Below, piece after piece: positions 1-64,000 of a stretch of DNA of 64,000 nucleotides. The stretch comes from Magallana gigas. Taxonomy: Eukaryota. Made by a program: the position numbers and the translations under genes. Location of the stretch: NCBI RefSeq assembly GCF_963853765.1, contig NC_088858.1:41354001-41418000 (forward strand), read 5' to 3'. Position 1 is the first letter of the stretch, and each line of letters starts with the position of its first letter. The notes under the pieces are model-generated. The model worked only from the letters and a program-made list of their open reading frames with translations. It was not told the DNA's origin and searched no databases.

Positions 1-112
1 TACTTAGAGCAAATGCTGTATGTTTATTGTGTCAAGTTAAGAAGTTATATTACTGGCTATTAGAAAATACATTAGTTTTCACCGGGTGTAATGATATGAT
101 GTGATTTTGCAG

Positions 113-19323
<19,211 letters not shown>

Positions 19324-20880
19324 AAATATTGATAATTCTTAAAAATCAACCAAGCACAACGGTTTCAATGGTTGCAATGACATATTATCCATTAGATATC
19401 ATAAACAGTGCCCAGTTTGATATGAATCCAGAAAGGATTCCAATGCAACACTAATATATGTATATGTATACTCAGGAGATATGCAACTTACTGTGTGATG
19501 CTTTTTCAATGTATCTTTCATGTACATATATATTATAAAAGATATGGCCATCACCACAGAAAGTTGTGATGTTGCTCCTTTTTTACATTTGTGTAGAGAG
19601 TGTGACAATTATGACTTTTCACTACATACCGGTATTTTGATTTTAATACTAGTGATTAATTTTATGAAATTTTACATGTGTTAACTTGTGATGTGTGCAT
19701 ATTATCAGTTTTCTTCACAAAAAGGCACCAGAAAATAAATCATTGTTCTATTCATTGTTAAACTTACCCCCCCCCCCCCCTTTCTTTACAGTTTTTTCAT
19801 AACAGGAAAAAACCAATATCCTTAAAGAACTTTAAAAAAATAATATTTATGTTTATACATAGATGAAAATAATACTATACATGTACAGTGTACATATATT
19901 GGCAAATAAATGTGCATTAATACTTTATCATTATTATATGTATGGAGTGACAAGCCACCAATGTATTATAGGCATCTTGGCTAGCCAGGGCAATGACCAA
20001 CATCTCTTCCTATATTAAAAAGGGAGAGTCTTTAGATATATATTTTGGTTATTTATGATGTAATACTGAATGATTATTTGTGACAGAGATACGGTTAAAT
20101 TGTGAAGTGACTGGAATAAAGTCCTTAAATACCTTACATTTTAGTTCTGCATTTGTCTCAAATCTACAGGATATGATCACACCCAGTGGTAACAATTGAG
20201 GATGAAAGTTAGAATTGTACAGCGATAAAATGTACTATATATCTATATACCTTCACAATGAAATCGAGAAATAATGAACGTTGAAAATCTATGTTTTTTA
20301 AGAAATTTTACTGATTATTTTTTAACTTCCTTAATTTTAAAAAGTTTATAAATGCAGTTTAATGTGACACTGTTTTCCCTGCTGATTTGAAAAAGAATAT
20401 ACATGAGAAGATTACACAGGAATGCCAAAGATCAAGGGATTAGGGGTAGTGTGCTTGTACCTGTTTCTACTTTCACTTTTCTGTTTGAGGAGATAGACGT
20501 AGAGACGCACATAATCCCAAAACGCATTTTGAATGATACCCGGATCATCGCATAGTCTGCAGTTTACAAGGGCGCCATTGTATTCCTTGATACACTTGGG
20601 TCAGAGGTTAAATCTTATATCAGCATTAAATTGCTTTGTGGCGGTGAGTTATGGCACGGGTGTTAGGGCAGCAGGCTATACACAGACGTACAGACAGCTC
20701 TTCCATTGTTCCCCCACCAAACAAGGCACGAGATTTACATGGCACGTTTATCTACAAATACTGGGCCTTTGATCGGGAAAAGAGAAATGTTTATATTGTG
20801 ATTACAATTTATATGAAGCATAAGAATGCAAGAATTAGTTTGTAAATTTATAAGAAAATGTAAAATCTAATATTTATTTG

Positions 20881-21122
20881 GTTTTATTTGACGTTTACCG
20901 ATAAATGTTAATCTCATGAAATCGACAATATCTTTGATGTTAAAATAATTATTTCTGTTTTGTACAGTTTATCCAGTCACCAAAAATTAGTTTATAAATT
21001 AAAAAATTGTAATTTGATTTTATTTGACGTATACCGATTAAAGTTAATCCCATGAAATCAACAAGTCGCCTCTGATATCTTTGATGTCTTTAAAAGAATC
21101 GTTTCTGTTTTGTACAATTTAT
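20881..21122. repeat. Diverged tandem duplication (period about 137 bp)
   Basis: ttttatttgacgt.taccgat...catgaaatc...atatctttgatgt...tttctgttttgtaca is present twice. Confidence 0.75.
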
Positions 21123-21404
21123 TTTGGCCCAAACAATAAAAACAATACATGAGATTCTGGATCAATTGAAGAGCTATTCCAGAAAAAAAAATTAACACTT
21201 TTGTTTTGAATTATCTTTCCAGATAATTATGTTGCTCCTCTGGGTACAATTTGTTGTAAATTGGTGACCGTCATTTTGTTGTTCAGTGCCACACATTTCC
21301 ATGTAGTTTTTAAATAATCGTGCCTCGTTCCTTTGTATACTGTAGACACGGTTTTTTCAAAGGCTGCATTAAAAGAAAATGCATAGAGCATGGTTATTTA
21401 AGAA

Positions 21405-21716
21405 ATAAACATCCATATTTAACTATTTACCAGGATATGAACTGGGTTGGTCACGTGATCACATCCTGTGGAGTCCTTCGGACTTCTCAGAAGATTTGAT
21501 CACGTCCCAACCAAGTTCATATCCCGCTGAACTTTTTAACATGGCTGTTTATTATTTATGCTGAAAAAGGCTAATCGTTTAGAATTGTTAATATTACAGA
21601 GTTTTTATGTTTACAATAATCCAAGTGATCAGCACGTACGTGATATGATCATTGTGATGTCATAAAAACGTTCACACAGAATTGAACGTTTTGGCTATTC
21701 TAAAGGTTCATATAAG
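21405..21716. mobile_element. Fold-back non-autonomous element (about 148-bp imperfect palindrome plus tail)
   Basis: Arms ggatatgaactgggttggtcacgtgatca / tgatcacgtcccaaccaagttcatatcc, centre gagtcc-ttc-ggactt; the tail ends tataag. Confidence 0.6.
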
Positions 21717-21877
21717 CATGCGCGGATCCAGAAATTTTTTTAGGGGGGTCCGACGGTTATTTGAGTTTGCCAGGGGGATCTGAGGCATATTTTTGGTAAT
21801 TTTATAATGTAATTTAAAGATATTTTAATTTTACAGGGGGGTCCGGACCTCCTAACCCCCCTCTAGATCCGCGCATG
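21717..21877. mobile_element. 161-bp MITE with 12-bp TIR and 6-bp TSD
   Basis: CATGCGCGGATC ... GATCCGCGCATG, flanked by TATAAG on both sides (21711-21716 and 21878-21883). Confidence 0.85.
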
Positions 21878-22482
21878 TATAAGGATGTAAACATATGCGT
21901 ATTTCTCACTTAGACTGCAATTTTTTACAACCCAGGAATGTCAGTATTCAACCGTTCAATTGTAAGTTGCCTTGATTCTTTCTATGCAATGTCAACTATG
22001 AAAAACTTTGATGGGACTACTGTTAATGATAATTTCATGTACATGTACTTTGACTCGGTTAAAGAATAAACTTCGCTAGCCCTCTTTGAAACAGGTCTTA
22101 TTTTGCTGGCTTACTTGTTTCTACATTTTTTTTGAGAAAGAAAAACCTTGAATCAAAATCATGTAAGCACCCTATCAACAGAATCACTGGTACACGTTTA
22201 CATATCAACGCTTCTGTATATTCCTTGATGTTTTACCACCAATTTTAAGTCATTAATTGATAGAATGGATTTTCGAGGTCCTTGCATCAAAATGAGTTTT
22301 AATTTTTAAATAATAACTTTTTTTTATTATTCGGGGTCAATGAAAGAAGATTAAACTTAATAATAAAATTAATTAAACTCACATGCGTTTTTTTCTCTGT
22401 TTTTATCGCAGAAACAAGTGCCTGCGATTTATCTACATTAATATCATAGTAAATTTTGAAGTAACAGGCTAATGTAAAATTG

Positions 22483-22732
22483 GAACCATTTTAACAAGGC
22501 CTTGGACTTTCAGTAGGACGTAACTATCCATTTTTTGCGTCAAAACAAGTTAAAAATGACGCTGATTTCGAGTGAAATATACACCGATTGCGTAGTCTTG
22601 GCTCAAAAGCCAGACAAATCTTGTTGATTTCAAAGAGCAATGGCTGAATGGCCTACAATGAAATAGACAGGCCTGCGTCACATTGTTGTTTAACACAACT
22701 ACCCAAAGTCCAAGCTCTTGTTAAAATGGTTC
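22483..22732. mobile_element. 250-bp MITE
   Basis: TIRs GAACCATTTTAACAAGGCCTTGGACTTT / AAAGTCCAAGCTCTTGTTAAAATGGTTC (2 mismatches). No clear TSD. Confidence 0.75.
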
Positions 22733-22989
22733 TAAGTATGGAATCACTTACTGAAGCCGAATTATTCTAGTTCACTGCATTGATCTGATTTTTTTTTTAT
22801 TTTAAAAAGGAATATTATTATTTATATAATCAATAAGTCTGTAAAAATAACAACCATCAAAATAAGTTACTGACTGAAAATATAAAACGCCAAAATGTTG
22901 CATCTTAAAGAGAAACGTTGGATATGTATAAATCATTCATCGCTTAGCAGCAAATCATGTTGGATAGAAACAAAATGTTTTAAAAAAGG

Positions 22990-23206
22990 TCAATATTTTC
23001 CCGATCTCCGAGATAATACACAGATCATCGGGATTTTATTTCGTTTGAAACATGACTGACACATGTGATCTTAAAATTCACATGATGACTTTACATCATT
23101 CAAGATTTGACAACATGAAGTTGACAGACCTTTTTCATAGAGATCGTGGATGATTTAATATGTCTGCTAATATCAGAAACTGATCTCGCAAGACTTTGGT
23201 CGCCAT
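22990..23206 (-). pseudogene. Possible decayed CARD-like exon
   Basis: ATG at 23206 gives MATKVLRDQFLILADILN, then after a frameshift IHDLYEKGLST, resembling CARD helices 1-2. Stops follow. The similarity is weak. Confidence 0.25.
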
Positions 23207-23548
23207 GTCTGGCAGAGTTGGCGATTTGCCGATAGTTCGCAAAGTGAACGCCAGAATCAGTGCAGGTCATGCAATATGTACATTTGATATCTAGTCATGC
23301 TTTGAAAGCAAATTTTGGTTGAATTAAAACTCGAAATTCACAAATATACAATTACTTTTATCACTTTTCAGTAAAGTAATTGTAGTTATTTCTTTCTTCC
23401 AAAGTTGAATAAATGAGAAACTAACAACTTTTCTGAAGAAAAATTACTATTGACATAAAAAAAATTGAAATGGGTCTTGACAAATAATTCAAAGTTCCCA
23501 TTAAACATACAATTAACTCTGCGATCATAAATCTCTCTCAAAATAGAA

Positions 23549-25557
23549 TCATTTCATTTTGTTTCCGTTAGGATTTTTCCAGAAAGAATTCTTTGAATTT
23601 TCCACTTTTCCGGACGCATTGAATGGTCTGACCATCATCGGTTTCGTAGTTGTCGGCTGCTTTTTGCCGCGGTAATTTTGATCGCTCGGTGGTAGAATCG
23701 CTAGCACGTTTTGTTGCTCATGCTGTGTTAGCACGGTCATTTCAAGTCTCTCGAGATTCTCCTGCAGAATAGCCAGTGACGCCTGTTGGGAGTTTAACTG
23801 TTTCTGCTGCTGCGTCAAAAGTTGGTGCGCGCTATCTTTCTCGGCCCCGAGTTTCATGATCTCCTCGTGCTGTTTCACCAATAAATCCTCCAGTTTGATC
23901 TGTCCGTCTGCCAACCTCTGGTGGTCGGCCGCTAGCTGCTCGATCATGTTCAGTTTCTTGTTGATCATGGTCTCCTGGTTTGTGATCTCTTTGTCTTGCT
24001 CCTCGATCGTTCTCTTCAACTCTTTGATTTGCTGACCTTTTTCAGTCAAATCAATCTGCAAGTTGGAATTGTCTTTGACTGATTTTCGTAATTGTTCGTT
24101 TTCGATTTGCAACTTTGTTACCCTTTCGTGGTATTTATTGTTGGTTTCTTTTAACTTCCCCATCACGTTTTGCAAGTCTCTGTACTTCCTTTGCATGTCC
24201 ACAAGTTCATCATCCTTGAACTGAAGCTGTTGCAGCAGCTGTGCTTTTTCTTCCCTTTCACGTATTAGCGCGTCTTTAGCACTATCAAGGGTTTTCATCA
24301 CTTCTGATAGCTGCTTTTCGAGTTCAGATTGTCTTTGGATGATTGTGTTGAATTCCCTTTGAGAGGCTTTTGTGTCTTTTGAGAGTGTTGATAGAGACAT
24401 TTTGACGCCGACAATTGCTAGTTTTTCCTCACGTTCACTATAGGACGTACTTATAGGTGTACTAGTATCCCATTGCCTAGAACTATTCTGTAAAATGAAA
24501 ATATAAATCGTGTACATGTACATGTATAAACTCTTGTTTTGAGTTTTGGAAAAGTTTGTTCATATATTATATACATGTAGCAACAATTAAAAGTATTGGT
24601 ACCTTTGCAGTCTTTTCGAAGATATCTTCAGAAGTTAATGTANNNNNNNNNNNNNNNNNNNNNNNNNNNNNNNNNNNNNNNNNNNNNNNNNNNNNNNNNN
24701 NNNNNNNNNNNNNNNNNNNNNNNNNNNNNNNNNNNNNNNNNNNNNNNNNNNNNNNNNNNNNNNNNNNNNNNNNNNNNNNNNNGAAGGAATTTGTACTCAT
24801 CTATTCCTTACATTTACTAATCGAATCCTCGTCTTCCGTTTCTGTTTTTAAGTTTTCTACCACGTGATTGTACCCACAATCCTTTAGAACCTCACAGAAG
24901 TGGGTGAATCCGGTCGGGCACGTTTTAAGCACGCGCTGTATGCACGTGTCAATCCTATCTTTGTACGTCCCTTGTTGCAGGACGTCGTCTTTGTCGGAGG
25001 GGGACAGAACACATCGGTCCTCCAACGTGTCGCAGACGATTTGGAGATTGATTTCTTCGTTGAGAGTTAAAAGATACCTAGCGAAAGATTTTGAATCATT
25101 TACACAACCATGATTAGAGACTCGTGCAGTATGTACTGGTACAAGCAACACATTACTTCGCCCATAAGACAAAACTCAACACAGAATTGATATATTAACT
25201 TCAGTTGGCCTTAAATTTACCAATGAAGATTAAGGTTTTAAACAGACTGGGTGGTCAACAAAATACCAATAAGCTCCTATAGAAAGTTCAATAAGATATT
25301 TTATAATCCATTAAAAATAAGAAAACATAATTTGATACGAAAGGAATAGATGTTGATGTTTAATGTTCAGCTTTATCCCAACTCCTTTTAGTTGCAGCTC
25401 TCCTTATAAAGGAAGTAAGAGAAGTCATAGAGGCCATAACCACCCAGCCTTTGGAGATCAATACAAAATACCTTAGAAAACTCCATTTACCATCAAGGAG
25501 ATAGGTCTGTTCGACATCAGGATCAAACGTCACTTTTCTCTTTTCTTTTGTTTCCAT
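23549..25557 (-). CDS. CARD/death-fold + coiled-coil protein A (about 437 aa)
   Basis: Exons 25557-25472 (ATG, phase 2), 25077-24812 (CARD-like YLLTLNEEINLQIVCDTLEDRCVLSPSDKDDVLQQGTYKDRIDTCIQRVLKTCPTGFTHFCEVLKDCGYNHVVENL, phase 1), micro-exon 24625-24603 (23 nt, phase 1 to 0), and 24487-23549 (312-aa Q/E/K/L-rich heptad coiled coil). An assembly gap lies in intron 2, so an extra small exon cannot be excluded. Confidence 0.72.
24643..24782. other. Assembly gap (140 N) in intron 2 of CARD-CC gene A
   Basis: Run of N characters. Confidence 0.99.
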
Positions 25558-26429
25558 TCTGTTTAGGAAATGATATAGCCATTAAGAAAACATGAGGAGG
25601 TTAAAATGTCCTTTTTACTTACTTGAAAACAGATTTTATTTCAATTTTTTTTTTGCAGCAGTTTCACAATGACATAACGACTTTTAAAATCTTAAAATGA
25701 CTGAAAAGCGTCTAAGCTTTACCAAGAAAAGGAAATTAAGGAATTATGATAGGCTATTTGCATTTCTGTGCGTGTACCGTTTAAAAAGCCTGTGCAGATA
25801 AAAGTGATGTTTGATACACATCATATCACGATAAAAGAAGTTTTTGCCAAAAAAAAAATCCAAAAATACTTGAGACTTGTCTTTACCTTTCATTTAGTGT
25901 AGCTCCGTACCCACACTTCTGGTTTTATGAGGGAGATTGAACATGGAGAGGACAGGAGCAGACTTTGGCAAGCCTCCATGCTGTCTCCGGCCGTGATTAA
26001 GCATTTATCGTACTGACGCTTCAATCACAGATAACTGTATTGTTGACAGAATTCAATTGTTCCCGGGCTGATCGGTTTGCCATTTATTATTCGGGGCTTT
26101 GTTTTCTCGTGCGAACCTTTTTGCGATGGGAACCGTGATTTGGTTTAATCGGAAATTAGACTTAAAAACACAGGGCTTTAACAAAAGTCATTTTTCGGAA
26201 TCGTAAAAATACAAATTTTATTGTTTAATAATGTCGATCCAGTTATTATTATATAGTTGCATATTTTTTTTTTATTTCAAGATCATGAACACTTTCAATA
26301 TGTAGCAAAATTTTAATACTAGTAAATATATTTTAATATTTAAATATCTCACAAAGATTTTGACATGATATGGTTCATTTGTCGAACCTCTATTCAATAG
26401 CATTGACGTAATAGGATCAATATTTCCTT

Positions 26430-26738
26430 ACCCAATGAATATTACATTTCATCATTTGAAAAGATATTGATCGATGAACCCATCGGTACCTTCATATCTT
26501 GCATGAATCAGCAAAGAAAACATTTTATTGTTTATATTTACATCTTTTTAAAACAAATTTTTGAATTGAACATAAAAGTAGGTAAAAGTAAATAAATTAT
26601 TGTTTATTAATGTACTTAAAAGAAGTAGCTCATGCATGCCGTCTTATATGGGAATTTGAGTATGGCATCGATCATCATGGTTATTTCGTGCAGTCTAGGA
26701 ATAAAGGAGAAAATACTCGACAGTAGTAAAATATAAAG
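26430..26738. mobile_element. Degenerate copy of the dispersed element at 59225-59703
   Basis: Shared blocks gcatgaatca.caaagaaa.catt.tattgtttatatttacatcttt, atgggaatttgagt and ttttcgtgcagtct. Confidence 0.65.
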
Positions 26739-27140
26739 TTAGATGCTTTTTTTTAAATGAGCTTATATAGCAATTCTAATAATTACAAAAAAGTCATACC
26801 TTACCGCGCATCTTACCTTCATTATAGCATAAAACGTCGAAGAAAGCCTTTTATATATATTTTCATACTTTCTTAAACCTTTTTCTTCCTCAAAAATGTT
26901 TTATTTTTATATTCTTTTACATATATAATATAATTCAATGTAAAATTTTGCTTGATTTCAGTTTGACAGCAATATACTTAAAATTAGATAAACTTAATGT
27001 ATTTCAAATCAGGTGATTTGATTGTAAATCGCTGCTTGCTGAATTTATGTTTCCTGCGTATTGTGAAAATTACAGGGAGTTTCTTCCACATTTATAGGAA
27101 ATGTATATATCACTAGTCCAGTAAGTTGTCACCTGTCATG

Positions 27141-27465
27141 TTAAATAAGGAATAAGGAATCATTCTTTGAGTATTATGAGGTTATAATTTTGGTCGGGGC
27201 GTGATCAAATCCAATAAAGCCCGAAGGGCTTTATGATAGATTTGATCACGCCCTGGCCGAAATTATCACCTCATAATATTCAAAGAATGATTCCTAATTA
27301 CTTATATTTATATAATTTTAGGCCATCGTACGATTAAATATTTAAATATAAATAAACAAACCCCGCTGGCGCCTCAATTTGGCGTCATTTGTATTATGAG
27401 TTATATAGTACAACATCGATACGTAGTGTTATCACAGACAAAGACACTGGATAATGTAAATATAA
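27141..27465. mobile_element. Fold-back non-autonomous element (141-bp palindrome plus tail)
   Basis: 27155-27295: aggaatcattctttgagtattatgagg...aaagcccgaagggcttt...cctcataatattcaaagaatgattcct; the tail ends gtaaatataat. Confidence 0.7.
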
Positions 27466-27709
27466 TCGGATAAAATCTCGATGTGTAATGTTCGCTGAAT
27501 TGTATATTTTTGTTTTGTTTTTCTCAATACATGTAGTTGCTTTTTCATTTGTTTGGAGGGGAGAAGACTGTTGTTTGTGACTTTAATTGTTCTGTAGATA
27601 TTATTCTGCTGTATTTAAATCTGAAGAATATCATTATGGTTTCGAGGAGATTAACAGATATGGATACTTCTTCAATAATTCTCTCAAGCTTTCTACGCCC
27701 GAATGTACC

Positions 27710-27880
27710 TGCATTCTAGTGTCACCATGCCCCCCCCCCCCCCCCCCGATGCATGCATTCTAGTGTCACCATGCCCCCCCCCCCCCGATGCATGCATTCT
27801 AGTGTCACCATGCCCCCCCCCCCCCCCCCCCCCCCCGATGCATGCATTCTAGTGTCACCATGCCCCCCTGATGCATGCAT
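27710..27880. repeat. Minisatellite: constant 26-nt spacer plus variable poly-C run (4 units)
   Basis: gatgcatgcattctagtgtcaccatg separated by C runs of about 18, 13, 24 and 6. Confidence 0.92.
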
Positions 27881-28420
27881 GTATACACAGTGCTCCTGTA
27901 CTGGTACTCTATATATCGTCCCACATGTGTTCTGTGTGTACAAAGGACGATGGACCTTTGTGTTACCAATTATATGATTGATTAAATGGTTTTTAACATC
28001 AGAGGTTTCACAAAGCATTGGTCCAGATTATTTGAATACAAAACGCTGCTATTTAATTAAGATTTTTATTTAAAATATACGATGTAACATGATAAACGAA
28101 TAATTAACAAAGGGCCCTCTGTACAGTTTGTCATTGGAATGACCTTCAAACTTCCGTGCAATGGTTTCAAACGGTTCCAGAATGATACATTGTTGTAGTT
28201 GAACGTGCCAATGGGACGTGAAGGAATTTTAAATCAGTGAGAAACAATGGTGTGTAACGATGCCAATGGCTTAAAAAATATCCAATTTGCTGCCTCAAGT
28301 TTAAAGCATATAATTAGTATCTATAAAAAGAGGCAGTTATTGTGTACACATTTCAAGATTCAAAGCAGCAATAGTTTCGATCTTTTCACCGTTGATAGGT
28401 TACGTTTTTCGCGCTTTTGC

Positions 28421-29981
28421 TCAAAATGACCACCCCTTTTCTTGCGCTTTTCCACCTCTGGGAGGTGGCGGCGTGAACTTCACGTTGGCGTGATGAGAAC
28501 GATTCACGACCCCGCTCATCCATGGCATCGAACGCGGCGGAGACACGACTCGTGTGCTTCGACGCCGGGCGTTACCTCCATAGATTGAGTTTCGGTGGTT
28601 TGAGACTGGTGAAAGCTGTTCCAACAGCCGAAGGCGCGCCTCTAGACGCTCTAATCGTTCCTCGTCTTTTCTCTGCATATCTTCTAGATGGTCAATCTTT
28701 TGTCTTTGTTTTTCTTTTTCATCTCGAAGCTCAATGATTTGAATTTGCTGGCGAGTTCTTTCACTAACCCCTTCGTCATGTAGGACCTCTAGTTTCAGAA
28801 TCTGTACCTTCTGTCGCTCGTTTTCGTCCTCGATGTCTCTTATCTTCTTGAGCTGTTCGTTCAACTCTTCGTCTTTTTCGATGAGCTGCTGCCTCTGTTG
28901 CTCTAACTTCTGCTTCAGTTCATCTAACTCTTCTGCTTTCTTGTCCAGGTCAGCCTTACTCTCAGTTTCGCAGACACCGCTGTCGCGAAGTTTCTTGTTC
29001 TCCAACTGAAGCTGAATAATCTGTTTTTGAAACGTGTTCAGTTTTTCAATGAGAGCTCGGTTCATTTTTCTTAATCTCTCATTGTCTGCCTTCACTCGCT
29101 GCAGTTCATCCCAAGACGGATTGCTGTGTTGTGTGGTCTGAACAATTTTTTGGAAGAGTTCGGCAATTGTTGGTGCAATGCGCACGAGTTCAGTCTCTAG
29201 AGTTTTCATGTCCACGCTGGCATTTTCTGCAGCAACATTTGCCATGGCAGCTGCAGCTGCGTGCACCGACTCCGCAGCCACAACAGGATCAGGAGCAGAC
29301 GACACGTTTGTATTAGTGCGGGAAACAGATGATGTACTCCTGCTGTGGGCAGGTGGAGGATTTTTCTCTGGTTCCTCATTTATAATCTAAATACATGTAT
29401 TCATGATTACAAAAGTTTAAAGAAAGTCCAAGAATACCATGCTATACTTATAAAACGTCTAGATTGACCAAAAGGAATGGGAAAATAAATAACTTTACAA
29501 ATAAACAGAGAAATTCAAACTGCATACCTGGTCTTCTGATCCAACTGCGGCCGCAGGGCCTGTATCAAAACGTATGAATAGAGATGTAGATTCATATCAT
29601 ATTAATGATTTCAGATTAAAACCAAAACAAGTATTCTAATTCATTCTTACTTGTATAGGAGTCTTCTCGACCCGCAGAAACAGCTTTTGGCTTTTCAACA
29701 ATATCCATTTTCTCGTTGATTTCTTCAAATTTCCCCGAGGAATCATTGCTGAGAATCTTACAAAATATCTCATACCCTTCGTCACCAGTCTCCAGAAGAA
29801 TGTTTAGAAACTTCTCCGCTCTCATTAGTTTAGTGTTGGGCTTCACATTATTAATATCGTTCTTGTTTTCCTCCGTAAACACTCCGGCCGCTATCATTTT
29901 ATCCGTTATTTCCGGAACCGGAAGTTCCTGTTTCAGGAACATCCAGTTCCTCCACAACTTCCGCTCGTTTTCAGGCTTCAT
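28421..29981 (-). CDS. CARD + coiled-coil protein B (about 442 aa)
   Basis: Exons 29981-29651 (CARD: LWRNWMFLKQEL...AEKFLNILLETGDEGYEIFCKIL, phase 1), micro-exon 29559-29528 (32 nt, phase 1 to 0), and 29386-28421 (Ala/Ser-rich linker, long coiled coil, basic tail). All splice sites are canonical. Confidence 0.85.
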
Positions 29982-31079
29982 TTTCACTCTTTAAATCATC
30001 ATAATCGTTTTCCTTTTCTTCTGCTTCATATCGCAGATGTGAGTTCTGCGACGTCCAAAATTCAAAATGGCTTCCAGATGTTCAAGTTAATTTGGTATTC
30101 TTTTGTTCCTAGGGATTTAAATGATATCTCCTGTTGAATTCATCCGATCAGTAGCGTTCTTGTTGATGAGTCTCCGTTGTTAAAATGATAGTGATGATGT
30201 CACAAAGGTCATCTGTGGGGTCAAATTGAACAAATACCAACGACACTTGATATTATATTTATCTCACCGCCTGGCAATGTTAGAGGTTTATATAGTTTTA
30301 ATAATTAATATTTTTACAGATAAATCTCTATTTCGGGTTTTGGCAATTTAGGCTGCATTTTTATCTTGCACTATTAGAGGCCGAGTGTTTCTCGCGCGTC
30401 CCTATGTCAAGGATTCGGGCAGTACTAATTTGCAGACAAAATAATACAGAGACAAAAATTCGCAAACAATATCATATACTAATAAACAGAAGAACAATGG
30501 TAACATACATGTATGCTTAAAATGATATGGGGGTGGGATGAATGGGATAGAAGACCGGGCATAGTTTCATTGTTTTTAATTACTTTATCTTTTCATCTAA
30601 TATTATCTATTTTACACTAGTTTAATATCATTCCTTGTTGTTGGATCATCAAGATCCAGGTGTAATCAGACCGTACCATTTTTAAGGCATCACTCTTAAG
30701 GTTGCAAAAAGGTACATCGTTTCTTTAGAAAAAGCTGCACAAAGGTAGTTTATTCGAAGCCACTTCATAGACACTTGTTTCTGCATTAAGTATAGTCAAT
30801 ATTGTAATATTAAATCTACATATGATAATGTAATATAATGGGGTCAACTTTATCGCAGAATCAAGTGCCTGTGGAGAATTTTCTTTTTTTGGGGGGAGGG
30901 GGGGGATTTGCAAAATCTTGATGTATAAGAGAAGACATGACGCATTGTGGTGTATTTTTAGGACCACACAACCATCGACAACTCACATTAAACACTAACA
31001 AGCATAAGGGGGAGAGGTCACACCCCACTCTAAAAGATTAAAAAATAAAACTTATTAAATTCAAATAGTAAAGTAAACA

Positions 31080-31122
31080 AAAAATGTCACACCCGGCCCC
31101 TTATCATGAAAAATTATCAACA

Positions 31123-31154
<32 letters not shown>

Positions 31155-31173
31155 AATTCTTGATCCGCGCATG
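31080..31173. mobile_element. Partial copy (right end) of the CATGCGCGGATC MITE family
   Basis: Ends in GATCCGCGCATG after a poly-C tract, like the right end of 21717-21877. Confidence 0.55.
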
Positions 31174-32707
31174 GAGACAATTCAGGAATTTAAACGGTAC
31201 CTTCTACGATTAATTTGCGAATGGAATGGGATATATCATGTGATTTTTGATTCCGAATTGTTTGAAGTCAAGATACATGTTTAAATTCCACATTATAATG
31301 GTTATAAATTGCAATTGCCATGCTAGCAATATTCGTGATGCACATTAACACATTAGCAATGTTTACTATTGGTTTTTTATTTTCATTTTACTTTTAATTT
31401 TCGAAATGTTAATGGGAAAACTACGGTTTAAGAAAAATAAACGCAAAGGATGTTGACTGGTACGAAGATAAGAGTTGCTTTAGCGCTGTATTTATTTACT
31501 GATTATAAATATATAAACATGCAAGTGTTAGGCGATTTGTATATGCAATCAACGAATTAAGACTCGTATTCATGAATCAATGCATAAAAAATTTAATTTA
31601 ATATATTTATTCATATCTTCATTTCATTATTCATACCCAGATGTTATCCAGAATGTCGTATAAACTCGATTGGGTTAATATGTGATACTATTAGCTTATT
31701 GGTTTTATCCAGTTTCCATTGGATTTATGTATGTACATGTATATCCCGGAAGGTATGCTTATGAATATATATTTTTATACTTGAATGAAACGCCTATTTT
31801 TTCATCTCTTAGATGTTGCTAATTATTTACAGCAACATACTGTAAAACAAGGTTTTTTACACGTGCAATAAAATCTTTAATGTTTCTGAGATTCTCGAGC
31901 TCGTTGTCGCAATTACAACAATACCTATCTCTGTTTATCAAGCAACCATAGCAGCTGCTACATGTATTTGTTGTGTTAATGTCAATGGTAGCGCTATTTA
32001 TCTATTGTATATAGGGAAAACTTGGTTTTTAACATTATGTAAATACATGTATCTATTGAAATGATGCCAAGGTGTAACCATGCTTATCATCGTTAAAATT
32101 ATACGGTTTAAACTTTTCAATCTTTGATTTATGGTGATCTCGTGTTGACATCTACCACACCACTGGTTCGAAATAAGTTAATTTTTGTTAATGTTTTACA
32201 ATTTCAACGATGGACTAGGATTTTAAGTTCATATTTTTAGTTAATACAAATGTTAGATGTTAAATGTAAAACGGATATTTTTTCACTAGGGAGGTAGGTC
32301 AAAGAATGTTTCGTAGAATACCGGTATTTTGATTGAGAAGAAAGTTTTCAGTTATTTTCAACATTTAATTGTATCTACAGGATAAAAACATAGATACCAA
32401 AGTATATATAATGAACAAAAACTATTTTGTATCGAGATTTAAAACAACAACAATACACATTCATGTTCATTTTGAATATTTCATTTTATAAGATAAAAAA
32501 TTCGTCGTACATAAAATCGAACATCAACATCATAAGAATTCTAAACAGAAACGATTTACAACACTCTCAATGAAAAGGTTCTCTGGACAAAATACAATTT
32601 CAACTTACAGATAAAAAAATTAACATTAAAATTGCCATTTTTGAATGAAATGGAAAGGCTTGTATGTCTGCATATTTTTTTTTCAGGTTTGAGTGACGTC
32701 ATGTTTA

Positions 32708-34634
32708 TCACGTGATTTCGCTGTTGTACATCTGACCCAGAAGTCGCTTGGTCGTCCTGAATTTGGGGTCCCGGGATTTGATGCTCTTGGTTTTGTTGAC
32801 CGGGGCTTCCTCTATCTGCTTCAGTCTTTCCTCCAGTCGTCGCAGACGTTCGTCTCCCTGTCTCTGCTTTAGCTCCAGCTGACGAATCTGTTCCTGCTGT
32901 TTATAACGGTCCTCTTTCAATATGGCGATTTCTTCCTGTTGCCGCTCGTTTTCTTGCTGGCCCTCCTCGTGAAGAATCTCGAGTTTCGTGATCTGCCGTT
33001 TCTGGCGGATAATGTCCTTTTCAATTTCCTTGATTTTCATCAGCTGTATGTTAAGCTCCATTTCTTTTTCTTCCAGTGCATTTTTCTGTTCTTCCAGTCT
33101 CCTTTCCATGTCTTGTAATTCCCGAGCTTTGCGCCCAAGTTCTTCCTTTGCCTCTTTAGCACCTTCGCCATTTTCCCTAAGATTCTTATTCTCCAACTGC
33201 AACTGGATGATTTTTTGCTGGAAGTTGTTCAGCTTCTCAATCAGTGCCCTGTTAGTTTTTCGCAGCCTCTCGTTTTCTTCCTTCACCTTGCGGATTTCTT
33301 CTTCGCTGACCGGAATATTTGAGGATGTCGTCTTCGATATCTTTTGGAAGAGCTCAGCAATGGTTGGTGCGATGCGAACAAGTTCCTGCTCCAATATGTT
33401 CATGTCCACTGACAAGTCTTTCTCGTTTAGTCGTTTGTCATCGCTAGAAGCGGCTGATGGCGGTTGCTCGTCTGCCACGTAAGATGGTTGAGGTGGCTGC
33501 GCTTGGTTTGGGAATCTAGTTACTGAATTGACCTCTCCCGTGCTGGGCTGACGGACCATTCCTCCTCGAGCGCCGCTATTACTTGTTGGACGTCGTGAGC
33601 TTGCGCTGTTGGGGTTACTTCCGGAATTCTGAGACCGCCATGCTTGTCTTGCAGATCGCCGATTTTTCTCTCCGGTTTCACCATCTCTGCTTATATCAGT
33701 ACTTCCGCTCTACAACATTCAATTTTAAACATGATCTATTTTTCAACATTTCAGAAAGTTTTGTAATATTAAAAAGCATTGTTTTATCCTTAGCAAATGC
33801 CTTGTAATAATTGTACCAAGGTGCTTAAATGCTTACTGAAGCTGTGGAAGGTCTTTGTGAGCCTCGGGTGTCTGGCCTTAAATCACTAGAGGCCGCGGAA
33901 GCTGTTATAAAAATGATGCACATCAAATAAAAATCAAAATGTGGAAATCAATTACTGTTCTAGAATTCCCGCCTAGTTTGTATGATTAATCATATCTCCA
34001 TTGTTTTTTGTTATTGACCTGTACAGATTTATAAAAGTCACGTGATTTGCGATGAGACGTGGTTCCACCCAATAGTTTAAGATAATTTATAGTGGTGATT
34101 TAAATCCTTATTTTAAATTTAATGCTGACGTCAATATGCATATCAAATTGCGTGAAATCCAGTGCGAGTTTTTCTCGAAAAAATGAAACTTGCACGCGTT
34201 TGCAATTCAATTTTATTAGTTTCTTACGCAAAATTAGAAATAAATATACACTTGTATACTGTATGATGCCATTTTAAAGCTACAGGAAATACATAATGAC
34301 AAGAAACCGCCTTACCGTCTTCCACCAGTGGGTGAACCACCATCACGTTACCACTGGGGAGGTTCAGTTTCTCCATCAGGGACGTGTATCGGTTGTCTGT
34401 TCTCATGGCGTGGAGCACGGTGGTAAACATCTCGTACCCCTTCTCGCCGGCCTGGATGAGGACGTTCAGGAACTTTTCGGCCTTCATTTGGCGCGTGCTG
34501 GGCTGCACCATCATGATATCTCTTTTATTCTGGGCAGTAAAAATCCCAGCCTCCATCATCGCATCAATAAAATCCTCCACGTAGATTTCATTCTTCAGGT
34601 ATTGCCAGTTCTTCCACAACATTCGCTCATCCAT
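32708..34634 (-). CDS. CARD + coiled-coil protein C (about 461 aa), close paralog of B
   Basis: Exons 34634-34316 (CARD: LWKNWQYLKNEI...AEKFLNVLIQAGEKGYEMFTTVL, phase 1), micro-exon 33901-33837 (65 nt, phase 1 to 0), and 33709-32708 (Ser/Arg/Pro linker plus coiled coil). Shares ELVRIAPTIAELFQKI and ENERLRK.NRALIEKLN.FQ..IIQLQLENK.LR with gene B. Confidence 0.85.
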
Positions 34635-36379
34635 GTTTGGTGGTTGTATGTTTTTTTCCCTTTGTATGGAGATTCAGTAACTAGATTCAGTACATGTTTG
34701 TTCCTTCCGATTTGGTTCTATACTGCTAAATCTACCAGGGCTAATCAAGTGTCATTCTAACAGTCGGATGAACAATGGAAAGACTTGGCAACGCTAAGAG
34801 GTCCTTCAATAGATCGCATTGCATTCTTATGACGACTGTATCAATTAGATGGCCATTCCCCAACAGAACCTCTGTGTATTTGCATACTGGGATACCATTG
34901 GTTATCAGATAATCTGAATATTGTTAATTAAAACTCAAGTAAAAGATAGATAGGAATAAATAGATATGGCTTTTCTTTGTTGTTATGATGGTATCTCTTA
35001 GTTTTTAAACCCCCGTTGAAGCCCTGTGGTTCCTGTATACAATGGTCAAATGTATACGTCATTGTTGCTGCAGGTGTACAGTTCTGTAAGAAATGGCAAA
35101 GGTATCGCTTGTTTGTCCTCCATTTCCTATTGTAGTCACGTGGTGTATTTTTTGCTTGACAAAGACATTCGTCAGTTTTGATCATTGTTCAGTTTGGTGC
35201 ACTAAGATGTTTTCCATAAACAAAGATTTTATTCATATCTAAAACTGACTTATAATCTAATTTTATCCCTTACTCAACCACATCAAAGGACAATGAATAA
35301 TAATGTAAATCTTCTTGAGAAGTCAAACCTGTAATTTGTGAAAGACCATTTATTTCTGTTCAATGTTGATTTTTTATGCTTAAAAAGTTTTAAGATTTTC
35401 AATATCTCAACCTCTTATAAATGTAGACTAATGTTTTGTTATGGATTCGGTGCTAACCTCTTATCAATCTTCTTCCAGTACAGGTAAGAGAACGTTTCAA
35501 ATCCTGCAGTTGTATCCAGCAAATTTTATTTTTGCTCAGGATCTTCGCAGCTGCTTAGTTGATTGATTACATGCATAAGGCATTCTATAGTTTAATGTCC
35601 GATTTGTTGTGTAATTGTTAAACTTGAAATCGTTACTATACAATTTGTTAACAACTTTATCAAATTTTAAAACGACTTTTTGAAAGATTAATGTTAAACA
35701 GCTGCACCAAAAAGGGGACTGGAGGAGGTGTGTGGCTATCTGGGGGAGCACAGAACTAAACCTCCCACAGTTCAAGGATTTGTCACCAACTCTTCAAGTG
35801 TGAGTTTTTAATTTCCTGTGATTTTTTAAAATAAGAAACATCTGATAAATTCGGTTTACATAAAAACGTTTGTTTAACATTGTTTTTACTTTTGATGTAA
35901 ACAGAAGAATTACGGCCGTTAATCTTGTATGTTTTACTTCTTGATTATGTGGCTGAGACTAAGTTGCTTTCAATTAATGTCCATTAGATATTCAAAACAA
36001 TGAGAATACAGCCGTTCAGGTACGTGCTCCCGGATTACGAAGCTTACAGATTTGTTATAATCTAAAACCAAAAAGATATTTATCTCGATGAATTGCGATA
36101 TTTTATACAATGCATATTTTATTATGTAACAAATTAAAAAAAATCATTTTTCTCATTTTATTTTATAAATATGCATTTATATTTACAACAAATTGTCGAA
36201 AAAATTCCCTCAGATTGTTTACGAGTTCATTTCACAACCACATGTTCACTTAAAAAGGATGTATGGCACTAGAAAACAAAACATGACGAAACCATAATTA
36301 TACGTAATGATGGTGCAGTAACTCGCAAAAGCACTAATTCGTCTCTTTTGTTTCCAACCCCGTACTATACAGTAAAGTA

Positions 36380-37771
36380 TCACATATTGGATCCAGTAAT
36401 TAAAGAAGGATTTGGGATTTCGGACATGGTAGGAACTGTCAGACTGATGCTACGGTTAGAGGAATGGATCCGCGGTCCCATCGGGATGCGGTTGTTTTCC
36501 CCGGTTTTCAGTTTCTCTAGTTTTTCTAGCCATACCTTGTATAGGTCGTATGTCTCTAGGGACTGGATTCGTGGAACGTGCCACTTTGTTCTAGTAATGG
36601 ACATTCCTTCTTTTTCTAATCCAGTGGAACAAGGGTTAAGATTTTTCGAAAGATGGCCCGCAGAACGAGATCTCGAGTTATCGACTTTTGCCCCCGGGGG
36701 CAGCTTCCACTGGATTCCAATGGTTTCAATCTTACTGCGTCCTTTACGGTAAGAGATTTGTTTGTACAACGAAGAATCACTTTTGAAACTTTTCTGACTA
36801 CATGGAGTAGAATTTATTTCACTTCTTCCATCTTGTACTGGTGAATATATTTCGGGCGTTTTCCGCACATATGCAGCACTTTTCGGGGCAGTTTTCTCGG
36901 GTTTCTCTCGATCCACTCCGCTCCACGTAACTCGTCTCGCAGATTTTCGTTTAGAAGTTTCTTTCGGCGATGGAACTGGTGAAGAGGACTGGTTGCTATA
37001 CGTGTCGAGGTCATTCATACCAAGGGTCAAGTCTTCATAATCAGGGGTCATCGGTGTTTGGCCTTTCTTCAAGATGCTTGTTTCAGGTTTGGCGATGGAA
37101 TGCTTGTCAGGATACTTATTCTGAGGTAGGAAAATTCCTTTTTGTTTATAAACTTTGACATAAGTGGAGTCATCTTTGTCGATGGGAACGCGGGGATAAG
37201 TTGATGGACGGTCCAATCTTTTAACGAACGCGCTCTCACCATTGGTGTGATCCATAACCACGCGCTTAGCAACTGGTGTAGTGGCGCGGTTAGAAATCTG
37301 AGGCAGTGTTGAGGAGGAATTTTTGCGATTATCAAAGAAGACTTTCATCTTCTCCTGATTCCGTCTGACAGTATCACTGTTTCTCCTCATCTGCTCATGG
37401 CGTTTGATTAGCTGATGGCCCTCGCTGCTGATACGGCTTTTCTCCATTTGCATTTCGGAATTGAATTTCTTATTCAGACTAGAAAGCCGAAGGTACTCCT
37501 TGAGATTCTCTCTCTTAAGTTTATTCACGACCTCTGTCCGATTACACAGTTCTCCTGGGATGCCCTGCCTTAATTTACTGGCAATGCTATTCCTGAGAAG
37601 GTTTTTATCCACTAGGTTATTTTGCACCAAATACACGTCTTCTCTCACTTTGAAAATCTTTGTTTTTCCACACTCACTTTTAATTGAACTTGTCCTTTCT
37701 TTTGAATAGCTCTCCGATGTTGAGTAGTTGGAACTATTTTCTTTCCTCTCTATGTACGGGGACTCTCTCAT
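36380..37771 (-). CDS. Uncharacterised 463-aa basic Ser/Lys/Arg-rich protein; single coding exon
   Basis: Uninterrupted 1392-nt ORF in very AT-rich DNA, where chance ORFs are under about 150 aa. Start context aagATG with an in-frame stop 5 codons upstream. A splice acceptor (tttcattttag) at about 37812-37822 suggests a separate 5' UTR exon. No domain recognised. Confidence 0.75.
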   Translation of the reverse strand: MRESPYIERKENSSNYSTSESYSKERTSSIKSECGKTKIFKVREDVYLVQNNLVDKNLLRNSIASKLRQGIPGELCNRTEVVNKLKRENLKEYLRLSSLNKKFNSEMQMEKSRISSEGHQLIKRHEQMRRNSDTVRRNQEKMKVFFDNRKNSSSTLPQISNRATTPVAKRVVMDHTNGESAFVKRLDRPSTYPRVPIDKDDSTYVKVYKQKGIFLPQNKYPDKHSIAKPETSILKKGQTPMTPDYEDLTLGMNDLDTYSNQSSSPVPSPKETSKRKSARRVTWSGVDREKPEKTAPKSAAYVRKTPEIYSPVQDGRSEINSTPCSQKSFKSDSSLYKQISYRKGRSKIETIGIQWKLPPGAKVDNSRSRSAGHLSKNLNPCSTGLEKEGMSITRTKWHVPRIQSLETYDLYKVWLEKLEKLKTGENNRIPMGPRIHSSNRSISLTVPTMSEIPNPSLITGSNM

Positions 37772-40005
37772 CTTGACAAACTTTTACCAAAATCAGTTCT
37801 CCAAGCTTTGTCTAAAATGAAATAACAAAAATGGTAAAGTTAATCAGACACACCCTGATTTCTCTCTGTCAAAGTGATCTATCGAATCGGTTTCCCCCGG
37901 ACACTTCAAACCCAAAGAAAACATGAGACTACCGAAACCATACACTTTTTGCTTAAGATTTAATAAGTCCAAGAACGGTCTTGTTTTGTAACGAGCATTG
38001 TCAACATCAATGGAGATAAAAGCGGCCTTATTACACACATAAAGTATTCCCGACCGAGACGAGCGCTAGCAGTCCCCTTGGTTTAGTGGAGGGTTCCTGT
38101 CGTTACATTCCGTTTTATACTGACAAACACGGGCTTGACTTTTGTCACCTACGGCGAGTCCTCCAAAGAATATCGAGTATCTTATCAACAAAATATAAGC
38201 TTTTCATCGATCAAACACTTTTATAATGTACCTGCTCAACTTTAAAATGACTCGAAACCATCGAAAATGACATTCGTGAACCAAATATTATAACCACCAT
38301 ACGTCATTTTGCAAGGTTAAACCGAGGCGCTTTTGAAAACAAAGTGAGCTAATATTGTCGAAAACATTTTTGAGAATGGTGCGATTTTTTGGTTTGTGTC
38401 AAAGGAAAAGAATATATAGAGTACAAAGCTTAATAACTTGGTACTTATTCAACCTCCTTAATATTTAAGATCTATGGAAATCAACAAAAATTCACTTCCA
38501 AATCTTATTTAATTCTATGTTAGAATTAGGAAGTTACAATTGTAGCGTTCTTGGTAAGTTTCCATACTGTTTGAATGCGTCATTTCTAAAAGCATCCAAT
38601 AACAAATTATACCGCTTTAATGAAAGAAAATTTTAAAATCATTTTAATGTTGAACCAATAAAACGTGTTTGTATATTAAAAAATACATGGATATGGAAGC
38701 TAAATTTGTTTTGATGAAAATTCGCCCCCCCCCCCCCCCCCCCGACCTTTGTCCGCCCACTTCTTCAGGAAAAAAATTGGATTCAAGATGTTGTATAAAG
38801 GTATGTCTATGAGAAAGTCTCGGCCAAAGCACTCTTGTGTTTGTACATTTACATTAGCTCTCAGTTGTCTTAAGCTACTTGACTGATAGATACAGGACAA
38901 GGACGTATGATGCACTCAATAAGGAAACGGTCGCTGATTGGTCAGATTTCTCAAGTACCCGTATTAAACTTTTACCTTTCCAAGTGATTTATGTATTGCT
39001 GATATTAATGTCCATTTCTTATAAAATATACCATGTTTATGAGGCCACTATATCGTGTTCCGTGATAAAAGTATGAAGTTAGTAATCCTTCACCTCTCCA
39101 GCTTTGTTTGATTTGTCAATTCGATTTTTATTGAATGAATTAGTGCACCTGCATCTTACCAATCTTCGAATGAACCTCAACTTTTAACGTTATTGTCAAG
39201 TAGAGAAGTGGCGACCGTTTCTCAGTTTTACAAGGCTTTATTTCTGATAATAATATATGTGGCGGCAAAGGGAACAGCCTGTTCAGACCTTTGTCATATA
39301 TATGCATATTTAGCGAAATATTTCTTTGAAGCCGTTAAAGTTCAGATTTTCGCCAATTTTGAAAACGTATCGAGACCCCCAAAGGTTGTTTGGAGTAGGA
39401 ATCAATTTCAGTAAATTTGAAATAATGAAGAACATAAAAAGGCATATAGACACCGTTTGACTTTGACCGTTGTAAAACGTATAACAATAATCCAACTATT
39501 ATAGATGTTTTTCAATATTTTTATAGAGAGCTCTTCATCTAAAGGAGATAAATATGGTCTAAAAATGGCCACAACCATCTAGCCCTCTTAAATGTACAGA
39601 TTAACAGCTTAAATAATGGTCTTAAATGTACAAATTGACATCCAAAAGTTCACGTTAGAATATAGCTAAACTAGTAAAGTGGTTGTCCTTGGGCTAACCG
39701 AATTTCACAACACAATAATGTCACTCGCATTGGATATATTATTAAGAAAACGAAAATCGGAACCAAAAATCAATGTTCAATTGCACGATTTTAATCAAAT
39801 ATTTAAACGTTTGACCCTCATATCAACACTAGCTTTAGAAAAACAGTGTAGCATTGACAACTTGACTATTCCACACCAATAAATACTCATTCATGGTAAC
39901 TGTATGATTTTACAATAACCGTATTTAGTATGGTTAACATATACAGCATAAAACATTTCGTAAACCATAAACCACTTATAAGCGACATCATTATGGAAGA
40001 ACAAT

Positions 40006-40162
40006 CAGGCACGTAGCAACAAGGAGGGGGCAGCTTCCTCCACATTTTAAAAATATCTATCTTTTTTGTACATTTGTGTATAGAAAATTAAAAGTACAAG
40101 CCAATTAGTTCCTGCACTACTTATCTGGTCTCTCCATTTTGAAAAATGATGCTACGTGCCTG
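40006..40162. mobile_element. 157-bp MITE with 13-bp TIR
   Basis: CAGGCACGTAGCA ... TGCTACGTGCCTG perfect inverted repeats. No TSD evident. Confidence 0.7.
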
Positions 40163-43100
40163 TCATTGAAAAACAGTCAACGGAAATGACTAAATCGAAC
40201 AAAAGGTCCGTCAAACCTGACCCAACAGCATCACGAGCTGTCCGCACGATGCAATCAATGGAGAAGGTACCTACCCGTGCCATCCTGGGCTACAGGAACA
40301 ACAGTCGGTCGTGAGGACAGATTTTAAAACTCCAGTAACTCAGGCACGGTGTAGATAAAATGTTCTTTTAACCGACAGATACACATAGGATTTCCACAAA
40401 GACTGGGGGTAGATCAGCGGATTAAATGAACGGGCGCATTCCACAAATTGGATGGTAAAGTTGAAGTGAACAATATTGACCGCTCTCCTGATCGGGGAGA
40501 CAGTATTGTAGCCAACTACGCCTGCATTGAATGGTCGCGGAAACCCCCACAGTAACCCGTTAACAACGTTATATCTGTCCGCTTTATGACAATCTTTCAA
40601 CACAGAAGCAGTCTTCGAGGGCCATCATTTCCTTTTATCAGGGCAAACAAGAGGTGTTAAAATTTTTCAGTTCAATAAAATATATCTGTTTTGAACGAAT
40701 GGCAGACAATAAGGGTGTAACAGTCGGAAGACCTCGCCGCCGCTGTGCTTTTTATTGTCAATTCGGAATCCATTTGCAAAGTGTGTTAGCTTTATTTGTT
40801 GAATGTTAAAATGCAACAAAATGACGTCTTTTAATTGTGTACAGTCCCATAATAGATATATATTCTGTACTTGAATGATCACAATGGTTAATTCAAATTG
40901 ATTTCCAGAGTAAACATCGCTTAAGTTATGGCCTGTTCGGAACGAGGGACCGTTATATTAAATCTCTAATGAAGCGTCCCTTGGCGTGTCCTAGTTGTCA
41001 AGAATCAGAGGAAGTCATCGTATCTAAAGCTGGCATTTAAAGATATTAAGAAATTAAACACCCGGATCCCATATTTGTAAAGAGCGGATGTAATTCTATA
41101 AAATAATGATGATAATAATTACACGGATTCTGATATTTTTCGTTATTCATACTCAGTCATCAATTTTCAATTGAATAATTCCACAGATTTTAGTTTACAT
41201 GAAGACTAACAAAATCCTTCTTGTAGATTTATATGTAACTGAAATCTTAGGTTAGAAGACAAAGCGCACTAACTGCGATCTACCTTAAACATATTCATAA
41301 ACCTAATTATACCTTCTATACACACGCACTCGGGCAATATTTTCAATTAAATTACAATACCATCAAAAACCAGTTTTCAAAACCCAAATTAATTTTCATT
41401 TTTTAAAATGCGAGCAAAAATAAAATTGGGAGAATTGCCCGCTACGGAGATCGCTAATTATTCACCATGTTATACCGTCACGCTGCGAATGTTTGAGTCA
41501 TATATTGAAGGCAAACGAAATTATAAGATAAGCCCCACTTCAAAAGTAATTAAGCAATTGTGTCCATTCATGCATCACCGGGCCTTCTGCTTTAACATTA
41601 ACCATGAACCCTCGGTCCTGTGGATTTAATCGCCTTAGTACCCGGGGCTTTAACTAGCTCGTTGTGACAGAGCAAGTATGATGAATATGGTTTTCATAAA
41701 GCATGCATTGAAATCTTATCCTACAAACGTTATTTTTTTATCTGTGAAAATTTATGTCAATGACTTCATATCTGCCGTTGGCACACAGTCAAAATGTTCA
41801 GAAGTTAGATATCAATCGAAAAAACGAAAATCATTTTTGTTATTGAGGTTGATATATTCTGGGTCAGTCGTTTTAATCCAGTTTACTTTATTGATTATAA
41901 GTCGCCTTAAACTAAATAATTTTAGCACGTTTTGAAATATCAAAATCTGAATTAGATTATTGTTATCAGGGGAATATACTTCCTTGCTATGTAATCTTGA
42001 TTTTAAAATGCATAGGTTTTTTCTTCTCTTGTATATATAGCTGATGAACCCGTACCCATTGGTTCTAAACCCGTGCAGTATGCTATACGGCTATTTTTAT
42101 CGATACAGATTAATGTCAATAAATGTAGATGAAAACCCACAGCCAGAGAACATTGCGCATAAATTCTTTACATTGATTAATTGATCCCTGATTCCGACAA
42201 CAATCTAAACTATTGTATATAAAAACCTGCATATAAGTTCAATAGGAAGCAAGAACACGATAACAAGCAGCAATTCCCCTTCCTGAGATTATAAATCAAG
42301 ATATCATATTAAAATCTTACCTATTTTTGTGTTTAGGAAAACATTACACTGTCCTTAAAGTGTTTTTCACAGTTCATTATCGCTGGAAATAAAACGCGTT
42401 GATCCTAACGGCCATCATGAGTAAAAAAAAAAGTTTAAAAAATATACAGTATCGTTAAATCAATCGGACTCGGTTTAGAAGTCTATCTCACGATAAATCG
42501 CCTAGAGATCTTGGACTAACCTTTTAATGCTATTAATTCCCACAACACAAACTTACGGAGAAAATCTGTTTAGACTACGCGTAATATTTAAACAATGAGA
42601 ACTGATGAATTCAGCTTGATCAGAAAAAAGATTTTAAAAATATTCAATCAATATTAATGAAAAGATGGATAATCTTAAAATGTCTTTAAAATATCTAACA
42701 AGCCTTGGTATTTTAACGTTTGTAAGATTGTGGAAGGTGAATTAATATCCCATACTTAATTTTAGAATTCAAAAGTAAGAAAATTATTGAGTATATATAA
42801 GCTGTGATTAAGCTTATGTAATTGTAGTGTACAATGGTGCCGCAATACTATTATGCTAGATAACAACTTTGGTGTGAAGAAGAGTACCGTTCCTAAAGAT
42901 ATGAGTAGATATGATTTTTTCTACTTTTTTATCTTTTCTTAATTAAATTATTAATTCTACATACTATATTTGGAATCAATGTATGAGAAGAATTGCGTTT
43001 TTTTCTGTGAGATTTTTCGTTAGTAAGAAATTAATAGATATGGGATGAGTTTTTTATCTACAAAAATTCCAATTTCATATGTTATTATTCTTTAAAAAGA

Positions 43101-43445
43101 ATAATCCTTTAAAGAAAAATTTAATTTCTGATTTTGGTGCACAGACACATGTACAGTATGTTACATTGTAATACAAGTATATTTTCACAAATATTTTAGT
43201 TAATAAAGTTGTACCTATTTCTTTTGACCTTTTCACAATATTTTAATGATATAAATAAAAGGGGGACTTTATTATACAGCTTGGCTTGACTTCGTTAATG
43301 AATAATATATTCATAACTGAACCAATTACATACAAACCTGCTTTGATTCATCCATATTGTAGAGGGATGCCATACTTTTTTTCAATTTCAAATCATTTAT
43401 TCTCTCAAAGCTATATAAATGGTAGAAGAGGTACAGAACAAGCGC

Positions 43446-43479
43446 TATATATATATATATATATATATATGCAGAACAC

Positions 43480-43510
<31 letters not shown>
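43446..43510. repeat. Compound (TA)n/(CA)n microsatellite
   Basis: Direct reading. Confidence 0.97.
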
Positions 43511-45192
43511 AGTCTGTATAGCCATTGTGTTTGTTTCTAAACTGCAGAGGTATGCCAAACTTTCGAACACAAGAACTAGAATTTGTAACAAAAACAGATA
43601 AATTTATTGTATTTTGTTCTTTACGAGCTGTATATGACTTTTTAATGCATACAAATTTTGACTGTAACAGTTGCAAATATATAAATGTGTTGGATAATTA
43701 CTTCTTTCAACAGATCAATTAATTTAGATTTCTAATAATGCAGGTATCTATAAACATTTTGGAAAGATAATTTAAACACAATAAACTGCCTTTTCCGACA
43801 TTTCCGTCTCTGACGACATGCATTTTTATTAAGCTGACTACTTTTATACCTTTTTGCAATTGGAAAAAGACAGTGCAGCGTTGAATTTTTTTTTCAAGGA
43901 ATACTATACATTTCTAATCGAATTCACGATAATGAAAAACTCTTTTTGTTAAACACTTTTACTAGTGTTTATTTTTTTTAAAAATCGTTTTTTGTTAAGT
44001 TAACTACTTTCAGTACAAAACATCTTTGAAACATCGACAGGGTTCAAAAGATATAATAATTCAGTAGCATTAAACCCATGACAATATCTGTATATTCTGG
44101 ATCAGGACATTTGATTTACGATCTGTTTATCAGTCATGAAACCCCCACCAAGGAAAACAACACAAATTGAGCATTATCTTTTATTTTTGAAATATACACG
44201 CATCTCTTTCTTTCCTTCAAAAAACTACTATAATGTACATGAATAAATAAGCTACTATCTAAAACGGAGAAACAATTAATCGTGATCACTTTAAGAGACG
44301 TTGGCAAGTTTTATCACAGAAATCATTTGAAAATCCAACGAAAAAAGGAAAAACAAAATATAAACCAACACGGGATGCTCTATGAATCAGCTTGGACGGA
44401 TTCCTACACACATATCACAGATTGGCTATCGAGAATAATAAATACACAACTGTTCTTCATATTTCAAAAGTGAACACCGCTGATTAGAATGTTTAAGTCC
44501 AAGATGTGCACTTCAGTTTATTAGAAGGGAAAATGTCACAATTTTATGGCAGAGAAGGACCAACGCCAACCATGGTCCATATTGATATGAAATATGTAGT
44601 GCACATGCCACTATCGAAACCTGGGTTTAAATGACATATATTAAATAATACCATTGTAAACTAATGGAGTTGCTATCTAACTTTCGTAGTACATGCACAA
44701 CTTACAGTTCGTGCAACATACTATTACACATATTTCCTCCTAGTTTAAAGGAAAGGATAGATAACCTCTTGTAACGTTCTATAGGATCTAGTCGAAAGAA
44801 CGCGGCTTATCAAAGTCTAGATTCGTGGAGATTTCCTAACATTTGAATGTTACAGCATAGATAAATAATTATTAAAAACAACCAGCATGAGAATTTAAAT
44901 AAGTAGAAACCATTCATGTATAATGTCAATGTGATAAACTAAGAACATGGCAATCTTGAATTTTCCCAATCAAGACTGACAAACAAAATGAATAAATTAA
45001 TTTCCTAGTATTATTTTCAATGTTTGATTTTGTCATTCAAGTTACAAACATTGACTCATCCTCAATTTGATAATTGTCAGAGTTTGAGTATTACTTAGAA
45101 ATGACGTCATATAGTGATTTACACGCAATTGGTACATTTAAACAATTGCAAACTTGAACATGAAAACTAAACAACTACACTGTTTCCATTTG

Positions 45193-48100
45193 TCACGTTT
45201 CTACGGTTTCTAGAACCGTGGCATCGTCCTCTAATGTGTTGATGTTAGTGGAACGACTTCGCGCCATCATGGCGGTCTGATGACGTATTTGGGCCTCTTC
45301 TTTTAGATACTCGTTGTAAAGTTTGGGCTCCACGAAAACGAGGCCTGCTCGTGGTCTTACGTCACCGTCAAACTTGGGAGTCCAATTGGCTGAAAGCATA
45401 AAAAATAGAGGTAATGCAAATGGTAAAATATGTCATAATCGTTTTGCTCAAGATTCCTTAAAATATCACACAGATGATTCAATTTCATAACAGATTTAAA
45501 GATATTAGGAAAAAAATACTAAATTTATCATATATTTTGCTTAATTTATCACTGAAAATTACATTTAATATAAATTATGATTTACTACATTTGTAGTGAA
45601 AATAATGGTTTGGATGTTTGCATGAAAACTCATGCATTACTCGACTAAACTATACCGTCATTAAATTTAATACATATACAGAATTAATTAATCTAGAAGC
45701 ACAACGTTATTATTTGAGGCATGAAAACTCATGCATTACTCGACTAAACTATACCGTCATTAAATTTAATACATATACAGAATTAATTAATCTAGAAGCA
45801 CAACGTTATTATTTGAGGCATCATGTACATATAAGCATTTACTAGGGAACATGATTTCTGAATTAATCGCATGCTAGATAATACATCGGCATCGTCTGCT
45901 CTACAGGGAGTTACATGTACGTCATTATGGAGTAATCAGCAGATATGCATGGACTGCCTACAGCTTAACTCACCAAAGAGCCTGAAGAACCAGGACTGAA
46001 ATAAGGCAATACAGAATAAAACAGTATAAATAAGAACTGGACACTTCATTATTTTTTCGTGATTATTTTTTAAATGTAGAAACATTACAATTGACTTTAA
46101 ACGGCAAACAGTCCATGCATTGAAATAGTAAGAAAATCAGTTACATATATTAAAACCTGGATGACAAAATCGCTACAAACAAATGTTTGTTATTTAATGT
46201 TCTTCATTCCATAAATCTTATGATTTTGTAAGAATATTTTCGATATTTAGCCATGCTGAAGCTCTGACGCAGCCTTAATTGTGTAATTTGTTATCCATCA
46301 TGCAGGGGTCTTACCACCTGTAGCAAGCTCACCTTCAAAATGATCTAAAATACATACAGATTATGAGTGAATGCACGGCTTCATGCTTCTGTGTCGGTAT
46401 CACGATGCCGTATATATGGGGAAATATTACGATCTGTATACCTTGACAATTAGATCAATACCAAAGTTCCTCCTCAATTAGGTACAGTTCAAACTGAGGA
46501 ATCTATCGGACGAAATTGAAGTGTTTAATTAATTAAGACCCAATTATGGAATTGTGAATCATCTAAAACCCTCACATTTAGATATATTTTTGATGTGATA
46601 TAACTAATGTATATTGCAATAAAACATTTAATGAAGAAGAAGCAAGAAGTTATTGCAGATTCACATATCATATCAAGAACTAAAGGTTACAGTGTGGCAA
46701 TACAAAGCAATCAAAGAGGACATAACATAAAAAGCAGGGAACATCGCCCAGAACGATAGCAAAGTCTACAAATAAAGCTTGGCTAGACTTTTAAGGTTAT
46801 ATTACGTCTGGCTAACAACGCCACATCGCCATTGTCCATACATATACCTGACAGTGAGCCAGATTTGTGAAACAACAGCGATCTGACACTACACTGTGAC
46901 GGGTCTTTGGAAACTCTGCCTGTGAAATATAATGCTACTTTAACTACATGGTGAACCTCTACACGTTTAATAGAGTGAACAAGAAGCATGCATAGTGGTG
47001 TTTGCTGAAAGAAATTTGAAATATAGCTACAACGTCTAATTGGGAACAATGGAGAAAATAAAATCAAAATTTATTCAAAACTTTAAAATACTTACATCCA
47101 TGCCTACTACATGGGACTTTTTTGAAAACAAAAAACGAAAAAAAATTTGAACGGAAAAAAATGCACTCAAAACAGAGTACTGAAACATAATTCAAAAACA
47201 AAATTCTATGGGGTAGTATTAATGCGATTTTACGAGAAAGGATATTTTAACAATATATCCTACTAGTTTACAAATATATATACAGGCACCCCCATCACCA
47301 ATATTTTCAAATCACTCAACTCAATCCTCAACTCAAATCCTTAGAGGAAAAATGCAGCAATCCGAGGTCAAAATTCAGACTTAGGCTGAGTAATGACTTG
47401 AGGGAGGTTGGTGACGGTGGGACCAGAGTTACTAAGTCTGGCACATGCAATAACTTTTTTAAATCTTAAAACAGTACGAGTTATCTTTCTTGGCGACATG
47501 TGCCAGATTACCGCGTTGTCTCATGCTATTAGATAAAAGCAGTCTTACTAATCATGCATACCATAGGAACCATCGTCCGTCTTTTTTACCCGTCTGAATC
47601 CAAACTCTGTCATCTGAACACTGAGCTCTTGATCCGTGGAATTGCTATACTGTGCACGCGACCCGCTAGTGGAGGACATCATAGACTTAGGTCGAGAACC
47701 CGGGGAAGTCCCCACGCTATTGTTGGTGCGAGGTGTTGATGATTTCATGTGGCCAACATTTCGTGATTTACCTATGATTAAGTGGAAGCAATCAAATTGT
47801 GCATAAAAAAAGAAAGAAAGAAAGAAAAAGATAATATCCATTCATCTGCCTAAACCGAGTGATAGAGATTTTAGGTCTTTTTCATTGGTAGCAAAATCAA
47901 TGGATATGCATCTTCCTTCAACACCATTCAGACAGTCACACGGTGCAAAAAAAACTGCCACCTTGCATCAAAGATACAAGTACCAAAACCTGCCCCTGCT
48001 TTTGTTTGTTTTCAAAATAATACTTACAAAATGCACTTTCGGCGGATTCCATACTTGTGTCTATATTATACAATAATTTTAAGCAAAAAGAGATAAAAGA

Positions 48101-51100
48101 AATATTCCAACTGACAAAGAGAACTCTGCACAGAAAACGGCTTTATACACACACAAAAATACGTAAAAAAATTTAAAGCATGTAATTTATTTGGTGAACA
48201 CTCACCATAATTAATTTCTGACCCATTTCCATACACTTTAAGTAGTCGTCTTCGCAACTCCTCGTCCTTTTTCCTATGCCATTCTGAGTGCTTTTCTTTT
48301 CGAGCTTTTTCGTGCTCTTCGTGCATCCTGTGACGTTCATCCATTCTACAATTGTTCAAAGTACATTATGATATTAAGATTAAGGAGTGAAATCACTCTT
48401 GACATAAGATATAATATAGTAGACTATCATCCTTCTTTCCTTGATCATAAAAATACCAGCAGTAAAACCATTTATCTATCGTTTTATTTATAAGTTGCAG
48501 TATTTAAAATGCTGCATTTCTTACTCTTCTTCATCCTTTAGCTTCTTATGACTATGAGGCCTTGAATGATGAAGGAGATCCGATCTTTCTTTACGGTAAT
48601 ATTTATCTAAGCTGGCATTTGTTTCCTTAGCGTCCTGTAACGTTTGATCAGCCTTCTCCTTCACACTGTCATAGAGGTCCTCTGTCTTTCTAGTGAGAGT
48701 AGAGATCCTTCCATCCAAATCCGTCTTTTCTCGGCCATCCTGCTCCTGAATGAAGTAAGTGATAAGTTAAAATTGCATCAGAATCCCAAAGCTCATTCAT
48801 TCACTCACACAAATCCTGAGCATAAAAACACACCTCTTTGCGTCTAAAGCTTTGAGCGAGATACTCGGACCGACTCTCTACTCCACGTCGTGTGTCTGCA
48901 GTCTCTCGTCTGACTTTGTTCGTCTGATCCTAAAATGTTATTTATATATATTTTTTTTATAAAATGATTTTTAAAAAATGTGGGTTTTTTTATTCAATAA
49001 ATTGTAAAAACAAAAACTTTTTCTTATTGACTTACCCTGACAGACTTATCTTCGTCGTAATAATGCGAAACAAACCTTAGCTGATCTAAAAGACATTAAA
49101 TACGTATACATGTAACATTTATTAAACAAATCGTTGATTTTAAGCGATTAAGAGAAGAAATTGATACAATTTTTCCTCATTATAATACAACATATCGTAA
49201 AAACGTGCATGAGATTATGAACAAAAAATGACAGCAAGAATATTTCCTCTCAAGAATTCATGTTATGTTGGGAAACCGTGACCTAGAACACAGGGAAAAT
49301 CTTGGATAAAGTGCAACTACTTTTGAAGATGTTACCAGGTCAACTTTTTACCAACGTTGTTCATTTCTAACTTCTGGTTATTAGATAAGAAACGCAAATG
49401 TTAGTATATAGTGCCGAAATCTGTTACCTGGACCAGTCGAGTTTAAGTCTGAATCTACTGCGTAAAAGTTAACGAATTGTTAAACATTGTAGAATACACT
49501 GTCTACGTATACATTAAGCGAATACAGAAATAACACATAAGTTTCTAAATAAAACTAGTTAATAATGAAGTTGTTATATTCCAACACAACTATATAAGAT
49601 TACAGACATCATAGATGTTGATAATTCTCACCTCTAAGATAGCTATCCCAGTTGTCCATTGTGCTCATTTCCAAGTCGTTCTCGCTTCCTCCGGGCGTGC
49701 TATGTTTGTAGACATCCATCATTTTGCTAAACAAGACAATGTCATGCATTGGACCCGTATAGATTTGAGCGCGCTTCAACTGATGCATTTGGCGGACAAA
49801 ACGTCTCTGGTCCTGATACCGTCGCACGCTCTCTTGAATGGAAGCAACTCTTCTGGGAACATTTCGTCTGCGTCCGGAATTATCCAGTCTTTCCATATCT
49901 GCTAGACTAAGATTAGATTTATTTTTTGACCGAACTGGAGCAAGTTTATAATTCGGTTTTTGAGTTTTTCGTAGTTGCTGTAAAAGAAATTGTTCTTTTT
50001 GTTTGTTCCTCGCAAGTTGCGCTTTTTCTATTCTTCGTAGTCTATTTTGAAAATTGATTTCAGTAATCACATCGTCATCTTCTTCAGAAGTTTCGACATA
50101 GTCTTTATTTTGTTGAGTATGACCGTTTGTCAACACTGGGGTTTTTGATCGAGAATTGTCACGACTTTTTAGTCCTGGTTGAATCACTTCAGTGTCAGGG
50201 ATTTTGGAAGCTTTACGTCTGCTTCTAGATTCTCTATCTGGCGAATCGCTAGGCCGACTACTGTCAGGAACTGTTTCTTGTCTTGATTGCTTACGACTCT
50301 CCGCTAATCTCAGAGCTGCTTCTTGGTTTTCATGAGAGTTTTCTGGAAATTCAAATTCATCTTCGTCGTCTTGTTTTTCGGTATGAGCAGACCTAGACTT
50401 TGGAGTTTCAACAAAGGCGTCTTTCTTGTGTTCCTGATAATCAACAGGAGAAAGAGAAGGACTTAACACTAGATTATGCTTTGTCTGTGATTGTCGACCC
50501 TCTGTCTGTGAATGACGATCTTCGGTCTGGGAATGTCGATCTTCGGTCTGAGAATGTCGATCTTCAGACTGAGAATGATTTCCTGAATCTCTATTTGTTA
50601 CAAGTTCGACTTCCTGGAACTCAGTTCTTTCTCTTGAAATTGGTTTTCCACTATCTTTAGGTGAAACTTTTTGTTTGTTATTATCCTCTTTCTTTGGTCT
50701 GTGTTTAGTTTTTGGAGTACTAGTTGAAGGTCCCGGTTGATTTGTGGACTTGTTTTTCTTCTTTCCTTTTTCGCTCTCAGCAGCAATATTTGCTGCAACT
50801 AGATGCTTTTCCAAATCCTCTTCTTCTGCAAGGGATCCTGGTGTGTTTACTCCACTGTCTTCTCTTTCGTCAATTTCATCATCAGCATCAACTTTGTCTT
50901 CATTAAAGTTCTCTTCAAGAGTTTGCTTTTCTGATGTTTGCCTCTGATCTTCAACTTCTTGTTGAAGTTTTCCTGAAGTTTTCCTTGGGCTTTTCTCTTC
51001 TCGCTGTTTTTTCTCAGGAGTCTTTTTCCGAGGTGTGTCTTTTTGAGATTTTTCAGACGATTTTTTGTCTTTTTCCTCGAGTTTAGAGTTGGCTAACGAT

Positions 51101-54100
51101 TTTTCTTGACTTTTATCCTCACTTTTATTTTTTACCGATGTTTTCTTATCAGATTTCTCCTCACTCTCAGACTTACTTTGAGAATCTTTCTTCTGAGTTT
51201 TGTCGACTTCCTTAAGTTCAGGTGAAGTCTTTTCCTTATCTACTTTAGGCTGTTCACTAGACTTTTTTGATTTATCACTTTTACTAACAGTCGATTTCTC
51301 TTTCTGTAATTCACTTTTATCCTCTTTTGTGTTTTTTATTTTTTTATCAGTTCCAGGTTTCCCTGTGTTGTCTTCTTTGTTCTTACTCTCAGATTCCTTT
51401 TCCTCTTTATGAGCAGATTTGTCAACTTTTTCTTGATCTTTTGAATCCTGTTTTCCTTTCTTTTCTTTGTTTTTACTTTCAGATGACTTTTCTTCTTTAT
51501 AAGCAGATTTTTCAACTTTTTCTAGATCTTTTGTATCCTGTTTATCTTTCTTGTCTTTTGAAGACTTTTTGTCTTGTTCCTTTTTATCTTTTTCTTTTAC
51601 CTCCGGCTCCTCATCTTTATCTGGTTCCTTGACGTCTTTTTTAGGAGTTTTGGGAGTAGCAGGTGCACTTTTTTCCTTCTGAGATTCTTCAGGTTTTGTG
51701 TCTGTTTTTGTTGTATCCTTCTTGCCTTTTTGATCTTTAGATATTTCTTCTTTTTTACTACTATCTTTCTTTCCTTTACTAGGTGTTTTAGGTGCCTTGT
51801 CCTCTTTACCTTTTCCTCCTTTTTCTGTTTGTTTTTCTTTCTTTTTAGAAGTATCTTTACCTTCTTCTGTGGCTTCTGCAACAACAGCAGCCTGTTTGAT
51901 TTTTTCAGCCTCTGAATTTGCTTCCTCTGCTTCCTTTCTCAATTTCTCTGCCTCTTTTTTGGACTTTTCTGTTTCTCGTTTCGCTTTCTCTGCTTCAATG
52001 GGACTTTCTTTAATTGTATCGTCTTCTTCCTCTTCGTCCTCCTCCTGAATAGTATCAGGATCCTTTTTGCCTTTCTTATTTTTAGCCGCTAAAGCAGCTG
52101 ATGCTACTGCTTTTTCGTCTTTTTTGGTTTTTTCCTTATCCTTAGCTTTGTTACTTTCTACTTTTTCTTCTTTCTTTTCTTTTGCTGATTTCTTCTTCTT
52201 TTGATCTTGTTGTTCCTTTTCTAGTTTTGCCTTTTCAGCATTAGCCTTTGCTTTTTCCGCCTCTTGGTTTGCCTTTACAGCATCTTTCTTTGCCTCTTCG
52301 GCTTCTTTTCTGGCTTTTTCAGCTTCTTTATCTTTGACGTATCCCTTTTTCTTTCTAATAACTTTCTTGCCTTTCACTACAACCACCTCCTCATCACTTT
52401 CCAACTGGTCCTCCTTCTCTGGGTCTTTTTGTTCTTTCTCTTTCTTTTTCTTCTCCTGTTCCTTTTCGTTGCTGTCCTTTACTTCTTTGCTTCCCTTTCC
52501 TTCTTTGCTGTTCTTATCTTCTTTACTACTGTCTTTCTTTCCTTTCTTGTCTTCTTCCTTCTTCTCTTTTTCGTCAGCAACAACAACAGCAGCAGCAACT
52601 ACAGCTTCTTCTTTTTTATCAGTAGTCTCTTCAGGAGATGTTTTACTTTCTTGTTCTTTCTGGTTTTTTTCCTCTTCCTTCTGCTTCTTCTCTTCCTCTT
52701 TTTGTTTCTTTTCTTCCTCCTTTTTCTTTTTCTCTTCCTCTTTTTGCTTTTTCTCTTCTTCTTTTTTCTTCTTTTCTTCCTCTTTTTTGGTTTTTAATTC
52801 CTCTTCTTTCTTCTTCTTCTCTTCTTCCTTTTTTGCTTTTTCAGCTTCCTTTTTCTCTTTTTCTAGTTCCTTTTTAGACTTTGGTTTCTCTTCCTTGTCA
52901 GCCTCCTCCTGTTTCTCTGATTTTTTGTCCTGTTCTGCGTTTTCTTCTTCTTCTTTATGACTTTCCAAATTGCTCTTCCTAGATTTTGCCGATTTACTTT
53001 CCCTTTTATCTTTTTTATTCAATATATTGTCAATGTCACCACCAGTATTTCCTCCTTTGGATTTGATATACTCTGCTGTCTCTCTGTTGTCCTTCAAGAT
53101 TGCAGCATCGTACGGGGTGTACGATTTATCCTGAAGAAAGCGAAAACAAAGATTATCTTACGGCAATATCACAAGTATTCTAAATCCTAAATCAAGAACG
53201 TTATCCTCTCATACAGTGATTGAAAACAATTAAAATGACAACAGATTCGTTCGGATTCGACGGTAGTCAGGCACTCGCAATACAAATAAATCTCACAATT
53301 AGATGTCACTTCACGGATAGATAGACGACCGTTGGGACAAACTGAAGTAAAAATTAAACCGATTAGAATGGTAAAGATCACAGTCTGAGCAACACACACA
53401 AACTAATCCTAACTTAAATTACACCTGCTCTCTGATGCATTCCACCTCATGAGTTTATTGTTTTGTCGTGTTTGTTAACCTCCGATCACAAAGCACTAGT
53501 TCGTTTGTTGTCAATCTTCTACGTGTTTTAACACTGTGACTATGGTCTGTGTAACAACGAATGACTGAGTTATACGGATATTTACTGCCTGCTACCTATG
53601 AAAAAGGTTATCTGATAATTTTGACATACTACCGACGACTTCTTCTGAAACTTTAAATGCACGAAATCAGTGTATTGATCTAGCGAGTCCTAGACTACCG
53701 TATTAGAAGAAGACAATTATTTTCCTGCTTTCAACAAAAGTAACATGCATATAACATGGCATTATAGTCTCAGCTTTTCTTTAATTCAACATACACAAAA
53801 ATAAAAAAAAAAAGTTAATAGTGAAAGGTGATTTTTATAAGAAAGATAGTGATGTTTCAATTTCTAAACGTGAAACAAATTATTTACAACAGTTACAAGT
53901 GTGTGTGTTATAAACATTGCTGAAAATTCTTTAAACTTTGATCGTTCGATAGATACTTTAAATGCTACCTTTAAAACGTATTAAAAGTGGTTTAAGCAAA
54001 ATAATCAGTTATCAAAACATTCACAGAGCACAGAAATGAAATGTTATTTTTGTCAAACAAGCAGATTAGGATTACGTAATATTTAAATGAATTCACGTTA

Positions 54101-57100
54101 CCAAGAAACATTCCTTACCCGGTAATGATTTATCAAAGTATATAGTTTCCAACACTTGTGGCAGTTGGGTTAAGTTTAAAGCACGGTATTCCCCAAGAAG
54201 CACAATACACTCAACATTTCCGTTTTTGACAGATTAAATGACTAGATTATTCTGAGCAAACAGCCGTCTATATACTATTTCTGTAGAAAAAATCTATATT
54301 CTTTATCCCTTTCGAGAACTTGTTTCGTGTAACAAAAGTAAGGTATTATTTCATGAAGATTAAACCTTTAATTTTCAACAAGTTGCCCTTAGAATTTCAT
54401 CGGACTGAATTTTAAAAGAAGCATTTCTCTAATATCATTGAGGGGCTTAATTACCAACTATCACGGCACAAGTAAAAATCCAAACTGTTAATTCAAAGCA
54501 TGTGAAGTTATTTTTCTCTTTCATCACAATATTTTACCTTGCTTGAATCTTTCTTATTCTATGAATCAGACAAAATGTGAAAACGCTCTACTCAAAGTTA
54601 AATTCATCAAATTTGGGCTGTTTACATAATATGATTTAAACTTAATTAAAAAGGAAAATCACATTCCACGTATCTTTGATTTTTTTTATCAACAAAAGAC
54701 CAGTGGATTTAAAAAAAGAATAATAAGTTCAATGTTAATATCAGAACATTTGCATGCAGATATTTTTTATATGATATCCTAATATCCTACTTTATAAAAG
54801 ACAAAATAGTTCTAGTATGCGATCATTCTATAGCCAAAGCAATAATCTTTTACATAAACAGCACTCTAACCTCGCAATGACCTCCAATTTTTCATAAACG
54901 CCTTTGCATTTCTGCTAAAATTGTTTTTCTTAATGCAATATAAGATATTCTGTACATTAAAATTTGTGTATAATCTGATAATGCATTCATTGGATTGCAC
55001 AGAAAGATAAACCGAGCAAATACAATCATTTCACAATACACGATGCAGTTGTTTTGGAATTGCATTGAATAAATGGAATTTGCAATATACCGGTATAGGT
55101 ATAAACATGCATATGGTTGTCCAGTTTTATTTTAGTAACAAGAAATATTTGCTTTGATAATGCATTTAGTAGATTAATATTAAAATATCTAGCTCAATCA
55201 TTCTCCTATCTGATTGATTATGTTTTTAGACTTTTAGACTTTTATTTTACACTAAGCTACTTCGCAATATCAAAAGTCAAGACTTGAAATCAATCATAAC
55301 AATTATATCTTCCAACTTAAAGTTATGAATATTTTTTTATTTCAAACACTTTTGAGACACTGATCAGATTTGTACCTTGTGCATCATCAGAGAGTTTTTT
55401 TCTGCCCCGTTGTCCAGCAGCAGTTTACAGAGAGGCAGATTGTTAATGATGGCAGAAATATGGAGGCAGGTTCTGCCAGCATTGTTTGGAGTATTCACTG
55501 CATCAGGGGTGTTCTTCCACTTAAGCAGGTACTTTACCACATCTTAAAAAATAATGAAATATATGTTACTATAGCTGGAATCTTTAATTGTATTGAGAAA
55601 GAGAACCCTCATTGGATTTTGCACTTTAATCATAAGACTCATATATTTGTAACTGGGTCAGCATCCAATTCACTGCTACACAAAATGTTCCGTGTAGTAG
55701 CTATATTTTGCTTTACCAATCAATAGCATTTTAGAGGTGGGTCTTTTAATGGTGCCAGTTTGTACTTTTTAGTCCAGCGACTTACAAGAACTACGTATAT
55801 TTATATAATGTTTAAGGATAATTGCAAGTTAACCACAGAGACATGCGTATCATATCTTACTGGTCCTTTTTTATGAAAACTGCAATAATTCTTATAAATG
55901 GAAAGCTATTTGCTAAACAGTGTAATTAAATTTAATCCATAATTACATTAAATAAATGTAATTTGTCTTTAGGTTAAAAGACCATGCTAATGTCTTATGA
56001 AGGTTTACTGGGATATATAAACGTTACCATAATGTCCATTTTAATGTAAAATACTACTGTCCACCCAATATCTGAATTAAAGCCATTCATTTACAAATGT
56101 GTTATCTGTCTTGTTTATATCTGACTTAAGGTGTATTAGTATACTGACCGCAATGTCCGCCCTGAGCAGCCTCATGGATGGGGAAATCCCCCCGCCCGCT
56201 ACTACCCCACAGGTCGGCTTTACTCTTGTCCAGAATCTTCAGTGTCTCCACACAACCCTTCACAGAGGCACAATGACTAGGCCTGATAATGGAAAAAACT
56301 GTTAGTTAATGTAATAAAAACTTTTTTTTTCGCAAGATTTAAAGTCAAATCAAATCACTCTTAGAACCATTTTTCAAGTTGAGGCTTACAAGAATAAAAT
56401 ACTTTTCATATGATAATTGTGGTATGAAAATATAATTTAAAAAGAATTATGATAAATATTTGTTAATATAACAATAATGCTGTTTTATTCATCAATCTTT
56501 ATATTTTTTGGTCAAAATTGAAAAGTCTCTTACGTTCTCCCCCTGACATCTTGGTGGTTTGGATCAGCACCGTGTTTGAGTAACGTCTTTGTACAGTCTT
56601 TATTACCGAGGGTGACAGCATAAAATAGAGGGGTACAGCTATTTTTATCTGCTAGGTTTACATCTGCTCCCAGCTTCTTCAGTTCCTCTATACAGTGAGA
56701 GTGACCCCTAGAGGCCGCACAATGCAACGCTAGAACAAGAGAGACAACTCCGACTTAGGATAAAACTGTAATTGTGGAGGACAACTCCCAGAGCCCTATA
56801 CAATGCAGTTTCTGTACAAGCTAGACTTTAATTATGAGACAAATTATTACCTGAAAGCCCATCTTTATCAATAGCATTCACATCAGCACCAGCTTTGACT
56901 AATAATTTAATGGATTCTGTGTTTCCTGCATTAAATCAAAATAAGAGTAGATTAATATATAAGCATGCTGCAATAAAGTTTCTGTCACTTTTAACCAGAC
57001 ATTTTTGTCATAACATTTTATTCTAATCATTTATGCACCTTAATTGCATATTTACAAACTTTAAATCCAGCCAGAACCAACTGCAATTTTCAAACAGTGC

Positions 57101-58376
57101 AAATATCACCCGCAGAAGAAATCAATATGGATTAAACTCTTCCAGGGTATTCCTATTCTTCTCCATTGATATATGCCTGTTTATCTATACCCACAGAGTA
57201 AACTCTTTCCAGCTGTGAAGTAAACTTCAATTTGAAACTTATATACCTGCACTTGCAGCCCATAGTAGCGGTTGTCGGCCATCTTTGTCTGTGACATCGT
57301 GTGGCACACCACTGTCTAGAAGTTTTTTGAGAACCTTCTCCCCGACCTTTGAATCAGCATGGTTGCTGTCTTTCCCGTTCATCTGGGCAGCGTAATGGAT
57401 CGGGTACGCATTGTGACTGTCTGCTGAGGACAGCTCTGCTCCATTGTCAATCAGAATGTCAAGAATTTCCAGATGACCACAAACTGAAATGTCAAGGTCA
57501 CATGTTACCATAGCAACAGCTCATAAATAACAAACTCTGAATCTATGTTAGTGTTTTTGAGCAAAGTAATTTTGCAGTGTGCATCAAACTTATGATTTAA
57601 TTCATATCAAGGGTACAATATATTAATTGTAGATTATATTCCATTAAAAATATATATGCATACTGAAATGATTTAAAATGAACAAACAGAACATATTTTT
57701 AAGGCTAGTGCTTTTAGCGTTTTCAAACATATATCACACAAAATAACTAAAATATATAATTATATGCCATTAAGACGTTGAAAAAATATTTTTCTAGTGA
57801 AAAAAAGTATTAAACAGTACTATAAAAACTATGAAGGTTAATTAGATATCTACAGCAAAGTTCAGCTTGATTGAGTCAAAATAATAAAAAAAAAGTCTAG
57901 AAAGTTTTCAGATTCTATTCTTATCAACTATCTGTAGCAATTTGATGGATATATCCAATAATTGCTAAAGTATGTAGATTTATGCACATAAAAATTAAAA
58001 TAAAGGGATGAATTCAAAATTTAAACTCAAATTCTTTGATATATGATGTGATGAAATAATACTGTAATAATAATTGTGCTCGTAATTGCAGGTTTAAAAT
58101 TAAAAAAAAAACATAAAAAATCAAAAGGTCTAATCAAATAAAATATATTTTAACACAAAAGCATGCTAAATATCTGAATGTCTTGAATGTACTCACATGA
58201 ACCTTATGAGAAAGAAGTGAAAAAGAATTTATTATTAGTAATGTAATATCTTGCAGCCTGATGAAAACTATCGTCTATTAGTACAAAAGTAAGATATACA
58301 GTGATGTCAGTATACATGTATATTATTGCGAACCTGGTAATACAAACTTTCTATTAGGAAAGCTCGTTGATAGTAA

Positions 58377-58461
<85 letters not shown>

Positions 58462-61400
58462 ATTACATTTCTCAAATATTTGAAGATTATTTGACTAAAA
58501 TGTACCATATCTGATTTCTCTCCTGTATAATACATGATTAATTAAGTCATTGCCCAAAAACTAATTCTAAATCATGTTGGCCTTTTGAACTTGAGAATTT
58601 ATAAAGCGGATATGTTATTTGTTTGTTTGTGTAATATATTACACATAAACTCCTATAAATAAATAATATGCCCTCTGCATAACATTGCTCAATTGCTACC
58701 GTTTTTACAATGGTCTGAAATGTTAATCCAACGGGATTAAACAGTTGGTCTGTAATCTTGTATAAATAAACAACACAAACAATTACAAATACTATTATTT
58801 CTTAATTCCTGGGATTTATGAGGTAAATTTACATTAACACTATAAATGGCTTTCAGAAATTGTGCGTTCATGAAGTCTTTGGAAGCATATGAAATATTGA
58901 AACAAAAACTTTAAAATGAATTAATACATGAACTATGGCCCAGAAAAAGACCTGCAATACATGTAATTGTACATGTACCTGGCTTGAAGCTAACTTTTTT
59001 GTTTACAATTTCTCAGTCATTGATATTTGATTGATCACTTTAAATTTTAAAATTGATACATTTTAATAGGAATTATTTTTCATTTTATTTCTTAGCATAT
59101 AAATTAATATATATATTACTACAGTAAATCAATAGGGAAGAATTAAGAATTCAGATCTTCCCATGAATGTAAATTACATGCATTCGTTGAGACCTTGTAG
59201 ATTCTTTGAAGCATCACTTTTTTATTTATTTGAAAAATAAAATGCATTCTTTGGTGATCCATGCAGGATATGAAGCTAGCGACATTTCATAAAAAAAAAC
59301 TTAACCCGTGCTAGCGGTTTATGTAAATTTTTTATGCAATGATCGCTACGTTCTTCACGCATGAATCATCAAAGAAAGCATTGTATTGTTTATATTTACA
59401 TCTTTCATTTAACAAATTAATAAATTGATTATAAAAAGTAAGTAAAATCAACTTAATTACCGTTCATGTATATCAGTACGTTAGCTAAAAGAAATATCTC
59501 CTATGGGAATTTGAGTCACATGACGATGTCACACCATCATGATTTTTCGTGCAGTCTGTGATTTTTCTTAGATCGCTGTAGGTTTTGACCAATCGATAAA
59601 CGGGGCGTGTAGAATTCAGATCTGCAGTTTCTATAGAGCTATGAATTAACTATAAGTTTCCGTAAGATATAGAGGGAATCATACTCGGCAGATGTAAATA
59701 TTATGGGATCAATTTAAGCATTTGCTTCATTATATATTGTGGAAGTGCATATTCTTTTATTATTATCTTGTATTATATTCATTGCTATATATAATATTTA
59801 ATGTATACATATATATAGGCCTACTTTACACAATTACAGGCAGGAAACCACAAAACCTTTGAATCAAATATCATATTTTCATCACATTGTGTCCATATGT
59901 CAATCATACAAGAAACAACTTTTTCCTTTAGCAACTCATGCTTAATACCTGAATTAGTTATATTGGCAACCTTAAATCAATTTTTTTTTCCATTCGTTGA
60001 ATAATATAAATGTTACATTGTTAGATGATAGATAATTCACGGAACATCAATAACATTACTGAATTAGATTCGGAATATATATATAGTCCTTCAACCGCAA
60101 AAATGGCCGGACTTTTCCTGTATGATATACGAATCTACAATATATGCTTAGAGGTGCATTACCCATTCATTAATACTTTTGTAATCATATAAAATATAAA
60201 CTACATATTAACCTCTAAATTGAAATATAGATTACAAGTTTAATTGATATTGCCATTTATCTCATTATAGAAAAAAATGATGTAAAACAAACATTGTACT
60301 TTATAATTATATATGAAATACAAAAAGTAATTGATTTCTTTAAATAAAGTGATTAATAGATTTTAGTCCTTTAAGGGAATTAAAACCGCCATAACCCTAT
60401 CATATTACAGTTATTTTGGTGTATACATATAGTCAATGCAATTTTAACTGATATATTATTGTATAGGTAATTGAAATATTGAATTTCTGGGGTGGGATTG
60501 GGCAGGGTTGGTTAAATCACTTTCGATTTAAGGCCTCAGATTACTATTGATAAGGTTTCTTCAGACATATACTGAAGGAAATCAGTTTGATATGTCTATA
60601 TATAGATATGATGCCCAAAAAATGCATTAGATATATTCCCTTATTATTTTGACAATATATGGGCCGATATACACTTATGATTAATAATTGTAGAGAAATC
60701 TTCGAAACTTAAGGGGTTTGTTTCGTGACGCGAGGAGCGGATCAAAAACCACATTATACATTAGAGAGATTTGAACTTGAATTTTAAAACTTGATGAAGC
60801 ATTGACGGAAGTCTGTTAGAATGGAGAAGAGTTACTATAGCCTAGTCTTAACACTAAACTTCTATCAAAGCTGCACTATTAGAAGTAAATGAGCTTAAGG
60901 TAGAGTCTGCACTGTTTACAACAATTAACCTAGTGCCTGAATCATGTTTTTAGCATGTTAAACAAGTTATGATATTTTTTGCAAATTAAAGCCTGAATCT
61001 GGAAATAAAAAAATTAACTTATCACTTAAGAAACTATAAAAGCCAATTGTGATTATAGCCTAGTTTGCTTCTTTCCTGATGAGTTTCAACGATAAATTGT
61101 ATAAAAATGAAGATAAAATAGAAAAAATACTGCGTAAGCACAGCGGATAGTTTGCTATGAAACAGGTATATTATTAATATAAATTCACTGTTGACTGCGC
61201 TCCGTATAAGGACTGAGAGACTGTTCTACTACAAGATCCTCTTACCATCTCCATCATCAACTATACATGCTTGGTGTTTGGCTATCAAAATCAATGTATT
61301 CAAGATGAAATATTTCAAATTTTTAATTTTAATTTGAAAAACTAAACACTTTCCTTTTTCACGAGTTGCTTGTGCTAAGACTAGATCCCCAAACTCTTGA

Positions 61401-63145
61401 AAGAAAATATTTGGGTTCAAAGCTGAGTCGAGGTAAGTTTGAATTTCCCTTTTATATAACTTGAATCAAGTTGAGTATAATCTATAAATAAATTCAACTC
61501 TTTCAGAATAATTCCAATAGCTAATATTTCAGTCTTGTCTATCTGTACTAGACATGCATAACTATGAACATATCCCATTATTTACTTAATAATGATTTAA
61601 AAAAGGAGAGAGGAAACGAGAACAAATTTAAATACATATTGTAAAATAAAAAAATGTTTCTAGTCCAAAGTTGCTCAAAAGTGCATTATCAACAAACGAC
61701 ACAAGCCACCCATCTTACTATCAAAATATCTACACCTCTATTAACCCTGGACAAAACGTTTCTCTCACCCCAATCAAAATCCCCATAGTGACAAAACTAG
61801 ATATCAAAACCAACGAGACCTTCACTGTCCTGACGACCATTTCCGAAATAAAGAACTTCAGTGATCCCTGCATAGTATTGAAATGGATATAGTTGCAAAT
61901 GAAAAATGAGATTTAATTAAAGGTAGTTATTTGTAAATGTCATTAAAATATAAAACATTTGAGCTGATATAGTGTTTGTTCTCATCACATTGGCTACATG
62001 GTATAATCAACAAGGATCAACAAGGAACGTGTAAGGGCAGAAATTATATATTGATTTAAATATAGACAATATAAATTGCTAGCACAGGCCATTTATTGTA
62101 ATTTCAGATAGCTCACAACTGTCAGAACAAAATGACAGCAAGATTTTGATATCTGCAAAGGGTGCTTCTCACAATTTTACTGGGATAGTGACTCCTCGCA
62201 TGTATTAAGTCCTTATAAGGACTTTAAATCTGAAGACACAGAGTAACACTCTTTAAATACAAATAACGACCTTGATCACTCAACATTTCAAAGGTAGAAA
62301 TTTACGACCTTGACCTACCAGTGGCCCAGTGTGTAGGGGTGTGTAGTTCACTGTCCAGACTCCTGATATCCGCCCCTTTAGCGAGCAGGAGTTTGAGTAA
62401 AGGCACATTTCCACTGATCACCGACATGTGGAGGGGCGTGAACCCTTGTGAGTCCTTGACCTCCAACAAGCTGGGGTCTTTGGCCAGTAACATTTCCGCA
62501 CACTGTGTCTCCAGATTGTCTGCGCAGTAATGTAGCGCTGTTCTTCCATTATCATCTTTGGTTGATATTGGAGCCTGTGGAAATTATACATACACAGTGA
62601 TATAAGAGTTAATTATTAAACCATTCATTCTAAATGTCATTGACCATCAAGTAAGTTGTAAAATCTAACAGACTACCGTAAAAATCCTGTATAATACTCC
62701 CATTGCAACATGCTAGTATAACCTTCTAGAATATCTATAAAGGCAGTTACGCTAGCCCTTATTTATACTTTACAAAATATCACTGAACTGTTGGTTCATA
62801 CAAGCCTGTGACACATATTTCCAAACAATATATATATGAGCTATACATGAATCTATATGAATAAATTGATAGCTGAGAAAGTAAACTATAGTTCTATAGA
62901 AAAATGAGAGCTGAGATAAACTCACTCCTTGATCTATGAGTTCCTTCAGCTGCTGTGAGTTCCCGCTCTGACAGGCCGATATGACAGGAGTGACTCCATC
63001 GTCCGTTTCCTGTTCCATGATATGGTCCGGAAACGTCCCGTAGTGTTTAATGACCCTCTGGAAATACCGGGGGTCCTTGATAGCACAAATCCGATGGAGA
63101 GCTGTTTTCCCACGATAATCCCCCTGGTCTAAACTTGGATTATAC
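45193..63145 (-). CDS. Large ankyrin-repeat protein (invertebrate inversin-like type) with a very long Lys/Glu-rich region; 5' partial, at least 1898 aa
   Basis: Phase-consistent exons: 63145-62926, 62574-62319, 57483-57247, 56925-56851, 56729-56534, 56282-56149, 55542-55376, 53130-49632, 49085-49036, 48929-48834, 48745-48525, 48345-48206, 47771-47562, 45389-45193 (TGA). Thirteen ankyrin repeats (GKTALH, GVTPVI, GRTALH, GFTPLH, LHTPTH, NAYPIH, GRQPLL, GLSALH, SCTPLF, GRTPSH, GDFPIH, GRTCLH, SYTPYD). From memory, HWATVCG, YPIHYAAQM, QPLLWAASAG, LHCAASRGH and LFYAVTLG match the insect/nematode inversin-like ankyrin family. No IQ motifs seen, so no gene symbol given. Confidence 0.92.
45620..45821. 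repeat. Exact 99-bp tandem duplication in the last intron of the ankyrin gene
   Basis: gcatgaaaactcatgcatt...ttattatttgag starts at 45620 and at 45719, identical copies. Confidence 0.95.
50482..50577 (-). repeat. Coding 21-bp minisatellite (SQTEDRH-type heptapeptide, about 4.5 copies)
   Basis: HSQSEDRHSQTEDRHSQTEDRHSQTEGRQSQTK in the long ankyrin-gene exon. Confidence 0.9.
52648..52872 (-). repeat. Coding KEEEKK(K/Q) heptad repeat tract
   Basis: KKEEEKKKKEEELKTKKEEEKKKKEEEKKQKEEEKKKKEEEKKQKEEEKKQKEEEKNQKEQE. Confidence 0.9.
58379..58458. repeat. (GA)n microsatellite, about 40 units
   Basis: Direct reading. Confidence 0.98.
59225..59703. mobile_element. Fold-back non-autonomous element (about 150-bp imperfect palindrome plus tail)
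   Basis: Arms aataaaatgcattctttggtgatccatgc / gcatgaatcatcaaagaaagcattgtatt (59237-59387); the tail is homologous to 26430-26738. Confidence 0.6.
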
Positions 63146-64000
63146 CTGTAAGTGATATTACGGTGTAGATTAGGCCTGTTATGTCTTTAACACATGACAT
63201 GATGTATAATAAATATGACTGTTTGTTCTTCTGCGAACTCAGCAAACTGTTCAACATAGCAATCATGAGAAGGACTTTGCAAGAGACAAAGTCAGTTGGT
63301 GGTCACTGTACTTGCATACCTTTATGATTATTTACAACTTCTGTGCACAGGCATAGCTACCTGGAAATGTACAAAATCTACCCTGGATTCCATTAATTTG
63401 AATAAAGCACTCTCTGAAGTGCCCTGTCATCTTGGATTTCTTTGATAATGTCTCTGCCTTTCACAACTTTTTTAAACAACCCCATCGACAACAAACGAAA
63501 ATGCTTGATTAAGATTGTTAACAAAAGAATACCAGCATTCAAGCTAAAATAAAGCGTGGATTTGGAATCTGAATATCATCACCATATAAAAAATACTTGT
63601 CATAAATCATTTTTTTAAAACCATCAGTGTTTAAATACGACAGCTCTCATTATTGCTAGGAGCTATGAAGCAGAAAGCCTTGAATGCACTTTACACAATG
63701 AATGAAAGGACTTTTAATTATCAAGTTTGGACCGATTTGATTTTAATAAAGCTTCATGTAAAAAAAATTGTACATGAAGAAAAATCTCAAGCTCATTTCT
63801 CATTTTGCTCTAAAAATTGTACCAATACAACCATGCATTCGGCATTATTGGAATGTGTTATAATCATAACTGGTCAAAGTTGATTTTCCAGTTATAGAAC
63901 AAGCAACATTTTCAACGTGGCTGCATTTTTTAAATACACATATAACAATAAATGCTAAATTTCATAATGCAAACAGGTCCCACCTTCCTAGTATGCTTAA

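Follow-up and report, generated by a model that had tools for sequence, protein, structure and literature searches.

The CARD-CC family, which comprises CARD9, CARD10/11/14 and the invertebrate CARD-CC proteins, is built from a CARD at the N-terminus and a long coiled coil after it. CARD9 has no enzymatic domain, and a 14-residue linker (residues 98-111) packs its CARD against the first coil helices, resulting in autoinhibition (PMC6624267). Oysters possess BCL10 as well as a paracaspase that resembles MALT1, also in its cleavage specificity (Staal et al. 2018, PMC5978004). The N-terminal region of DLG5 has the same CARD and coiled-coil head, although this protein runs on into PDZ, SH3 and GuK domains and reaches about 1900 aa. 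A further set of CARDs belongs to the apoptotic initiators, such as Apaf-1, caspase-9, caspase-2, CED-3 and CRADD/RAIDD. Li et al. (2017, PMC5550854) reported that the Apaf-1 homologue of the oyster has no CARD, and that none with a CARD is known from molluscs. Because of this, how mollusc CARD-caspases are brought together is an open question.

Here, we describe three paralogous genes (A, B and C) from the oyster Magallana gigas that combine a CARD, a linker, a coiled coil and a basic tail. They lie in a window of 64,000 nucleotides (the whole stretch of DNA analysed; NC_088858.1, 41,354,001 to 41,418,000), and all positions below are those of the window.

Gene models and layout of the locus

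Splice-consistent models place the three genes on the minus strand at 23549-34634, in the order C, B, A:

23549-24487, minus strand: last exon of gene A, an open frame with the linker end, the coiled coil (about 23723-24406) and the basic tail
23549-23551, minus strand: stop codon of gene A
24603-24643, minus strand: micro-exon of gene A, 41 nt, phase 1 in and phase 0 out, first letter under the edge of the N gap
24643-24782, no strand: assembly gap (N) inside intron 2 of gene A, save one coding letter at 24643
24812-25077, minus strand: CARD exon of gene A, donor AAAT/gtaagg, phase 1 exit, Pfam CARD 26.3 bits
25472-25558, minus strand: first coding exon of gene A, ATG at 25557, N-terminus and start of CARD helix 1 (GKWSFLR)
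25887-25985, minus strand: non-coding leader exon (5' UTR) of gene A, from an RNA contig of run X11, spliced 25887 to 25558, 5' end approximate
28421-29386, minus strand: last exon of gene B, with the linker, the conserved helix LETELVRIAPTIAELFQKI, the coiled coil (28607-29221) and a basic tail ending EKGWSF
29528-29559, minus strand: micro-exon of gene B, 32 nt, phase 1 to phase 0, joints 29386/29528 and 29558/29650 (cut +1) in 4 runs
29651-29981, minus strand: first coding exon of gene B, ATG at 29981, entire CARD, Pfam CARD 42.0 bits, from RNA and the model
32708-33709, minus strand: last exon of gene C, with the linker and its DGETGEKNRRSARQAWRS motif, the conserved helix, the coiled coil (32798-33415) and a short basic tail, from the model
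33837-33901, minus strand: micro-exon of gene C, 65 nt, phase 1 to phase 0, canonical splice sites, open frame
34316-34634, minus strand: first coding exon of gene C, ATG at 34634, entire CARD, Pfam CARD 29.8 bits, from the model

RNA support covers genes A and B, while gene C is defined by splice sites, reading frame and orthologue models. The original prediction was of three same-strand genes of about 437, 442 and 461 aa. The shared strand and the lengths of B (442 aa) and C (461 aa) stand, whereas A is revised to 443 aa, including one X. This X is kept in the model for the residue hidden by the gap edge. Both RNA contigs and raw stranded reads skip 24643-24811, and hence the entire N run. 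Since the RNA joins 24812 to 24642 (with one unplaced letter between) and 24603 to 24487 (a joint present in 3 runs), the gap is intronic bar the first micro-exon letter, and the frame of gene A stays open across its CARD exon, micro-exon and coil exon. The remaining boundaries of gene A follow from joints 25073/25468 (cut +4) and 24642/24812 around the CARD exon, and from 25073/25468 and 25558/25887 around the first coding exon. The Saccostrea orthologue (P0055) agrees with this first exon and also contains residues matching the micro-exon, and UniProt K1QL51_MAGGI is 100% identical across the last exon.

For gene B, transcript contigs cover 28139-30016, extending the 3' UTR to about 28139 and the 5' UTR to about 30016; its last exon is supported by joint 29386/29528 in 4 runs and by orthologues. 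UniProt K1RK16_MAGGI (P0039) matches the last exon of gene C, as do the orthologues from Saccostrea (P0040) and Ostrea (P0038). The micro-exon residues of gene C occur in the NCBI models of Saccostrea echinata (P0040) and Ostrea edulis (P0038), but are absent from the older K1RK16 model. The exon order is thus CARD exon, micro-exon, coil exon throughout (by RNA splicing in A and B, by gene model in C), and the CARD and coil exons of A and B are indeed spliced together, as had been presumed. Genes A and B are expressed from the minus strand in ordinary polyA RNA, with no sign that a challenge is required. An Rfam search of the intergenic repeat gave no match.

Architecture and conservation of the family

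The N-termini had been predicted to be death-fold domains, and all three pass the Pfam CARD profile (PF00619, cut-off 23.9 bits) with the scores listed above. A whole-genome CARD scan also recovers the A, B and C exons above this cut-off. These CARDs are acidic (pI 4.7-5.8). They are followed by linkers of 45 (A), 81 (B) and 134 aa (C), Ser/Thr-rich in A and Ser-, Ala- and Pro-rich in B and C, by coils of 228, 205 and 206 aa, and by basic tails with short conserved motifs (pI 10.3, 12.0 and 10.6). In the Pfam scan of the three proteins no further family reached its cut-off, and none has a membrane span (top 19-residue hydropathy 1.35).

The fold was read from an AlphaFold2 model of B's orthologue in Saccostrea (76% identity), and so speaks for the B type only. 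Its CARD has six helices (5-13/15-21, 24-33, 39-46, 53-67 and 69-81) at a pLDDT of about 90, with the broken helix 1 typical of CARDs. Residues 99-154, the linker, fall below 50 (model pTM 0.28), the coil forms helices at 180-206, 212-255 and 258-378, mostly above 90, and the tail is disordered. In each of the three proteins, the coil amounts to about 200 helical residues in two to three segments. When the fold was compared with the PDB using Foldseek, 50 of the 50 matches listed were CARD structures or designed proteins based on a CARD template. A, B and C thus belong to the CARD subfamily of the death-fold superfamily by Pfam, and the B-type fold matches a CARD rather than a DD, DED or PYD. 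Pfam, composition and, for the B type, AlphaFold2 bear out the four-part architecture first proposed for each protein, as well as its lack of other domains.

The paralogues are homologous along both CARD and coil, and the expected ranking among them is borne out: B is closest to C (54% coil identity, E 5e-65) and A is the divergent member (27% to the B coil, E 5e-8). Across 19 proteins, the invariant columns include W15, E184, L187, L225, N237, L246 and Q247, and those in the coil core include two Asn. Two more members lie on contig C4 of the same genome (the triplet is on contig C6). One of them, D1 (29.31 Mb), has the same exon phases and a 107-nt micro-exon. A, B, C and D1 share one exon plan, namely a CARD exon with a phase 1 end, a micro-exon whose length is 2 mod 3 and a single large exon for coil and tail. 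The family profile also matches a type D protein (P0126) at 1.5e-15 over positions 7-403, while a type E protein (P0215) used as query found no match in this genome.

The cluster had been read as a molluscan expansion. Instead, A, B and C form three ancient orthologue groups across bivalves, with the A type reaching Unionida and Heterodonta. The proposed synteny check turned out positive, the C-B-A order on one strand being conserved in Mizuhopecten (scallop) and Pinctada (pearl oyster). Gene A of Potamilus has no B or C exon within 10 kb, so the triplet is demonstrated in oysters, pearl oysters and scallops only. All named homologues are from bivalves, a range that is based on named matches, as many read-assembly matches carry no taxon.

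This conservation bears on whether the proteins signal at all or rather restrain others. CARD-only proteins and ARC cap or sequester partner CARDs. A, B and C could likewise be regulators or decoys, with the CARD occupying a partner CARD and the coil anchoring the protein elsewhere; a role of this kind had been suggested for A. The lack of an effector domain by Pfam would fit, as would three paralogues with diverged CARDs that stay together. Decoys, on the other hand, tend to be short and to evolve fast, whereas this family has kept a 200-aa coil and tail motifs in bivalve orders that are only distantly related. Protein C shares 92% identity between oyster genera and 55% with its scallop counterpart. 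We therefore regard a decoy role as quite unlikely.

The database names of the homologues (golgin, TPR, restin, interaptin and myosin-2-like) raise another possibility. That is, these could be structural or trafficking proteins of the cytoskeleton, centrosome or Golgi, in which the CARD is merely a protein-binding head with no role in death or immunity. Golgin, TPR, restin and interaptin are all coiled-coil structural proteins, and the expression of A and B in ordinary RNA, with no evident need for a challenge, would suit such a role. DLG5, whose head is comparable, was also matched across CARD and coil (model residues 3-379, AFDB Swiss-Prot), although this structural match is weak (E 0.011, TM 0.20, 15% sequence identity). 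Judged by sequence, the names are misleading, as they derive from composition rather than homology, and no structural family reaches its Pfam cut-off. Moreover, the CARDs known so far function almost exclusively within death or immune assemblies, and the coil is short relative to those of golgins. A purely structural role is, in our view, very unlikely.

Relation to CARD9 and to apoptotic initiator CARDs

The original prediction likened the genes to CARD9 and CARD11, and the comparison with CARD-CC does not bear out membership of that line. The published oyster CARD-CC peptide (CgCARD-CC; Staal et al. 2018), used as a 48-aa query, maps to contig C7 at 51.127 Mb and 51.237 Mb (95% identity) and not to the window on C6. 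This gene is present in two copies with many small exons, and its CARD is split by an intron, whereas a single exon holds the entire CARD in B and C and nearly all of it in A. The proteins differ as well. The coil is about 200 aa in A, B and C compared to about 300 aa in CARD-CC, and the tails are basic with conserved motifs of their own. As had been noted, the linker is also longer than in CARD9, with 45-134 disordered residues in place of the packed 14. A conserved 42-43-aa coil block of CARD9/10/11 shares 12-14 identities, at the same spacing, with the B/C coil core. This likeness does not exceed that of heptad-preserving shuffles (p mostly 0.03-0.9) and is not used as evidence of homology.

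The CARD itself points in another direction. Against the PDB, the family CARD profile ranks CED-3 (4e-6), caspase-9 (2e-5) and Apaf-1 (1e-3) first, with CARD11 (0.009) and CARD9/BCL10 (0.22) behind. Structure gives a similar order. In Foldseek against the PDB, the Apaf-1 CARD ranks first (TM 0.87, rmsd 2.2) and CARMA1 is at rank 25, while in AFDB Swiss-Prot caspase-2 comes first (E 5e-4) and caspase-9 next, with CARD9/11 absent among the best 30 matches. Within the genome, the nearest CARDs to that of B outside the family belong to CARD-CARD-death-domain (CRADD-like) genes. Single-sequence phmmer searches of each CARD against the PDB returned designed proteins as top matches. The apoptotic initiators thus provide the top profile and structure matches, but A, B and C have no caspase, NB-ARC or death domain, and the coiled coil replaces the oligomerising or effector part. 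The motifs TGDEGYEIF and AGEKGYEMF, which had been taken as an echo of CARD9/11, are present as described; the underlying G..GY..F...L block was dropped as a CARD9/11-specific signature, since CED-3 and caspase-9 line up with it equally well and it is generic to CARDs.

Could A, B and C nevertheless be additional paralogues next to the canonical oyster CARD-CC and act as CARD9 does, oligomerising through the coil and nucleating BCL10-MALT1 filaments to activate NF-kB? They share the order of CARD then coil, the oyster possesses BCL10 and the paracaspase (PMC5978004), and a protein-language-model search puts vertebrate CARD9 clusters nearest (0.88, where scores below 0.9 are a lead only by the tool's own standard). 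Set against this are the separate CARD-CC gene, the profile and structure rankings, the replaced linker and the coil likeness no better than shuffles. On the sequence comparison, A, B and C are not CARD9/CARMA orthologues, and a CARD9-like function is unlikely.

A candidate CARD adaptor family in bivalves

Most likely, and with somewhat better than even confidence in the explanation as a whole, A, B and C are coiled-coil-oligomerised CARD adaptors from an old, so far bivalve-only family of CARD-linker-coiled-coil proteins, separate from the CARD9/CARMA line. The coil, for which oligomerisation is expected as in CARD9, would assemble into parallel dimers or into higher oligomers, in which different paralogues might also pair, and thereby hold two or more CARDs together. 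The clustered CARDs may then recruit or nucleate a CARD-bearing partner through homotypic CARD-CARD contact, with linker and tail as putative regulatory or docking parts. Going by the CARDs that the domain most resembles, BCL10 would be a less likely partner than a CRADD-like adaptor or a (CARD) caspase of the initiator type, although such resemblance is a poor guide to a domain's binding partner. The output would probably be cell-death or inflammatory signalling.

Complex prediction lends weak support to a pairing of the B and C coils. The pair scored 0.53 (best of 3 controls, 0.00), in a range (0.60 or under) where most calls are wrong if the pairing was not already likely, and by a test that does not distinguish homo- from hetero-pairing or true coils from look-alikes. 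Contact agreement between runs was at least 84% and partner pLDDT at least 79. Among microbial proteins, 51 of 78 solved complexes reach the mark used in this test, compared with 2 of 108 mismatched pairs; among eukaryotic ones, 39 of 65 solved pairs reach it, compared with 2 of 126 unrelated pairs.

A more specific proposal goes beyond this adaptor reading. The three proteins might be the CARD platform of bivalve cell death, that is, a coiled-coil 'apoptosome substitute' that displays Apaf-1/caspase-9-like CARDs and gathers caspase-2/9-like CARD-caspases. If so, the three linked paralogues would differ in their inputs or partners. We see only a slim chance of this.

Already characterised orthologues had been a concern; the literature searched holds nothing on K1RK16 or K1QL51, and no paper on bivalve CARD and coiled-coil proteins was found. 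In one preprint, 'a CARD domain-containing protein' is reported to be induced at 6 h of OsHV-1 infection; it is not assignable to A, B or C because the text gives no identifier.

Bivalve defence against Vibrio and OsHV-1 depends wholly on innate immunity and regulated cell death, and the death-fold repertoires of these animals are very large and poorly understood. In this genome alone, the Pfam scan finds at least 80 CARD-matching stretches. What is new here is a clearly defined, expressed family of candidate adaptors whose CARD appears to be of the apoptotic-initiator type. Its three members in the triplet are strictly linked and have been conserved since ancient times, and the family stands apart from the CARD9/BCL10/MALT1 line. 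Misleading database names are corrected for the whole family. The family also bears on whether scaffolds of CARD and coiled coil arose more than once, and it offers a concrete candidate for CARD-caspase activation in molluscs whose Apaf-1 lacks a CARD.

Gene structure and transcription

The window (contig C6, 41,354,001-41,418,000) has about 34% G+C and is eukaryotic, from a genome totalling 564 Mb. Six long open frames on the minus strand resolve into three two-frame genes, in the order C, B, A, all with canonical GT..AG sites:

Gene C: exons 34634-34316, 33901-33837 and 33709-32708, minus strand, 461 aa
Gene B: exons 29981-29651, 29559-29528 and 29386-28421, minus strand, 442 aa
Gene A: exons 25557-25472, 25077-24812, 24643-24603 and 24487-23549, minus strand, 443 aa with one X (a residue hidden by an assembly gap)

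RNA from one contig set, one probably-RNA set and two raw stranded polyA runs was aligned to 24400-30399, which runs from the last exon of A to beyond gene B. In gene A, RNA joints fall at 24487|24603, 24642|24812 and 25073|25468 (a placement 4 positions further fits the last equally well), and a further joint at 25558|25887 marks an intron in the 5' UTR. In gene B, they fall at 29386|29528 and 29558|29650, with transcript contigs covering 28139-30016. All mate orientations in the stranded library are those expected of minus-strand RNA. The original prediction would have fallen if the CARD and coil exons were not spliced together; the joints link CARD, micro-exon and coil exons in both A and B.

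The assembly gap at 24643-24782 reaches the edge of the micro-exon of A. Since the RNA joint at 24642|24812 passes over all of the N run, leaving one unplaced letter between its two sides, the gap is intronic, bar the first letter of the 41-nt micro-exon. Gene A stays in frame throughout: the CARD exon ends in phase 1, the micro-exon brings the frame to phase 0, and the coil exon follows on. The Saccostrea orthologue, P0055, agrees with it in exon content. Among UniProt entries, K1QL51_MAGGI is 100% identical to the last exon of A, and K1RK16_MAGGI differs from gene C by one residue and by the absence of the micro-exon from that older model. These matches point to the Pacific oyster or a very close relative as the source of the genome. 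The micro-exon of C is backed by NCBI models from Saccostrea echinata and Ostrea edulis.

Over gene B (28139-30016), the window and all four RNA runs disagree at many sites (about 2-3%, most reads being 95-99% alike), and in the 3' UTR the RNA has 9 letters inserted after 28404. The source of the RNA is therefore a haplotype or strain other than that of the assembly.

Other features of the window are as follows:

27146-27464, between A and B: 319-bp element, halves mutually reverse complementary (86-89% alike)
27722-28018: G-rich/C-rich low-complexity stretch, poly-Gly and poly-Pro open frames on opposite strands
4667-5011 and 10523-10882, both minus strand: near-identical open frames of ~115 aa, ~5.9 kb apart
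36380-37771, minus strand, upstream of C: 463-aa Ser-rich open frame
49609-53097, minus strand, upstream of C: 1162-aa Lys/Glu/Ser-rich open frame

The 319-bp element has at least 3250 candidate genomic copies, and the 39 other full-length copies that were scored are 96-98% identical. RNA depth over it is very high on both strands, and reads there end at 27141-27147 and at 27464. The element has no match in Rfam and looks like a young, abundant MITE. For the pair of ~115-aa frames, a repeated element or local duplication is the probable explanation. Neither the 463-aa nor the 1162-aa frame matched Pfam, and no RNA depth was seen over 27722-28018.

Domain architecture and kinship of the three proteins

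The N-termini of A, B and C score 26.3, 42.0 and 29.8 bits, respectively, against the Pfam CARD model, all above its cut-off of 23.9, and the Pfam scan returned no other family at its cut-off. The linkers measure 45 (A), 81 (B) and 134 (C) aa and are Ser-rich, with Thr in A and with Ala and Pro in B and C; the coils measure 228, 205 and 206 aa. The predicted succession of CARD, linker and coiled coil is thus borne out in all three genes. The CARDs are acidic and the tails basic, and sequence analysis found no hydrophobic span in any of the three. An AlphaFold2 model of P0005, the Saccostrea orthologue of B (input alignment of 19 family sequences), has a confident CARD with helix 1 broken, a disordered linker and tail, and three helices after the linker (180-206, 212-255 and 258-378). 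Given its pTM of 0.28, the model has no fixed packing of the CARD on the coil.

B and C share 54% identity across 224 coil residues (E 5e-65), and A and B share 27% across 146 residues (E 5e-8). When 19 full-length proteins are aligned, 14 columns never vary among the three types; two Asn and several Leu in the coil are among them. The tail of A (RPFN.SGK.ENSKN.FWK) can be aligned with that of B (MPWMSGVVNRSHHANVKF); the tail of C is shorter and distinct from both. A helix immediately N-terminal to the coil, LE.ELVRIAPTIAELFQKI, is invariant in B and C, and a DGETGEK motif stands at the beginning of the last exon.

Relation to CARD9 and to other CARD proteins

The published oyster member of the CARD-CC (CARD9/CARMA) family has its CARD followed directly by the family linker YP..F..VT..D..EPP (Staal et al. 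2018, PMC5978004 supplement). Contig C7 matches a 48-aa piece of this protein, CgCARD-CC, with 95% identity at two places, which lie ~110 kb from each other and on different strands:

C7:51,127,306-51,127,965, minus strand: oyster CARD-CC, copy 1
C7:51,235,876-51,237,566, plus strand: oyster CARD-CC, copy 2

Because the peptide lies on C7, A, B and C are ruled out as the CARD-CC orthologue. The CARD-CC gene has many small exons, and an intron splits its CARD; the published 204-aa protein apparently ends in intron read-through (LMLFLTSNLSHIQLKK).

The likeness to CARD9 and CARD11 put forward in the original prediction did not hold at the level of the CARD itself. Searched against all PDB sequences, the family CARD profile found CED-3 (4e-6), caspase-9 (2e-5) and Apaf-1 (1e-3), with cIAP1, RAIDD and MDA5 also ahead of CARD11 (0.009), CARD8, and BCL10 and CARD9 (both 0.22). 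Foldseek placed the Apaf-1 CARD at the top (TM 0.87) and CARMA1 at rank 25, and the AlphaFold Swiss-Prot structure ranking ran caspase-2, caspase-9, caspase-1, CED-3, DLG5, Apaf-1, BCL10, CRADD. In CARD9, a 14-residue linker packs the CARD on the coil (PMC6624267), a feature with no counterpart in A, B or C. The likeness of the B/C coil core to the conserved coil block of CARD9/10/11 was not above heptad-preserving shuffles. A language-model search ranked CARD9 clusters closest, with a score of 0.88 that falls short of the 0.9 required by the tool for more than a lead; this nearness fits common architecture rather than kinship.

Within the genome, a search with the CARD of B returned C first (6e-22) and then CARD-CARD-death-domain genes on contig C4 (1e-3), the closest CARDs to B outside its family:

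C4:46,143,343-46,162,091: gene cluster, two tandem CARD exons then a death-domain exon (Pfam Death, 27.3 bits)

These genes are alike in architecture to CRADD/RAIDD, but with the CARD doubled.

A bivalve family and its possible mode of action

We found no paper on A, B, C or their family, whose members carry database names such as golgin-, TPR-, restin-, interaptin- or myosin-like, or 'CARD domain-containing protein'. The combination of CARD and coiled coil is an already known kind of adaptor; the A/B/C family is a separate one, of bivalves, set apart by a different type of CARD, the length of its linker, tail motifs peculiar to it and a conserved cluster of three genes. Orthologues of B and C occur in Saccostrea, Ostrea, Pinctada, Mytilus, scallops, Tegillarca and Mercenaria, and those of A additionally in Potamilus, Ruditapes, Mactra, Dreissena and Mya. 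Mizuhopecten yessoensis and Pinctada imbricata keep the same one-strand order C, B, A; in Potamilus, no exon of B or C was found within 10 kb of A.

An exhaustive search of 1.84 billion representatives with the family profile gave 680 protein matches with an E of 0.001 or below, 30 of which had an E of 1e-30 or below. The coil is covered in about two dozen of the matches, ~10 of which extend over CARD and coil together, and the remainder are CARD-only; the weaker full-length matches with a name are from bivalves only (Saccostrea, Ylistrum, Sinanodonta). Contig C4 holds two further CARD-linker-coiled-coil members of the same superfamily, of type D, whose Saccostrea orthologue is named 'myosin-2-like':

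D1: C4:29,307,004-29,309,321, plus strand
D2: C4:40,987,485-40,991,565, plus strand

D1 shares the exon plan of A, B and C, its CARD exon ending in phase 1 before a 107-nt micro-exon (phase 1 to phase 0). All four micro-exons checked (41 nt in A, 32 in B, 65 in C and 107 in D1) are 2 mod 3 in length. Homologues of type D are likewise from bivalves without exception.

To the observed architecture, conservation and linkage of A, B and C, and the observed expression of A and B, we add a proposed mode of action. We infer that the coil would oligomerise, which would bring the CARDs into clusters, and that clustered CARDs would engage a CARD partner. Complex prediction for the coils of B and C scored 0.53 (best of 3 controls 0.00), in a range (up to 0.60) where passes are wrong more often than right unless the pairing is likely beforehand; contacts agree by at least 84% between runs and partner pLDDT is at least 79. 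Among microbial pairs, 51 of 78 solved complexes and 2 of 108 mismatched pairs pass the method's mark; among eukaryotic pairs, 39 of the 65 solved and 2 of the 126 unrelated ones pass it. The prediction thus lends weak support to a pairing of the two coils. From the CARD affinities, initiator caspases or CRADD-like adaptors rank, with low confidence, above BCL10 as the putative partner. Li et al. 2017 reported that the oyster Apaf-1 homologue is without a CARD (PMC5550854), so there is scope for a different CARD platform, and the family may be put forward as a long-shot candidate for such an alternative platform in the oyster.
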